From contig JAQYVR010000249.1 in assembly GCA_030145395.1 (NCBI GenBank), forward strand, positions 1-57,474: 57,474 bases of DNA, written 5' to 3'. Shown here piece by piece: positions 1 to 57,474 of the stretch. Source of the stretch: Desulfobacteria bacterium (GTDB taxonomy: Bacteria > Desulfobacterota > Desulfobacteria > Desulfobacterales > C00003060). The notes beneath the pieces are model-generated. The model ran no database searches. It saw nothing but the letters and a program-made list of their open reading frames with translations, and was not told the DNA's origin. The stretch's first letter is position 1. Each line of letters begins with the position of its first letter. The position numbers were made by a program, and so were the translations under genes.

Positions 1-207
1 AAGCTCTCTGACGCAGCAGGTGTTGGCCTTGGGCCGAGCATGGAAGAAGCCCTACAACGGATGGAGGCGGGTGAGGACCCGGAACAGGTTGAGGCCGAGA
101 TGGGTGACCTTCTTGAGCAGGAGGAACCTTTTATAGTGGAGGGGAAAAAGGGGCGAGGAGTCCAGCGCCGCACACCACATAGAGATGAGACACTGTACGA
201 TCTCTGA
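1..207 (+). CDS. 3' end of an unidentified CDS entering from upstream (tail ...RRTPHRDETLYDL)
   Basis: Frame 1 is open from base 1 to TGA at 205..207 (69 codons). The tail is acidic. No family recognised. Confidence 0.35.
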   Translation, partial: KLSDAAGVGLGPSMEEALQRMEAGEDPEQVEAEMGDLLEQEEPFIVEGKKGRGVQRRTPHRDETLYDL

Positions 208-258
208 ATGAGGTACATAACCCTTTGAAGCCTGACCATCGTTGAAAGAGTCTTTGTT

Positions 259-795
259 ATGACCGCAGAAAAAGTCATTTTAAAAGGTCCCGATATTGAC
301 CGAATCTTGACACAGATTACCCACGAGATCTTGGAGAAACACAGAGGGGAAGAGAATCTTGTGCTGATCGGCATCCGGACGGGTGGAGTGTTCTTGGCAG
401 ATCGAATCAAGGCGGAGATTCTTACTATTGAAGGTGCCGACATTCCCAGGGGGGACCTGGACATCACCCTTTACAGGGACGATTGGACCCGAATAGGACA
501 CCAGCCCGTTGTGCAAAAGACGGAGCTGCCGTTCTCTCTCGACGGGACCCAGGTGATCCTGGTAGACGATGTCCTTTTTACAGGCCGTACAGTTAGGGCT
601 GCCATGGATGCTCTAATCGACTTCGGGCGTCCCGACAGGATTGAACTGGCCGTACTTGTGGACCGGGGGCATCGGGAGCTGCCGATCCAGGCCAACTATG
701 TGGGCGAACATATCGAAACAATCCATGACACCATGGTCAACGTCTACCTCAAAGAAAAGGCCGGACGTGATGAAGTGGCTATCAGCGCGCAATGA
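259..795 (+). CDS. pyrR: Bifunctional pyrimidine operon regulator / uracil phosphoribosyltransferase PyrR
   Basis: 178 aa. PRTase fold motif VILVDDVLFTGRT and a typical PyrR N-terminus (ILxxxxIxRxLxxIxHEIxE). Confidence 0.9.
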   Translation: MTAEKVILKGPDIDRILTQITHEILEKHRGEENLVLIGIRTGGVFLADRIKAEILTIEGADIPRGDLDITLYRDDWTRIGHQPVVQKTELPFSLDGTQVILVDDVLFTGRTVRAAMDALIDFGRPDRIELAVLVDRGHRELPIQANYVGEHIETIHDTMVNVYLKEKAGRDEVAISAQ

Positions 796-1035
796 GGTCC
801 GGCGTTCGACTGCGGAAGAAGGGCCTTAACGACTGTGCTCCGGGTAGATACCTGGACACGGAATTTGTCGGCATCTGCCGCGAGGAACTCGGCTGAAGTT
901 AGGCCCAATTCGGGGTTTGTGTTTTTTGGTGTTGACAAATTACCTTTTTTCATATAAACACGTGCAGGTTGAAAGTGGGAATTAGGCAAGGACGTAATAA
1001 GAAGGAACATCAATTAACGAAAGGAGGGCGTTGGC

Positions 1036-1353
1036 ATGCCAACTGTTGAGTATGGAGGAAAAACTTTTAGTGTGGATGAGGACGGTTTCATTGATGATTA
1101 TAATAATTGGAGCCCAGAATGGATCCAATATGTGAAGTCGACTGAGGGGATTGAGGAACTTAACGATGAGCATATGAAGTGCGTTGACTTCTTGCGGGAA
1201 TACTACGAGAAAAACGGTATCGCACCCATGGTCAGGATTTTTTCCAAGGTAACCGGCTTCAAGCTTAAGCACATCTATGAGCTGTTTCCGTCAGGCCCGG
1301 GCAAGGGCGCATGTAAGATGGCAGGGCTTCCCAAACCGACCGGATGCGTCTAA
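1036..1353 (+). CDS. dsrC: DsrC (TusE/DsrC/DsvC family) sulfite reductase substrate protein
   Basis: 105 aa. The C-terminal arm ...GACKMAGLPKPTGCV carries the two conserved Cys 10 residues apart. A good SD (aaggagg) lies upstream. Confidence 0.9.
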   Translation: MPTVEYGGKTFSVDEDGFIDDYNNWSPEWIQYVKSTEGIEELNDEHMKCVDFLREYYEKNGIAPMVRIFSKVTGFKLKHIYELFPSGPGKGACKMAGLPKPTGCV

Positions 1354-1396
1354 GGAAAAAGCTCTGATTTAGTAAAACAATTTGGACGTCCAAAAA

Positions 1397-1430
1397 AGAG
1401 GCTTTAGTGCGCATAAAGCCTCTTTTTTTT
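1397..1430 (+). terminator. Intrinsic terminator after dsrC
   Basis: AGAGGCTTTA (1397..1406) pairs with TAAAGCCTCT (1414..1423), followed by a T-run to 1430. Confidence 0.6.
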
Positions 1431-1441
1431 CTGGAGGGGCC

Positions 1442-1834
1442 ATGAATACGACGCTAACAGTCAAAACCACCTCCAAGACAGAATTTATTGAAATTACTGG
1501 TGATGTTCAAAAAGCAATCCAGCCGGACGGGATCGATGATGGGGTTTGCTTGCTCTTCGTTCCGCATACCACGGCGGGTATTACCATAAACGAGAGTGCT
1601 GATCCCAGCGTAAAATCGGACATCTTGATGGTGCTGAACAAGATGGTTCCCTGGAAGGAAGCATATCGCCACCTGGAGGGAAATTCGCCGGCTCACATCA
1701 AGTCGAGTATTGTCGGGAGTTCAGAATTGATTGCTGTGGAAGGTGGCAGGTTGAAGTTGGGGACGTGGCAGGGGGTTTTTTTCTGTGAGTTTGATGGCCC
1801 GCGTACCAGAAAAGTCCACATCCGATTGCTGTGA
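1442..1834 (+). CDS. yjbQ: YjbQ/UPF0047 family (secondary thiamine-phosphate synthase-like) protein
   Basis: HTTAGITINE motif and YjbQ-like length. Start moved to the internal ATG at 1442 (MNTTL...) because the upstream part of the ORF overlaps the dsrC terminator. Confidence 0.75.
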   Translation: MNTTLTVKTTSKTEFIEITGDVQKAIQPDGIDDGVCLLFVPHTTAGITINESADPSVKSDILMVLNKMVPWKEAYRHLEGNSPAHIKSSIVGSSELIAVEGGRLKLGTWQGVFFCEFDGPRTRKVHIRLL

Positions 1835-1861
1835 ACAGCACACAAGCTGACGGTATTAATT

Positions 1862-2317
1862 ATGACAGAAATGGATGACATTGATAGGGCAATTCTAAAT
1901 AGAATACAATCTGATTTTCCTGTTGCCTCCAGGCCATATCTGGTCGTTGCCCGGGAACTGGACATGAAGGAAGATGAGGTGATCAGACGCATAACCCGCC
2001 TAAAGGAAAGCGGAATTATCAGGCGCATAGGCGCAAATTTCGTGCCCGGCAGGCTCGGATTTGTCAGCACACTTTGCGCGGCCAGGGTCCCGGAGGAGAA
2101 GATTGCCCTATTCTCGAAAACAGTCAACCAATACCCTGGTGTCACCCACAATTATCGCCGGGATCATGAATTCAACATATGGTTTACCTTCATCGCCGAA
2201 TCCATGGAACAAATAGAGGTGTATTTGAAGGAGATAGCCTCTGAAACGGGCGTGACTGAAATACTGAATCTTCCTGCCACCAAAGTATACAAACTCAAAG
2301 CACAATTCGACGTTTAG
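1862..2317 (+). CDS. AsnC/Lrp-like siroheme decarboxylase subunit (AhbA/AhbB, NirD/L/G/H family)
   Basis: 151 aa. The N-terminus MDDIDRAILNRIQSDFPVASRPY is typical of the alternative heme/siroheme decarboxylase family. Confidence 0.6.
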   Translation: MTEMDDIDRAILNRIQSDFPVASRPYLVVARELDMKEDEVIRRITRLKESGIIRRIGANFVPGRLGFVSTLCAARVPEEKIALFSKTVNQYPGVTHNYRRDHEFNIWFTFIAESMEQIEVYLKEIASETGVTEILNLPATKVYKLKAQFDV

Positions 2318-2376
2318 GAGAGGATTGGCAGATTCCCTGTAGCCCAGTGTAGGCCGCAGACCCATATAAGGATGCC

Positions 2377-3210
2377 ATGGATGATCTTCGTATTGCTGCT
2401 GTAGTAATGCGCTGCGTGTTGGGGGAAACGCAAGACAACCTCAATCGCATGAAAGCCCGGATTGGCGAGGCTGCCTCAGGGGGGGCAAATCTGGTCTGTT
2501 TCCCTGAGTTGAACCTCACGGGATATAGTGTACGCGAAGTCATTCGTTCAGTGGCTGAACCCATACCCGGCCCTTTGAGTCAGGCAGTTGTTGAAATGGC
2601 CCGAGAAAGTGGAATGTTCATACTGGCAGGGCTGGTTGAAAGGGATGGAGAAGAAAGGATATTCGTCAGCCACATTGTGGCGGGCCCGGAAGGACTTCAG
2701 GGAGTTTATCGAAAATGTCACCTCAGCCCTTTTGAACAACAGACATATTGTGCAGGAGAGACTACATCGGTGTTTGGTGTCAAGGGGTGTACCTTTGGGA
2801 TTGAACTCTGCTATGACACGCACTTTCCGGAGTTGAGCACCCTTTTGGCCCTGAAGGGAGCAGAGATTATCTTCTGTCTTCACGCTTCTCCCCGCGGCAC
2901 ACCAGAACGGAAGCATCGCAGCTGGCTGCGTCATCTGACTGCCCGGGCATACGACAATGGTGTATTTATTGTAGCATGTAATCAGACAGGCGCCAACGGG
3001 GATGGGCTGGAGTTCCCAGGTATAGCCCTGGTATTGAATCCCTCAGGAGAAGTGATAGCTGAGCATGTAAGCGGAGAAGAAGGGGTTCTCTTTGCGGACC
3101 TCAGGGCAGCCGACCTCGCTCATGTGAGGGAAAACAGAATGAGATTCTTCCTCCCGAATCGACGACCCGGATTGTACAAGGGCCTGATCAAGAGCAGGTA
3201 CCCCGAGTAG
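2377..3210 (+). CDS. Carbon-nitrogen hydrolase (nitrilase superfamily) protein
   Basis: 277 aa. FPEL (catalytic Glu), a K in YRKCHL and CYD (catalytic Cys) motifs are present in the expected order. Confidence 0.8.
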   Translation: MDDLRIAAVVMRCVLGETQDNLNRMKARIGEAASGGANLVCFPELNLTGYSVREVIRSVAEPIPGPLSQAVVEMARESGMFILAGLVERDGEERIFVSHIVAGPEGLQGVYRKCHLSPFEQQTYCAGETTSVFGVKGCTFGIELCYDTHFPELSTLLALKGAEIIFCLHASPRGTPERKHRSWLRHLTARAYDNGVFIVACNQTGANGDGLEFPGIALVLNPSGEVIAEHVSGEEGVLFADLRAADLAHVRENRMRFFLPNRRPGLYKGLIKSRYPE

Positions 3211-3466
3211 GCCGGCGAATCTTTGCTACGTCAAAAAATGATAGATTTGCTTGACACGGATATGGGTGATCTGATACGGCGTAAACGTTCATAATATGCA
3301 ACAGGTCTATTGTCTTTTGTGCTATCCACCTTTGGGTGAGGCAAGATATTGGTTTGGGATAGGAGTTTTGCAGAGTCCACAAAGATGCCAGCAAGGCCCG
3401 CAGACCTTGTTGGCTTTTTTTCTGTCAGGTCCATATCCCAACTAATTATGTTTTGAAAGGAGGGAT

Positions 3467-3673
3467 ATGGTTATGGCAGAAGGCGTTGTAAAGTGGTTTA
3501 ACGAGAAAAAGGGCTTTGGTTTCATTAGTCTGGACGAAGGACAAGACGTCTTTGTTCACTACAGCTCAATCATGGGGTCCGGTTTCAGGTCTCTGTACGA
3601 GGGGCAGCGAGTTCGATTTGAGGTCGAGCAGGGAGACAAGGGCCCGCAGGCCGTGAACGTTGAAACCACATGA
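3467..3673 (+). CDS. cspA: Cold-shock protein (CspA family)
   Basis: 68 aa with the RNP1/RNP2 motifs KGFGFI and VFVHY. A long 5' UTR-like gap lies upstream. Confidence 0.9.
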
Positions 3674-3808
3674 GGTAAGAGGTTAACGAGTTGGTGCCCG
3701 GAAAGCTTTGTACTTAGCCTTGAAGCTTGCGACCACTTAGAGGAGAACAAGATCCAAAGGGTGGTAACGTCGGCAAAAGACTGCTAGGTTCGAAAACCTA
3801 TTCAAGAA

Positions 3809-3845
3809 CCCCGTCTCCTTAATGACGGGGTTTCTTGGTTTTTGG
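3809..3845 (+). terminator. Intrinsic terminator downstream of cspA
   Basis: CCCCGTC (3809..3815) pairs with GACGGGG (3824..3830), followed by a T-rich tract. Confidence 0.6.
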
Positions 3846-3874
3846 CGGGCAATTTTCTCTAAACACAGGCAATA

Positions 3875-3955
3875 GAGCGGTTCTCAAAAACATGTTTCGT
3901 TTGCGGCAGCCTTTCCAATAATCCTAATAATGGTTCAAACCGGAACATATCTCTG
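3875..3955. repeat. Copy 1 of the ATGTTYCG/CGGAACAT upstream module
   Basis: AGAGCGGTTCTCAAAAACATGTTTCGTTTGCGGCA ... GGTTCAAACCGGAACAT. It is related to 27215..27275 and 55045..55084. Confidence 0.55.
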
Positions 3956-3976
3956 CAAACTACTCTAAGGGGTAGC

Positions 3977-4672
3977 ATGGTCAAAGATAGTCATATAATA
4001 TCTGAGAGGGAAGAGGCTCCTCGCACCCACTGCATTCGCTGCGGAACCTGTTGCATGAAGGGAGGCCCCACGTTGCACGAGGATGACGCTACTCTGTTTG
4101 CAAAGGGCGTCCTGGAAAAGATTCATGTCTATACCCTGAGAAAGGGTGAAGTCATCCGCAATATTGATGACTCATTGATGATCCTTGAAGGGGAAATGAT
4201 CAAGATCAAGGGAGAGGGTGAAACCTGGTCATGTATACTCTTCGATGTTAACGAGAAGGCATGCAAGATATATCAGGACAGGCCGGCTGAGTGTCGGGCG
4301 CTAAAGTGCTGGGACCCCCTGGACCTGATAGAAGTCATGGCAATGCCGCGTCTTCAGAGAACAAATCTTATCAACCAAGACGACGAGATTCTCAAGGTTA
4401 TCGAAGCTCATGAGCAAAGGTGCGATTATGAAACCTTGGAGGCGGCCGTTAAGGGGCTGCAGAAACCGGGCTCTGACAAGGCAGTCGAAAAGATCCTCGA
4501 ACTTCTTCAGTACGACCACCACATAAGGCCCTTCTTAACAGAGAAGCTTGATTTGGATCCGAATGCCATGAATTTCTTCTTCGGCAGACCCCTTGCCACT
4601 ACGATCCGTAGGTTCGGGCTTTGCGTCAAAGAAGAAGGGGAAGGGTTTACTCTGGTGCCGGCACAACCTTGA
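3977..4672 (+). CDS. YkgJ-family Cys-cluster (putative Zn/Fe-chelating) protein
   Basis: 231 aa with CIRCGTCC near the N-terminus and a second Cys group (CxxxxxxxxxxCxxxKC). Confidence 0.65.
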   Translation: MVKDSHIISEREEAPRTHCIRCGTCCMKGGPTLHEDDATLFAKGVLEKIHVYTLRKGEVIRNIDDSLMILEGEMIKIKGEGETWSCILFDVNEKACKIYQDRPAECRALKCWDPLDLIEVMAMPRLQRTNLINQDDEILKVIEAHEQRCDYETLEAAVKGLQKPGSDKAVEKILELLQYDHHIRPFLTEKLDLDPNAMNFFFGRPLATTIRRFGLCVKEEGEGFTLVPAQP

Positions 4673-4685
4673 TTTAACGTAAGAG

Positions 4686-5207
4686 CTAAAGTCTGGGGGA
4701 CTCCCTTTGTTTTAACAACTTTTTTAACCTTCTCTTATAAAGCTCTCTCTTGAGTGTGCTGATTCGGTCAATAAAGAGCATGCCGTCCAAATGATCGATT
4801 TCATGCTGTAGTACTATCGCAGGCAGCCCCTCCTTTTTGAGGAGGACCGGATTCCCCTCTCTGTCCAAACCCTTCACCGTGATACATTCAGCGCGTTTAA
4901 CGTCTGCCGTATAGTCAATAACGCTCAGGCACCCCTCTTCATAAACGATGAACCCATCGGTCTCAACGATTTCCGGGTTGATGAGCACTACAAGATCGTT
5001 TGGTTCATCCTTAGGCGAGGTGTCACATGAAATGATTCGACACGGCTCTCCCACCTGGTTGCTCGCCAGCCCTACGCCAGGGGCCTGGTACATGGTCTGG
5101 ATCATATCATCGATGAGTTCCTGAGTCTTTCCGTCGATATTCGTTACGGCCTCCGCCCGCTCTCGCAGAACCGTATCAGGATATGTGAGTATTCTTCTTA
5201 CAGCCAT
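4686..5207 (-). CDS. def: Peptide deformylase
   Basis: 173 aa with the GVGLASNQVG, EGCLS and HEIDHLDG metal-binding motifs. Confidence 0.92.
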   Translation of the reverse strand: MAVRRILTYPDTVLRERAEAVTNIDGKTQELIDDMIQTMYQAPGVGLASNQVGEPCRIISCDTSPKDEPNDLVVLINPEIVETDGFIVYEEGCLSVIDYTADVKRAECITVKGLDREGNPVLLKKEGLPAIVLQHEIDHLDGMLFIDRISTLKRELYKRRLKKLLKQRESPRL

Positions 5208-5242
5208 CCTTGTGGTTGCTCCAGGTGCAGGAAAATATTAAA

Positions 5243-5270
5243 TGAAGCTCCCCGCCGCAAGCGGACGGGG
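5243..5270. repeat. REP-like hairpin (family A copy)
   Basis: TGAAGCTCCCCGCCGCAAGCGGACGGGG has the same head (GAAGCTCCCCGC) and the same CCCCG/CGGGG stem as the copies at 19209, 44665 and 49836-49994. Confidence 0.55.
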
Positions 5271-5356
5271 TATTGAAAACTTAATAAAATTAACTACTAT
5301 CCCCCAAGAAGTCAATCCACAAACAAAAAGGCGCGCACCTCTTTCAAAGCCGTCGG

Positions 5357-6292
5357 TCATAGGGGTTTCTTCGGTTGATAGTAGATTATGGAGCCCCTTT
5401 TCACCGTTTCAATCACATGTTTCTTGACCAAGCGTTCAATGTATTTCAAGATTTCGTCCCTATCTACATTCAGCCCTGCGGCGATATCTTCTAATGTGCA
5501 GGGACGCCTCGCGAGCAGGTTTAGCAGGTCTTTCTCAACGACGGCCTGCGTTTCATGCTTCTCGGAACCCCTGAACGGGGCAATCACCTCGGCCTTTTCG
5601 CCAAGGATTTTACAAAACCTGACCAAGTCTTCCGGTGCAACCTGCCGTGCATAGGCTTCTGCTGAGGGACGAACTGCTGTATTGATGTGGACTTTATGAG
5701 GACTCACTTTTTCAATCCAGTGTTTGAGATGAAGCGCATCTGATTCGGTCGCATTTATGCCATCCAGGATAAAGACCTCAAGCCATATTTCCCCCGGATA
5801 TTCCTTCCCAAAAGCGATCAGGCCCTCCACCATGGCTTTGAAAGTGATTTCTGGATGCGGGCGATTGACGGTTTCAAATCCGTTCTGATCATAGGCGTCA
5901 AGAGAAGGCAGCACTTCATCTGCCTCCATCAAGGATTCACGCACCAGGCTGCTCCCAAAAAGGGATGCATTGGTCAACACAGCCACGGGGGTTTTTGTGA
6001 GTTTCTTGATTTCGTGAATCAATGATCCGATTTCACTGTTCAGAGTTGGTTCCCCTGAGCCCGCCAAGGTAATCCGGTCTGGGCGTATCCCCTCTGTGAG
6101 CTTCTGATGCACCTCGTTCAGGATCCGCTCCGTCGGTATGTACGGCTTTCGCTCGATTGTCTTATGTTTGGTTTTCCCGAGCTGACAATAAATGCAGTTG
6201 TACGAGCAAACCTTGAAAGGCACCAAATCAACACCCAGGGACCGGCCCAACCTTCGCGAGGGAACCGGACCGTAAACAAAACGTTCCTTCAT
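5357..6292 (-). CDS. Radical SAM protein with C-terminal winged-helix-like domain
   Basis: 311 aa with a CSYNCIYC (CxxxCxxC) cluster motif after the YGPVPSRRLGRSLG N-terminus. Confidence 0.8.
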   Translation of the reverse strand: MKERFVYGPVPSRRLGRSLGVDLVPFKVCSYNCIYCQLGKTKHKTIERKPYIPTERILNEVHQKLTEGIRPDRITLAGSGEPTLNSEIGSLIHEIKKLTKTPVAVLTNASLFGSSLVRESLMEADEVLPSLDAYDQNGFETVNRPHPEITFKAMVEGLIAFGKEYPGEIWLEVFILDGINATESDALHLKHWIEKVSPHKVHINTAVRPSAEAYARQVAPEDLVRFCKILGEKAEVIAPFRGSEKHETQAVVEKDLLNLLARRPCTLEDIAAGLNVDRDEILKYIERLVKKHVIETVKRGSIIYYQPKKPL

Positions 6293-6730
6293 GCTTTATG
6301 ACTTCTTCCTTTGCTGGTTTTGGTCTCTTTGTTACAAACTAAATATAGGGAGTCGGTGGCAACTTATCAAGTCATTTCCCTGAATGGCCTCTGTGCTGGG
6401 GGCCACTCCCAAATCCACCGCCAAAAAAACGAAGCACCAACAATAATTGATACCATGGCAACGGGTTATCTCAGAGCGGGGCCGTCGAAATCTGTCACCT
6501 TGCCAAGTTAGTTGCGAGGCTATTCTTTCCTTCGTTTTTTTTGCCCTTCGGGTCTGCCGATTTCATCGGATCTTCTTTGTTGGTGGGCACTTGAAGTACC
6601 TTAGTACGTCGGCGCACCCACCGCCGTGACCGGCCTGCTTCTCATACGCCCGACCTTGGTCGTTGACAGTGATGGTATACGTCTGATAATGTTTTTTGTT
6701 CTGAAAACTTCAGCTTGGTGAGGACGGACG

Positions 6731-7411
6731 ATGATGGATTTCTCAAAGACTTTTGAAAAATATGAGGCCCTCGTGGCGCAGGTGGATAAGATCTTCACCG
6801 CCATGCAGGAGGCTCATAAGGATTGCGTTAGCTGTAAGATCTATTGCTCTGATTGTTGTCACGCTGTGTTTGATGTTACTCTCATCGAAGCAGTTTATAT
6901 CAATCATCATTTTGGCAGATCGTTGCCCAGGAAGGAGCGACGAGAAATCCTGAGGAGAGCTGAAAGGGCTGACCGGAAATTTTATCAGATCAAACATAAG
7001 CTTCAGAAGATGTACGTGAAAGAGGGAAAATCCTCAGATGAGGTATTGTCCCAGCTTGCCGAGGAAAGGGCCCCCTGCGCCCTGCTCAATGACGAGAAGC
7101 TGTGTGACCTGTATGCCGGCAGGCCTATTACCTGTATGGTCTACGGCATCCCCACTTCCATTGACGGCAAGCCCCATATCTGCGGAGAGTCCGGATTCAA
7201 AGATGGGGCATCATATCCTGCCGTGAACATGGATAGTATTAATGACCGTCTCATTCAGCTGTCCAAAGACCTTCTGCAGGAAATCGGGTCGATGAATCCA
7301 AAGATGCACTTGAGTCTGGTACCGGTTTCTGCTGCTCTGATAACTACCTATGACGAGGAATATTTTGGGATGAAGAATAGGAGACAAAGCGATGCGCAAA
7401 CTATCGCCTGA
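6731..7411 (+). CDS. YkgJ-like Cys-cluster protein
   Basis: 226 aa with CVSCKIYCSDCCHAVF plus later Cys pairs. Confidence 0.55.
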   Translation: MMDFSKTFEKYEALVAQVDKIFTAMQEAHKDCVSCKIYCSDCCHAVFDVTLIEAVYINHHFGRSLPRKERREILRRAERADRKFYQIKHKLQKMYVKEGKSSDEVLSQLAEERAPCALLNDEKLCDLYAGRPITCMVYGIPTSIDGKPHICGESGFKDGASYPAVNMDSINDRLIQLSKDLLQEIGSMNPKMHLSLVPVSAALITTYDEEYFGMKNRRQSDAQTIA

Positions 7412-7739
7412 AGATGCTGAGAGGAAGAAATTCATCTTTGACAGCATGTCACCCAGGCGACAAAAACACATCCTTAAGAAGGAAGGCTACGACGCCTGGG
7501 ATCCATTCATTGAGCCAAAAGACCCGATTGATCTGCGAGAGGACAAATCCAGGCGAACAGCCTTAGACCTGGCCAGAGAATTCCTTGCCACCTGGGACCA
7601 CGAAGACTACAGTAATGCCTTTGGCCAAGGGGTGTGGGAGATGTGTTTGGGGGTTGTCAATGATGACGATCGATACAAAGGTATGTATGAATTCGCTTGC
7701 TGGTATCAAGACCTACTGAAAAAGGAAGGCTTAGAGTAG
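7392..7739 (+). CDS. Hypothetical protein (115 aa)
   Basis: It overlaps the preceding gene by 20 nt, suggesting operon-like coupling. No motif recognised. Confidence 0.45.
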   Translation: MRKLSPEDAERKKFIFDSMSPRRQKHILKKEGYDAWDPFIEPKDPIDLREDKSRRTALDLAREFLATWDHEDYSNAFGQGVWEMCLGVVNDDDRYKGMYEFACWYQDLLKKEGLE

Positions 7740-7867
7740 GCACATTAGATTTGTGTGGTTTCCAATTCTTCACAGCGCCAGTGGCGCTTTATTTTTGACG
7801 GCTTCTTGCAAGATCATCATTTCTTGTATCTAACAACTCCTGTTCAACTATGCCGTGTCCATGCTCA

Positions 7868-8098
7868 GAGACCTTTGAAAAATGTTCAATTCTGTTCAAG
7901 TTCAAGGGCAATTCCAGATAACAGTGGAATTGGACAGCCGTCAGGCTGCCCGCAAGGGCGATCCCGCAGGACTGCGGGAGAGTCAACGCGAAGATTTAGC
8001 GCTGTCGGTTGCGCGCAAGCGCTTGAAAAGAGGCACTTCGTGCGAAATCTGAGCCTGACGCAGTAATTGGGCAAAAGAGGGGGTTTTTCAAAAGTCTC
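7868..8098. mobile_element. MITE-like element, copy M1
   Basis: The terminal inverted repeats GAGACCTTTGAAAAA (7868..7882) and TTTTTCAAAAGTCTC (8084..8098) match at 14/15 positions. The interior is shared with 26801..27067 and 46395..46570. Confidence 0.6.
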
Positions 8099-8100
8099 GC

Positions 8101-8472
8101 TCATTCGGCATCTTTGGCGACTTTGAGCTTTACAAAAACAAAGGCGGCCAGACCGGACTTAGGAGTTGCGCGACCCCCTAACACCCGGTGTTCCGCAGCA
8201 CGATAGCTGTCGAGATATCTTATTTCATAGTCTTTTTCGGATTCCATGGACAGGGCCTTATCCCAGTCGTCGTCACATGCAAAGACAATCGCTTCCATTA
8301 GTGCTTCACCGAGGTTGTGTCCGGTAGCGTCATAGGCGCCAATGGCCCCACACGGGCAAAGCCATTTGTAAAAGTCCCCTTCGCTTCTGGGGCCTGCCTC
8401 AGGAGGCCTTCCAAAAGGTTCCTCGCAAAAAGGGCAGCGTGGTCTTTCCGATTCTCTATACGTTGGAAACAA
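8101..8472 (-). CDS. Hypothetical Cys-containing protein (123 aa)
   Basis: The ORF has a CPFC ... CPC arrangement. No family recognised. Confidence 0.5.
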   Translation of the reverse strand: MFPTYRESERPRCPFCEEPFGRPPEAGPRSEGDFYKWLCPCGAIGAYDATGHNLGEALMEAIVFACDDDWDKALSMESEKDYEIRYLDSYRAAEHRVLGGRATPKSGLAAFVFVKLKVAKDAE

Positions 8473-8507
8473 TGATAGCCCTCGTCTATTGAAGTAGATG
8501 ATGTTTT

Positions 8508-9353
8508 ATGATCGATGATCTAAAACACATTATATACAGAACGGTCCTGGAGGCCAACAGAAAAATGGCCCCCGGTGATGTTGAAAAGGCTGTTGCACGA
8601 AGTGCTGGCATCAGCAGAAAGAGGGTCAGGCTTGCCATCAGAGATCTGGTCGGTACTGGAGAACTCAGATTTACATATGTGCATGGAACAAGTTTTTTGG
8701 AGAGGTCATTTGACAGGCCGGTAAGACTTTCCAAAAGGATTGTAGTGAAGCCCCCCAACACATCTTACCGACCAGCGCCCGGGGAAGTGGTGGTCGACAT
8801 AGCAGGCGGAGCAGCCTTTGGGAACGGGGCCCACCCGACAACTTGCCTGGCCTTAAGAGCCTTGGATCATGTCTTCGATGGAGATCGCTATGTGGAAAGC
8901 AAGGCCCCATTAAACGGGCTGGATATCGGCACAGGCTCAGGTATTCTGGCCATTGCACTGGCAATGCTGGGTGTTCATGACGTCATTGGCATCGACGTCG
9001 ACCCGTGCGCGGTATCCGAGGCCACCCATAACGCTTTACTGAACGGCCTTGCCGACCAGGTTTCAATCAGAAACACTCCATTGGAAAAGCTGGCCTCACG
9101 TTTTTCCGTGATTGTGGCCAACATAGCTTACCTTACGCTGAAAAGAATCGCTCCGTCTCTTTCAGCAGGTACGGAAGAGAACGGCCTCTTGATTCTGTCA
9201 GGTTTCTTGGAGCCTGCGGCCGAAAATCTTCGCAAGACCTATGCTGAGCAAGGCTTCAGGCTGGTAAGAGAAGAGACAGAGCGTGGATGGGGGTGTATGA
9301 CGCTGTGTAGAAGCCATTTCAAAACCCCATCTAACGCTCGATGGCTGTGTTGA
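8508..9353 (+). CDS. PrmA-like class I SAM-dependent methyltransferase with N-terminal HTH-like region
   Basis: HPTTCLALRAL and LDIGTGSGILAIA motifs are typical of ribosomal protein L11 methyltransferase-like enzymes. Confidence 0.7.
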   Translation: MIDDLKHIIYRTVLEANRKMAPGDVEKAVARSAGISRKRVRLAIRDLVGTGELRFTYVHGTSFLERSFDRPVRLSKRIVVKPPNTSYRPAPGEVVVDIAGGAAFGNGAHPTTCLALRALDHVFDGDRYVESKAPLNGLDIGTGSGILAIALAMLGVHDVIGIDVDPCAVSEATHNALLNGLADQVSIRNTPLEKLASRFSVIVANIAYLTLKRIAPSLSAGTEENGLLILSGFLEPAAENLRKTYAEQGFRLVREETERGWGCMTLCRSHFKTPSNARWLC

Positions 9354-9717
9354 AAGCCTCTTCAAAATGCTCACATACTCCCGTGTATGCTGCGCTTTTT
9401 CATCGGCTTCCGCCCCCGACGGCAAGCTCGGGATCTACGACTTGCCCTCAAACGCGATCTGACGCTTTGAAATGGCTTCTAAGATGGCAGAGGGATCTTA
9501 ATGAAGCTCCAAGAAAAGAATCATATTACACCGGCAGAGGAGGCACCAAGCTCCAAATAGAGCTAAGATTTTGGTGTGGTTTTGGTTTTGTCCAATCTTC
9601 CTCATTTGATTTACGCTCAATTAGGACAGGAGCCCCAGTTGACAACCCATGGGGCGTCTGTTAGTGAAAGCGTGCCGTTTGGAAACAGAATTCGACTTAC
9701 CTGTGTGAAGGAGCATT

Positions 9718-10350
9718 ATGACCGAACCGAAAACAAAAGCAAAAACAACCGAAGAGTATATTGCAGAGCAGCGGGCGGCCCTGGCCAAACATCCCGAGTG
9801 CGGTACCACGCATTACAATCTTGGCATCGCTCTGGTCAAGCAACAGAAGTGGGATGAGGCTATAGAGGCACTCTCGGCAGCCATTGAACATAGCCCCACC
9901 TTGGCAGAGGCTTATGTGACCCTTGGCGGCATTTACTTCCATAAGGGTGATCTGGACGCCTGTATCGGGTATAATGAGCGGGCCATAAGGGTCAGGCCGA
10001 AATTTGCTATCGCCTTTGGAAATATGGGGTTCGTCCATTTGCAGAGAGGCGATCCAGAGGCGGCTGTTGTTCCCCTGGAAAAAGCGGTCTCCATCAACCC
10101 GAAGTTTATCCAAGGTTATGGCAGTCTGGCCAGTGCCTATTTCATGCTGGGACGACTGGACGAATCGATTGCCGCTGCAAAAAAGGCATTGGAGCTTGAG
10201 CCGACCTTTGCTGTTGCCCACAACAACCTGGCACTCGCCTATTTTGAGAAAGGAGCCTTCAAAGAGGCTGTTGAACACTGCGACCAAGCCCTGGCGCACG
10301 GATTTGATGTTGTCCCGGAGTTTTTGAAAGAACTGGAGCCGCATCGGTAA
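9718..10350 (+). CDS. Tetratricopeptide repeat protein
   Basis: 210 aa of successive 34-aa TPR units (A..Y..LG..Y...G....A...Y..A....P). Confidence 0.8.
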   Translation: MTEPKTKAKTTEEYIAEQRAALAKHPECGTTHYNLGIALVKQQKWDEAIEALSAAIEHSPTLAEAYVTLGGIYFHKGDLDACIGYNERAIRVRPKFAIAFGNMGFVHLQRGDPEAAVVPLEKAVSINPKFIQGYGSLASAYFMLGRLDESIAAAKKALELEPTFAVAHNNLALAYFEKGAFKEAVEHCDQALAHGFDVVPEFLKELEPHR

Positions 10351-10549
10351 GACAACAAGCTCAAGGCTCAAAGCTGAAAGCTCAGAGTGTTAAGGGTGTG
10401 AAACTGTTCAAATAGATCGGGCCTCGGTGATACTCCCATACTTTCCGTCCCAGAGGGAGAGCGCACCCCTAAGTCCCTTGCCTGAACCGTTCTTACGCAG
10501 GACAGAACAATTGCAGCCTCTGTTTCTGTTCTCATAGCTTTGAGCTTTC

Positions 10550-11704
10550 ATGAAAACCCATCAACCCAAAGTCAAATACCTGGTCCCATCCCCGCACGGC
10601 TATGTCCTCTTGGATGACCTGACGTCGAAAGCCCCCATGCGGCTGAGGCGTTCTGATCCCGACCCGGACCAAGGTCCTGCTGTAACAATTGGACAGTATT
10701 TTCAAGGCATTACATCCGTAGTCTCAAAGGATGGCTATGGATTGTTAGTCGATGCCACAGCCAGGCAACTGGGAAGATATGTCTCGCTCAATGACATAGC
10801 GGAGATCGTGATTCGCTCAGAAAAACACGGAAGCGACTACCATCCGGCCAGGATCGAGGTAATCGTCGGTGACGTCTGTGCCGTCTTTGTAATGAATGTT
10901 GCTATCACGCCAAGAGGAGAAGCCTTGCTTTGTCGGGAGTTTGCAGTCCTTGAGCATCTGAACAGCAAACACGACTTCCCCTTCTTGCCACGAACTCATT
11001 TCCAGGGCGAAGCCTCCCCTCCTTCCATGCTCATGTTTCTGGCAGACTGGTTTCAGGGATACCACGAATTCCACCTCTCGGTGGACAAGGAGGATCATAC
11101 CCGGGGGCTGGTCCTCTGGGATACGGAAAAAGGCCATTACCGCCTTCCTCCGCGGCAGATCAGACAGGTATACCATCAGTCTGCCAGGCTCCTGACTCTC
11201 TATTATGACCTTGAAACCTTTGAACAGATCTTCCCCTGGCACCACGCAGCAGGCGATTTTGTAGTGAAAGCCCCGGGCGAATCCGTAGATGTGAGACTCA
11301 TAACCACCCGGCAATATGCCCCCATGTTAGAGCCTCATGAGGGTCTCTCCGCGAAGGGGGGTCTGCTCTTTTTTCTACTGAACCTTTCTCTAAGGATGCG
11401 GCTCGACCGCCTGGATGGGGTTGGCTCAGTTGCATGGGCAGATGACGATTGCGTGGACTCAACTATAGAGGGGTTTTTGGCAGGTCTCAGGACAAAGGAG
11501 CAACAGAGGATCATTGAAACGGGATTTGTGGATCGGTTCGTCTCATATCTTCACTCTCTTGCAATAGAAGACCTGTCAGATTGGTTCTATGCCCTTGTTG
11601 ATGCATGTGATCAAGCAGCTCCTGATATACCAATCATCAGAGACCATGTTGAAAGCCATATCCTGAAATTCCATTCAGCCCTTCAAGGCCTGAAGAATTC
11701 ATGA
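10550..11704 (+). CDS. Hypothetical protein (384 aa) immediately upstream of dsrAB
   Basis: Long ORF with a plausible small terminator at 11733..11755. No confident family; there is a weak kinase-like HHAAGDF segment. Confidence 0.55.
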   Translation: MKTHQPKVKYLVPSPHGYVLLDDLTSKAPMRLRRSDPDPDQGPAVTIGQYFQGITSVVSKDGYGLLVDATARQLGRYVSLNDIAEIVIRSEKHGSDYHPARIEVIVGDVCAVFVMNVAITPRGEALLCREFAVLEHLNSKHDFPFLPRTHFQGEASPPSMLMFLADWFQGYHEFHLSVDKEDHTRGLVLWDTEKGHYRLPPRQIRQVYHQSARLLTLYYDLETFEQIFPWHHAAGDFVVKAPGESVDVRLITTRQYAPMLEPHEGLSAKGGLLFFLLNLSLRMRLDRLDGVGSVAWADDDCVDSTIEGFLAGLRTKEQQRIIETGFVDRFVSYLHSLAIEDLSDWFYALVDACDQAAPDIPIIRDHVESHILKFHSALQGLKNS

Positions 11705-11756
11705 TTCTTGCCACCAAAGACATGAAACAAAGCCTTGCTGGCCAAGGTTTTTTCTG

Positions 11757-11785
11757 TTGACAAAACGGGCAAATAGGTCTATAGA
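11757..11785 (+). promoter_or_regulatory. Putative sigma70-type promoter of the dsr operon
   Basis: TTGACA (11757..11762), a 17-nt spacer, then TATAGA (11780..11785). This implies a 5' UTR of about 210 nt before dsrA. Confidence 0.45.
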
Positions 11786-12003
11786 CCATCTTTGCGCAAG
11801 GATACGTGAACAACGTTTTATTTTTGCTAAGAAATTCGCACGAACCACACTTATTCTTCCTTGCCTATTGTTTATTCGTTTAACCTTTTAGGGGGATTAT
11901 CGCAGATTGAGAGGAGGTGAGGGGAGACTTTTTCTTGTAGCAACCCGATACACACGGATGTATCGCATAATTAAACTGATTCCAAAAGAATGGAGGTAGA
12001 ATA

Positions 12004-13320
12004 ATGGAATTGAAACACAAAACTCCTCTGCTGGATGAGCTGGAAAGCGGGCCCTGGCCGAGCTTTGTGTCCGACTTAAAGCGCGAGGCCATATCGAGGA
12101 AAACGAACGAAAAAGGGATCGATTACCAGTGTCCAGCCGAAATGCCCGAGGATCTCCTGGGCGTTGTTGAACTCTCCTACGAACACGGGCGAACCCACTG
12201 GAAGCACGGCGGCATCGTAGGCGTTTTCGGATACGGCGGTGGCGTCATCGGCCGTTACTGTGACCAGCCCGAGATGTTTCCGGCCGTGGCACACTTTCAT
12301 ACCATTCGCATCAACCAACCTTCCGGCAAGTATTACACCACCGAATACCTGGAACAGCTCATGAGTTTATGTGAAAGACGCGGCAGCGGCCTTACCAACA
12401 TGCACGGCTCCACGGGCGACATCGTCTTTCTCGGCTCGCACACACCCCAGTTGGAAGAGATCTTCTGGGAGCTGACCCACAACATCAACCAGGACCTTGG
12501 TGGTTCGGGCGGGAACCTGCGAACGCCCTCAGCCTGCTTAGGCATGTCTCGTTGTGAATATGCCTGTATTGACACGCAGGCCCTGTGCCATTACATGACC
12601 AACGAATACCAGGACGAGCTGCACAGACCCGCGTTCCCGTACAAGTTCAAGTTCAAGTTCGACGGCTGTCCCAACTGTTGCGTGGCCTCTATTGCCCGCT
12701 CAGACTTGTCCTTTATCGGGACCTGGAAAGATGATATCCGCATAGATGCGGAAGCGGTCAAAGCCTATGTGGGCGGTGAGTTGAAGTCGAACGCAGGTGC
12801 CCATGCAAGTCGTGACTGGGGTCCGTTCGATATCCAGAAAGAGGTGGTCGATCTTTGCCCCGGCGAGTGCATGGCCTGGGATGGCAGCAAGCTCGCTATC
12901 GACAACTCCAACTGTACGCGGTGCATGCACTGCATCAACACCATGCCGAGAGCCCTCAGAATAGGCCAGGACACGGGTCTTAGCATGCTGGTCGGCGCCA
13001 AGGCTCCCATCCTTGACGGTGCCCAGATCTCCTCGCTTCTTGTCCCGTTTATCAAAGCGGAAGAACCCTATGATGAGATCAAGGAAGTCATCGAGAATCT
13101 CTGGGATTGGTGGATGGAAGAGGGCAAGAACCGGGAGCGCATTGGTGAGCTGATGAAGCGACAGGGCTTCCAGAAGATGCTGGAAGTGACCGGTTTGAAG
13201 GCCACGGCGCAGCATGTGAAAGAGCCTCGGTCCAATCCGTATGTCTTCTGGAAAGAGGACGAGGTCCCAGGTGGCTGGAAAGGTGACATTAACGAATTCA
13301 GAAAATATCATCAGAGATAG
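12004..13320 (+). CDS. dsrA: Dissimilatory sulfite reductase alpha subunit
   Basis: 438 aa. The N-terminus TPLLDELESGPWPSFVSDLKREA and the siroheme/[4Fe-4S] Cys motifs are present, and dsrB follows directly. Confidence 0.95.
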   Translation: MELKHKTPLLDELESGPWPSFVSDLKREAISRKTNEKGIDYQCPAEMPEDLLGVVELSYEHGRTHWKHGGIVGVFGYGGGVIGRYCDQPEMFPAVAHFHTIRINQPSGKYYTTEYLEQLMSLCERRGSGLTNMHGSTGDIVFLGSHTPQLEEIFWELTHNINQDLGGSGGNLRTPSACLGMSRCEYACIDTQALCHYMTNEYQDELHRPAFPYKFKFKFDGCPNCCVASIARSDLSFIGTWKDDIRIDAEAVKAYVGGELKSNAGAHASRDWGPFDIQKEVVDLCPGECMAWDGSKLAIDNSNCTRCMHCINTMPRALRIGQDTGLSMLVGAKAPILDGAQISSLLVPFIKAEEPYDEIKEVIENLWDWWMEEGKNRERIGELMKRQGFQKMLEVTGLKATAQHVKEPRSNPYVFWKEDEVPGGWKGDINEFRKYHQR

Positions 13321-13333
13321 GAGGTGAAGCGGA

Positions 13334-14485
13334 ATGGCTTTTATATCTTCAGGATACAATCCTGACAAACCAATGGAAAACAGAATCACTGACATCGGAC
13401 CGAGGTCCTATGAGGAGTTTCTGCCGCCGGTTATCAAGAAGAACTTCGGCAAGTGGCTGTATCACGAGATCCTTGAGCCCGGCGTGCTGGTTCATGTGGC
13501 TGAGAGCGGAGATGAGGTCTTCACGGTCCGAGTCGGCGCTGCGCGTCTGATGACCGTGTCTCACATCCGAGAAATAAACGAGATCGCAGACAAGCATTGC
13601 GACGGCTATCTCCGGTTCACCACCCGGAACAACATTGAGTTCATGGTGGACAGCAAGGACAAGGTTGAGCCCTTGAAGCAGGACCTGCTGAGTCGGAAAC
13701 AGGCCGGCGGGGGCTTTAAGTTCCCGATTGGCGGAACCGGTGCAGGGGTGACCAACATCGTACACACCCAGGGGTGGGTTCATTGCCACACCCCGGCGAC
13801 CGATGCCTCAGGACCAGTGAAAGCAACCATGGATGTCCTCTTTGATGACTTTACCAGCATGAGGATGCCGGCACAGGTCAGAGTGGCGCTCGCTTGCTGT
13901 CTGAACATGTGCGGTGCTGTTCACTGTTCGGATATCGCCATACTGGGTTACCACCGCAAGCCGCCCATATTGGACCATGAATATCTGGACAAGATGTGCG
14001 AGATTCCTCTTGCAATAGCAGCCTGTCCCACGGCAGCCATCAAGCCGGGAAAGGTGGAAGTCGGAGGCGAGACCATAAAGAGTGTATCTGTGAACAATGA
14101 TCGGTGCATGTACTGCGGCAACTGCTACACCATGTGCCCGTCCATGCCTTTGGCGGACACTGAGGGCGACTGCATAGTGCTAATGGTTGGAGGCAAGATA
14201 TCCAACCGTATCAGTATGCCCAAGTTCTCCAAGGTGGTCGTGCCCTATCTGCCGAATAACCCACCCAGGTGGCCGGAGACAACCGATGCCATCAAGAAGA
14301 TCATTGAAGTCTATGCGGCTGACGCGAATAAGTACGAGCGCTTAGGCGAGTGGGCTGAAAGGATCGGTTGGGAGAAGTTCTTTGAGAAGTGCGGTTTAGA
14401 GTTTACCCATCATCTCATTGATGACTTCCGTGATCCAGCTTATTTTACCTGGCGTCAGAGTACGCAGTTTAAGTTTACCAAATAG
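13334..14485 (+). CDS. dsrB: Dissimilatory sulfite reductase beta subunit
   Basis: 383 aa with Cys clusters (CHTPATD..., CxxxC, ferredoxin-like [12 protein letters not shown]). It sits 13 nt after dsrA. Confidence 0.95.
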
Positions 14486-14504
14486 ATCAAAGAGAGGGTG
14501 AAAT

Positions 14505-14753
14505 ATGCCTATAGCGGATGAAGCAGCTGCAAAACAAATCATTTTGGAGACGCTGCAGAAAAAGAAGGGCAAGACGAAGTTCTACCTGAAGGACTTTTAC
14601 AAGTTCTTGCCTGATGAGAAGCTCAGGGACGTTAAGAAACTGGTAAACAAAATGGTCACTGAGGAACTCCTCGAATACTGGTCCAGCGGCAGTACTACCC
14701 TCATCGGGCTCAAAGGGCTCGGTAAGCAGCATGCGGCAGATGGGGAAGACTAG
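14505..14753 (+). CDS. dsrD: DsrD
   Basis: 82 aa, Lys-rich winged-helix protein (KKKGKTKFYLKDF..., YWSSGSTT). It is in the canonical position after dsrB. Confidence 0.88.
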   Translation: MPIADEAAAKQIILETLQKKKGKTKFYLKDFYKFLPDEKLRDVKKLVNKMVTEELLEYWSSGSTTLIGLKGLGKQHAADGED

Positions 14754-14805
14754 CTCGCGGCCTTTTTGAAACCGGGTTATTTGTCGGAAACACCTAACCA
14801 AAAAA

Positions 14806-16278
14806 ATGGCTTTTCCCCGGATTGTAATTGCTGCCCTGCGCGGAGGTTCGGGGAAGACGATCGTCTCTGTGGGATTGATCGCATCCTGGCGCAAGCGCGG
14901 GATGGCCGTGGCCCCTTTTAAGAAGGGACCGGATTTTATTGATGCGGGGTGGCTGGCTTTAGCGGCCAGCCGCCCCTGTCATAATCTGGACACCTTCTTG
15001 ATGCCCCCCAACCAGATTATCCTCTCCTTTACACGTCAGAACCCCGTTAGCGATATCGCTGTGGTCGAGGGCAACCGTGGGCTTTACGACGGAATTGACC
15101 TTGAAGGAAGCACCAGCACCTCAGAACTCGCAAAGCTCCTGCGCGCCCCCGTGGCGCTCCTAATAGACTGCACCAAGAGCACCAGGACGGTGGCTGCTAT
15201 GGTCTCGGGGTGTCTCCAGTTCGACCCTGAAGTCAGTATTTGCGGGGTTATTCTGAACCGTGTGGCGGGCCCCCGCCACGAGTCGATCCTGCGAAAGACT
15301 GTCGAAACGTACTGCAAACTGCCTGTACTTGGCGCCATACCCAAGATCAAGGGAGAGGCATTCCCCGAAAGACACATGGGCCTGGTCCCCACGCCTGAGC
15401 ATGACTGGTCTGAAGAGTCGATCCAAAAGGCTGCTGATATGGCCGAAGAATATCTCGATCTCGACAGACTACTTGCAATAGCCAGAGGAGCGCCTGACCT
15501 GACGGCTGCATCCGAGATATTGGATAAAGAAACAGATCTGTATGCCGAAAAGGCGCCCCGGCCTCGAATCGGGGTGATCAGGGATGCCGCATTTCAGTTC
15601 TACTATCCTGAGAATCTGGAGGCCCTTGAGGCCGCCGGGGCCGAGATCGTCATGGTGAGCGCCCTGTCAGACTCCGGGCTTCCGAGGCTGGACGGGCTGT
15701 ATATCGGAGGCGGCTTTCCGGAAACCCATGCACAGGCCCTGGCTGAAAACAAAGGGTTCCGGCAGGAAGTCCGACGCCTGGCCGAAAAGGGTCTTCCCAT
15801 ATATGCCGAATGCGGCGGACTGATGTATCTAGGCGAGAGCCTGGTCTGGGACGGCGTGACCTATCCCATGACAGGAGTGTTTCCCGTGGTTTTTGGGTTT
15901 TCCAAGAGACCGGCAGGGCACGGCTACACCATCTTTGAGGTGGAAAAACCCAACCCGTATTTTGAGCCTGGCGTCCAGGTTCGAGGCCATGAGTTTCATT
16001 ATTCAAGTGTGTTGAGCTGGGAGGGGAAAACAGAGGAACTGGCTTTTCGGGTGACCCGGGGCACCGGGTTTGCGGACAAGCGTGACGGTCTCTGCTACAA
16101 GAATACCCTGGCTACCTATTCTCATCTTCATGCCCTCGGAACACCTTCCTGGGCCAAGGCAATGGTTGAAACAAGCTCTTCATATCAAAAAGACAAGGCG
16201 CAAGGCTTAAGGCCTAAGAACGCGAATATGTCTCAGGGCCGTGGGCTCCATGTCATTCGCGACGCACAAAAAAAATAG
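14806..16278 (+). CDS. dsrN: Cobyrinic acid a,c-diamide synthase family protein (DsrN-type siroheme amidase)
   Basis: 490 aa with an N-terminal P-loop-like GGSGKT and a C-terminal glutamine amidotransferase domain (YAECGGLMYL). It is located after dsrD. Confidence 0.85.
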   Translation: MAFPRIVIAALRGGSGKTIVSVGLIASWRKRGMAVAPFKKGPDFIDAGWLALAASRPCHNLDTFLMPPNQIILSFTRQNPVSDIAVVEGNRGLYDGIDLEGSTSTSELAKLLRAPVALLIDCTKSTRTVAAMVSGCLQFDPEVSICGVILNRVAGPRHESILRKTVETYCKLPVLGAIPKIKGEAFPERHMGLVPTPEHDWSEESIQKAADMAEEYLDLDRLLAIARGAPDLTAASEILDKETDLYAEKAPRPRIGVIRDAAFQFYYPENLEALEAAGAEIVMVSALSDSGLPRLDGLYIGGGFPETHAQALAENKGFRQEVRRLAEKGLPIYAECGGLMYLGESLVWDGVTYPMTGVFPVVFGFSKRPAGHGYTIFEVEKPNPYFEPGVQVRGHEFHYSSVLSWEGKTEELAFRVTRGTGFADKRDGLCYKNTLATYSHLHALGTPSWAKAMVETSSSYQKDKAQGLRPKNANMSQGRGLHVIRDAQKK

Positions 16279-16333
16279 GGCAAGGTCCAAAGAGGACCCT
16301 ACCCTATTCTTGATTTATTCCAGTTTCTTTTGT

Positions 16334-16789
16334 CTATTTTGCTGCTTTAGGATGGCACTTACTGCAAGTCGTGGGGCCGGTCGGCTTGGCCGCCTTTTTC
16401 AGTTCCTTGTGACACCCTACGCAGTTCTCATGTATCGCTGAATAGTAGTATGTCTTGATCTTTTCCGCCTTGCTCAGCTTGGGTGCATCTGCCCCAGTCG
16501 GCGCCTTAGCCTCCTTGTGGCATTCAGCGCACTTCTGGACCGCATCGCCCTCTTTCCACACATTCTTACCGTCTTTGTACACGTGGTGACAGTTGGCACA
16601 TTTAGAATCGCAGTAACCATTGTGCTTCGCGTGGGTAAAGGTCACCAGGCTCTTCTTGTGCGTTGGGAAAAGCTTAGATTCCATGGTTATGGTGTCAGGG
16701 CAGGTCCCAGTTGTTGCATAAACAAATGCGAAGAGAAACACCACACTTACGGCTGCAGCCGTTAACACAAACAACGATCGTTTCTTCAT
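16334..16789 (-). CDS. Tetraheme cytochrome c3 family protein
   Basis: 151 aa with a signal peptide and four CxxCH motifs (CANCH, CAECH, CVGCH, CSKCH). Confidence 0.85.
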   Translation of the reverse strand: MKKRSLFVLTAAAVSVVFLFAFVYATTGTCPDTITMESKLFPTHKKSLVTFTHAKHNGYCDSKCANCHHVYKDGKNVWKEGDAVQKCAECHKEAKAPTGADAPKLSKAEKIKTYYYSAIHENCVGCHKELKKAAKPTGPTTCSKCHPKAAK

Positions 16790-16898
16790 AATCCGATTTC
16801 ACCCCCTTTTCAGATATTAGTTAAATATAAAGAAAAACGAACTATTCCGCAGCGGTTTGCCTACCAGAATCCTGGTTAGGTGTCAAGGAGAAAACCTC

Positions 16899-17660
16899 CT
16901 ATCCGGCACTTTCCTTGGTCTCTGAGATGTCCTCTTTTGCCTCTTTTTTCCCGAACATTTTGGCACCCAGAATGCTCACTTCGTAGAGCACTATCAACGG
17001 CCCCGCCATCATGATCTGGGTAATGACATCCGGAGGGGTGAGGATGGCGGCAAAGACGAAGAAAAGCAATATGGCGTATCTTCGCTTAGTCCTGAGAAAC
17101 TTGACATCCACGATACCGAGCTTGGCCAGAAAGGTGATAAACAGAGGCATTTCAAAGACCACGCCAAAGGCAAAGAGGAGCTTTGCTGAAAAACCGAGGT
17201 ACTCCCTCATGGATGGCAGGGCTCTGATATAGTCAGACGCAAAACCCATGAAGAACTTGAATCCAAAAGGAAAGACAACAAAGTAGCCAAAAAGGGCGCC
17301 ACCCATAAAGAAGAAGGATGACAGGCACACAATGGGTAAGACCCAGCGTTTTTCCTTGTTGTAAAGCCCCGGCGCAATAAACATCCAGAGTTGATACATG
17401 AGTATGGGTACGGACAGGAGGATCCCTGCAAGTAAGGCGACCTTCAGATAGGTGAAGAATGCCTCGGGGAGCCCGGTGTATATGAGCTTGCCGTCCGGAG
17501 GCATGGCGGAAATGAGGGGCTGCATAAGGATTTCAAAGAGTTTCTTTGAAAAGACATAACAGACAACAAAGCACACGCCGATTGCCGAAAAACAGATGAT
17601 CAGGCGCCTGCGAAGTTCCTCCAGATGAGAGGTGAATGGGAGTTTCTCATCCTCAGTCAT
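16899..17660 (-). CDS. tatC: Twin-arginine translocase subunit TatC
   Basis: 253 aa, six hydrophobic segments and the N-terminal motif PFTSHLEELRRRL. Confidence 0.9.
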   Translation of the reverse strand: MTEDEKLPFTSHLEELRRRLIICFSAIGVCFVVCYVFSKKLFEILMQPLISAMPPDGKLIYTGLPEAFFTYLKVALLAGILLSVPILMYQLWMFIAPGLYNKEKRWVLPIVCLSSFFFMGGALFGYFVVFPFGFKFFMGFASDYIRALPSMREYLGFSAKLLFAFGVVFEMPLFITFLAKLGIVDVKFLRTKRRYAILLFFVFAAILTPPDVITQIMMAGPLIVLYEVSILGAKMFGKKEAKEDISETKESAG

Positions 17661-18057
17661 CTTTGGGAGGCTCCTTTAACACGTCTTCTTGTCCGGGCTC
17701 TTGTGGGACGGACTCTTCCGAGACTTCCGTGGCGGGCTTTTCGACGGGAGACTCAAGCTCGTCTTCTGAGACGGCATCGACTACCGGTGGGGTGGGGGTC
17801 GGGCTTGGAGTTGGGCTTGCGTGCACCGTCTGCCGCACGGTATCCTGAAGGTCCCTCTTGAGACCTTGCATGGTATCCCGGGCCTCCTTCAAATCGTCTT
17901 CCACTTCGATGTTCTCTTTGAACTCTTGTGTGGCTTTCTTGAACTCGGAAATACCCCGGCCGAGGGACTTGGCGATTTCAGGAAGCTTCTTCGGGCCCAG
18001 GACAATCAGAGCGATAGCCAGAATCAAGATGATTTCCGGCATCCCCATACCAAACAT
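17653..18057 (-). CDS. tatB: TatA/TatB family translocase protein (TatB-like, 134 aa)
   Basis: MFGMGMPEIILILAIALIVLGPKKLPE N-terminus. It overlaps tatC by 8 nt. Confidence 0.8.
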   Translation of the reverse strand: MFGMGMPEIILILAIALIVLGPKKLPEIAKSLGRGISEFKKATQEFKENIEVEDDLKEARDTMQGLKRDLQDTVRQTVHASPTPSPTPTPPVVDAVSEDELESPVEKPATEVSEESVPQEPGQEDVLKEPPKDD

Positions 18058-18297
18058 GATTTACTCCTTTAGATAAAGGTCAATTTTCTCAATAAAATAT
18101 GATGTAAACATAGTCAAAACTGTGCCAAGTGTCAAGGTCTATACGAGCTGTAAACCATAGCACATCTGAGCGGCGCGGTTTCCTTCATGGCTCTTCCCGC
18201 TTCGTATTTTCACGGGGAACCACTTAGAATCCTTGTTCTTTTTCAGCTTATCTGGAGCCGGTTCCAGGGGTGCTAAGGAAGCATGTCGATTATTCTG

Positions 18298-18326
18298 TTG
18301 ACAACAAATGCTCCCTTTCTTATGTT
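18298..18326 (+). promoter_or_regulatory. Putative promoter of tRNA-Leu
   Basis: TTGACA (18298..18303), a 17-nt spacer, then TATGTT (18321..18326), 15 nt before the tRNA 5' end. Confidence 0.45.
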
Positions 18327-18340
18327 TCGTGCACAATCTG

Positions 18341-18428
18341 GCCGGAGTGGTGAAACTGGTAGACGCAGAGGACTCAAAATCCTCCGGGCCTTGTGCCCTT
18401 GGGGGTTCAATTCCCCCCTCCGGCACCA
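18341..18428 (+). tRNA. tRNA-Leu (anticodon CAA), long variable arm, encoded CCA
   Basis: The acceptor stem is GCCGGAG/CTCCGGC. The anticodon stem is GAGGA/TCCTC with loop CTCAAAA. The T-arm is GGGGGTTCAATTCCCCC. A discriminator A is followed by CCA. Confidence 0.9.
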
Positions 18429-18649
18429 ATAAAACCAATAAGTTACCTCGTTCCACTGAGCCTGCCATTCCCACCACTTTTGGCGAAAGTCGACCCAGGG
18501 TAGCTTACCCCGAGAAATCTCCCCTTCGCGCTTTTTCAATAAGGCCTTGCCTTTGTTTCTTTGTGGCTCTTGGAAGATTCATAAAAGAATTCCCCGTTGC
18601 GATAAAACCTGATCCAGTATGTCCTGCCCCGTTTGTAGATCATACCCAT
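18429..18649 (-). pseudogene. Truncated, frameshifted N-terminal stub of a tyrosine integrase
   Basis: The minus strand from ATG 18649 reads MGMIYKRGRTYWIRFYRNGEFFYESSKSHKETKA, then stops at 18538..18536. The sense continues in another frame (KKREGEISRGKLPWVDF...) and runs into the tRNA 3' end. Confidence 0.6.
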
Positions 18650-18813
18650 TTACATCAGCCTCTTTTCTTCTTTGATTTTAACCACTTGAAGCCAGTCTAG
18701 TCCAACCCTACTGGTTTTTGATCCGCACTTTACCCGCAAAAATCGAGTGTTGACTTATCGGAAATTTCTGGCATTCTACCCTGCGAATCTGGCGAGGAGG
18801 TTATTCTATATCC

Positions 18814-19194
18814 GTGGCGAAGAAGCTGACTGAGCAAAGAAAACATAAGCGATTTTCGGTCTCCAACGGTGCATTTGTCGCGCTTAGGCCTAACTATCTG
18901 AAAGTTGGTCAAGTTAAGAATATCGGTATGGATGGACTTACGTTTACATACTTGATGGATGACGGGAAACCACCAGACCAATCGCTTGAATTGGACATAT
19001 TCCTGGCTGATCAGACTTTCTGGCTGGAGGGGGTGCCATTTACAATCATTTCGGATTTCTACATTGATGGGATCCCTTTCAGTTCTGTAAAAACGAGACA
19101 AATGGATGTGCAATTTGGAGGCCTGACGCTTGATCAGAAAGCTCACCTCGAATATTTCATCCAGAACCATACCAGCGGTGGGGAGAAAGCCTAA
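18814..19194 (+). CDS. PilZ-like domain protein (GTG start)
   Basis: 126 aa with RKHKR (RxxxR), followed about 25 aa later by NIGMDGL (a variant of D/NxSxxG). Confidence 0.6.
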   Translation: MAKKLTEQRKHKRFSVSNGAFVALRPNYLKVGQVKNIGMDGLTFTYLMDDGKPPDQSLELDIFLADQTFWLEGVPFTIISDFYIDGIPFSSVKTRQMDVQFGGLTLDQKAHLEYFIQNHTSGGEKA

Positions 19195-19208
19195 GAGATA
19201 GAATAACA

Positions 19209-19275
19209 TTGAAGATTCCCCGCCTTGAAGGACGGGAGTTCTGCCCTACGGCAGCACTTCGTGTGCGGGGAGCCC
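19209..19275. repeat. Two-hairpin REP-like element (family A copy)
   Basis: TTGAAGATTCCCCGCCTTGAAGGACGGGAGTTCTGCCCTACGGCAGCACTTCGTGTGCGGGGAGC is near-identical to the reverse complement of 49836..49908. Confidence 0.65.
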
Positions 19276-19595
19276 GGTCAAAGAGCGGGTGGTGAGAAAC
19301 CCCGAATCAGCGCCTATCTTAACCTACATGGCAGATTAGAGACGACTGTTTTCGGGTCAAGGGTTGCGGATTATCCCCTCCCTGGAGGCTTTTTCTATGT
19401 CCTAACCCCTCAAAACTTCCTTTTATCCAAGTGTATCTGTCTTCATCCGCGTGCTGTTTTGATCAATCTGCTTTGCCTTTCCCGGTCATTGTGCTAAATC
19501 ATCAAGTCTACAGTGCCCCGAAAGACCATACCCACATAAAGAATGGCAAGGAGTTACGTTTGGAACAAAACCTTGAGAAAGAACTAAGGGAAGCC

Positions 19596-19802
19596 ATGGG
19601 CGACATAGAGTGCCCCAAGGGTTTCAAGTGTTGTACGGAGGGACTTGAGAAGCTCTGCAAAGCACAAGATGTTGGACTGGAAGAGTTCCTGGAATGCTTG
19701 GAAGAAAATCCCCTGGAATGCACATTTTCAGTACATTATGGTGCTGTGTTCTATTGTAGGTGCCCCCTTCGCGTTTATATCGTTAAGAAGTTTGGGGAGT
19801 AA
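19596..19802 (+). CDS. Small Cys-rich protein (68 aa if ATG 19596 is used; the ORF is open from 19431)
   Basis: MGDIECPKGFKCCTEGLEKLCKA...CRCPLRVYIVKKFGE has 9 Cys. It ends 25 nt before the pilin gene. The start is uncertain. Confidence 0.45.
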   Translation: MGDIECPKGFKCCTEGLEKLCKAQDVGLEEFLECLEENPLECTFSVHYGAVFYCRCPLRVYIVKKFGE

Positions 19803-19827
19803 CCAATCACAACGGCATAGGAAACCG

Positions 19828-20190
19828 ATGATATTGAAAAAGACAAACACAACGGGTTTCACTTTGATTGAGCTCATGATTGTCATAGCAATTATCGGCA
19901 TTTTGGCTGCCATTGCCATCCCAAACTTCATTAACTATCGCATGCGAGGCTACAATGCAGGGGCCAATGGAGATGCCAGGAATGCCTACACAGCTGCTCA
20001 AGCTTATTTTCATGAATGGCCGGACGAATCCTGTTCTTCAGTTGGATCACTCAACGCTTACGGATTCAGACAGACACCTAATCTCACAGTGGCAATCGGT
20101 GGAACCCAGAATTCCTTGACCATTACCACCTACCACAACTCAGGAGATAAGACCTTCACCGTTAACTACGAGGGACGCATCAGTCATTGA
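19828..20190 (+). CDS. Type IV pilin-like protein (prepilin with N-terminal methylation motif)
   Basis: MILKKTNTTG|FTLIELMIVIAIIGILAAIAIPNF is a class III signal peptide with Glu at +5. The start is the internal ATG of the listed ORF. Confidence 0.85.
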   Translation: MILKKTNTTGFTLIELMIVIAIIGILAAIAIPNFINYRMRGYNAGANGDARNAYTAAQAYFHEWPDESCSSVGSLNAYGFRQTPNLTVAIGGTQNSLTITTYHNSGDKTFTVNYEGRISH

Positions 20191-20201
20191 GGTCTGTAGC
20201 C

Positions 20202-21263
20202 CTATACCCCGTTGTGGGCTTGTCCCTCCTCCTGTCCAACAATAAAACCTACGCCATCAATGCCGGCATCACATTCCGGGCACTTGCCGTCTCTGATTAC
20301 GTTCTTGGATATGCGATATCCCCATCGTTCAATCAAGTTCTGACCGCAGTTGTAACAGATCGTATTCTCACCTTCGTCTCCGGGTAGATTACCGCTATAA
20401 ACATAACGAAGCCCTGCCTCAAGCCCGATGCGACGGGCCTGGTCAATACTTTCCGCTGGCGTAGGCGGGCGGTCTGTGAGCTTGTAGGTCGGATGAAAAC
20501 GGCTGATGTGCCACGGGGTCTCGGGACCAAGTGAGTCCGCAATAAAGGAGGCCAGCCCTTGAAGTTCTCCTTTGTTATCATTGAGTCCGGGAATAAGGAG
20601 TGTGGTAACCTCCACAAAAACCCCGAGAGACTTCATCAGCTTCAGGGTCTCCATCACGTGCTTTCGCTTGGCACCACACTGCTCTTTATAAAAATCATCG
20701 TTAAAGGCCTTCAGGTCGACATTGGCTGCATCAAGGTAGGGATGAATCATGTGCAAGGCCTCGGAAGTCATATACCCATTTGTCACAAATACATTCAGGA
20801 TACCCTTTTCGTGTGCCAGCTTCGCCGTATCATATGCAAATTCAAAGAATACGGTAGGCTCAGTGTATGTATAGGCTATGCTCCTACAATCTGCCCGCTC
20901 TGCGGCGCTCACCACATCCTCCGGCCTGAAAGGGTCACCCAGAATCATCCCCTTGCGGTCTGCCGGAAGCTGGGCAATATCTGCGTTCTGGCAAAAACGG
21001 CACTTGAAATTGCACCCGACCGTGGCAATGGAATAGGAAAGGGAGCCTGGCAGGACATGAAACAGTGGTTTCTTTTCGATGGGATCAACATGCTGGGCAA
21101 TTAGCTTCCCATATACGAGGGTCTCCAGACTTCCATCCCGGTTTTCGCGGACCGCGCAAATGCCCCGTTTTCCCGCCTTGATAAGGCAACGATGGTCACA
21201 CAGATTGCATCGGACCTTCTCATCTTCTAAGTGTTCATACAGATAGGCTTCCATGATCTTCAT
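20202..21263 (-). CDS. AmmeMemoRadiSam-system-type radical SAM enzyme (PFL-activase-like)
   Basis: VRCNLCDHRCLI...GICAVR N-terminal Cys motif, then CNFKCRFCQN (CxxxCxxC). Start chosen at MKIMEAY (21263). Confidence 0.8.
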   Translation of the reverse strand: MKIMEAYLYEHLEDEKVRCNLCDHRCLIKAGKRGICAVRENRDGSLETLVYGKLIAQHVDPIEKKPLFHVLPGSLSYSIATVGCNFKCRFCQNADIAQLPADRKGMILGDPFRPEDVVSAAERADCRSIAYTYTEPTVFFEFAYDTAKLAHEKGILNVFVTNGYMTSEALHMIHPYLDAANVDLKAFNDDFYKEQCGAKRKHVMETLKLMKSLGVFVEVTTLLIPGLNDNKGELQGLASFIADSLGPETPWHISRFHPTYKLTDRPPTPAESIDQARRIGLEAGLRYVYSGNLPGDEGENTICYNCGQNLIERWGYRISKNVIRDGKCPECDAGIDGVGFIVGQEEGQAHNGV

Positions 21264-22039
21264 GCTTTTCGCCCGTATTGTGATGGCGTCTTCATCAACC
21301 CTGGAGCAACCCCTGTATGCTGCTCCACATACCCAATAGGTACGTTCTTGGTCTGATATCGTGGAACGAGAGTGACCACCATACCTATGAAGCAACCAAA
21401 GGGGCACCTCTGAACATAGTGCCATCTCTCCAAATATTGGGTGTATTTCCTGAAACTGGCCGGCAAATGATAAACCGTACCCCATTTGAGAGGCGTTTTG
21501 CCCAGCACCTCCTGAACATGCCGTTTAACCTGCCATACACTGAAAAATCTAGCCCGGTTGTATATGCTCTCTGAAAAGATGCCCTTCACCCTGCGCTCAA
21601 TGCCTTTGATCGCGTAACGGTTTAGGACACCCAAAAAGATGCGGCTCTCGGTCACACGACATGCTTCTTCAAGGGCTTTTTGAGCATCGTCCACAAATTC
21701 CAAGGTGGTAATCAAGGTGGCAATATCAAAGCTGTTATCCTCAAAAGGAAGGTCCTCGGCCAGTCCCTCGTGAAGCTCAACGCGGTGCCCAAGTTTTTTT
21801 TGTGCAATGCCTAGCATGTGAGGCGATGCATCAAGACCTGTTATGTCGAGACCCAACTCAGAAAACATAAGAAGATGCCTCCCCGTCCCGCATCCAATGT
21901 CCAAAACCCGCTCCCCCCGTACTGGTTCAAGGAGCCTTAGAGCCAACTCGTCTTCAAGATCAGTAACGAACCGGTTCTCAGGATTCTGATACCAGTTGTC
22001 ATACTGCCGAGCTGCGTTGTAGTCGAAAACGTATCCCAT
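21260..22039 (-). CDS. Class I SAM-dependent methyltransferase
   Basis: VLDIGCGTGRH motif I and a LEFVDD post-II region. Its stop overlaps the radical SAM start as ATGA. Confidence 0.8.
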   Translation of the reverse strand: MGYVFDYNAARQYDNWYQNPENRFVTDLEDELALRLLEPVRGERVLDIGCGTGRHLLMFSELGLDITGLDASPHMLGIAQKKLGHRVELHEGLAEDLPFEDNSFDIATLITTLEFVDDAQKALEEACRVTESRIFLGVLNRYAIKGIERRVKGIFSESIYNRARFFSVWQVKRHVQEVLGKTPLKWGTVYHLPASFRKYTQYLERWHYVQRCPFGCFIGMVVTLVPRYQTKNVPIGYVEQHTGVAPGLMKTPSQYGRKA

Positions 22040-22424
22040 GGGGTGTCTATCCCTGGCTGAAGAAACTCAGTACGCTCAATCGTCAGCGCTCCGTCGCCCG
22101 TTGTCCAAACAGCAGCCTCTTTCCCCACTTCTCCATATGCATAAGTTGGGTTGGAAAATATATATTTACATTGAAAGATGTCTTCTAATCAAGAGGAAAA
22201 CAGGGTGTCCTTTCGGCCCAAAAACAGGGCTGTGATTTTCCTTGATTTCGGTCCTCTCATCCACTATGAGATATGAAGCGTTTCGATCCTGCTAATCGTC
22301 TTTTGGGCTTTTGCCAATTCCCGCCCAATACAGGCCACTATGAGATTTCACCATTTACGGCAACGGAGCTGCTGCAGGCTATAAGGCAGTTTCGTGCTAT
22401 CGTGCATTTGTGAGAGGGGGACCC

Positions 22425-22844
22425 ATGGCAAGCGTTAACAAAGTTATCCTCATTGGTAACCTTGGAAGAGACCCGGAGGTACGCTACACTCCCAGTGGAA
22501 CAGCAGTAGCTAATTTCACCCTCGCCACCACGGAGACCTGGAACAACAAGGACGGTGAGAAGCAGTCTCACACAGAGTGGCACCGAATCGTGGCGTGGCG
22601 CCGACTGGGTGAAATCTGCGGAGAGTACCTTTCAAAGGGAAAACAGGTATACATCGAAGGGCGTATCCGGACAAACGAATGGGAAGACCAGGAAGGAAAC
22701 AAGCGGAGAACGACAGAGATTGAGGCCCTAAACATGCAAATGCTTGGATCAAGGGCCCAGTCAGAACCGCGCCAAGATGAAAGCCCCGGCCCGGGGTCCG
22801 CAACGGCATCCGGCGGCCCAACTGAGGACGACATCCCGTTTTAG
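22425..22844 (+). CDS. ssb: Single-stranded DNA-binding protein
   Basis: The OB-fold N-terminus is [26 protein letters not shown] Gly/Pro-rich linker leads to an acidic tip ending DDIPF. Confidence 0.92.
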
Positions 22845-23068
22845 CCCGTTTTGAAAAATATAGGCTGTTTCAAAACCAGTTCCGGGCATATATGAAGGGA
22901 TAGGTTTTTGTTCAAGGCCTAACCCCCGGCTCAGAAGGAAAGGCGAAGTTTCCAGGGGGCAGGATAGACGGTCGCGTGGCTTGCAGTCTGAACCACAGGC
23001 ATGTTCCCTTTATGAGTTTTGGGTAGGAAAACCAGGTTGGGCAAATGAGGGGGTTTTCAGGCAACCTC
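22845..23068. mobile_element. MITE-like element, degenerate copy M2
   Basis: The left end CGTTTTGAAAAAT and right end GGGCAAATGAGGGGGTTTTCAGGCAACCTC resemble the M1/M4 ends. An internal TTTTTGTTCAAGGCC matches 43381..43395. Confidence 0.4.
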
Positions 23069-23134
23069 AGGTGATCGAAACTTGGTATGAAGTCTTAAGC
23101 TGGATCCGATCGTGAAAGATTAAGAGAATCTGCC

Positions 23135-23338
23135 CTAAGCTTTATTTTCCTCGTCCAGTCTATTTGACTCTTCGGACTCGGACTCAGGTTTTTCTTCTAA
23201 CTCCCCGGAGGTTGCTTTCTTGAAGTTCTTGATCCCTCTTCCGATACCGCTTCCAATCTCAGGCAGTTTGCCCGCCCCGAAAATGATGAGGATAATTACC
23301 AGAATTATGATCAATTCCGGCATGCCGATTCCGAACAT
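23135..23338 (-). CDS. tatA: Twin-arginine translocase subunit TatA/E
   Basis: 67 aa, [27 protein letters not shown] with an acidic tail. Confidence 0.9.
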
Positions 23339-23445
23339 TTAGCCTCCCCCTTTCCTTCCTATCGGTCTGAAAAGATTTATTTTCTCTTTTGATCGTTAAA
23401 TCTCAGCGCAGATGCAAAGATAACACCTAAACCTGAGTGTGTCAA

Positions 23446-23862
23446 TCACTGCGGGGTTGGGTCACCCTTAGTACGTTCCGTAATCTTTCCGTATGCCCCG
23501 TTAATCTCAGCCATCTTTTCTTTGGCCAGTTCCCGAATCACTGGATCTGCGTCCACAAATCTGTCAGGATGATACTTTTGGGCAAGTCTTTTATAAGCCG
23601 TTCTGATTTGCTGGGGTTCGGCATCGTATGGGACTTGAAGCACGTCATATTGCTCTTTCAGCCCGGTGCCGGGTGTCCCCTTGTCCAAGAGTTCCGGATT
23701 CTCATGCAGCGTGTGTCCTACCAGGAGGCCGAGAGCAGCCCCAACCGGGCCCCCCATAATCCAGCCTATGCCTGCCCCGAGTACCTTATGCAACTTACCA
23801 TTGCTTTTCTCATCCATTTCACAAAGAATTATCTCCCATATGGCCAATCGAGTCAAGCCCAA
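23446..23862 (-). CDS. J-domain (DnaJ-like) membrane-associated protein
   Basis: The C-terminal J domain has YDVLQVPYDAEPQQIRTAYKRLAQKYHPD. An N-terminal Gly-rich hydrophobic segment is present. The start may instead be MDEKS (23817). Confidence 0.7.
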   Translation of the reverse strand: MGLTRLAIWEIILCEMDEKSNGKLHKVLGAGIGWIMGGPVGAALGLLVGHTLHENPELLDKGTPGTGLKEQYDVLQVPYDAEPQQIRTAYKRLAQKYHPDRFVDADPVIRELAKEKMAEINGAYGKITERTKGDPTPQ

Positions 23863-24047
23863 TAACCTTCTTGCTCGAAAGGACCGAGTGTGTTAGGCAT
23901 ATTACGTTAACTATCACAATAGTCTAATCTAAACAGGGTGTTGTCCAAAGAGCTGTCCGCGTTGCAGCTCCCGAGTTATTTATTGCAGACAGCGCCACCG
24001 ATTAATCGATTATAAACCATATAATTTAAAGAATAGGACCTCCTGTT

Positions 24048-25115
24048 ATGGCTCAATTTAGAGGGAATGCTCTGGGACTGTTGATTGGAAGCCTTCCAAT
24101 CACCGACCATGACCAGGCTATTGACCTGGTTTTCAAATACACACCCGATATCCCTTTATGGGTTCAACTGCCGGTTCACCCGGAAGAGAGCATGATGACC
24201 CAGTTCTTGGGTGGCATGCCCGGCCTCGTGCTCAACCAAGACCGTGTCTTTGTTGATACTTCAGGATCATCTTTTGAGGAGGGCTTGCTAGGATTCTACG
24301 AGGACTACCTGGCCATAACCGAAGGCGGCTTACCTTTGGACGGCACCCGATTTGTCCTGACCCCGGAAACCGCTCGGGGATTCTTCACTCTGCTCGACAG
24401 GATGAAATCGGCCGTTGAACTCCCCACAGCTCTCAAAGGCCAGGTCACCGGACCTGTGACTCTGGCCACAGGATTGGCGGACCAGAACAGGAGAGCCCTG
24501 TTCTATGATGACCGCCTTCTGGATGTAGTGGTTAAGAACCTTGCCATGAAAGCACGCTGGCAGGTGGAAAATCTATCAGAACGGGGCATCCCAGCCATCA
24601 TCTTCATAGACGAACCCGGCCTGGCCGGGTTTGGGACTTCTGCCTTTATCAGTATATCCAGGGAAGACGTTGATCGGGTCCTGTCAGAAGTCATTGACGC
24701 TATACATCAGGCAGGAGGCCTTGCCGGCGTCCATGTGTGCGCCAATACGGATTGGTCCTTAATCCTCGACTCCTCGGCAGACATACTGAGCTTTGATGCT
24801 TACGGCTTCTCTGACCGCCTGACCCTCTACGAGGAATCCCTCAAAACTTTTCTCGACCAGGGCCGAATTCTTGCGTGGGGAATTGTCCCCACCGCGGACA
24901 CCAGGGACATAGAAAACGAAACCGCTTCCAGCCTTGTGGCAAAATGGGAATCACACGTTGATCGGCTGGAAGCCATAGGCATAGAACGCTCAAAGATCAT
25001 GACACAGTCTCTTATTACGCCAAGCTGCGGGACCGGTTCCATGAGCCAGGATCACGCAATCAAGGTGCTTGATATGACCCGAGAGGTTTCGCAGATCTTG
25101 CGCTCCAAAGCTTGA
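24048..25115 (+). CDS. MetE-C-terminal/URO-D-like (cobalamin-independent methionine synthase family) protein
   Basis: 355 aa. An HxC motif (GVHVCAN) and a later PSCG motif resemble the MetE Zn ligands. The family-level call is made by eye only. Confidence 0.5.
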   Translation: MAQFRGNALGLLIGSLPITDHDQAIDLVFKYTPDIPLWVQLPVHPEESMMTQFLGGMPGLVLNQDRVFVDTSGSSFEEGLLGFYEDYLAITEGGLPLDGTRFVLTPETARGFFTLLDRMKSAVELPTALKGQVTGPVTLATGLADQNRRALFYDDRLLDVVVKNLAMKARWQVENLSERGIPAIIFIDEPGLAGFGTSAFISISREDVDRVLSEVIDAIHQAGGLAGVHVCANTDWSLILDSSADILSFDAYGFSDRLTLYEESLKTFLDQGRILAWGIVPTADTRDIENETASSLVAKWESHVDRLEAIGIERSKIMTQSLITPSCGTGSMSQDHAIKVLDMTREVSQILRSKA

Positions 25116-25420
25116 CGGCTTCGCGAGAAGTCCATCTGCGGCGTTGCGGTTGTCTGCAAACAGACTTAGATCAAAGGCACTGACGTGACTGCTTGGTTTC
25201 GCGGCCTTTGGCCGGAAACCAAGGCCACCTGCTTCGCAGGTTGCTGTCTATGCGTCTTTCGTCATTGCAATGTACAAAGATGGTGCAAGGTCTAGGGGAG
25301 CTTGAGTTGCCTCATTCGGCCTTGTGCCTTTGGCCTTATGCCTTTAGCCTTTTGGTAACGATTCATTCCGCAAAAAACTCTGGCCTGGCATATGGAACAA
25401 TGCTCAGCTCATACATAAAC

Positions 25421-25834
25421 ATGAAGATGCGCGTCCTTTACTTATGTGTAATCTTATTCTTTCTTGTTTGCGGCTCCGCGGGCAGCGCATATGCTGAACC
25501 ATTCAAAGGACCGTGGGAAAAGGAGCGTGTTGAGGACGCCTCTTCCACGCAGGCACCGGGTCGGTTCAACCCTCTTCGCGCCCTGGTTAAACTCTATGCG
25601 AAGAACATCTCCCCCATCGATGGGAAGGAATGTCCCATGTATCCGAGCTGTTCGGCATACAGCCTGCTCTGTTTTGAGAAACATGGGCTTATCAAGGGAT
25701 GGGTAATGACTTGTGATCGGCTGCTCCACGAGGCGGATGAAATGCGCGAGGCGCCGATTATTTACATAAATGGGATGGAAATGTTTGATGATCCTCTTAA
25801 GAACAATGATTTCTGGTGGCACAGTGAGCGCTGA
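25421..25834 (+). CDS. YidD-like (membrane protein insertion efficiency factor / haemolytic domain) protein with signal peptide
   Basis: ISPIDGKECPMYPSCSAYS motif. The internal ATG at 25421 gives the signal-like N-terminus MKMRVLYLCVILFFLVCGSAGSAYA. Confidence 0.7.
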   Translation: MKMRVLYLCVILFFLVCGSAGSAYAEPFKGPWEKERVEDASSTQAPGRFNPLRALVKLYAKNISPIDGKECPMYPSCSAYSLLCFEKHGLIKGWVMTCDRLLHEADEMREAPIIYINGMEMFDDPLKNNDFWWHSER

Positions 25835-26774
25835 CCCCCGCATTTTGCGGTCAGCATGGCTTGCAGCCGCTTTAGCCTTTTGCATTTGCTTTTTTCCTGT
25901 CTATTCGTATCCCGGCCAGGCTGTTCTACTCGATCCCGACCGTCAATTTCAGTTTGCCGAACAATATTTTCAAAAAGGGGAATACTACAGGGCGATCGGA
26001 GAATATGAACGCTTCATATATTTCTTCCCTGAGGCTGAGGGGGTTGAGCTTGCCAGGTACAAGATCGGTTTGGCCTATCTCAGAGGAGAACGGTATGAAG
26101 GGGCTATTGAGGCGTTCGGGCACCTCACAGAAGAACGTCCCGACTCGAGGTATGCTGTCAAGTCTTATCTTGGAATAAGTGAAGCATATGTCCAACTTAG
26201 GCGCTATGATGAAGCTGTCATCAATCTTGAAAATCTGATAACCATTGCCCCTGATCAAGACATCAAAGATGAAGCCTATTATCAATGCGGCTGGGTTCAT
26301 CTGGACAGAGGATTGTGGGAAAATGCGAAAGTCCATTTCAATAAGATTTCCCCCAAGAATCGAGAGAAATACAGGCTTGAGCAGTTCTTAAAGGAATTAG
26401 ACAACAAAGAACAGCTCAAGTACAAAGATCCCACGGCTGCAGGACTGCTTGCTATTGTGCCGGGTGCAGGCCACCTGTACTGCGAAAGACACAGAGATGC
26501 CTTGGTCTCCTTCTTAGTCAACGGGGCATTGATCTATGCCGCTTACGAGGCCTTTGACCATGATCAGAATGCCCTTGGTGGAATGGTTGCTTTGTTTGAA
26601 GTTGGTCTCTATTCCGGCAATATTTACAGCGCGGTCAGCAGCGCGCATAAGTATAACCGATATGAGAAAGACCGCTTTTTGAAATACTTGAAAGAGGAGG
26701 CCAAGGTCGATTTTTCATTCGGAGGGACTGGAGGAGACAAAACGTTTATGCTGTCCTGCCGAGTCCCTTTTTAG
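25806..26774 (+). CDS. TPR-repeat protein with C-terminal membrane segments
   Basis: It has YbgF-like TPR units after a signal/anchor and two hydrophobic helices near the C-terminus. It overlaps the yidD-like stop. The start is uncertain (25770/25806). Confidence 0.6.
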   Translation: MISGGTVSADPRILRSAWLAAALAFCICFFPVYSYPGQAVLLDPDRQFQFAEQYFQKGEYYRAIGEYERFIYFFPEAEGVELARYKIGLAYLRGERYEGAIEAFGHLTEERPDSRYAVKSYLGISEAYVQLRRYDEAVINLENLITIAPDQDIKDEAYYQCGWVHLDRGLWENAKVHFNKISPKNREKYRLEQFLKELDNKEQLKYKDPTAAGLLAIVPGAGHLYCERHRDALVSFLVNGALIYAAYEAFDHDQNALGGMVALFEVGLYSGNIYSAVSSAHKYNRYEKDRFLKYLKEEAKVDFSFGGTGGDKTFMLSCRVPF

Positions 26775-26800
26775 TCTTTCTATCCCTCTCTAAACTCTCG

Positions 26801-27067
26801 GAAACCTTTGCACAACTCCTTGAAACCCCCTCATGAACTTCTTGGGGCACCCATCCGGGCCAAGCAAACGGCCCACGTCAGTGGGCAAATCCTGAACTGT
26901 TTGAGGCCATTAGGCCGAGTGTAGCGCTACGGTTGCGCCTCACGGCTTGCCTCGTTTCAAGGCGCAGGCCGCACAAGAGGCACTGCGTGCCAGGATTTAG
27001 TGAGCAAGCCCGTAGATGGGTCAAAAAGTTCATGTAACTAAGTGAAAAGAGGTTATGCAAAGGTCTC
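26801..27067. mobile_element. MITE-like element, copy M3 (full length)
   Basis: The terminal inverted repeats GAAACCTTTGCACAA (26801..26815) and TTATGCAAAGGTCTC (27053..27067) match at 13/15 positions, with a longer imperfect IR extending through CATGAACTT. The core GTTGCGCCTCACGGCTTGC...AAGAGGCACTGCGTG is shared with 46440..46480. Confidence 0.6.
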
Positions 27068-27171
27068 TCTCTCATTCTCCTCTGCTCTCAGGCCATAGGC
27101 CCAACCTTCGAACATCCCTGCAGTAGAGATAGATTCCTACAGATCGAGAAAAGTCGGAACAGACCCGGAAC

Positions 27172-27275
27172 GCGCTCACTCCTGCAGTTCAAGGATTCAG
27201 GCTTTGAAGCTTAGAACGGTTCCAAAAAACATGTTCTGTTTTGAACCATTATGATTGCCGCAAACGGAACATACT
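27172..27275. repeat. Copy 2 of the upstream module (GCGCTCACTCCTGCAGTTCAA ... AGCTTAGAA ... ATGTTCTG / CGGAACAT)
   Basis: Shares blocks with 54997..55084, 39123..39143 and 3875..3955. Confidence 0.55.
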
Positions 27276-27444
27276 TATGAAAATTACTATGAAGATCCTG
27301 TCTTTGTCTTTTGGTCAACCTGTTGAAATAGCAGGGCAATATTGAAACAGGACACCCAGAATATTCTTTTGGGCAAAACCCTCCAATAGAAAAGGGACAA
27401 AACACAGATAAAACGGGGAGGGAATCCATTGCGATTCACAACAT

Positions 27445-27478
27445 ATCATGTAGTATTTTTGTTGACATACTACATGAT
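27445..27478. promoter_or_regulatory. Perfect 12-bp inverted repeat bracketing a TTGACA hexamer upstream of the T2SS cluster
   Basis: ATCATGTAGTAT (27445..27456), spacer TTTTGTTGAC, then ATACTACATGAT (27467..27478). The TTGACA hexamer is at 27462..27467. Confidence 0.5.
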
Positions 27479-27741
27479 GTGCCTTTAGATTGAGTGGGAC
27501 AATAAGTGAAGTTTCTATGATTGAATCAGATTCTTCAGCTTGAGCCGAGATACACAGCCGAAAAGGATCCATAAGTCTATCGGTATGCGAACCCAGATGC
27601 AGGGTGTTCGAGAGACCCATCCTGTTGACACTAAACAGTGATTATTGTTAACATGCCTAGGAACGTTTTGTAATACGGTTGCCGATTTTTGGGATAAATT
27701 TCGTTCTCCAAGCCAATGGGGTGAGAGAACCCGGGTGTGTT

Positions 27742-28968
27742 ATGCCTGTTTACGAATATACAGCCCTTAATCAGTCTGGAAAAAATGTAAATGGCATCAT
27801 TGATGCGGACAGCCTGGTGGCAGCCCGTCAGAAGCTCCGGGGCTCTGGAATCTTTCCAGTAGATGTAAAAGAGACGTCCGCCAAGCCCAAGGATCCCCGT
27901 TCTAGCCCAGCCTCCTTATCAACCCTTCTTAAGCGGATCAAACCGGCTGAGGTTTCTATAGCAACACGTCAACTCTCTATCTTGTTGGGTGCGGGAGTGC
28001 CCCTGGTTGGATCCTTGGACGCACTGGTCTCCCAGATTACCAATCCGCTTATCAAGAAGATCATGGCTGAGGTTAAGGAGTCCGTGAATGAAGGGAACAG
28101 CCTGGCCCTCGCCCTATCCCAACACCCCAAAGCATTTTCAAATGTATACGTGAACATGGTGCGTGCAGGTGAAGCATCCGGGTCTCTTGACGTGGTTCTG
28201 GACCGTCTGGCAGATTTGGGTGAACATCAACAGGCCTTGAAGGGTCGTTTCCAGGCGGCCTTGGCCTATCCGGTCTTCATGTTCCTTATCGGATCCTTGG
28301 TTCTCTTCTTCTTGATCACATTTGTTGTTCCTAATATTACACAGATCTTCAGCGACATGCAGGCAGCTCTCCCCGTTCCCACCATAGTGTTAATCAATGT
28401 TAGCAATTTCCTAAAGTCTTTTTGGTGGCTTATCCTCATTGGGATAGCGTGTGGCATCGTAATAATAAAGCGATTCATTAAAACACCAAAAGGCCGTTAT
28501 TTTTGGGATGAGGCCAAACTCCGTATCCCCATACTCGGGCCCATCAACAGCAAAATCGCCTTGGGTCGGTTTGGAAGGACGCTTGGCAGTTTGTTGCAGG
28601 CAGGAGTGCCACTCATTTCTGCGCTTCAAATCGTCCGGAACATAGTCAACAATGTTATTCTTGCCGACGTGATTGACAACGCCGTGGAGGAGATTCAAGC
28701 GGGCAAAAGCCTTGCCAGCCCCCTTGCCGAAAGTCGATGGTTTCCCTCCATTGTGGTGCAGATGATATTTGTAGGGGAGCAGAGCGGGGCACTGGAAAAG
28801 ATGCTGGGTAAGATTGCAGACACCTATGAGAGGGACGTGGAATCTAATATAATGGCCATGACTTCCATGCTCGAGCCGGTCATGATCCTGGCCATGGGCG
28901 TGATCATAGGATTCATTGTTGTATCCATACTGCTCCCAATTTTCGAGATGAATCGAATGATACAATAG
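27742..28968 (+). CDS. gspF: Type II secretion inner-membrane platform protein GspF
   Basis: MPVYEYTALNQSGKNVNGIIDADS N-terminus, duplicated T2SSF domains and three TM segments. Confidence 0.9.
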   Translation: MPVYEYTALNQSGKNVNGIIDADSLVAARQKLRGSGIFPVDVKETSAKPKDPRSSPASLSTLLKRIKPAEVSIATRQLSILLGAGVPLVGSLDALVSQITNPLIKKIMAEVKESVNEGNSLALALSQHPKAFSNVYVNMVRAGEASGSLDVVLDRLADLGEHQQALKGRFQAALAYPVFMFLIGSLVLFFLITFVVPNITQIFSDMQAALPVPTIVLINVSNFLKSFWWLILIGIACGIVIIKRFIKTPKGRYFWDEAKLRIPILGPINSKIALGRFGRTLGSLLQAGVPLISALQIVRNIVNNVILADVIDNAVEEIQAGKSLASPLAESRWFPSIVVQMIFVGEQSGALEKMLGKIADTYERDVESNIMAMTSMLEPVMILAMGVIIGFIVVSILLPIFEMNRMIQ

Positions 28969-29036
28969 GGGCTGTTTGATAAACCGATTTCAGGCAAGGC
29001 TGAAAAAACTATCAAAACAATAAGGGGTGAATATCA

Positions 29037-29480
29037 ATGATCCGAAAGAAGTCAGACAATCGTGGTTTCACGCTGATAGAGCTCATGGTCGTCATTGTGA
29101 TCCTGGGTATTCTGGCAGGCCTTATTATTCCCAGAATTATGGGCAGACCAGAAGAGGCAAGACGCATGAAGGCCAGGATTCAGATCGAAAGCATAGAAAC
29201 CTCCTTGCAGCTGTACAAGCTTGACAACGGCAATTACCCCACAACTGACCAAGGCCTCCAGGCCCTGATTGAAGCCCCCTCAGTGGGACAGCTTCCGAGA
29301 GCCTGGCGCGAAGGCGGTTATATGGAAAAAGGTAAGGTCCCCAAAGATCCATGGAGAACCGAATACGTTTATCTTTCCCCGGGGGTCAATGGCGACTACG
29401 ACCTTTCCTCTTACGGTCCTGATGAGGAACCTGGAGGCGAAGGAAATGATGCAGATATAAACAGTTGGGAACTTGAGTAA
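29037..29480 (+). CDS. gspG: Major pseudopilin GspG
   Basis: RGFTLIELMVVIVILGILAGLIIP prepilin motif; the GspG-specific KDPW and YxYxSPG..GDYDLxSxGxD blocks are present. Confidence 0.9.
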   Translation: MIRKKSDNRGFTLIELMVVIVILGILAGLIIPRIMGRPEEARRMKARIQIESIETSLQLYKLDNGNYPTTDQGLQALIEAPSVGQLPRAWREGGYMEKGKVPKDPWRTEYVYLSPGVNGDYDLSSYGPDEEPGGEGNDADINSWELE

Positions 29481-29632
29481 CACTGAGCAAGTCTGCCATC
29501 TTGAGATTCGTTCACATTCCTCTCAGTCCCGATCAATCAGGACGGGGAATGCGCTGGCTTTTGCGGTTTAAAGGTTTGTAGACAAATCGAACCGGCCATT
29601 CGTCTTATGAATCAGAGGGAGTCCAACCCAAG

Positions 29633-30139
29633 TTGAACCTCGGGAAAAAGGGTTTTACGTTCATCGAGTTAACGGTTGTCCTCGTATTGATTGGCCTGAC
29701 ACTGAGCCTCGCTGTGCCGAGGTTTCGTTACGCGATGTTGACCGATGACCTGAAGGGCACTGTACGCCGAATGGTGGGTACCGTCAGGAGCTTGAGAAAC
29801 GAGGCAATCCGGGAACAGAAGTTCTATGCACTCCATTTTGACCTTGAAGCTAACCGCTTGTGGATAAACTCCGAAGACATGACAGACGAAGAACGGATGG
29901 AGGCGCACCAAAGGGCTTTTCAACTGCCGGATGGGGTTCGTGTACTGGATGTTTGGCGGAGAGGAAAGGGCAAGGAGTCGGCAGGTGAGGTGGCTATCCA
30001 CTTTACCAAGAAGGGATATATGGAGGAATCGGTTATCCATCTTGGGGCAGAGGACGGCAGACAGTTCACGCTGATCTTTAGCCCTTTTATTGGAAGGGTC
30101 AAATTGCTTGAGGAATATATAGACTTTGTGGATGTTTAG
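29633..30139 (+). CDS. gspH: Minor pseudopilin GspH-like (TTG start)
   Basis: KKGFTFIELTVVLVLIGL prepilin motif. Size and position after gspG fit GspH. Confidence 0.7.
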   Translation: MNLGKKGFTFIELTVVLVLIGLTLSLAVPRFRYAMLTDDLKGTVRRMVGTVRSLRNEAIREQKFYALHFDLEANRLWINSEDMTDEERMEAHQRAFQLPDGVRVLDVWRRGKGKESAGEVAIHFTKKGYMEESVIHLGAEDGRQFTLIFSPFIGRVKLLEEYIDFVDV

Positions 30140-30141
30140 TC

Positions 30142-30546
30142 GTGATTTCGATAACAAACGATAATTCTTGTGGTTTTACACTCTTGGAAGTGATGGTGGC
30201 GATGGCCATCATAGCCATTGCTCTGGTGGCTGTGCTGGGTTCACAATCTCAGAGTGTCTCATTGGCCAGTGAAGCCAAATTCGGTACGGTTGCCAGCTTT
30301 TTAGCGCAAAGCAAAATGGCTGAAATGGAGTTTCTGGACCCGGATGATCTAACGCCTGATGCCGGTGATTTCGGTGAGGATTTTCCGGACTATCGTTGGG
30401 ATATGCAGGTTAGTGACATTACGCTCGTTGAATCTGAAAACATTTCAGATTATCTCAAACAAATTGATTTGACGATTTCCTGGGGCGAGGACGGCCTATA
30501 CCAGTACAGCCTTAGACTATACAGATCGGTGCTGGAAACCGGGTAG
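30142..30546 (+). CDS. gspI: Minor pseudopilin GspI-like (GTG start)
   Basis: CGFTLLEVMVAMAIIAIAL prepilin motif, 134 aa. Confidence 0.7.
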   Translation: MISITNDNSCGFTLLEVMVAMAIIAIALVAVLGSQSQSVSLASEAKFGTVASFLAQSKMAEMEFLDPDDLTPDAGDFGEDFPDYRWDMQVSDITLVESENISDYLKQIDLTISWGEDGLYQYSLRLYRSVLETG

Positions 30547-30550
30547 CAGG

Positions 30551-31339
30551 ATGCGTTTCCGCAAATCAGAACCATCGGTCCACCGTAGGCAGGACAGGGC
30601 TCTATCGATGAAGATACCTTGCTCTCTTTGCCACTGCGGTGAGGACCGTTCAGGTTTTACACTGCTGGAGATCATCCTGGCCCTGTTCATTTTTACCATC
30701 GTTCTCTCCTTAATCTATACCTCTTACACTGGAACGTTTCGCATCGTAGATGAGACGGAATATCAGGCCGATATTTACAGAATGGCCCGAATTGCGATTG
30801 AAAGAATATATGAGGATTTGGAATCTGTTTATGCCCCGCAGGATGCAAAACCCTCTGAATTAGATGAGGAAGATGGCCAGTTTGGCAAATTCGAGGGCAA
30901 TGAGGCCGAAATCGATGGCAACCGTGCTGACCGCCTCAGCTTCACATCCAGAGCGCATCTTGTCTTCAGCGAGGAAGACCAGCCTGCTGGAACTGCCGTA
31001 ATAGAATACTTGGTCGAGGAGAATGATAGTGATGATGAAGGGGCTCTTTTGCTCTTTCGCAAAGACACCCCGGGCGTTGGAGAGACCCCTGACGAAGAGA
31101 GCCGTGGACTTGTACTTTGTGAGCAACTGCAGTCGGTGAGTTTCACCTATTATGACGCCGAGGGTGAGGCACACGAAAACTGGGATTCCACAAGCGAGGA
31201 ATTCGAGAACATGGTGCCAAACATGGTATCCGTACTGCTTGAATTTGTAAATAAGGCCGATCCCGAGGCGCCCTTTAAATTCTTGACAACCGTGACACTG
31301 CCAATGGGCGGAGGGGGGAGCGACGAGGAAAGTGTATAG
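30551..31339 (+). CDS. gspJ: Minor pseudopilin GspJ-like
   Basis: RSGFTLLEIILALFIFTIV prepilin motif with an acidic C-terminal half. An alternative start is ATG 30608. Confidence 0.65.
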   Translation: MRFRKSEPSVHRRQDRALSMKIPCSLCHCGEDRSGFTLLEIILALFIFTIVLSLIYTSYTGTFRIVDETEYQADIYRMARIAIERIYEDLESVYAPQDAKPSELDEEDGQFGKFEGNEAEIDGNRADRLSFTSRAHLVFSEEDQPAGTAVIEYLVEENDSDDEGALLLFRKDTPGVGETPDEESRGLVLCEQLQSVSFTYYDAEGEAHENWDSTSEEFENMVPNMVSVLLEFVNKADPEAPFKFLTTVTLPMGGGGSDEESV

Positions 31340-31423
31340 AACCCATCTCAAAAATGTGAATCAGGGTTCAGGGCAAGTCGTAGATCCCGAGCTTGCCGTC
31401 GGGGGCACGGGGCTGCGATAACC

Positions 31424-32404
31424 ATGGCAAGGTTTCTACAAAACAATAAAGGGATAGCGCTGATCCTTACGATCCTTATCATTAGCCTGCTCGTCTCGTT
31501 GACGCTCCAGTTCAACAGATCCATGAGGTCTGATGTGCACGCAGCTGCCAATCTCCGGGACGGCATAAAGCTAGGCTGTATTGCCAAGTCAGGATTCAAC
31601 TCTTCCCTGGCGGTTCTCCTCGGGGACGCCTCAGAAGGGAAGGTCGATTCTCTGCATGAGACTTGGGCAGATCCGAAAACTCTTTCTGAGAATTCGGCTT
31701 CACTGTTCAACCAGGGTCGGTTTGAGGCCCAGGTTTTGGATCACTCGGCAAGGATTCAGATCAACAGCCTGGTTGACGATCAGCAACCGCAAAAGTTTGT
31801 TCCTGCCCAAAGGGATATTTTGAAACGTCTTTTGACGCAATTCAGCCTGGAAGACGAAGAGGCCGAGAATATCATCAACGCCATTAAAGACTGGATCGAT
31901 TCGGACAGTACGGATACGGACGAGTTTTCTCGTGCGGAAAACGCTTATTATCAGGGACTGCAAAGACCTTATGCCTGCAAGAATGCCCCTATACACTTCT
32001 TGGAAGAGTTGCTTCTCGTGAGAGGCATTACCGAAGAGCTCTTTTACGGCAACGAAGAGATGCCTGGCATCGCGGACTTTCTGAGTCCTGTTGGGGACGG
32101 CATCATCAATATCAACACGGCAGATCCTGTCGTGTTGAAGACCCTTTCAGCGGAGATTACCGACGAAATGGTCACAAACATGCTCGAATACCGAGACGAC
32201 GAAGAAAGGGACCTGTCAGCAATAAACTGGAACGAGAGGGTTGGGGTGAGTGATGTGCCGGTTGAAGACAGTTTGCTCGCCACCTCAAGCACCTACTTTG
32301 AGATTATCTCAAAAGGTTTCAAGGGAGCCATGGTCAAGCAAGTCATAGGAATGGTCAAGAGGACAGAGCAGGAGTTCGAAGTCCTATCATGGAAAATAGA
32401 GTAG
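31424..32404 (+). CDS. gspK: Minor pseudopilin GspK
   Basis: NKGIALILTILIISLL (non-methylated GspK-type N-terminus), 326 aa. A KINLNTA-like INTADPVVLKTL helix-hairpin-helix region is present. Confidence 0.8.
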   Translation: MARFLQNNKGIALILTILIISLLVSLTLQFNRSMRSDVHAAANLRDGIKLGCIAKSGFNSSLAVLLGDASEGKVDSLHETWADPKTLSENSASLFNQGRFEAQVLDHSARIQINSLVDDQQPQKFVPAQRDILKRLLTQFSLEDEEAENIINAIKDWIDSDSTDTDEFSRAENAYYQGLQRPYACKNAPIHFLEELLLVRGITEELFYGNEEMPGIADFLSPVGDGIININTADPVVLKTLSAEITDEMVTNMLEYRDDEERDLSAINWNERVGVSDVPVEDSLLATSSTYFEIISKGFKGAMVKQVIGMVKRTEQEFEVLSWKIE

Positions 32405-32475
32405 CCTGTCAGTTTCTTGAGGTTGTGTTAATAGCTATGAACCGAACAGACCCGACAAACCAATAATTACTTGCC

Positions 32476-33975
32476 ATGCCAGAAGAAATCCTCAGTCTTG
32501 ATATAAGCTCGGATTCAGTTTCCGCAGTTAAGGTTACACGGAGACTGAAGGAGCACCACGTGACGGCCTGCGGCCATGTTATGATAGAAGAGGTGGGGGG
32601 CTTGGAGGAGGCCTTGAAGGCCCTTGTTGAACGGGTCGGTCCGGGTGATGTCTGTTTCAGCGCTCTTCCCGGGGAACATGTATCGTACCGGAATCTCCGA
32701 ATGCCTTTCAGAGACAAGAAAAAGATTAGACAGACCCTTCTCTTTGAACTTGAGACAATAGTCCCTTTTCCTGTGGAAGATCTGGTAGTCGATTTCACTA
32801 TGGTTGACCAGTCGGATCAAAGCGAAATCCTGGCCGCCTCTCTCAAGCGCACATATGTCTCCGAGCAGCTGGAGCATTTGCGGGCCAACGACATCGATCC
32901 CGAGGTTCTCGATATTAGCGGCGTGCCAACCCTCAGCTGGCTTCTAAGGCAAACAGGGACACCCGACGACGGACTCCTTCTGCAAATTGGCCGCAAGAGC
33001 AGCACTGTGATCCTGTACCATAGAAGACGCATCGCCTTGATTCGTACCTTTTCTCTTAACAGCGGGACAGTGGCAGGGACTGCGTTAAACGGGACTGGCA
33101 ATGGCCAGAAGGATATTGTAGCGTCTGAGCAGATTGAATCCTATCTCAGGTCATTTTGCACAGAGCTGAAAAATACCCTCCACGCGTTTGAATGGCAGAA
33201 CAAAAAGACGGTCCATCCCGAAAAGGTCTTTGTTACAGGTAGCGGGGCCCTTCGTCCGGATACAGAGGACCTCTTGAACAGGTTCCTTGACCTTCCGGTT
33301 GAAAGGGTCGACCTGAGCAGGGATCCAGGGATTTATATGGATGAGGAAATAGCCAGCGCATGGAACCCCGCCCTTATGGACAACGCTCTTGCCCTGGCAG
33401 TTAGGAAGACCAAAGAGGACTTGGGTTTCAATTTCAGGCGGGATGAGTTTGAAGCAAGAAAAGAGTATTTTGGACACAAGAAGGAGATTCGCAAAGTCGC
33501 AGCCTTCTTGATAATCGTTCTGTTGCTCCTATCCCTTGATCTGGGTGCAGACTACTATTTTTTGAAACAACGGTACAATATGCTTGATGGCCAAATCACA
33601 AAGGTGTTCAAAGAAACGTTTCCGGATACGAAACGGATAGTCAATCCGGGCCACCAGATGAAGGTTAGAATAAACGAGCTCAAGAAGACTGCCTTGTCGA
33701 TTCCCGGAATTGGCGGGAACGGTAAGGTTCTTGACCTGATAAGAGATGTCTCGGTGCGCGTCCCGGAATCTGCGGATGTGCACGTTTCCCGCATGGTGGT
33801 TGACGCGAACACGGTTCTGATTAAGGGTGAAACAGACACATTCAACACAGTGGACACGATCAAAAAGGGGCTGGAGCCCTCAGACTATTTTAGTGCAGTG
33901 ACCATCAGTTCCGCTAATCTTGACCGATCCGGCAACCGAGTCAAATTTGAGATGAAGTTGCAGCGTGCCGAATAG
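32476..33975 (+). CDS. gspL: GspL / PilM-PilN-like assembly protein
   Basis: 499 aa with an actin-like cytoplasmic N-domain (ILSLDISSDSV...), a single TM near residue 345 and a periplasmic C-domain. Confidence 0.65.
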   Translation: MPEEILSLDISSDSVSAVKVTRRLKEHHVTACGHVMIEEVGGLEEALKALVERVGPGDVCFSALPGEHVSYRNLRMPFRDKKKIRQTLLFELETIVPFPVEDLVVDFTMVDQSDQSEILAASLKRTYVSEQLEHLRANDIDPEVLDISGVPTLSWLLRQTGTPDDGLLLQIGRKSSTVILYHRRRIALIRTFSLNSGTVAGTALNGTGNGQKDIVASEQIESYLRSFCTELKNTLHAFEWQNKKTVHPEKVFVTGSGALRPDTEDLLNRFLDLPVERVDLSRDPGIYMDEEIASAWNPALMDNALALAVRKTKEDLGFNFRRDEFEARKEYFGHKKEIRKVAAFLIIVLLLLSLDLGADYYFLKQRYNMLDGQITKVFKETFPDTKRIVNPGHQMKVRINELKKTALSIPGIGGNGKVLDLIRDVSVRVPESADVHVSRMVVDANTVLIKGETDTFNTVDTIKKGLEPSDYFSAVTISSANLDRSGNRVKFEMKLQRAE

Positions 33976-34077
33976 ACCCGTTAATCGTGTAAACGGCTAT
34001 CGGTTGCGCAACTCGTTTCGGTAACCGTCAAACATAGAACGTAAAGAGCCGCGCAACCGAAGGTCGAATAGCAAAAC

Positions 34078-34593
34078 ATGAAGCTTGCAAAGCGTGAAAA
34101 ATATCTAATATTGACTGCGGCTGTCTGTATCGTAATCTTTCTCCTGTTTCAGTTCCTTATTTTTCCAATCCTTGACAGCAAAAAGCGAACTGCAAGTGGC
34201 CTTAAAGCCAAAGAGACGGGACTTGATGAGATTATGAAGCTGAGCGCTGAATATCAGACGTATCAAAAAAGTTCTCAGGGCCTCCAGCAGGCCCTTGCCG
34301 GGCGCAAGAAGGGCTTTACACTCTTTGCATTTCTGGAAGAGGCAGCAGGCAAAGCTGAGGTCAAGGCAAATATTAAGTATATGAAACCATCTGGATCGTC
34401 CGGCACAGGGCCTTACAAGGAATCGACGGTCGAGATGAAATTGGAGGCAATCACCTTGGAGCAGTTGGTTGGATACCTGTACAGGATCGAGTCACCGGAT
34501 AATTTAGTGAATATCAAACGTATTTCAATTAACGAAAACAAGAAGGAAGCGGGTTACCTGGATGCTGTCATGCAGGTACTAACCTTTCAATAG
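34078..34593 (+). CDS. gspM: GspM-like protein
   Basis: 171 aa with an N-terminal TM anchor, positioned after gspL. Confidence 0.55.
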   Translation: MKLAKREKYLILTAAVCIVIFLLFQFLIFPILDSKKRTASGLKAKETGLDEIMKLSAEYQTYQKSSQGLQQALAGRKKGFTLFAFLEEAAGKAEVKANIKYMKPSGSSGTGPYKESTVEMKLEAITLEQLVGYLYRIESPDNLVNIKRISINENKKEAGYLDAVMQVLTFQ

Positions 34594-34668
34594 ACCCTAA
34601 TGCTGCAAAAGCCGAGGATGCTGGAAATGCAAGGCGTCAAGGGTTAAGCCACGTAAACGGAAATCACC

Positions 34669-35595
34669 ATGAAATTGAAAATCAATTTTAAGTCGCTCCG
34701 CATGAAGGGCCTTATATCAAAGCGAAAGGAATGGTTCGGATATCTCCTTTTTGCCCTGATTTTCACAGTGGCGCTTTTGTTCTATTGTTTTCCGTCAGAT
34801 GCCGTGCAGGACTACTTTCGGGCCATGGGTCTCAGGGCGAACCCCCGTCTGGCTCTTTCGGCCGACCGCATAGAACCATCAATTCTCGTTGGTTTGAAGT
34901 TCATGAAAACCAAAGTCGCTCTGGAAGATACGCCTGATAGAGTCATTCTGACCGCAGAACGTGTTTTGATCAAACCTCAGTTATTATCGTTATTGCTCGG
35001 CAAATCGAAGTTTTCCTTTCACTGTGCGGCGTACCAAGGCGATGCATCCGGCAGTGTCCTTTTCACAAAGGATCCCAAGATGGGTTTCATCGACACGGAA
35101 ATGGCATTGACCAATATTCACCTGGGGGATTATCCCTATCTTTCACATCTGATTGGCCGTCCCCTGGAAGGAACGCTTGGCGGAACCATCTCATACAGTG
35201 GCCACAACCTCATGTCGGATGGCTCAGGAAAAGCAAACCTGAGGTTGTCAGACGGCAAGGTGAATTTTGTGCAGCCATTTCTGACCTTGGAGTCAATCGA
35301 TTTTAGAGAAATGGAAATCGATGCGGTTTTTGAGAAACAGAAGATCAATGTGACACGTCTGGAATTAAAGGGGGAACAGCTGCAAGGAACCTTGTCGGGA
35401 ACCATAACCATAAAAGAACAACTAGACCAAAGCAGCCTTGATCTGAAAGGCACTATTGAGCCGTTTGCAGCACTTTTCAAAAGCAATCCGGAAATTCAGG
35501 CTACCGTGGCGGTTTTAAAACAGCGTCTTGACCAGGGAACTCTCTCCTTTGTGATCCATGGAACCGTGAAGGAGCCGCTAATCAAATTTACGTAG
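34669..35595 (+). CDS. gspN: GspN-like protein
   Basis: 308 aa with an N-terminal anchor and a beta-rich periplasmic body, positioned after gspM. Called by context and general resemblance. Confidence 0.5.
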   Translation: MKLKINFKSLRMKGLISKRKEWFGYLLFALIFTVALLFYCFPSDAVQDYFRAMGLRANPRLALSADRIEPSILVGLKFMKTKVALEDTPDRVILTAERVLIKPQLLSLLLGKSKFSFHCAAYQGDASGSVLFTKDPKMGFIDTEMALTNIHLGDYPYLSHLIGRPLEGTLGGTISYSGHNLMSDGSGKANLRLSDGKVNFVQPFLTLESIDFREMEIDAVFEKQKINVTRLELKGEQLQGTLSGTITIKEQLDQSSLDLKGTIEPFAALFKSNPEIQATVAVLKQRLDQGTLSFVIHGTVKEPLIKFT

Positions 35596-35607
35596 GCCGT
35601 AAAACTT

Positions 35608-36474
35608 ATGCCGAAGCGTTATCACACCATTTTCAACATTCTTGCATTGTCAATCATCATTTACATTGGGGTCGATATCTTTTATACGTTCGTGGGCGCA
35701 AGGCTAAGGCAACATGATACCAAGACCGTTGTGGTGAAGGACAAGCCAGGTGACCAAAGGCAACAGAAGCAGCCCTTAGACCATTACAAGTCGATCACGG
35801 GGAAGAATATCTTTGACTCTACAGACGCCATCGCGAAGAAAGTAAAGGAAGAGGACATAGAGGCCCTTGAACCCACCTCGCTTAAGATTGCCCTCTTAGG
35901 GACAGTGACGGGACAGAATGCCTATGCCGTTATCGAGGAAACCAACAAGAGAAAACAGGGTCTATTCAGGGTCGGGGACAGCGTTCAGACAGCCGTCATC
36001 AAAATGATCTTGAGGGGAAAGGTTATCCTTAGAGTCGATAATAGAGATGAGATACTCACGATGGATGAGGCGGCCTCCGCCCGATCAACCGAAACCCAAA
36101 AGAAGGGGGTGGCAAGGCCTTCTCGGAGAGGGCGTGGGAAGTCCCCTGCGAGGGGACGAACTGTAACGGTAAAGCGTTCAGATGTTGACGCGTCCCTTGA
36201 AGATATAAGCCAGCTGTTGTCACAGGCGCGCGTTCGACCTCACTTCAAGGACGGTAAGCCGGACGGATTGGCTATCAGCAGGATCAAGAAAGACTCCTTT
36301 TTTGGGAAATTGGGGCTAAAGGATGGAGACGTTGTCCAGGCAATAGATAACCAGGATATCAAAAGCCCGGATGACATAATGGAGTTATACAAAAAAATGA
36401 AATCAGGCTCTGGTGTCGGAGTGCAGATAGACCGAAAAGGTCAACAACAAACCATAAACTACACTTTTAGGTAA
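35608..36474 (+). CDS. gspC: GspC-like protein with C-terminal PDZ domain
   Basis: N-terminal TM anchor and a C-terminal PDZ-like segment (GLKDGDVVQAIDNQDIKSPDD). Confidence 0.6.
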   Translation: MPKRYHTIFNILALSIIIYIGVDIFYTFVGARLRQHDTKTVVVKDKPGDQRQQKQPLDHYKSITGKNIFDSTDAIAKKVKEEDIEALEPTSLKIALLGTVTGQNAYAVIEETNKRKQGLFRVGDSVQTAVIKMILRGKVILRVDNRDEILTMDEAASARSTETQKKGVARPSRRGRGKSPARGRTVTVKRSDVDASLEDISQLLSQARVRPHFKDGKPDGLAISRIKKDSFFGKLGLKDGDVVQAIDNQDIKSPDDIMELYKKMKSGSGVGVQIDRKGQQQTINYTFR

Positions 36475-36478
36475 AGCC

Positions 36479-38335
36479 ATGTACAATTCTTACTTTGGTT
36501 TTAAGGAGAATCCCTTCAGCTTGACACCCGATCCTCACTATCTCTATCTTAGCCGCCACCACAAGGAAGCCTTTGATAGCCTCGTTTACGGAATCAACGA
36601 ACGGAAGGGCTTCATTGTCATCACAGGCGGCATTGGCACTGGAAAGACCACACTGTGCCGCGCACTGCTCGGAACCCTTGAGCCATCTACTAAAGCTGCA
36701 TTGGTGTTCAATGCCTATATCTCCGACATGGAATTATTGAGGACTATAAATCAGGAGTTTGGCATTGAGGAACGTGAACCGGGCCAAAGCAAGAAGGACA
36801 ACACTGACAACCTCAATCAGTTCATCCTTGAGACATTCAGCAAGGGCAGCGAGGAAAGTTTACCGGATCGGAGCAAGAAGGACCACATTGACAACCTCAA
36901 TCAGTTCCTCCTTGAGACATTCAGCAAGGGCGGCAATGCCGTCCTGCTGATCGATGAAGCCCAAAATCTCTCCCACACCGTCCTTGAGGAGATACGGATG
37001 CTATCAAACCTTGAGACGGAAAAGGAGAAACTGGTTCAGATCGTCCTTGTGGGACAACTCGAATTGAGGGAGATTTTATCTTCACCTGCTCTGAAGCAGC
37101 TGGATGAACGCATCATGGTGCGCTACGATCTTAAACCCTTAGATAGGCAGGACGTCCAGGGTTACATAGAGCATAGATTGGTCGTGGCAGGCGGCAAAGG
37201 AAACCTGCGGTTCACAAAGGGGGCCATGGGGGCAGTCTACGCATACTCCAAGGGCAATCCTAGACGGATCAATGGACTTTGTGACCGAGCGCTGCTTATC
37301 GCATACTCTAAGAATGAATTCACCGTATCCAAGAAAACGATTCAGAAGGCAATTGAAGACATCGGTGGCGATGTGACACTGGTTAATGGCCCCAAAAGGG
37401 CTTGGTGGGCCCCAAAACTTACACCGGTGTCTGCTCTCTTGCTGCTCATAGTGATCCTTGCAGCGGGCTTTGGGGGGTGGAGTCTCAGAAAAGAGATTCC
37501 AGCACTCACGTCAGGGGAGAGAGTCGTCACCCACAGCCAAGCTCTCCCTGTTGAGAATGAGGAAGTGGGCAAGGTGATGAGTGAGCCATCAATAGCCGAG
37601 CAAGAAGCCCTGGCAGCAAGAACCGAAAAGGTTGCATCCATGCTTATTGAGCCATCAATGGCCGAGCAAGGAGTCCTGGCGGCAAAGACCGAAGAGGTTG
37701 CATCCATACCTATGGCACCCGAGATCGAAGCATCAAGGGAACCTGAGATTAAAGCATCAAGTTTGTTTCTTAGCGAGCACGCCAGCCTCGCAGGACTCTT
37801 CAGGCTGTTCGACACAAGGAAGCACCAAAACAGCCATTCGACAAAAGAAGTGCATTGGGGCCTGTATTTGTTCCACATAGAGCCCGAACATTACATCATG
37901 TTCAAAAGACCTTTCTGGGTGCGTATAGCTCCCCCAGCCCATAACCAGGGCTCTACCGCGGTCCCCCCCCCTCGATATTTGCTGATTAGTGAAGTCACAC
38001 CTGACGGTGCCGTCGCCATCGATGCTGACGGCAAAGAGCAGCTAATAACAAAAGACTTTATCATGACTCATTGGGACAACGAGGTTGGCTGGGTATATCC
38101 GTATGAAGACCATGAGGAGCGTATAGTCAGAGGGATGGGTGGTCCGGATGTTATCAAGCTACAATACGCGTTAAATGAAATAGGTTATTTTGTACAACCC
38201 ACAGGACTTTATGATGGACCAACATTTGATGAGATCGTAAACTTCCAAAACGATTTTGGATTAATGGCAGATGGGATTGTCGGCGCCCGCACAAAGGGCT
38301 TGCTGTATCAGATGACCGATGAGCTATATCAATGA
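36479..38335 (+). CDS. exeA: ExeA/GspA-type AAA+ ATPase with C-terminal peptidoglycan-binding domain
   Basis: FGFKENPFSLTPDPHYLY N-terminus, Walker A GGIGTGKTT, Walker B LLIDEAQNL and a TM segment. The C-terminal PG_binding_1-like region is LQYALNEIGY...DGIVGARTK. Confidence 0.85.
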   Translation: MYNSYFGFKENPFSLTPDPHYLYLSRHHKEAFDSLVYGINERKGFIVITGGIGTGKTTLCRALLGTLEPSTKAALVFNAYISDMELLRTINQEFGIEEREPGQSKKDNTDNLNQFILETFSKGSEESLPDRSKKDHIDNLNQFLLETFSKGGNAVLLIDEAQNLSHTVLEEIRMLSNLETEKEKLVQIVLVGQLELREILSSPALKQLDERIMVRYDLKPLDRQDVQGYIEHRLVVAGGKGNLRFTKGAMGAVYAYSKGNPRRINGLCDRALLIAYSKNEFTVSKKTIQKAIEDIGGDVTLVNGPKRAWWAPKLTPVSALLLLIVILAAGFGGWSLRKEIPALTSGERVVTHSQALPVENEEVGKVMSEPSIAEQEALAARTEKVASMLIEPSMAEQGVLAAKTEEVASIPMAPEIEASREPEIKASSLFLSEHASLAGLFRLFDTRKHQNSHSTKEVHWGLYLFHIEPEHYIMFKRPFWVRIAPPAHNQGSTAVPPPRYLLISEVTPDGAVAIDADGKEQLITKDFIMTHWDNEVGWVYPYEDHEERIVRGMGGPDVIKLQYALNEIGYFVQPTGLYDGPTFDEIVNFQNDFGLMADGIVGARTKGLLYQMTDELYQ

Positions 38336-39095
38336 GGCCCTGAAAAAGGCCCAAAAAGAAAAAGAGGCGCGTCACCACAAATATCCCGGCATGGTCTCCA
38401 CGCCCGGATACAAGGCGAGGCTTTTTTCCGGCAAAGCGCTGTTGTGGTTGACCGCTTTTTTCCTGGCTTCGCTTGCTGTTGCAGCCTATTTGTGGTTGCC
38501 CTCCGGGGACACACAGCCTCCCGGCAGTGAGCCGGCACGGCCCAAGGCGACGCCACAGCTTGCACGCAGTCAACCCTCACAGCCCAAGGCGACGCCACAG
38601 CCTCCCAGAAGTCAACCCGCACAGCCCAAGGCGACGCCACGGCCGCCCAGCAGTGAACCTGCACGGCCCAAGGCCAGCCAGCAGCAAAAAAGAGAGGGCA
38701 ACGTTAAAGCCTTGTATGAAAGGGCTAGGGTTTTTCACAAACGTGGCCGTTTGCAGGAGGCTATGCGCCTCTATGAAAGAACCCTGAGCCTTAATCCTGA
38801 TTATGTGGACGCGTTAAACAATTTGGGAGTTATACATATTCAGAACAGAAAGTACTCAGCTGCCCGAGAATCCTTTGCAAAAGCCATTCGGCTGAGACCG
38901 GACTATGTGGACTCCCATTACAATTTGGCGTGCGTCTATGCCCTTGAAGGAGCGGTGTCGCAAAGTCTTATCCACCTGAGAAGGGCAGTTTCACTAGACC
39001 AATCGGTTAAGGACTGGGCGCGAGGAGATGGCGATCTTAGAAACCTTCACGGAGTGCAGGGGTTTGAAGAAATAATAGGGCGCGGTATAGAATAG
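38319..39095 (+). CDS. GspB/ExeB-like anchor protein fused to TPR repeats
   Basis: MSYINEALKKAQKEKE is a GspB-type N-terminus. It is followed by a TM segment, a Pro/Lys/Ala 14-aa repeat linker and three to four TPR units. It overlaps the exeA end by 17 nt. Confidence 0.55.
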   Translation: MSYINEALKKAQKEKEARHHKYPGMVSTPGYKARLFSGKALLWLTAFFLASLAVAAYLWLPSGDTQPPGSEPARPKATPQLARSQPSQPKATPQPPRSQPAQPKATPRPPSSEPARPKASQQQKREGNVKALYERARVFHKRGRLQEAMRLYERTLSLNPDYVDALNNLGVIHIQNRKYSAARESFAKAIRLRPDYVDSHYNLACVYALEGAVSQSLIHLRRAVSLDQSVKDWARGDGDLRNLHGVQGFEEIIGRGIE

Positions 39096-39177
39096 ACAAT
39101 AGACGCCCGCGGGACAGGGGATCCGCTCGCTGTTGCAGGTTCAGTTGATGATACTGTAAAAGCAGAACAGGCAGAGT

Positions 39178-41586
39178 ATGGACAAGATGACATTCAATAG
39201 CGTGGAAAAGGGGATCATACAGTTGAGGAAAACGAAAGAAGAAATTACCGATGCCTGCAAGAAAGGCTCCTCCAAGCGTTCCAACGCTCCTGTGCCCCAA
39301 AACTCGATTATAGGGGCTCTTCTTTGTTTTTTGTGCATAATGTTTTGGCTGCTCACGGCTAGTTCCATAGCCCATGGAGCCCGTGTCGCGGGTGAAAAAG
39401 GCGTGACACCTGGAGCACCCGAAGCTGCGCCCCCTGCAGTTCAGCCACCTGCCGAGAAACCTGCTGCCGCGCCGGCGCCCGAAATGCCCGTAGCACCCGC
39501 AGTAGCACAGCCCGCCCCCAAGCCACCAGCCGAGAAGCCCGCTACAGTTAAACCACCTCCGAAAGCCCCGGCTCGTGCGCCTGCCCGAGCTCAGGAAAAG
39601 AGGCGCCCCAAACCAGTACCGCCCGCAAAAAAAGAAGCGCCTAGCGATCGTTACGTGACCATCGATTTTGACGACGTAGATATTACGCTGTTTATTAAGT
39701 TCATCAGCGAACTGACCGGCAAGAACTTCGTGGTTGACAAAGCAGTTAGAGGAAAAGTCACCATTATCTCTCCCAAGAAGATCTCAGTTGCAGAAGCATA
39801 CAAGGTTTTTCAATCCGTACTGGAGGTGCACGGTTTCGCCACGGTCCCTGCCGGCAGTGTTACCAAGATCGTGCCGGCTGTTGCGGCACGATCCAAAAGC
39901 ATTGAGACTCGAATACGCGAGGAGGCAATCGACCCCGAGGACAGGATAGTGACCCAACTCATTCCCCTATCATATGCCAGTCCCGACGCACTGAAAAAAC
40001 TTTTCGCCCCCTTCATATCCAAGAGCAGCGTCATGGTCTCATATTCCCCGACCGGTACGTTGATCGTCACTGACGTCCTCTCTAATATAAAACGGCTGCT
40101 CAGCATTATTAGGGCAATAGATGTGGTGGGTATCGGAGAAGAGATATCCGTAGTCCCTCTCGAATATGCCACCGCATCCGTCTTGGTAAAGTCGATCACA
40201 TCTGTATTCCAGACCAAGACACGAAGAAAAGGCGCACCTGTGGGTCCCGGCATCAAGACTGTAGCCGACGAGCGGACCAATTCCCTGATCATAGCAGCCA
40301 GCGAGGACGACACCATAAAAGTCAGACAGCTTGTTAACCTGTTGGACAAAGAGATCCCCCGGGGAGAAGGGGATATTCGAGTCTATTATCTTCAAAATGC
40401 AAACGCCGAAGATCTGGCCGGGGTTCTAACGGCCCTTCCTTCAAAGACAGGAAAGGGCCCTCAGAAGGGAAAGGCCCCCGTCATTTCCAAAGAAACCCAG
40501 ATCGTGGCCGATAAGGCAACCAACTCGCTGGTCATTACGGCCAACAAGGACGACTACCTTATCCTTGAAGACGTAATCAAGAAATTAGATATCGCGCGAC
40601 GAATGGTTTACATCGAGGCCCTGATTATGGAGGTCAATACGAATAAACGATTCACACTGGGCGTGCAGTGGGTGGTCGGAGACGATATTGGCAGTTGGGA
40701 GGGCAGAGAGATCGGCGGTTTTGCAGGCTCTACCCCTCCGTCGGGTATATTTCCAGGGGCTGATGCAACCGGAACCGTCGGTCTTAACCCAGGCTTTTCC
40801 TTAGGAGTTTTGGGTGAGGCAATTAACATTGGCGGGATTAATTTCCCCAGCATAGGGGCAGTCATAAGTGCCTTCCAGAGCGATACCGACATACATATCC
40901 TACAGACCCCCCAACTTATGACAACGGACAATGAAGAGGCGGAGATCTTGGTTGTAGAAAATATTCCCTTTCTGACCAGGCAGGACCAATCAGATTCAGG
41001 TGTAGATTACAGTAATTACGAATTTAAGGATGTGGGGGTTACGCTCAAGATTACACCGCAAATTAACCAGGACAGGTTTGTACGTCTGAAAATCTTCCAG
41101 GAAATATCCCAGGTTGTTGAACAAGAAGAGATAGGGCTCCCAACCACGCTGAAGCGAACAGCAGAGACGACGGTGATTATAAAAGACCGGCATACCGTGG
41201 TGATTGGCGGGTTAATCGATGAAATATTGACCCGAGGTACCTCCAGCGTCCCTTGCCTTGGGAATATCCCGCTGTTGGGTGGTCTTTTCAAAACACAGGC
41301 CAGGTCCAAAGGTAAAAGTAATCTCTTCATATTTCTCACGCCCCATATCATTGAAAACCCTGAGGAAGCCACCGTAGTATATGAAGAAAAAAAGGAGTAC
41401 ATCGAAGAAGTCGAAGAGCGCGTGATCAAGATGTATGAAAGACCGGAACGCGAAGGCGAAGAGACAGAAGTCGAAGAGTCAGAACTCGAAGGGACAGACG
41501 TCGAAGAGCCAACCGTTGAAGACACAGACGTTAAAGACCCCAACATTGAAGGGACAGACGCTAAAGAATCAGAAGTTGAAGGTTGA
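39178..41586 (+). CDS. gspD: Type II secretion secretin GspD
   Basis: The N0 domain is VTIDFDDVDITLFIKFISELTGKNFVVD. N1-N3 repeats and a secretin core (VPCLGNIPLLGGLFK) follow. The start codon is uncertain because the signal peptide lies about 45 aa into the ORF. Confidence 0.9.
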   Translation: MDKMTFNSVEKGIIQLRKTKEEITDACKKGSSKRSNAPVPQNSIIGALLCFLCIMFWLLTASSIAHGARVAGEKGVTPGAPEAAPPAVQPPAEKPAAAPAPEMPVAPAVAQPAPKPPAEKPATVKPPPKAPARAPARAQEKRRPKPVPPAKKEAPSDRYVTIDFDDVDITLFIKFISELTGKNFVVDKAVRGKVTIISPKKISVAEAYKVFQSVLEVHGFATVPAGSVTKIVPAVAARSKSIETRIREEAIDPEDRIVTQLIPLSYASPDALKKLFAPFISKSSVMVSYSPTGTLIVTDVLSNIKRLLSIIRAIDVVGIGEEISVVPLEYATASVLVKSITSVFQTKTRRKGAPVGPGIKTVADERTNSLIIAASEDDTIKVRQLVNLLDKEIPRGEGDIRVYYLQNANAEDLAGVLTALPSKTGKGPQKGKAPVISKETQIVADKATNSLVITANKDDYLILEDVIKKLDIARRMVYIEALIMEVNTNKRFTLGVQWVVGDDIGSWEGREIGGFAGSTPPSGIFPGADATGTVGLNPGFSLGVLGEAINIGGINFPSIGAVISAFQSDTDIHILQTPQLMTTDNEEAEILVVENIPFLTRQDQSDSGVDYSNYEFKDVGVTLKITPQINQDRFVRLKIFQEISQVVEQEEIGLPTTLKRTAETTVIIKDRHTVVIGGLIDEILTRGTSSVPCLGNIPLLGGLFKTQARSKGKSNLFIFLTPHIIENPEEATVVYEEKKEYIEEVEERVIKMYERPEREGEETEVEESELEGTDVEEPTVEDTDVKDPNIEGTDAKESEVEG

Positions 41587-41597
41587 CATGGACTGAC

Positions 41598-43286
41598 ATG
41601 AAACTGATCGGAGAAATACTAAAAGAGACCTGTGGGCTTTCCGAGGAAGCCCTTGCTGAGGCGATCGAGATCCAAGAGCAAAAAGGGGGCTGGATCGGGG
41701 AGATCTTGGTCCGGCAGAATGCTATTTCAGAATTGGATCTGTTGAAGGCCCTTAGCACACAGTTTGACCTACCCTTCTTGGCAGATCTTCCCACCAAAGA
41801 TTTGAACACCGATTTTGCCGGAAAGGTGCCAATCCAGTTTCTCAAGAAATACAAGATGGTCCCAATGGTGACCTCAAACGAGACCTATGTTGCTGTGAAT
41901 GATCCCTTTGAATTTCAACCTCTGGACGACCTGCGCCTGAGCCTGGAATGGGATGGGGTGAACGTGGTACTTGCCCCTTATTCTGCAATCCTCTCGGCGA
42001 TAAATCTCGCCTATGATATGAGTCAGGATTCTGCTGAACAGGTTATCCAGAACATGCATGAGGATGACAGCGACCAGATCCTCTCTGAAATAGAAGCAAC
42101 CGGGGATCTTCTGGACGAGACTAGCGAAGCGCCCATTATCAAACTGGTCAATCTGATGCTTTCACAGGCAGTGAAGGCCCGTGCCAGCGACATTCATGTT
42201 GAACCATATCAGGAAAAGCTCAAGATTCGCTACCGTGTGGACGGCATTCTATACGATAAGCTCTCCCCGCCCAAGCGCATTCAGTCAACACTTGTCTCTC
42301 GAATCAAAGTTATGGCCAAACTAAACATCGCCGAAAAGAGACTTCCTCAGGATGGCCGGATTGAAATCAGGATAGCTGACAAGAATGTGGACATCCGTGT
42401 TTCTAGCATACCTACCGCCTTTGGCGAGCGTGTCGTCCTGAGACTGCTTGACAAATCGACCGTGCTACTTCAGCTTACCGACATAGGCATGCCTGAAGAC
42501 AGACTTAAACTCATTGACGGGCTCATCCGAAGCCCCCACGGTATCGTTCTGGTAACAGGCCCTACGGGGAGTGGAAAGACCACCACACTTTATGCCGCCC
42601 TCACCATGATCAATAAGCCTGACATTAATATCATCACCATAGAAGACCCTGTTGAATACCAGATCGAGGGAATTGGCCAGATTCAGGTCAATCCGAAAAT
42701 CGGACTTAACTTTGCCAACGGCCTTCGCTCGATCGTTCGGCAGGACCCGGACGTTATTCTGGTGGGTGAGATCAGAGATCAGGAAACCGCGGAAGTCGGC
42801 ATCCAGTCAGCCCTTACCGGCCACCTTGTCTTCTCCACCCTCCATACAAACGACTCGGCGAGCGCGGTGACCCGGCTCATTGACATGGGGATAGAACCCT
42901 TTCTGGTGAGTTCTTCTGTGATGGCGATATTGGCCCAGCGACTGGTGCGCGTCGTCTGTGATAAATGCAAAGAGGTCTATATAGCCGATGAAGAGTCGCT
43001 GGATAGTATCGGCATAACCCCTGAGATGGCTGCCGGTAGGAATATATATCGCGGTATGGGTTGCTCTTCGTGCCTGAACACGGGCTACAGAGGAAGAACA
43101 GGCATCTTTGAGCTGATGATCCTGGATGATTCCATCAAGAATCTCATCTTAAAAACCTCGGACGCCAATGCTATAAAACGCCAGGCCATTGAGCAAGGGA
43201 TGTTTTCGCTTCGCCAGGATGGGGCACAGAAGGTCCTGGATGGGATTACAACCATCGAAGAGGTGTTTCGTGTAACCCAGCAGTAA
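41598..43286 (+). CDS. gspE: Type II secretion ATPase GspE
   Basis: Walker A GPTGSGKTT, Asp and His boxes and the tetracysteine motif CDKC...CSSC. The N-terminal MshEN/GspE-N domain has LDLLKALSTQFDLPF. Confidence 0.95.
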   Translation: MKLIGEILKETCGLSEEALAEAIEIQEQKGGWIGEILVRQNAISELDLLKALSTQFDLPFLADLPTKDLNTDFAGKVPIQFLKKYKMVPMVTSNETYVAVNDPFEFQPLDDLRLSLEWDGVNVVLAPYSAILSAINLAYDMSQDSAEQVIQNMHEDDSDQILSEIEATGDLLDETSEAPIIKLVNLMLSQAVKARASDIHVEPYQEKLKIRYRVDGILYDKLSPPKRIQSTLVSRIKVMAKLNIAEKRLPQDGRIEIRIADKNVDIRVSSIPTAFGERVVLRLLDKSTVLLQLTDIGMPEDRLKLIDGLIRSPHGIVLVTGPTGSGKTTTLYAALTMINKPDINIITIEDPVEYQIEGIGQIQVNPKIGLNFANGLRSIVRQDPDVILVGEIRDQETAEVGIQSALTGHLVFSTLHTNDSASAVTRLIDMGIEPFLVSSSVMAILAQRLVRVVCDKCKEVYIADEESLDSIGITPEMAAGRNIYRGMGCSSCLNTGYRGRTGIFELMILDDSIKNLILKTSDANAIKRQAIEQGMFSLRQDGAQKVLDGITTIEEVFRVTQQ

Positions 43287-43360
43287 AATGTCATCAGGTT
43301 GTCGCCCAAATCACTTTTCGCCTGTTCTGGCATGGCTTTTGTGAATATAGTAATATAAGA

Positions 43361-43500
43361 AGACCTCTGCAAAACGTTCAATTTTGTTCAAGGTCAAGGA
43401 AGAGGAAGATTTGAGCCGCAGGAATACTTTTTGGTATTTCGAGGACTAAAATCTGAGTCTGACGTAGAGATTGAGCAAAAGGGGATGTTTTGCAGAGGTC
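43361..43500. mobile_element. MITE-like element, copy M4 (best preserved ends)
   Basis: Perfect 15-bp terminal inverted repeat: AGACCTCTGCAAAAC (43361..43375) and GTTTTGCAGAGGTCT (43486..43500). Confidence 0.7.
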
Positions 43501-43504
43501 TTTC

Positions 43505-44641
43505 CTAGGCCTTTTGCGTAACCGTAATATCCCGCTTAGGATATGGAATTTCAATCCCCTCCCTGTCAAATGCTTCCTTCACCTTATCGGTCACATGGGA
43601 TATAGTGTCCATCCGCCTTCTGGCATCCTTGATCCAGACCCTCAGTTGAAGGTCCACTGATGATTCCCCAAATTGCCTTACCACCACCTGGGGCCGCGGA
43701 TCTTTCAAGACCCATTCTGCTGTCTTAGCCACTTCGAGTATTACCGATTTTGCCTTCCTGATGTCTGTATCGTATGAAACGCCGATTGGAATTCGAACGC
43801 GGATATCCTCTGAAAGGGTCGTGTAGTTAATGATGTCCCGCATCATGATCTCGTTGTTGGGGATGATGATTACAATGTTGTCTGTGGTTCGAATCTTGGT
43901 GGCTCTGAGGCCAATATCTAACACGTCCCCCCAGGTCGCTGAATTCTTAGGCGAGGACCACACCTCGATCCGGTCACCAATTTCAAAGGGCCGGTCAATA
44001 ATCAGCAAGATCCCCGCTATGAGGTTCGACAGGGTATCCTTGGCTGCAAAGCCTATGGCAATGCCGACAATGCCAGCTCCCGCCACAAAAGGCATCACGT
44101 TGATTCCCAACACATCAAGGGCAAGCAGGATGGCAATGGCAAAGATAATAATACCGGAGAATTTGCTCAGAAGATCGAAGACGATGTCGTCTATTTTGCT
44201 CGCGGTCTTTTTTACGAGATTAGTTTCAAGGTAGCCTAGCAGAATCGAGGTGAAATCCTTTACTGGAATCGCCAACAGGATGATCAAGGCTGCATAAAAG
44301 ATCTTTTCCAGAACCGGAATCCTGAACAGATTCAAAAGATATATGCCGGAGGTGAAGATTATAGCATACAGAACGGCCTTTTGAATCAGATCAAAAATCT
44401 GGTCGTTAATGCGAACAAATTCATATTTCTGGGCCCTCTTTCGGACACGCACCATCACCCGCCTAAAAATAACCCAGACAAGAAGAGCGCCCAGCAGGAC
44501 CAAGCCTGCCCTTGAAAGTACGGGATAGATAACTGCCCATTTAGAAAAGAGACCTTCCCCTATTCCTTCACAAAGGTGCTTCAGATAATCCACCATCTGC
44601 TCAACCTCCATAGTCTCTCGCCACGCTGCTTCGGGCTTCAA
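43505..44641 (-). CDS. Mechanosensitive ion channel (MscS family) protein
   Basis: The N-terminal half has multiple TM segments. An MscS beta-domain carries the signature IAGILLIIDRPFEIGDRI. The listed start is TTG; an alternative is ATG 44611. Confidence 0.85.
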   Translation of the reverse strand: MKPEAAWRETMEVEQMVDYLKHLCEGIGEGLFSKWAVIYPVLSRAGLVLLGALLVWVIFRRVMVRVRKRAQKYEFVRINDQIFDLIQKAVLYAIIFTSGIYLLNLFRIPVLEKIFYAALIILLAIPVKDFTSILLGYLETNLVKKTASKIDDIVFDLLSKFSGIIIFAIAILLALDVLGINVMPFVAGAGIVGIAIGFAAKDTLSNLIAGILLIIDRPFEIGDRIEVWSSPKNSATWGDVLDIGLRATKIRTTDNIVIIIPNNEIMMRDIINYTTLSEDIRVRIPIGVSYDTDIRKAKSVILEVAKTAEWVLKDPRPQVVVRQFGESSVDLQLRVWIKDARRRMDTISHVTDKVKEAFDREGIEIPYPKRDITVTQKA

Positions 44642-44664
44642 GAAGGCATATCAATAACAACGAG

Positions 44665-44700
44665 TGAAGCTCCCCGCGCTTCCGGGCGGGGCATTCTGGC
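44665..44700. repeat. REP-like hairpin (family A copy)
   Basis: GTGAAGCTCCCCGCGCTTCCGGGCGGGGCATTCTGGC. Confidence 0.55.
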
Positions 44701-45016
44701 ATGTTTTCGGTAAAAAATTGCAGGCCCCGAAGACGTAACTTTCATTTGTGCCCAGAGAGGGCTTCTTAATGCCGACTGAAAATATAACCGCTTTCTGGAG
44801 TACTATAGCAATGGAATGATGAGAAAAACGATTATTGCCAATCTTCTTCCGAGGGAAACACTGCCCACCAAGAAGGTTTAAGAATCTTCCTCCCGCTACG
44901 AAAATCAGTGCTCCAATACTCCATCACTCCAATATTCCGGGTTGTTTATTCTGATAGAGCCAGTTGTCTCTGACCAAGCCCAAAGGACATGGATTTCCAT
45001 GTTGAGCTAAGAAGAA

Positions 45017-46375
45017 TTATGGCTGTCCTTTCTTCCTCCCCTGATGCATCGACGCCTTAAGTTTGCGCCATTTCATAAGCTTGTCCTTGATAATTTTCTC
45101 ATAGCCTCTGTTTGTGGGCTCATAGTATACTTGATCCTTAAGCTCTTCAGGCAGGTACTCCTGTGGCACGTAAGCGTCTTGAAAATCATGCGCATACTTG
45201 TAATCTTTGCCGTAGCCCAGCTCTTCCATTAATCTGGTTGGTGCATTTCGAATGTGGAGGGGCGCCGGAAGAGTGCCGGTCTGGCTGATAGTCTGCTTTA
45301 CCTTGCCGTAGCCCGCATACAGAGAATTACTCTTTGGGGCCGTGGCAAGATAAACAGCCGCCTGGGCCAGTGCCAGATCCCCCTCTGGTAGTCCCACAAA
45401 TTGAAAGGCTTGCATAGCAGAAACAGCCACAGAGAGTGCTCTGGGATCGGCATTGCCGACGTCTTCTGAGGCAAACCTGACCATACGCCGTGCCACATAA
45501 AGTGGGTCCTCGCCAGCAGTCAGCATGCGGCCAAGCCAATAGAGGGCAGCATCAGGATCACTCCCCCGCAGGCTCTTGTGAAAGGCCGAGATGAGATTGT
45601 AATGCTCTTCACCGTCCTTGTCGTACTGGAGGGCCTTCTTTTGAAGAGCAGACTCTGCCACAGCACGTGTAATCTTCCTTTCTGTAACGTCCTTCTCCTG
45701 AACGAGAGATGCTGCCGCCTCCAAATCATTCAGAGCTGTCCGGGCATCCCCGTCGGCTGCCCAGATGATATGTGCCAGGGCATCCGGCTCAACCTGCATC
45801 GAGAGCGACCCGAGCCCCTTTTCCTTGTCGACTATGGCCCGTTTCAAGATGGTCGATAATTCCTCATCGGAAAATGGTTCAAGAACCATGACCCGAGCCC
45901 TTGACAGAAGCGGTGAAATTACTTCAAAGGAGGGATTCTCAGTAGTTGCACCAATGAGTGTAATCAGGCCATTTTCCACGTGTGGAAGGAATGCATCCTG
46001 CTGGGCCTTATTGAACCGATGAATCTCGTCAACAAACAGGAGAGTCTTTTTCTGATGGTACCGACGTTGCGCCTCGGCTTCATCAACAACCGCTCTGATC
46101 TCTTTGACCCCCGAAAGCACAGCAGAGAATGTCTCAAAGTGAGACTTTGTCTCACTTGCCATAATACGAGCCAAAGTTGTCTTACCCGAACCCGGCGGCC
46201 CCCAGACAATCACCGAAAAGAGTCTATCCTCTTCTATCGCCCGATGCAGTAAACTCCCCTTTCCGAGGAGACGGGTCTGACCTACAAAGTCGGCAAGCGT
46301 TTTCGGCCGCATCCTGTCTGCCAGCGGACCCACAACCCCTTCCGTCTCTTTTCCACTTTGATTGAATAGATCCAT
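45017..46375 (-). CDS. rarA: Replication-associated recombination protein A (MgsA/RarA)
   Basis: Walker A GPPGSGKTT, FVDEIHRFNK, and the C-terminal MgsA region with DPDAALYWLGRM. Confidence 0.92.
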   Translation of the reverse strand: MDLFNQSGKETEGVVGPLADRMRPKTLADFVGQTRLLGKGSLLHRAIEEDRLFSVIVWGPPGSGKTTLARIMASETKSHFETFSAVLSGVKEIRAVVDEAEAQRRYHQKKTLLFVDEIHRFNKAQQDAFLPHVENGLITLIGATTENPSFEVISPLLSRARVMVLEPFSDEELSTILKRAIVDKEKGLGSLSMQVEPDALAHIIWAADGDARTALNDLEAAASLVQEKDVTERKITRAVAESALQKKALQYDKDGEEHYNLISAFHKSLRGSDPDAALYWLGRMLTAGEDPLYVARRMVRFASEDVGNADPRALSVAVSAMQAFQFVGLPEGDLALAQAAVYLATAPKSNSLYAGYGKVKQTISQTGTLPAPLHIRNAPTRLMEELGYGKDYKYAHDFQDAYVPQEYLPEELKDQVYYEPTNRGYEKIIKDKLMKWRKLKASMHQGRKKGQP

Positions 46376-46394
46376 TGCTACAGTCTTCTATGAG

Positions 46395-46570
46395 CCATCT
46401 CAAGAAACCGTCTGAGATCCGAGTTGTAGCGCTCCAGTTGCGCCTCACGGCTTGCAAAGAGGCACTGCGTGAGTGATTTAGCAGAACGAAGCTGACGTCC
46501 CGAAAATGGTCACGGAGCAAGGAAAATGGCTTGATGGTGAAGCCGTATTTTTTGAACAAACCTCTGAGAC
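46395..46570. mobile_element. MITE-like element, copy M5 (left end eroded)
   Basis: GTTGTAGCGCTCCAGTTGCGCCTCACGGCTTGCAAAGAGGCACTGCGTGAGTGATTTAGC matches the M3 core. The right end is TTTTTGAACAAACCTCTGAGAC. Confidence 0.45.
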
Positions 46571-46661
46571 ACAACCATAGAAATACATTTCATAACGTCA
46601 AACAACAGTAAAAACGTTTCCCCCAAACGACAAGGCTTTGAAAGAATAGCAGTTGGACATT

Positions 46662-47975
46662 TCACTTCTTTTCTCGCTTTCGAAAAATTATCCGCACGGG
46701 TGTATGGTCCAGCCCAAGGGCTTCTCGAAGCTCGTTTATCACGTATCGTTTATAGGAGAAATGAATGGCGTCCGGCTGGTTTACAAAGCAAACAAACGTT
46801 GGCGGGGCCGCAACCACCTGTGTGGCATAGTAGAACCTGATTAACCGCCCTCGATAGTAAGGAGGTTGGTGCTTTTTGATGATAGCTTCAAAGACTCTAT
46901 TTAGCTGTCCCGTGCCGACGCGTGTCGTGAACTGCTCGTACACTGTCTCCACCCAGTCGAAGACCTTAAACACCCGTTGCCCGGTGAGGGCCGAAACGGT
47001 CAACACTGGAGCAAACCTCAGAAACTTCAGACTCTCCTTCACCCCATCCACATACCTTTTGGCCGTTGTAGTATCCTTTTCAACCAAATCCCATTTGTTC
47101 AACAGCACAATACAGGCCCGGCCTCGTTCCACGGCATAGCTGGCTATGTTGGCATCCTGGTCTGTGACCCCTTCAGAGGCATCCGTCATGATCAGTGCAA
47201 TGTCGCATCGGTCAAGGCTTCTCAACGCCTTGATAATGGAAAACTTCTCCAACTTCTTCCGCACCCGGGCCTTTCTTCGGATACCGGCCATGTCAATCAA
47301 CAGATACTCTTTGCTGTTCACTGTGCAAACCGTGTCAATGGCATCCCGGGTAGTGCCTGGTATTTCACTCACTACCAGGCGCTCATCTCCGAGAAGGCGA
47401 TTTATCAAAGAGGATTTGCCTACGTTTGGGCGCCCTATTACAGCCAGTTTGATCCTGTCTGAAGGGGCTTCCGGCGCACTCCAAGGCAAGACAGCTATCA
47501 ACGCGTCCAGGAAGTCGTGCATACCATAGCCGTGTTCAGCAGAGACCGAATGGAGGGGATCAACTCCCAGGACGGCGAAGTCAGATAAAGACGATTCGTG
47601 TCTCGGCCCGTCGATCTTGTTGACGGCATAGAAAACAGGCTTGCTTGACTGACGAAGGTTTTGGACCAGATCTGTATCGATCGGTGTAACCCCTTGCCTC
47701 CCGTCGAAAAGCATGACTATGACGTCTGCTTCTTCTATGGCTTGCATCACCTGGTATGTGACCAAGGGCTTTAATTCTTCCGACTCAAAACCAGAAAAAC
47801 CCCCTGTGTCAACGACCGTGAAGGAAGTCTCATCCCATCGGACCTCACCGTAATTTCGGTCTCGGGTGACTCCGGGAAAGTCATCCACGAGGGCCTTGCG
47901 GGAACGAGTCATTCGGTTAAAGAGGGAAGACTTGCCCACATTGGGGCGTCCTACAATGGCAACAATTGGCTTCAT
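46662..47975 (-). CDS. der: Ribosome biogenesis GTPase Der (EngA)
   Basis: Two tandem GTPase domains (GRPNVGKSSL twice) and a KH-like C-terminus. Start taken at MKPIVAIVG. Confidence 0.92.
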   Translation of the reverse strand: MKPIVAIVGRPNVGKSSLFNRMTRSRKALVDDFPGVTRDRNYGEVRWDETSFTVVDTGGFSGFESEELKPLVTYQVMQAIEEADVIVMLFDGRQGVTPIDTDLVQNLRQSSKPVFYAVNKIDGPRHESSLSDFAVLGVDPLHSVSAEHGYGMHDFLDALIAVLPWSAPEAPSDRIKLAVIGRPNVGKSSLINRLLGDERLVVSEIPGTTRDAIDTVCTVNSKEYLLIDMAGIRRKARVRKKLEKFSIIKALRSLDRCDIALIMTDASEGVTDQDANIASYAVERGRACIVLLNKWDLVEKDTTTAKRYVDGVKESLKFLRFAPVLTVSALTGQRVFKVFDWVETVYEQFTTRVGTGQLNRVFEAIIKKHQPPYYRGRLIRFYYATQVVAAPPTFVCFVNQPDAIHFSYKRYVINELREALGLDHTPVRIIFRKREKK

Positions 47976-48122
47976 GTTAGAGCTGCGGGTTATACGGGTT
48001 CGAAGTAAGGTGAAAGCCCTATAGTGCAAACAGGACAAGAATTCTGTCCTTGAGATTTCAGATTGTACAGTATCTTAATTTCAATACGAGGGCAAGGTGA
48101 GGTTTAACAAAGGCAAAGGACG

Positions 48123-48380
48123 TCACTCAAGGCTTTTCCGCTTCTTCGCGGCCTCTATCATCTCGATCAAAGTCGTCACTTTATCCTTGGGCGGTCGATT
48201 GAAGCAGCTGTCCCACTCTGTCTCGGTGAGCTTCTCTTTGAGATAGGCCTCAACAGCAAAGTGTGGTTGCCAACAGGTGAGAATACGCGGGCAGGGGAGA
48301 TCACCTCCCTCTTTCTGGCAGTAGGCAAAGGTTACCTCCCCCCCCAGCCTTGGACATCTGATCTCTAAATGGTCATACAT
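48123..48380 (-). CDS. Hypothetical small Cys-containing protein (85 aa)
   Basis: ORF with a CPRLGG...C...CPRILTC arrangement. No family recognised. Confidence 0.45.
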   Translation of the reverse strand: MYDHLEIRCPRLGGEVTFAYCQKEGGDLPCPRILTCWQPHFAVEAYLKEKLTETEWDSCFNRPPKDKVTTLIEMIEAAKKRKSLE

Positions 48381-48444
48381 TGCAAAATGGTTGAGTCGCC
48401 TTCAATACAATCACTCAACTAATCGACTGTTCTCCAGACTATTT

Positions 48445-49806
48445 CTACGGTTTGGGCAGCCCCTCTATCAATTTAAGAGATTTTTGGATTTCTTCCTCCG
48501 GAAGTTCGTACTTCGTGAGCTTACCCGAAAGGAAGTCGTCATAAGCTGCAAGATCGACCAATCCGTGGCCACTCCAGTTGAACAGGATAACCTTCTCTTT
48601 TCCCTCTTCTTTTGCACGCTCGGCTTCCTGAACAACGGCTGCGATCGCGTGGTTGGTTTCCGGTGCAGAGATATAGCCTTCGGTCCGAGCCCATTTTATG
48701 CCAGCATCAAATGTTTCCATCTGATCGTACGCTCTGGCCTCAACGATCTGCTCCTTGACCACATGGCTGAGGATAGGTGCCATTCCATGATACCTGAGGC
48801 CACCGGCATGGATCGGCGCGGGTACAAAATCGTGGCCCAGGGTGTACATAGCCAACAGCGGCGTCGTCTGAGCCGTATCCCCGAAATCGTAAGCAAAAGG
48901 CCCTCGCGTCATGGTTGGACATGACGTGGGCTCGGCAGCCACGATGGAGATATCCTTGCCATGGATCTTGTCACGCACGAACGGAAGACATAGCCCGGCA
49001 AAATTGCTGCCCCCGCCCGCGCAACCTATGACAACATCCGGATATACGCCGATCTTTTCCAGCTGCTTCTGGCACTCCAAACCAATTATGGTTTGGTGCA
49101 ACAGGACATGATTTAGAACGCTCCCCAGGGAATAGCGAGCAGTTTCATCCATTACGGCATCTTCAATCGCTTCACTGATAGCTATGCCGAGACTACCAGG
49201 CGAATTCGGATCTTGAGCCAGGATCTTTTTCCCTGCTTCTGTCTTGTCGCTTGGGCTCGGAATGCAGTTGGCGCCCCACGTATTCATCATCAAACGCCGG
49301 TAGGGTTTTTGCTCATAACTGACCTTTACCATGAAAACCCTGCATTCAAGGCCAAACATCTGACACGCCATGCTCAGGGCACTTCCCCACTGGCCTGCTC
49401 CAGTTTCAGTAGAAAGCCTCTTTATTCCAAAAGCTTTGTTGTAATACGCTTGGGCGATCGCCGTGTTTGGCTTGTGGGATCCGGGAGGGCTCACCCCTTC
49501 ATTCTTGTAGTATATTTTAACAGGGGCATCCAACAACTTCTCGAAGCTTCTGGCCCGGTGAAGCGGCGTGGGTCTCCACAGCAGGTACTTCTCCAGGACC
49601 TCCTCAGGAATGTCAATCCACCGCTCAGTGCTTACCTCCTGCTCTATGAGATTCATCGGGAAAACCGGCGCCAGATCATCAGGGCCGACAGGTTGCCCGG
49701 TCCCCGGGTGCAGCGGTGGGCTCATTGGCGTGGGCAAATCAGCCACGATATTGTACCACTGTTTCGGCATTTCACTTTCGTCTAGGAATACCTTCACCTG
49801 GTCCAT
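48445..49806 (-). CDS. trpB: TrpB2-type tryptophan synthase beta chain (PLP-dependent)
   Basis: 453 aa. The long TrpB2 N-terminus is [22 protein letters not shown]. The KNEG..P.GSHKPN lysine region and the GGGSNFAG motif are present. A strong SD (aaggagg) lies upstream. Confidence 0.9.
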
Positions 49807-49835
49807 AACATCTCCTCCTTATCAGGTTTTTTGAC

Positions 49836-49994
49836 CGGCTCGCTCCCCGCACACGAAGTGCTGCCGTAAGGCAGAACCCCCGTCCTTCAGGGCGGGGTCA
49901 AGGGGAGCTATACAAAAATGGCTATCTTCCTTACCGGGGCGCGAAGCACTGGCGCAAGCCAGAACCCCCGCCCTTCAGGGCGGGGAGGCTTCAC
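49836..49994. repeat. Two tandem two-hairpin REP-like elements (family A) inside the trpB2 5' leader
   Basis: 49836..49908 and 49933..49994. Each has a GAACCCCCG(Y)CCTTCAGGGCGGGG hairpin plus a second CTGCCGTAAGGCAG / CTGGCGCAAGCCAG hairpin. Confidence 0.65.
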
Positions 49995-50020
49995 AAAAAT
50001 AACAGTTCAGGGTGATCCTT

Positions 50021-50050
50021 AGAAAAAACGCCATGGGGGAAACCCATGGC
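50021..50050 (-). terminator. Intrinsic terminator (attenuator stem 3:4) upstream of trpB2
   Basis: The minus strand reads GCCAUGGG-UUUCC-CCCAUGGC followed by GUUUUUUCU. Confidence 0.7.
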
Positions 50051-50105
50051 ATTCTGTCTTGTGTTGAGAGCCATGGGAAGATTTTTCTTGCCCGCGGCTC
50101 ACCTT

Positions 50106-50195
50106 TCATTTCTCAGAATGGCATACCGGTGGGCAGGCTCCTTTGTCAGCCCACCACCACTCACACAAGGCTTTGTCCCCGCCGGCAAGAATCAT
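50106..50195 (-). CDS. Putative Trp leader peptide (29 aa, MILAGGDKALCEWWWADKGACPPVCHSEK)
   Basis: The ORF is below the ORF-track size cutoff. Three consecutive TGG codons lie at 50159..50151. It sits between a promoter-like TTGACA-17-TTATGT and the terminator, upstream of trpB2. The SD is weak. Confidence 0.6.
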   Translation of the reverse strand: MILAGGDKALCEWWWADKGACPPVCHSEK

Positions 50196-50339
50196 AACTA
50201 TCACTTATCGTTAGGTAATCTTTGATGTCACATAACAAAAAAGGTAAACACCTGTCAAGGCCAAAGTCATCGCCTTGCCAAGATGAAGATGGCATCTTTG
50301 CACAGAGACGACATTCCGCTGCATCAGCCCACTAAGCTT

Positions 50340-50594
50340 CTATGCAACTTTATAAACAGTATCGTTCTCTCGCACCCTATCTTTGACTTTAATCCCTATG
50401 AGATCTCCTGGTTTCGCCTCCTCGATGGACTCCATCTCGATCTGCATGCTAGTGATGGTCTCTTCAAAATCAGTCGTATGGCCCTTGAAGCGGAGTCTGT
50501 CCCCAACTCTAAGAACACCTGCCGTAACTTCGAGAGCCGCTACACTCGGTTTGGCAAAGAACTTTTGAACCCTCCCGACCTTTTCTTCTTCCAT
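50340..50594 (-). CDS. Small translation-elongation-factor-like (EF-Tu domain 2-like beta-barrel) protein
   Basis: 84 aa. GDRLRFKGHTTDFEETITSMQIEMESIEEAKPGDLIGIKV resembles the small EF-like beta-barrel protein family. Confidence 0.6.
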   Translation of the reverse strand: MEEEKVGRVQKFFAKPSVAALEVTAGVLRVGDRLRFKGHTTDFEETITSMQIEMESIEEAKPGDLIGIKVKDRVRENDTVYKVA

Positions 50595-50715
50595 TTCATG
50601 CCTCCCGGAGGTAGGTTAACATTTATGGCGTAATTTACATACACCGAACCCGTTTACAAAGCAACCGTGTTCTGGTAGAACACGCAAACTTCCTTAATAA
50701 TCGGAGGTATCCGCG

Positions 50716-52782
50716 TTGTCTTTCGGAACTGACAAGCCAAGCCTAAACAAATTCAAGAACTGCCTGTATCTGCTTATCGTGGGTCTTCTTATCCTCTTGG
50801 CATGTGCACCGGCACGCCGCCCGACCCCCCGGAAGCTGCCCATGTCGCCTGAGCTGACCCAGGCTTTGGACAGATTAGAAAAGGCAGACCATCTCTTTCA
50901 GAAGAACGCTTACCCAGAAGCGCTTGCCATCTATCAAAATCATCTAAAAGAGTTTCCAAGCAGTCCTCTGGCAGACACCGCCTTGATGAAAACCGGCACG
51001 GTTCACATAGCCATGGGAGACTACGGAGAAGCCAGAAAAGTATTTCACCGTCTGATCCGGCAGCATCCGAAAAGCCTACTTGTAGAAGATGCTAGATTCA
51101 ATGTCATACTAGCTTATCATAAGGAGGCAAATTATCGCGCCGCCGTCAACTATGCAAACTCAGTCTTGCGGTCTGCAAAAACGTCTCGCCAAAGGTCCCG
51201 CATCCACAATCTTATGGGATACAGCTATTCCGCTAGTGGGCAGTTTGAAGAAGGCATTAAGAGTTATATGAATGCCTATCGACTGGCCAAGTCTCAGGAA
51301 CGTGAAGAAATCCTAAGTAAAGTGAAGGAGGTTATCGCCTATCTGGAAGAACCAGAATTGAATTCGCTGCTTGGTGTGTATACAGACGGGATACTGGGGG
51401 GCTACTTGCGTCTTCAACTAGCTCGAGTGTATGCGTTGGAAGATCGCATTGAGCTGGCCATGAAGGTCCTGTCCGATTTTACTACCCGATTCCCGCACCA
51501 CGATGAATTTGAAACGGCCGCGGCCCTTATGGAGGAATTAAAGTCAGGTCCTCTGGTCGATACTTTCTCGATCGGCTGCATACTGCCACTAACCGGGTCT
51601 TATGGGACCTTTGGGAACCGAGCCCTTCTGGGCATCGAGCTTGCCCTGGATCAATTCAACACACGAACCGATGCCAACCCGATTCAATTGCTTATAAGGG
51701 ATTCTAAAGGGGACCCCAACGAAGCAGCCAGGGCTGTTGAGGACCTGGCTTTCAGGGATCGCGTAATAGGTATTATCGGGCCGATGATCACATCAGAGTC
51801 AGCCGCCGTCAGGGCTCAAGCCCTTAAGGTCCCCATAATAACGCTTACCCAGAAGCCGGATATTACTAAATTGGGAGACTGTGTTTTTCGAAACTTTCTG
51901 ACTTTCTCCTTGCAAGCAAAAGCGATCGCGGCTTATGCCGTCCAGGAACTGGGAATCAAGAAATTTGCCATCCTCTACCCTGAGGAACGGTATGGCATTT
52001 CCTTCATGAACAGATTCTGGGATGAGTTGATCGTCCATGATGCTAAGATAGTAGGCATTGAATCGTATGGCACGGACCAGACCGATTTTGCCGATGCTGT
52101 CAACAAATTAGTAGGTATGTACTATCCAAGACCTGAAGTACCCGAGGATGAAGAAGGCCTTGACGATCTGTCAGCCGCAGCAAGGGCTGAGTACCTCCTG
52201 ACAGATGTTCCGGGAGCTGCGGCGCCTCAGCCAGATACGATAGAATCCCTTTCACCCCTGGGTACAACCACACCGCCGGAAGAAGAGGAGAAAGAACCCA
52301 AGCCGATCGTTGATTTTGGAGCCGTCTTTATCCCGGACACTTTTGAGAAGGCCGGTCTTATTGCACCCCAGTTTCCGTATTATGACGTGGGTAATGTCCT
52401 TCTGCTCGGTACCAATCTGTGGCATTCGGACAAACTGATTCAAACGGCCCGACGCTATGTGCAAGGTGCAATTGTGCCCGATGGTTTTTTCCTGGAGAGT
52501 CCCTCACCCGCCGTCCAGGATTTTGTCATGAGGTTTGAGAAGATCTTCGGCAGCTCTCCGGGATTCTTGGAAGCCCAAGCCTTTGATGCGGCTTCTATTA
52601 TTTTTCAACTGACCAACCACCCCGACGTCCGGTCCAGGCGCACCATGAAGGAGGCTCTCCTGGGAGTCAAAGATTTTCCCGGAATGACCGGCCTCACCTC
52701 GTTTGACGAAACCGGGGATGTGGACAAACAGATATACCTTCTCAAGATAAAAGGACGCCGGTTTGTACAGATAAGACCCTAA
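50716..52782 (+). CDS. Lipoprotein-like TPR + type 1 periplasmic-binding-fold (LpoA / Leu-Ile-Val-binding-like) protein
   Basis: 688 aa, TTG start and a signal/lipobox-like LILLAC. N-terminal TPR units are followed by a PBP1 domain (IGCILPLTGSYGTFG). Confidence 0.65.
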   Translation: MSFGTDKPSLNKFKNCLYLLIVGLLILLACAPARRPTPRKLPMSPELTQALDRLEKADHLFQKNAYPEALAIYQNHLKEFPSSPLADTALMKTGTVHIAMGDYGEARKVFHRLIRQHPKSLLVEDARFNVILAYHKEANYRAAVNYANSVLRSAKTSRQRSRIHNLMGYSYSASGQFEEGIKSYMNAYRLAKSQEREEILSKVKEVIAYLEEPELNSLLGVYTDGILGGYLRLQLARVYALEDRIELAMKVLSDFTTRFPHHDEFETAAALMEELKSGPLVDTFSIGCILPLTGSYGTFGNRALLGIELALDQFNTRTDANPIQLLIRDSKGDPNEAARAVEDLAFRDRVIGIIGPMITSESAAVRAQALKVPIITLTQKPDITKLGDCVFRNFLTFSLQAKAIAAYAVQELGIKKFAILYPEERYGISFMNRFWDELIVHDAKIVGIESYGTDQTDFADAVNKLVGMYYPRPEVPEDEEGLDDLSAAARAEYLLTDVPGAAAPQPDTIESLSPLGTTTPPEEEEKEPKPIVDFGAVFIPDTFEKAGLIAPQFPYYDVGNVLLLGTNLWHSDKLIQTARRYVQGAIVPDGFFLESPSPAVQDFVMRFEKIFGSSPGFLEAQAFDAASIIFQLTNHPDVRSRRTMKEALLGVKDFPGMTGLTSFDETGDVDKQIYLLKIKGRRFVQIRP

Positions 52783-52983
52783 TTTCAGTATGGTTCAACT
52801 CTTCTTCACTTTGTCTGCGCTTAATTAGTGCCTATCCATAAATAACGTAACAAGTGTTCGGCATGGGGTAAGACTGTGAGCTTTGTATATGCAGCGTACA
52901 TCGGACTGACCTGCAGCTTGTTTGTCTCCTGCCTTCTCCCTTTCTGAATATATACTCGCCTGAGCGGGCGTTACAAAAAGGGT

Positions 52984-54189
52984 TTGGGAGAACGTCTGGG
53001 ATTTGTTCCCCTCTCCCTCACAAAACGTCTTTCCGGATCGCCCCGTATATGGATACACGCGGTATCCCTCGGCGAGGTCAAGGTAGCGGCTCCGCTCGTA
53101 AAGGCGCTCAAGAAGATCATGCCGGACTGCTCTGTCATAATCTCAACCACCACCGAACATGGCCGCGACCTTGCCATGGAGACCTTTGGAGAGGAGACTC
53201 CCGTGGTGTATGCGCCGGTGGACTTCATAGGTTCAGTGCGCAAGGCACTTTCCCGGGTGCGTCCGGACGTTTTCGTTTTACTTGAAACGGAAATCTGGCC
53301 CACGTGGATCGCTGAAGCACGGCGGATGGGGATCAAGATCGCCCTGATTAATGGCCGAATCTCGGGAAGATCTATTAGCAGTTATTTCGGGCTCCGACCT
53401 CTCTTCCGAGAAGTCCTAAAGAATATCGATGCCTTTAGCATGATTTTGGAAAAAGATGCGGCTCGGATCCGCGATATGGGAGCGGATCCGAGCAAAATTG
53501 AGATACACTGGAATGCCAAATATGATCTGCTGGCAAGCTCTGCAAATCCTGCCATGGAAGAAAAAATGCGGCAGCTCTTGAATCTTGACTCGTCCCACAC
53601 AGTGTTTGTTGCAGGCAGCACCAGGCGGGAGGAAGAAGCAATGGTCCTTTCTGCCTACGAGCAAATCCTGGCAAAATTCCCCAACACGATTCTGATCATT
53701 GCCCCGAGGCACATTGAGCGAACGCCCGATATTGGATCCATGATAGAGAGACGAGGCTTTACCTATCACCTTCGAGACGAACTTGGCATCGCAGGAACAA
53801 GACGCACCAAGCCTGTCGTAATCATGAATACATTTGGAGAACTATTTCAGCTTTACAGTGTGGGAACCATCGTCTTTTGTGGGGGGAGTCTTGTGCCGCT
53901 GGGCGGACAGAATCCTTTGGAAGCAGCAGTTTGGGGGAAAGTAGTCTTTTACGGCCCCTCCATGGAAGACTTCCTGGATGCCAAGACCCTGCTGGAAGGG
54001 GTGGGGGCGGGTGTGCCGGCTTCCGGCCCGGAAGCGTTGGCCGAAAAGGCGATCTGGTTTCTCAGCCATCCGGATGCTTTGAAGACAAACGGGACGCGAG
54101 CCCGGGAAGCTGTTATCAGGAACCAGCACGCGGCTGAAAGACATGCCGGGGTCATCGCAAGCCTGCTCCCCGAAACGTCACCCCCTTAA
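52984..54189 (+). CDS. waaA: 3-deoxy-D-manno-octulosonic acid transferase (WaaA/KdtA); the conserved N-terminus is cut off by an in-frame TGA at 52945..52947
   Basis: GERLGF...RIWIHAVSLGEVKVAAPLVKALKK and the C-terminal GGSLVPLGGQNPLEAA motif. The upstream in-frame segment 52876..52944 encodes the expected hydrophobic anchor. Confidence 0.85.
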   Translation: MGERLGFVPLSLTKRLSGSPRIWIHAVSLGEVKVAAPLVKALKKIMPDCSVIISTTTEHGRDLAMETFGEETPVVYAPVDFIGSVRKALSRVRPDVFVLLETEIWPTWIAEARRMGIKIALINGRISGRSISSYFGLRPLFREVLKNIDAFSMILEKDAARIRDMGADPSKIEIHWNAKYDLLASSANPAMEEKMRQLLNLDSSHTVFVAGSTRREEEAMVLSAYEQILAKFPNTILIIAPRHIERTPDIGSMIERRGFTYHLRDELGIAGTRRTKPVVIMNTFGELFQLYSVGTIVFCGGSLVPLGGQNPLEAAVWGKVVFYGPSMEDFLDAKTLLEGVGAGVPASGPEALAEKAIWFLSHPDALKTNGTRAREAVIRNQHAAERHAGVIASLLPETSPP

Positions 54190-54282
54190 TGATGTGTGAA
54201 TGGGATCTTGAACCGCCTAATTTCAGGATTCGCCAATAGGGTGTGATCCTTTTTGCCCGTATGGCTCCTACTATTCAGTTAT

Positions 54283-54786
54283 CTATTCTTCCTTCAGCAT
54301 GTCTGCAAGTCCAGCAAAGGGCTTGTGTGTAGCGAGATCGGTTTGTTCGTCCATGTCCTTGTCTCTTTCACCTTCCACATGATCTATATATCGGCTGTGC
54401 TCATTATCATGGCAATAGATGCATAGGTTCTCCCAGTTGCTCCCGTCGGGAGGATTGTTGTCGTGGTTGTGGTCTTTGTGGTGGACGGTAAGCAGGCGGA
54501 GATTCTTGTGGGTAAAATCCCTGCCACAGCGAGCACATATCCACGGATGGAGTCTCAAGGACCGCTCGCGGTAACCTTTCAGGCGATCCTCCCTGGCCCT
54601 GCGGGCTCGCGCCACAATCTGATGCATCTCCTCCTTGTTCAACTTACCACCCCGCGGTTTATAGTAATTCTCATAAGTATATTCCGTTTTGAACCATTTA
54701 CAAGGAGCCGGCAGGAGGCATCCCTTTTTGAACTCATGGCACTGATTATTTCCTGACACGTACCACAACGGCACTGTCTTCTGCAC
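54283..54786 (-). CDS. yajD: YajD-type HNH nuclease family protein
   Basis: LHPWICARCGRDF...LTVHHKDHNHDNNPPDGSNWENLCIYCHDNEHS matches the YajD pattern. The listed ORF adds about 53 N-terminal residues. An alternative start is ATG 54627. Confidence 0.8.
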   Translation of the reverse strand: MQKTVPLWYVSGNNQCHEFKKGCLLPAPCKWFKTEYTYENYYKPRGGKLNKEEMHQIVARARRAREDRLKGYRERSLRLHPWICARCGRDFTHKNLRLLTVHHKDHNHDNNPPDGSNWENLCIYCHDNEHSRYIDHVEGERDKDMDEQTDLATHKPFAGLADMLKEE

Positions 54787-54900
54787 AGTCTTGACCCATT
54801 TACAAACAGGCTACCAAGCTTATAGGGGTGTTGCGGTGTGCCTAGCCTGTAGAGTTCCGTGCATTATGCTCCAACGAGCGTAGAGGGGGATTGACCTGAT

Positions 54901-54955
54901 TGAAGGTTCCCTGCAGCAAGCTGCAGGGAGCTTCGACTGTAAGGAATTTTACAGT
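54901..54955. repeat. Two-hairpin REP-like element, sequence-divergent copy
   Basis: In TGAAGGTTCCCTGCAGCAAGCTGCAGGGAGCTTC the stem is a perfect 9 bp, TCCCTGCAG/CTGCAGGGA. A second hairpin, ACTGTA...TACAGT, follows. Confidence 0.5.
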
Positions 54956-54996
54956 TCTTAGATTCGCTCGCTAACCCTTCGACAAGCTCAGGGAAT

Positions 54997-55084
54997 GCGC
55001 TCGCTGTTGCAGTTCAAAAAGGGATACCCCCTGACAGCTTAGAAGATTGCCGCAAGCGGAACATATTTTTGAAACCGCTCTATT
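54997..55084. repeat. Copy 3 of the upstream module (GCGCTCGCTGTTGCAGTTCAA ... AGCTTAGAA ... GATTGCCGCAAGCGGAACAT...AAACCGCTCTATT)
   Basis: Block-wise identity with 27172..27275 and, in reverse complement, with 3875..3909. Confidence 0.55.
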
Positions 55085-55362
55085 AGGCCCCGAGCTTTTA
55101 GAGTCCATGATCACCTCACCCCTTCGAGCATTCTCTTCCCTGGGTCGGACCAGACAAACGATGATGAATCAAGTGCACATTTCTGACTTATGTCATGGGT
55201 TGGCGTGCTTTTTGGAAACATCGCAGTGAAAAGCAATACCCCGTTCATTGTTTCGAGACACAAGATGGCATATTGAGTTAACCCTGCTCTATTGATCAAT
55301 ATTGGAAAACAATTGAACAATATAAGAATGTGTGTCAAAAGGCAACTCAAGGGGGACATGTC

Positions 55363-55797
55363 ATGTCCGATAATAACGCCTGGCATTATGCCGGAAAGCA
55401 TGGGGCGAATGCAGTCGTTGATTCTGTGGTTCGGAACGCCGTTTTGAAACGGGCTCCCAAAGGGGAACTTCCGTGCGCGGTTGCATTTGAGGTGGCAAAG
55501 GAGCTCAGGGTCCTGCCGGATGCCGTGGGCCGGGCCGCCGACCTGCTGGAACTGCGGCTGGTGAAATGCCAACTGGGCCTGTTCGGATATCGCCCTCAGA
55601 AGAGCATTGTGAAGCCTGCCGTCTCTGTGTCTCAGGGACTGGAGGAGGCGATCTTAGAGGGTCTCATAAACGATCGCTTGCCCTGCAAGACCGCCTGGGA
55701 CATCGCCGAACAGCTTCGCATTCAAAGGATGAGGATCAGTGGCGCGTGTGACACCCTGGGCATCAAAATAAAACCTTGTCAGCTTGGAGCTTTTTAG
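55363..55797 (+). CDS. Hypothetical protein built from two copies of an LPC...CQLG(L/A)F module
   Basis: 144 aa from ATG 55363, with the SD GGGGGA 8 nt upstream. The repeats are LPCAVAFEVAKEL...LVKCQLGLF and LPCKTAWDIAEQL...IKPCQLGAF. Confidence 0.55.
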   Translation: MSDNNAWHYAGKHGANAVVDSVVRNAVLKRAPKGELPCAVAFEVAKELRVLPDAVGRAADLLELRLVKCQLGLFGYRPQKSIVKPAVSVSQGLEEAILEGLINDRLPCKTAWDIAEQLRIQRMRISGACDTLGIKIKPCQLGAF

Positions 55798-55919
55798 TCA
55801 GCCGCTGACAGGACTCTTCGTCCTGCGGATGTATTGATTTCGCTAACCGCGTTTGTTCATGTTTTGATGCATAAAAACGGAGCCTAACATCCCTTCAGGG
55901 CAAAAAGGAGGAATGCACA

Positions 55920-56549
55920 ATGTGGAAAAAAGCCTTTCCCGATTCCAAGCTGTTCATCGCACTAGCCAGTTTGTCATTTCTTGTTCTTCTTGGTTCAAGC
56001 CAGGCAGCTGAATTCTCTGCGGACATGGTCCAAACAATGCCTCACGGGGTACAAAAAGGCAAAATCTTTGTTAAAGGAAACGACTTCAGGCAGGAAATGG
56101 ACATGCGGGGTGAGAAACAGATCACAATTTTCAGGCAGGATAAAGGTGTTGTCTGGGTCCTGATGCCGGAAGCCAAGATGTACATGGAGATGTCTAGTGC
56201 TGCACAAGCCGAGAATCTTCCTCAAGTAGATCAACAACAAATTGAGCAAATGGCTGAGAAGAAATATCTGGGCAAAGAAACAGTGAACGGATATGCTTGT
56301 GAGACTTACCAGTATATCTACCACGATAAATCTATGGGTACCATGACCCATTGGTTTTCAAAGAAGCTCAACTTCCCCATTAAAATGGATATGCAGGGCT
56401 CGTCTGGCAATATGACGACTGAATACAAGAACATAAGCGAAAAGAGCCCTTCAAATGCATTGTTTGAGATACCCGCCGGTTATCAGAAAATGGGCATGCC
56501 GGGTATGATGCCGGGTATGGAAGGGATCATGGACCGCATGCACAGATAG
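55920..56549 (+). CDS. Secreted LolA-like/DUF4412-like protein with Met-rich C-terminus
   Basis: It has a signal peptide ending SSQA|AE, a beta-rich body and the tail MGMPGMMPGMEGIMDRM. Confidence 0.55.
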   Translation: MWKKAFPDSKLFIALASLSFLVLLGSSQAAEFSADMVQTMPHGVQKGKIFVKGNDFRQEMDMRGEKQITIFRQDKGVVWVLMPEAKMYMEMSSAAQAENLPQVDQQQIEQMAEKKYLGKETVNGYACETYQYIYHDKSMGTMTHWFSKKLNFPIKMDMQGSSGNMTTEYKNISEKSPSNALFEIPAGYQKMGMPGMMPGMEGIMDRMHR

Positions 56550-56587
56550 GATGGGTCGTGCATAACTCGAAGAGCTATTAACGCATT

Positions 56588-57463
56588 GTGAACTGGTTTG
56601 TCCTATCCATAGGCTGCGCCTACTTCATGTCCACGTCTGAGACTCTGTCAAAGCTTCTGATGCAGGACAATGACGAGTGGACGACAGGCACAGCCATGAT
56701 AGCCCTGGCGCTCCCTTTCCTCCTACCCCTACTGGTCGGAAGGGGTACTCTCCCGCTAAGTCGTGATCTTATACTCCTGATAGCTATACAGATACCCTTT
56801 GAAATCCTCGCCTATTACGTGTATCTCAGTGCAATCAGGGCAGCACCCTTGTCTCTCAGCGTCCCTTATTTGAGCTTTACCCCTGTCTTTACCATCCTGA
56901 CAGCCGCCCTTCTGTTACAAGAAAGCATATCAGGTCAGGGTTTCCTCGGCATACTCACGGTCACAATCGGTGCCTACGTGTTGAACATCGAACACTTGGC
57001 CCATCATCCCCTTGCCCCGTTGAAGGCGATCTTCAAAACTTCCGGCTCCAGACGTATGCTTGTGGTGGCCCTGATCTGGAGCCTGACTTCTACCCTGGGG
57101 AAAAAGGGCGTCCAGCTTTCTGACCCTATGTTCTTCGGGGTCTTCTATATGACAGCCTTGTCAATTCCCATGCTGTCCATTGCAGGCTGGCGCATCAAGC
57201 GTGGCACTGCAACGGTCAACCTCAAAGGCAGAAATTCGATATGGTTTATGCTGGGGGGGCTGGCTACAGCACTGAGTATAGTAGCCCACTTTCACGCCAT
57301 CCAACTAGCTCCGGTATCCTACATGATCTCTGTCAAGAGAACCAGCCTGATCTTCAGCGTCCTGTATGGCGGTCTGATATTCAAGGAAGAGCATATCAGG
57401 CGCAGACTTCTGGGTACCAGCATCATGTTATCGGGTGTCGTGATTCTCTACCTGACGTCGTAG
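56588..57463 (+). CDS. EamA/DMT-family transporter (GTG start)
   Basis: 291 aa, about ten hydrophobic segments and duplicated EamA-like halves. Confidence 0.8.
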   Translation: MNWFVLSIGCAYFMSTSETLSKLLMQDNDEWTTGTAMIALALPFLLPLLVGRGTLPLSRDLILLIAIQIPFEILAYYVYLSAIRAAPLSLSVPYLSFTPVFTILTAALLLQESISGQGFLGILTVTIGAYVLNIEHLAHHPLAPLKAIFKTSGSRRMLVVALIWSLTSTLGKKGVQLSDPMFFGVFYMTALSIPMLSIAGWRIKRGTATVNLKGRNSIWFMLGGLATALSIVAHFHAIQLAPVSYMISVKRTSLIFSVLYGGLIFKEEHIRRRLLGTSIMLSGVVILYLTS

Positions 57464-57474
57464 AGGTCTTATGA

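Follow-up and report, generated by a model that had tools for sequence, protein, structure and literature searches.

The region upstream of trpB2 in the window (the whole 57,474-nucleotide stretch of Desulfobacteria DNA that was analysed) is best read as a ribosome-mediated leader-peptide transcription attenuator that responds to charged tRNA-Trp and governs expression of trpB2 and probably also of the 85-aa gene that follows, a reading to which we assign a probability of about 0.87. This reading is based on sequence elements, their conservation, compensatory changes, spacing, and a switch reproduced in silico. The attributes of the attenuator class are present, namely an ORF with Trp codons, an intrinsic terminator, a mutually exclusive antiterminator, and a ribosome-dependent switch (the last in silico). 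Judged from its sequence, the leader appears to be organized as a his-type relay of five alternating helices, A:B, B:C, C:D, D:E, and E:F. The original prediction had described a Trp-Trp-Trp leader with a terminator/antiterminator relay before trpB2, and this is supported by recurrence in 21 other genomes, compensatory changes, spacing, and the promoter.

Tryptophan-codon leader and its promoter

The leader ORF (trpL-like; MILAGGDKALCEWWWADKGACPPVCHSEK) occupies positions 50106..50195 of the minus strand, with an ATG at 50195, 29 codons, and a TGA stop at 50108..50106. Its regulatory codons, UGG UGG UGG (Trp-Trp-Trp), lie at 50151..50159 on the same strand, and re-reading of the minus strand returned exactly the coordinates first proposed for the ORF (50195..50106) and the three TGG codons (50159..50151). 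An alternative GTG start of the frame is located at 50204, and the ORF listing gives the frame as 50106..50204. The leader is absent from the gene calls on the JGI contig bearing an identical TrpB2, and four leader peptides searched with hmmscan (E up to 10) matched no leader-peptide family in Pfam or NCBIfam. The triple-Trp leader frame is not a product of chance. Of the 3861 stop-to-stop frames of up to 60 aa in the whole 57-kb window, the leader is the only one that contains WWW; among the 30 loci with the most similar TrpB2, a short WWW frame lies within 500 nt upstream on the sense strand in 18/30 and on the antisense strand in 0/30. Both counts agree with the earlier argument that such a run was unlikely to be accidental.

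The Shine-Dalgarno (SD) sequence is weak in the window, where only GUGAU precedes the ATG at 50195, as had been noted from the outset, and it is likewise weak in the closest relative (L001). Most relatives carry AGGA, GAGG, or GGAG 5-12 nt upstream of the leader start, with SD duplexes of -4 to -8 kcal/mol. When the in-frame start with the best SD is chosen, 9-14 codons precede the W-run in 20/22 leaders; in the window, this criterion selects an internal TTG with 3 codons before the W-run, and the ATG at 50195 gives 12.

The peptide motif WWWQ...CP is kept across the family, and its conserved residues are encoded by the same nucleotides as segments A (UGG-CAG) and B (GUC-UGC-CC) of the RNA, so that RNA pairing alone accounts for the motif. 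This coincidence bears on whether the short ORF and hairpins chiefly give a trans-acting sRNA and/or peptide resembling Sinorhizobium rnTrpL/peTrpL, with cis control being secondary. Trans activity is possible both for attenuator RNAs released at a terminator and for leader peptides (PMC6614838, PMC7298713), a conserved peptide motif would suit such a role, and the terminated RNA would be stable, at about 200 nt. However, the motif requires nothing beyond the pairing of segments A and B, the N-terminal residues and all residues past B are unconserved, and the frame after B shifts between the window and L001. Because a trans product would supplement cis attenuation rather than replace it, we consider a chiefly trans-acting leader quite improbable.

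The candidate attenuator appears to have a promoter of its own. The -35 hexamer TTGACA (50253..50258, minus strand) lies within a block, TTTGGCCTTGACA, that is identical in L001, and an 18-nt spacer separates it from an extended -10 element, TG-T-TATGTG (50229..50237, minus strand), whose block, TTTGTTATG, is conserved with L001. The hexamers originally named (TTGACA at 50258..50253, 17 nt, and TTATGT at 50235..50230) are exact, but the better-conserved -10 is TGn plus TATGTG at 50237..50229. A TTGAC-type hexamer occurs at the equivalent relative position in 20/22 family loci, and the family motif (TGn)TAYGNN follows 17-18 nt past it. A strict sigma-70 scan reported no promoter at the leader because the -10 is non-consensus. 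Transcription is predicted to start near 50223..50221.

Alternative helices and the proposed relay

The leader RNA can be divided into six segments, all on the minus strand. Segment A (UGGUGGUGGGCU, 50148..50159) holds all three Trp codons and is the 5' arm of hairpin A:B in the minimum-free-energy fold, and folding together with the family alignment defines segment B (AGCCUGCCCACCG, 50127..50139) as the partner of A or of C. By folding, segment C (GGUGAGCCGCGGGCAAGA, 50086..50103) is either the 5' arm of C:D (through 50100..50086) or the partner of B and the 3' end of the ORF, and segment D (UCUUCCCAUGGCUC, 50068..50081) is either the 3' arm of C:D or the antiterminator arm. Segment E (50043..50059, with the core GCCAUGGG at 50050..50043) is the 5' arm of the terminator, and segment F (CCCAUGGC, 50037..50030) with the U-tract UUUUUU (50028..50023) provides its 3' arm and tail (50021..50037). 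The terminator has the loop UUUCC and the sequence G-UUUUUU-CU 3' of F. The arms, loop, and tail first described are exact, but the stem is longer than was then stated, running from 50059 to 50021 with 13 contiguous pairs and 3 outer pairs across a 1x1 mismatch. The antiterminator D:E comprises 8 bp between CCCAUGGC of D (50077..50070) and GCCAUGGG of E (50050..50043). In the window, the helix energies are -17.9 (A:B), -18.6 (C:D), -21.9 (E:F), -20.8 (B..C stem), and -15.6 kcal/mol (D:E). The predicted fold of the 211-nt leader has an energy of -76.7 kcal/mol (z = -3.65; 0/200 shuffles as stable), and the unmasked minimum-free-energy fold of the full leader consists of A:B, C:D, and E:F.

The elements picked out by eye were all recovered at their exact positions: CCCAUGGCUC at 50077..50068, GAGCCGCGGG at 50100..50091, GGUGGGC at 50155..50149, GCCCACC at 50134..50128, and GGUGAGC at 50103..50097. 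The B:C pairing proposed between GCCCACC and GGUGAGC did not hold, as only 55% of family cells are paired in that register. It was dropped for CUGCCCA:UGGGCAG, which in the window corresponds to UGCCC (50135..50131) with GGGCA (50093..50089). B thus pairs with C via the core UGCCC plus the ORF sequence after it. In the window, GGUGAGC is instead engaged by the 3' portion of the ORF, within this three-tier stem.

In the mechanism that we infer, transcription would start at the dedicated promoter (TTGACA, 18 nt, TGn-TATGTG), and the 29-codon leader would be translated while RNA polymerase moves on along an RNA carrying the six segments A-F. When Trp is plentiful and the ribosome does not stall, or when the leader is not translated, A:B (the Trp codons with CUGCCCAC), C:D, and E:F would form, and E:F with UUUUUU would act as an intrinsic terminator ending transcription at about 50021. 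Under scarce Trp-tRNA, the ribosome would stall with a UGG in its A site, covering segment A but not B, because B starts 17 nt farther on. Once C emerges, it would be captured by B together with the remainder of the untranslated ORF; D, without a partner, would pair with E (CCCAUGGC with GCCAUGGG); F would be unable to form the terminator, and the polymerase would read through into trpB2. A non-stalling ribosome would translate through B and the 3' end of the ORF, holding both single-stranded, so that C would pair with D and E with F.

The spacing of the leader is consistent with this scheme. Counted from the first base of the last Trp codon, B starts 17 nt downstream in the window, just past a stalled ribosome, and this interval amounts to 15-20 nt in 20/21 sequences. 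The stop codon lies between 16 nt before and 4 nt after the end of B in 16/21 sequences, and a ribosome terminating at such a stop masks B. The stop codon of the window lies 22 nt past B, where a terminating ribosome overlaps the base of C:D and not B, so that the off state depends on the ribosome translating through B in time.

Recurrence and covariation in related genomes

In 21 other genomes, trpB2 is likewise preceded by the leader ORF, the W-run, the terminator, and all five of the alternative helices, and sequence comparison indicates conservation of the element across some 20 uncultured relatives. Leaders containing WW, WWW, or WWWW precede trpB2 in 21/80 loci, all 21 within the 30 closest; of the more distant loci in which 300 nt or more of sequence before the gene was available, 0/45 showed a WWW frame. 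An alignment of relatives had been suggested as a check on the original prediction, and it revealed both a conserved W-run leader ORF and compensatory stem changes. The terminator-state helices (A:B, C:D, E:F) are paired in 92.4% of cells, compared with 35-54% when the partners are slid, and the antiterminator-state helices (B:C, D:E) are paired in 94.1%, compared with 33-43%. In the terminator state, 13 pairs are changed on both sides and 0/500 shuffles reach the observed value, a statistic that overstates significance because no more than about 9-10 lineages in the alignment are independent (effective sequence number, 3.6).

Considered individually, A:B is paired in 95% of family cells (double changes in 4/7 pairs), B:C (CUGCCCA with UGGGCAG) in 96% (3 pairs with double changes), and E:F in 97% (3 pairs with double changes). 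The segment originally seen to pair alternatively with the terminator arm or with the segment preceding it retains both options, as D:E is paired in 92% and C:D in 87-89%. C:D has 6 pairs with double changes, and D:E has only 1, a weak covariation that is explained by its mostly invariant columns. RNAalifold independently selects B:C and E:F. It also proposed a pairing of the Trp codons with D, in which all columns are invariant and the duplex in the window amounts to only -11.8 kcal/mol; this is probably a by-product of G-rich/C-rich conservation.

The family is not uniform. A U-run follows the terminator stem in 20/21 aligned sequences, the remaining one (L030) having only UUUCUU. In L014, 2 mismatches break D:E, and in L029 the helix is weaker; C:D is itself trailed by a U-run in L005, L006, and L014. 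Two close relatives, L002 and L003 (87-88% TrpB2 identity), are without the element. Scanning with the covariance model (R1) identified L028 as a divergent member and L019 as a doubtful one, and detected no further copies in the window, L002, L003, L010-12, L016, L021, L026, or L031-80.

Synteny across the trpB2 loci is limited to trpB2 and the small ORF downstream, and the 84-aa gene upstream of the leader (50594..50340) is common only with L001; as the upstream neighbors differ, the leader element goes with trpB2. This pattern speaks to a simpler account in which the hairpin at 50059..50021 ends the 84-aa gene, the WWW is accidental, and trpB2 has its own unregulated promoter. There is indeed no terminator between the stop of the upstream gene (50340) and the hairpin, and the palindromic stem, which the terminator scan also detected on the plus strand, could work bidirectionally. 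Nevertheless, the leader, W-run, and hairpins accompany trpB2 in 21 loci with varied neighbors, a conserved promoter lies immediately upstream of the leader, WWW frames are confined to the sense strand (18/30 versus 0/30), and a promoter scan of the window found no promoter-like site between the terminator and trpB2. Conservation, strand counts, synteny, and promoter effectively refute the assignment of the hairpin to the upstream gene, to which we attach almost no probability.

Switching in silico and peculiarities of the window copy

The predicted switch was reproduced in local folds that start after the masked segment and end at E, leaving out the 5' end and F. When the Trp codons were masked, the antiterminator D:E formed, and when B was masked, C:D formed and left the terminator arm free. 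For the window sequence, P(D:E) fell from 0.99 in the A-masked state to 0.03 in the B-masked state, the cleanest local switch in the whole family; among relatives, D:E exceeded 0.5 in 17/21 in the stalled state and fell below 0.5 in 16/21 with B masked. Folding with masked leader codons had been put forward as a check, and the on/off logic in these local folds was as expected. Together with the conserved helices, they agree with the initial idea that the ribosome position at the Trp codons can be passed to the terminator through a relay. Equilibrium folds that included F, with the ribosome mask at W1, W3, or the stop, gave a terminator probability of ~0.96 in the window and nearly all relatives. 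Because equilibrium with F gives the terminator in every masked state, antitermination must be kinetic, as in classical attenuators, and such folds are uninformative about it.

When the transcript was cut before F with the full 5' end kept, D:E formed and E was paired in every ribosome state in the window, owing to a window-specific complementarity of leader codons 2-6 to C. This complementarity extends over 13 nt (-22.7 kcal/mol, z = -5), is absent from the 20 relatives compared, and could sequester C whatever the position of the ribosome. A window-specific U-to-C change (GCCGCGGG; C at 50094) additionally creates a mismatch in both B:C and C:D, at a pair that is A-U, G-U, or U-A in 20/21 sequences.

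These peculiarities raise the alternative of a real family whose copy in the window is degenerating or re-wired, and which may terminate or read through constitutively or sense translation initiation generally. The weak SD shared with L001, the broken pair at 50094, the 5':C duplex with its consequence for the cut transcript, the extension of the ORF past B, and a 165-nt repeat insertion after the terminator, absent in L001, all point in this direction. Conversely, the six segments, three Trp codons, U-tract, and promoter are all intact, the local switch is sharper than that of any relative, and the full-length minimum-free-energy fold retains A:B, C:D, and E:F. Moreover, a local hairpin with a 4-nt loop is a kinetic competitor of the long-range 5':C pairing, and trpB2 itself is intact and 93% identical to that of L001. 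Degeneration or re-wiring of the window copy is unlikely in our estimation, and a functional attenuator remains the preferred reading.

Comparison with known attenuators

The mechanism is a textbook one, of the trp and his type, and Rfam 15, Pfam, and NCBIfam contain no entry for the family. An Rfam scan of 49000..51000 (cmscan, E up to 10) returned chance matches only, the best being DsrA at 20.6 bits against a cutoff of 60, and no Rfam family, RF00513 Trp_leader included, reached a gathering-level match in 7 related loci. The Rfam scans of the window region and related loci detected no T-box family, and no (G/U)AG triplet repeats of the TRAP type were evident on reading the leader by eye.

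Escherichia coli trpL resembles the trpB2 leader in its short ORF with tandem Trp codons, in a terminator before the first structural gene, in an exclusive antiterminator, and, under the proposed mechanism, in the choice of that antiterminator by stalling at UGG and in termination when the leader is untranslated. The two share no homology in sequence or structure, as judged by the lack of Rfam Trp_leader, Pfam, and NCBIfam matches. The trpB2 leader has three Trp codons, three hairpins, and six segments, compared with two Trp codons and four segments in E. coli trpL; segment 2 of the E. coli leader is masked directly by the terminating ribosome, whereas here that ribosome would mask B, two pairing steps from the terminator; and the E. 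coli leader regulates trpEDCBA, whereas the present one precedes a stand-alone trpB2 in Desulfobacterota/Syntrophales-type metagenome-assembled genomes (MAGs). In the leader of the his operon (Salmonella/E. coli), segments A-F form either A:B, C:D, and E:F or B:C and D:E, and a stalled ribosome masks A, an effect that passes via B:C and D:E and blocks E:F. The relay logic of alternating helices is common to the his and trpB2 leaders, but the his leader senses His through seven His codons and is unrelated in sequence.

Outside Gammaproteobacteria, Trp-run leader peptides were predicted in Actinobacteria (Corynebacterium, Streptomyces), with conserved triple-complementary patterns in the antiterminator and terminator arms and, in Corynebacterium diphtheriae, candidate attenuators before both trpB1EDGC and "trpB2A" (Seliverstov et al. 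2005, PMC1262725). The trpB2 leader is similar in its Trp-run peptide and triple-complementary arms, whereas the phylum differs and the sequences are unrelated. The C. diphtheriae "trpB2" is an operon-linked second trpB beside trpA, in contrast to the TIGR01415-type stand-alone gene described here, which has no trpA. Sinorhizobium meliloti trpL also places a Trp-codon ORF and a terminator before a single trp gene rather than a whole operon, and additional functions of the released RNA and of the peptide, as in S. meliloti (PMC6614838, PMC7298713), are conceivable in principle; however, it is not homologous to the trpB2 leader, whose conserved residues fit RNA pairing constraints. Full-text searches of the literature other than Vitreschak 2004 and Lopatovskaya 2010 found no Trp leader described for trpB2, Desulfovibrio, Syntrophus, or Deltaproteobacteria. 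Rodionov et al. 2004 (PMC545781), considered as a source of a delta-proteobacterial trp leader, was set aside because that paper makes no mention of tryptophan.

Related leaders were encountered upstream of TrpE-like genes. A metagenome scan with TGGTGGTGGCRG-N(5-14)-YCTGCC gave, among the matches listed, mostly out-of-frame occurrences inside coding regions, and the only real leaders among them were in L110, L140, and L179. In L140 (trpEGDC) and L110, a WWWQ..CP leader and an A:B hairpin precede trpE, with TrpE confirmed by Pfam; L179 has the same leader motif, and its TrpE-like assignment comes from sequence reading, the 50 residues tested giving no Pfam match. The covariance model (R1) recognized L140 and L110 weakly but significantly (E = 1e-6 to 2e-7). 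All three leaders share with the trpB2 leader 9-14 codons, UGG UGG UGG CAG, a short loop, and GUCUGCC, giving A:B, and differ from it in their downstream hairpin sequences. The occurrence of the L140 and L110 leaders before trpE implies a sensor tied to Trp biosynthesis in general.

The octamer CCCAUGGC is present in both D and F, and C differs little from E (GCCGYGGG versus GCCAUGGG), which suggests that the relay may have arisen by duplication of the terminator hairpin. More broadly, we tentatively envisage, at somewhat less than even odds, a clade-wide, uncatalogued Trp attenuator family in bacteria of the Syntrophales/Desulfobacteria type. This family would combine a sensor shared by trpE operons and stand-alone trpB2 (9-14-codon leader, UGG x3-CAG, A:B) with a duplication-born three-hairpin platform, and would place TrpB2 and the 85-aa protein in a tryptophan-starvation regulon. 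The terminator duplication and the sensor module common to the trpE leaders would then offer a compact example of attenuator assembly. If confirmed, the family, once added to the databases, would help to annotate Desulfobacterota/Syntrophales genomes more fully and would mark a Trp-responsive regulon in mostly uncultured organisms.

trpB2 and its downstream surroundings

The putatively regulated gene, trpB2 (49806..48445, minus strand; 48445..49821 with the ribosome-binding site AAGGAGGAG at 49821..49813), encodes a stand-alone TrpB-like PLP enzyme of 453 aa (Pfam PALP) that is highly conserved. Its product scores 751.5 bits against NF009057 (cutoff 366) and 670.1 bits against TIGR01415 trpB_rel (cutoff 518.85), and falls below the cutoff for canonical trpB (TIGR00263, 144 bits against 392). 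The physiological role of stand-alone TrpB2 is still discussed, and an attenuator sensing Trp-tRNA would mean that this clade produces TrpB2 under tryptophan shortage, thereby contributing regulatory evidence to that debate.

An 85-aa ORF with four cysteines (48126..48380, minus strand) begins 64 nt 3' of trpB2 and is found by tblastn downstream of trpB2 in 64/80 loci, which makes its product a candidate TrpB2 partner. No terminator was seen on reading the 64-nt gap, and the ORF is probably co-transcribed with trpB2 and hence under the same attenuator. If so, TrpB2 and the four-cysteine protein would constitute a starvation-induced tryptophan-synthesis or indole-salvage unit. The protein has 236 homologs (cluster representatives), with C9, C21, C30, and C36 invariant. 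The 120 homologs listed carry no recorded Pfam domain, and every name that a source gives them is "hypothetical protein"; the protein itself has no Pfam or NCBIfam family match, and a Foldseek search against PDB gave nothing below E = 1, with an AlphaFold2 model whose mean pLDDT is only 65.

Between the terminator and the trpB2 ribosome-binding site lies an insertion of ~165 nt (49826..49990, minus strand) that is absent from this place in L001 and lies outside the conserved attenuator. It consists of two tandem copies of a ~70-nt GC-rich hairpin repeat, recognized as a direct repeat with 88-nt spacing. A third copy of this repeat is present at about 19218..19290 on the plus strand.

A tryptophan-run leader conserved upstream of trpB2

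Re-reading the minus strand of 49700..50700 recovered every element of the original prediction, which had proposed a Trp-Trp-Trp leader peptide and a terminator/antiterminator relay ahead of trpB2. A -35 hexamer, TTGACA (50258..50253), is separated by 17 nt from TTATGT (50235..50230), and the leader ORF, encoding MILAGGDKALCEWWWADKGACPPVCHSEK from ATG 50195 to TGA 50108..50106 (50106..50204 in the ORF list, where the frame starts at an upstream GTG), carries three consecutive UGG codons (50159..50151). The terminator, composed of GCCAUGGG, a UUUCC loop and CCCAUGGC followed by G-UUUUUU-CU, ends at 50021, and the partners suggested for alternative helices are in place: CCCAUGGCUC (50077..50068), GAGCCGCGGG (50100..50091), GGUGGGC (50155..50149), GCCCACC (50134..50128) and GGUGAGC (50103..50097), all on the minus strand. 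The 211-nt leader has a folding energy of -76.7 kcal/mol, with z = -3.65 relative to dinucleotide shuffles, and its minimum-free-energy structure contains three minus-strand hairpins: UGGUGGUGGGCU with AGCCUG(C)CCACCG (50159..50127), GAGCCG.GGG.AAGA with UCUUCCC.UGGCUC (50100..50068), and the 13-bp terminator, lengthened by A/U pairs (50059..50021).

The triple-Trp run had been judged very unlikely to be accidental, and among 3861 stop-to-stop frames of at most 60 aa on both strands of the 57-kb window, WWW occurred only in this leader. Our comparison set comprised 80 genome loci with relatives of TrpB2 at 69-93% identity, and every locus came from a MAG with a label such as Desulfobacteria, Desulfobacteraceae, Syntrophales or Smithella. 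Runs of WW, WWW or WWWW occurred in short ORFs within 500 nt upstream of trpB2 in 21 of the 80 loci, all of them within the 30 closest, with peptides such as ...NNNWWWQALTVCP, ...CWWWQVL and ...GWWRQDIKGACPQGLPF. A short WWW frame lay on the sense strand of 18 of these 30 loci; the antisense strands had none, and neither did any of the 45 more distant loci having at least 300 nt of upstream sequence. The recurrence of the Trp-run ORF before trpB2 marks it as a trait of trpB2 upstream regions rather than the tail of the preceding gene; the leader goes along with trpB2, because the neighboring upstream gene, encoding an 84-aa protein, is syntenic only in the closest relative, L001 (proteins 89% identical). 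This stand-alone 84-aa protein (50340..50594, minus) matched only EF-Tu domain 2 and EF-G domain 2 (PF03144, PF22042), and no terminator lies between its gene and the leader promoter.

Blocks TTTGGCCTTGACA and TTTGTTATG are common to the window and L001, and 20 of 22 family loci carry, 25-45 nt upstream of the leader start, TTGAC(A), a spacer of 17-18 nt that in most cases has TGTG or TGT at its end, and TAYGNN. As read from sequence, this motif would fit an extended -10 promoter whose -35 is perfect and whose -10 is weak, and argues for a putative transcript start near 50222. A strict consensus scan returned no promoter for the leader because its rule demands that the -10 have A as its second base and T as its sixth, to which neither reading of the window's -10 conforms in full. 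Promoter scanning of the terminator-to-trpB2 interval revealed no promoter-like site.

A six-segment family with alternative helices

Alignment of 21 sequences from the W-run to the U-tract revealed six conserved segments: A, UGG-UGG-UGG-CAG; B, (G)UCUGCCCA; C, GAGCCGUGGGCAGGGA; D, UCCCAUGGCUC; E, GCCAUGGG; and F, CCCAUGGC, followed by a U-run. The terminator state (A:B, C:D and E:F) was paired in 92.4% of cells, versus 35-54% when the 3' partners were slid, with double-sided changes at 13 pairs; none of 500 column shuffles attained the observed values, a generous statistic because the 21 sequences stand for approximately 9-10 lineages (effective number, 3.6). The antiterminator state (B:C and D:E) was paired in 94.1% of cells, versus 33-43% when slid, with double changes at three B:C pairs (e.g., C-G to U-A, columns 46/83). 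Support for D:E came nearly all from invariant columns, as expected for segments that each have two partners (C and E for D, D and F for E). RNAalifold without hints yielded B:C and E:F. Family conservation therefore supports a Trp leader with a terminator/antiterminator relay before trpB2, with one correction: the conserved B:C register differs from the one first proposed (GCCCACC/GGUGAGC), which is paired in just 55% of cells.

Proposed attenuation mechanism

We assign a probability of roughly 0.87 to the element being a ribosome-mediated Trp attenuator. Measured from its first base, the final Trp codon precedes B by 15-20 nt in 20 of the 21 sequences; in the window, the distance is 17 nt. 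A ribosome with a codon in its A site covers approximately 12 nt downstream, and one stalled at this position would therefore occlude A but stop just short of B. Relative to the end of B, the stop codon falls in the interval from 16 nt upstream to 4 nt downstream in 16 of 21 sequences, which would place a terminating ribosome on B in these leaders. The leader ORF is 10-22 nt longer in the window, L001, L009 and L024; in the window and L001, the extra sequence belongs to the B-side strand of an extended B..C stem, and thus a ribosome past the Trp codons still melts that stem.

In the window, helix energies were -17.9 (A:B), -18.6 (C:D), -15.6 (D:E) and -21.9 kcal/mol (E:F; core, -15.4). The B..C region (50140..50085) forms a three-tier stem (UGCCC/GGGCA, CGGU/GCCG and UGCC/GGUG; -20.8 kcal/mol) that sequesters 50103..50089, the entire 5' arm of C:D. 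With A masked, the B-to-E fold consisted of B..C and D:E (-36.4 kcal/mol), and with B masked, C:D formed in the C-to-E fold and E was unpaired. Masking the leader had been proposed as a check on the relay, and in folds up to E the probability of D:E was 0.99 in the stalled state versus 0.03 with B masked; across relatives, it exceeded 0.5 when stalled in 17 of 21 and fell below 0.5 with B masked in 16 of 21. When F was included, the terminator was always the equilibrium structure; the decision must therefore be kinetic, set by which partner E already has once F emerges, as in classical attenuators.

The sequences show the elements together with their conservation, spacing and energetics; in the order of events that we infer, the leader would be translated as it is transcribed. 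With ample Trp-tRNA, the ribosome would traverse A, B and the 3' end of the ORF, allowing C:D and E:F to form and transcription to terminate at the U-tract. With scarce Trp-tRNA, it would stall on UGG, B and the downstream ORF would pair with C, D:E would form, and F would be left unpartnered, so that transcription proceeds into trpB2. Failure of translation would give A:B, C:D and E:F, and hence termination. The E. coli trp leader follows the same logic. The his leader is a six-segment relay, and the present element is his-leader-like in having six segments, a likeness at the level of general architecture.

D and F carry the same octamer, CCCAUGGC, C and E are near-identical, and in L005 (165..316), L006 (2831..2981) and L014 (2777..2927), C:D is followed by UUUUUU, giving two tandem terminators. 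These features hint that the relay may have arisen from a four-segment attenuator via tandem duplication of the terminator hairpin. In L014, two central mismatches occur in the D:E antiterminator, while E:F co-varied.

Regulated genes

The gene behind the leader, trpB2 (48445..49806, minus; strong RBS), encodes a TrpB-like PLP enzyme of the TrpB2 type (NF009057, 751 bits; TIGR01415, 670 bits) that scores under the cutoff for canonical trpB. An 85-aa ORF (48126..48380, minus) follows 64 nt downstream, and it is found behind trpB2 in 64 of 80 loci; co-transcription is probable and would subject it to the control that acts on trpB2. A protein search of cluster representatives gave 236 homologues of its product, and among the 120 listed, none had a recorded Pfam domain and the source-given name was always "hypothetical protein". 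C9, C21, C30 and C36 are invariant, as are W37 and W56. The AlphaFold2 model of the protein has low confidence (pLDDT 65), and a PDB fold search with it gave no match. The protein is possibly a metal-binding partner of TrpB2. The attenuator would connect tryptophan starvation with a stand-alone TrpB2 and a conserved protein of four invariant cysteines.

Peculiarities of the window copy

Several features could indicate that the window copy is mis-tuned. The Shine-Dalgarno sequence is, as originally noted, weak (only GUGAU in the window, and likewise weak in L001), and a U-to-C change giving GCCGCGGG introduces a mismatch in both B:C and C:D. On the minus strand, a 13-nt complementarity with a single mismatch joins leader codons 2-6 (50191..50179) to C (50097..50085) (-22.7 kcal/mol; z = -5 against shuffles), a window-specific feature that 20 relatives lack, save for a weak signal in L007; if formed, this duplex would sequester C, free D and favor read-through irrespective of the ribosome and Trp. 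An insertion of ~165 nt (49826..49990, minus), absent from L001 at the same site, separates the terminator from the trpB2 RBS. None of these peculiarities removes a defining element of the attenuator, and we consider a mis-tuned copy improbable. The insertion comprises two tandem ~70-nt hairpin repeats (CCCCGCCCTGAAGGRCGGGGGTTCTGCCTTACGGCAGCACTTCGTGTGCGGGGAGC..CCGGTCAAA, with two internal hairpins), a third copy of which is intergenic at ~19218..19290 on the plus strand; the unit looks like a REP- or MITE-like dispersed repeat.

Novelty and distribution

Rfam 15 gave no match to the window region at E up to 10 and none in the tested relatives at gathering thresholds, and Pfam/NCBIfam leader-peptide models gave none. 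On JGI contig Ga0589501_6870853, which carries an identical TrpB2, the interval from the upstream gene to trpB2 contains no called gene. Full-text searches, whose coverage did not reach the broad surveys Vitreschak 2004 and Lopatovskaya 2010 (cited in PMC10272879), turned up no Trp leader described for trpB2 or Desulfobacterota; the nearest precedent is the predicted attenuators before trpB1EDGC and trpB2A in Corynebacterium diphtheriae (PMC1262725). The element falls outside the enterobacterial Trp_leader sequence family, but the same way of working is proposed for it. We regard it as a new and as yet uncatalogued family within a well-known type of regulator, one whose mechanism is classical and which may also exemplify attenuator assembly by terminator duplication.

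A covariance model built from the alignment matched, among the 80 loci, only the training sequences, the divergent L028 and the doubtful L019, and found no second copy in the window. L002 and L003 (87-88% TrpB2 identity) have no leader and no terminator in the 330 nt upstream of trpB2, which suggests that another insertion may have replaced the attenuator. Their upstream regions are AT-rich, with short inverted and tandem repeats (e.g., gatgtgagatgtgagatgtgg paired with cacatgtcacacatcccacatc). In L010-12, trpB2 closely follows another gene.

The matches listed from a pattern scan of metagenomes were mostly noise, and at least three contigs carried the same sensor before TrpE-like genes: L140 (10316..10470, minus), L110 (386..590, minus) and L179 (1500..1800, plus). 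Their leader peptides (…GWWWQTNTVCP…, …NNNWWWQAH and …RNWWWQAF) are of the …NWWWQ… type and accompany a UGGCAG-loop-CUGCC hairpin; the downstream hairpins are unlike the trpB2 type in sequence, and a terminator is present. Pfam confirmed TrpE in L140, where the leader is followed by trpEGDC, and in L110; the 50 residues tested of the L179 downstream ORF gave no Pfam match, and this gene reads as putatively TrpE-like. L179 also has a textbook promoter, TTGACA-17-TATAAT. Since the sensor precedes TrpE-like genes, the leader module appears to serve Trp biosynthesis genes more widely in these bacteria.
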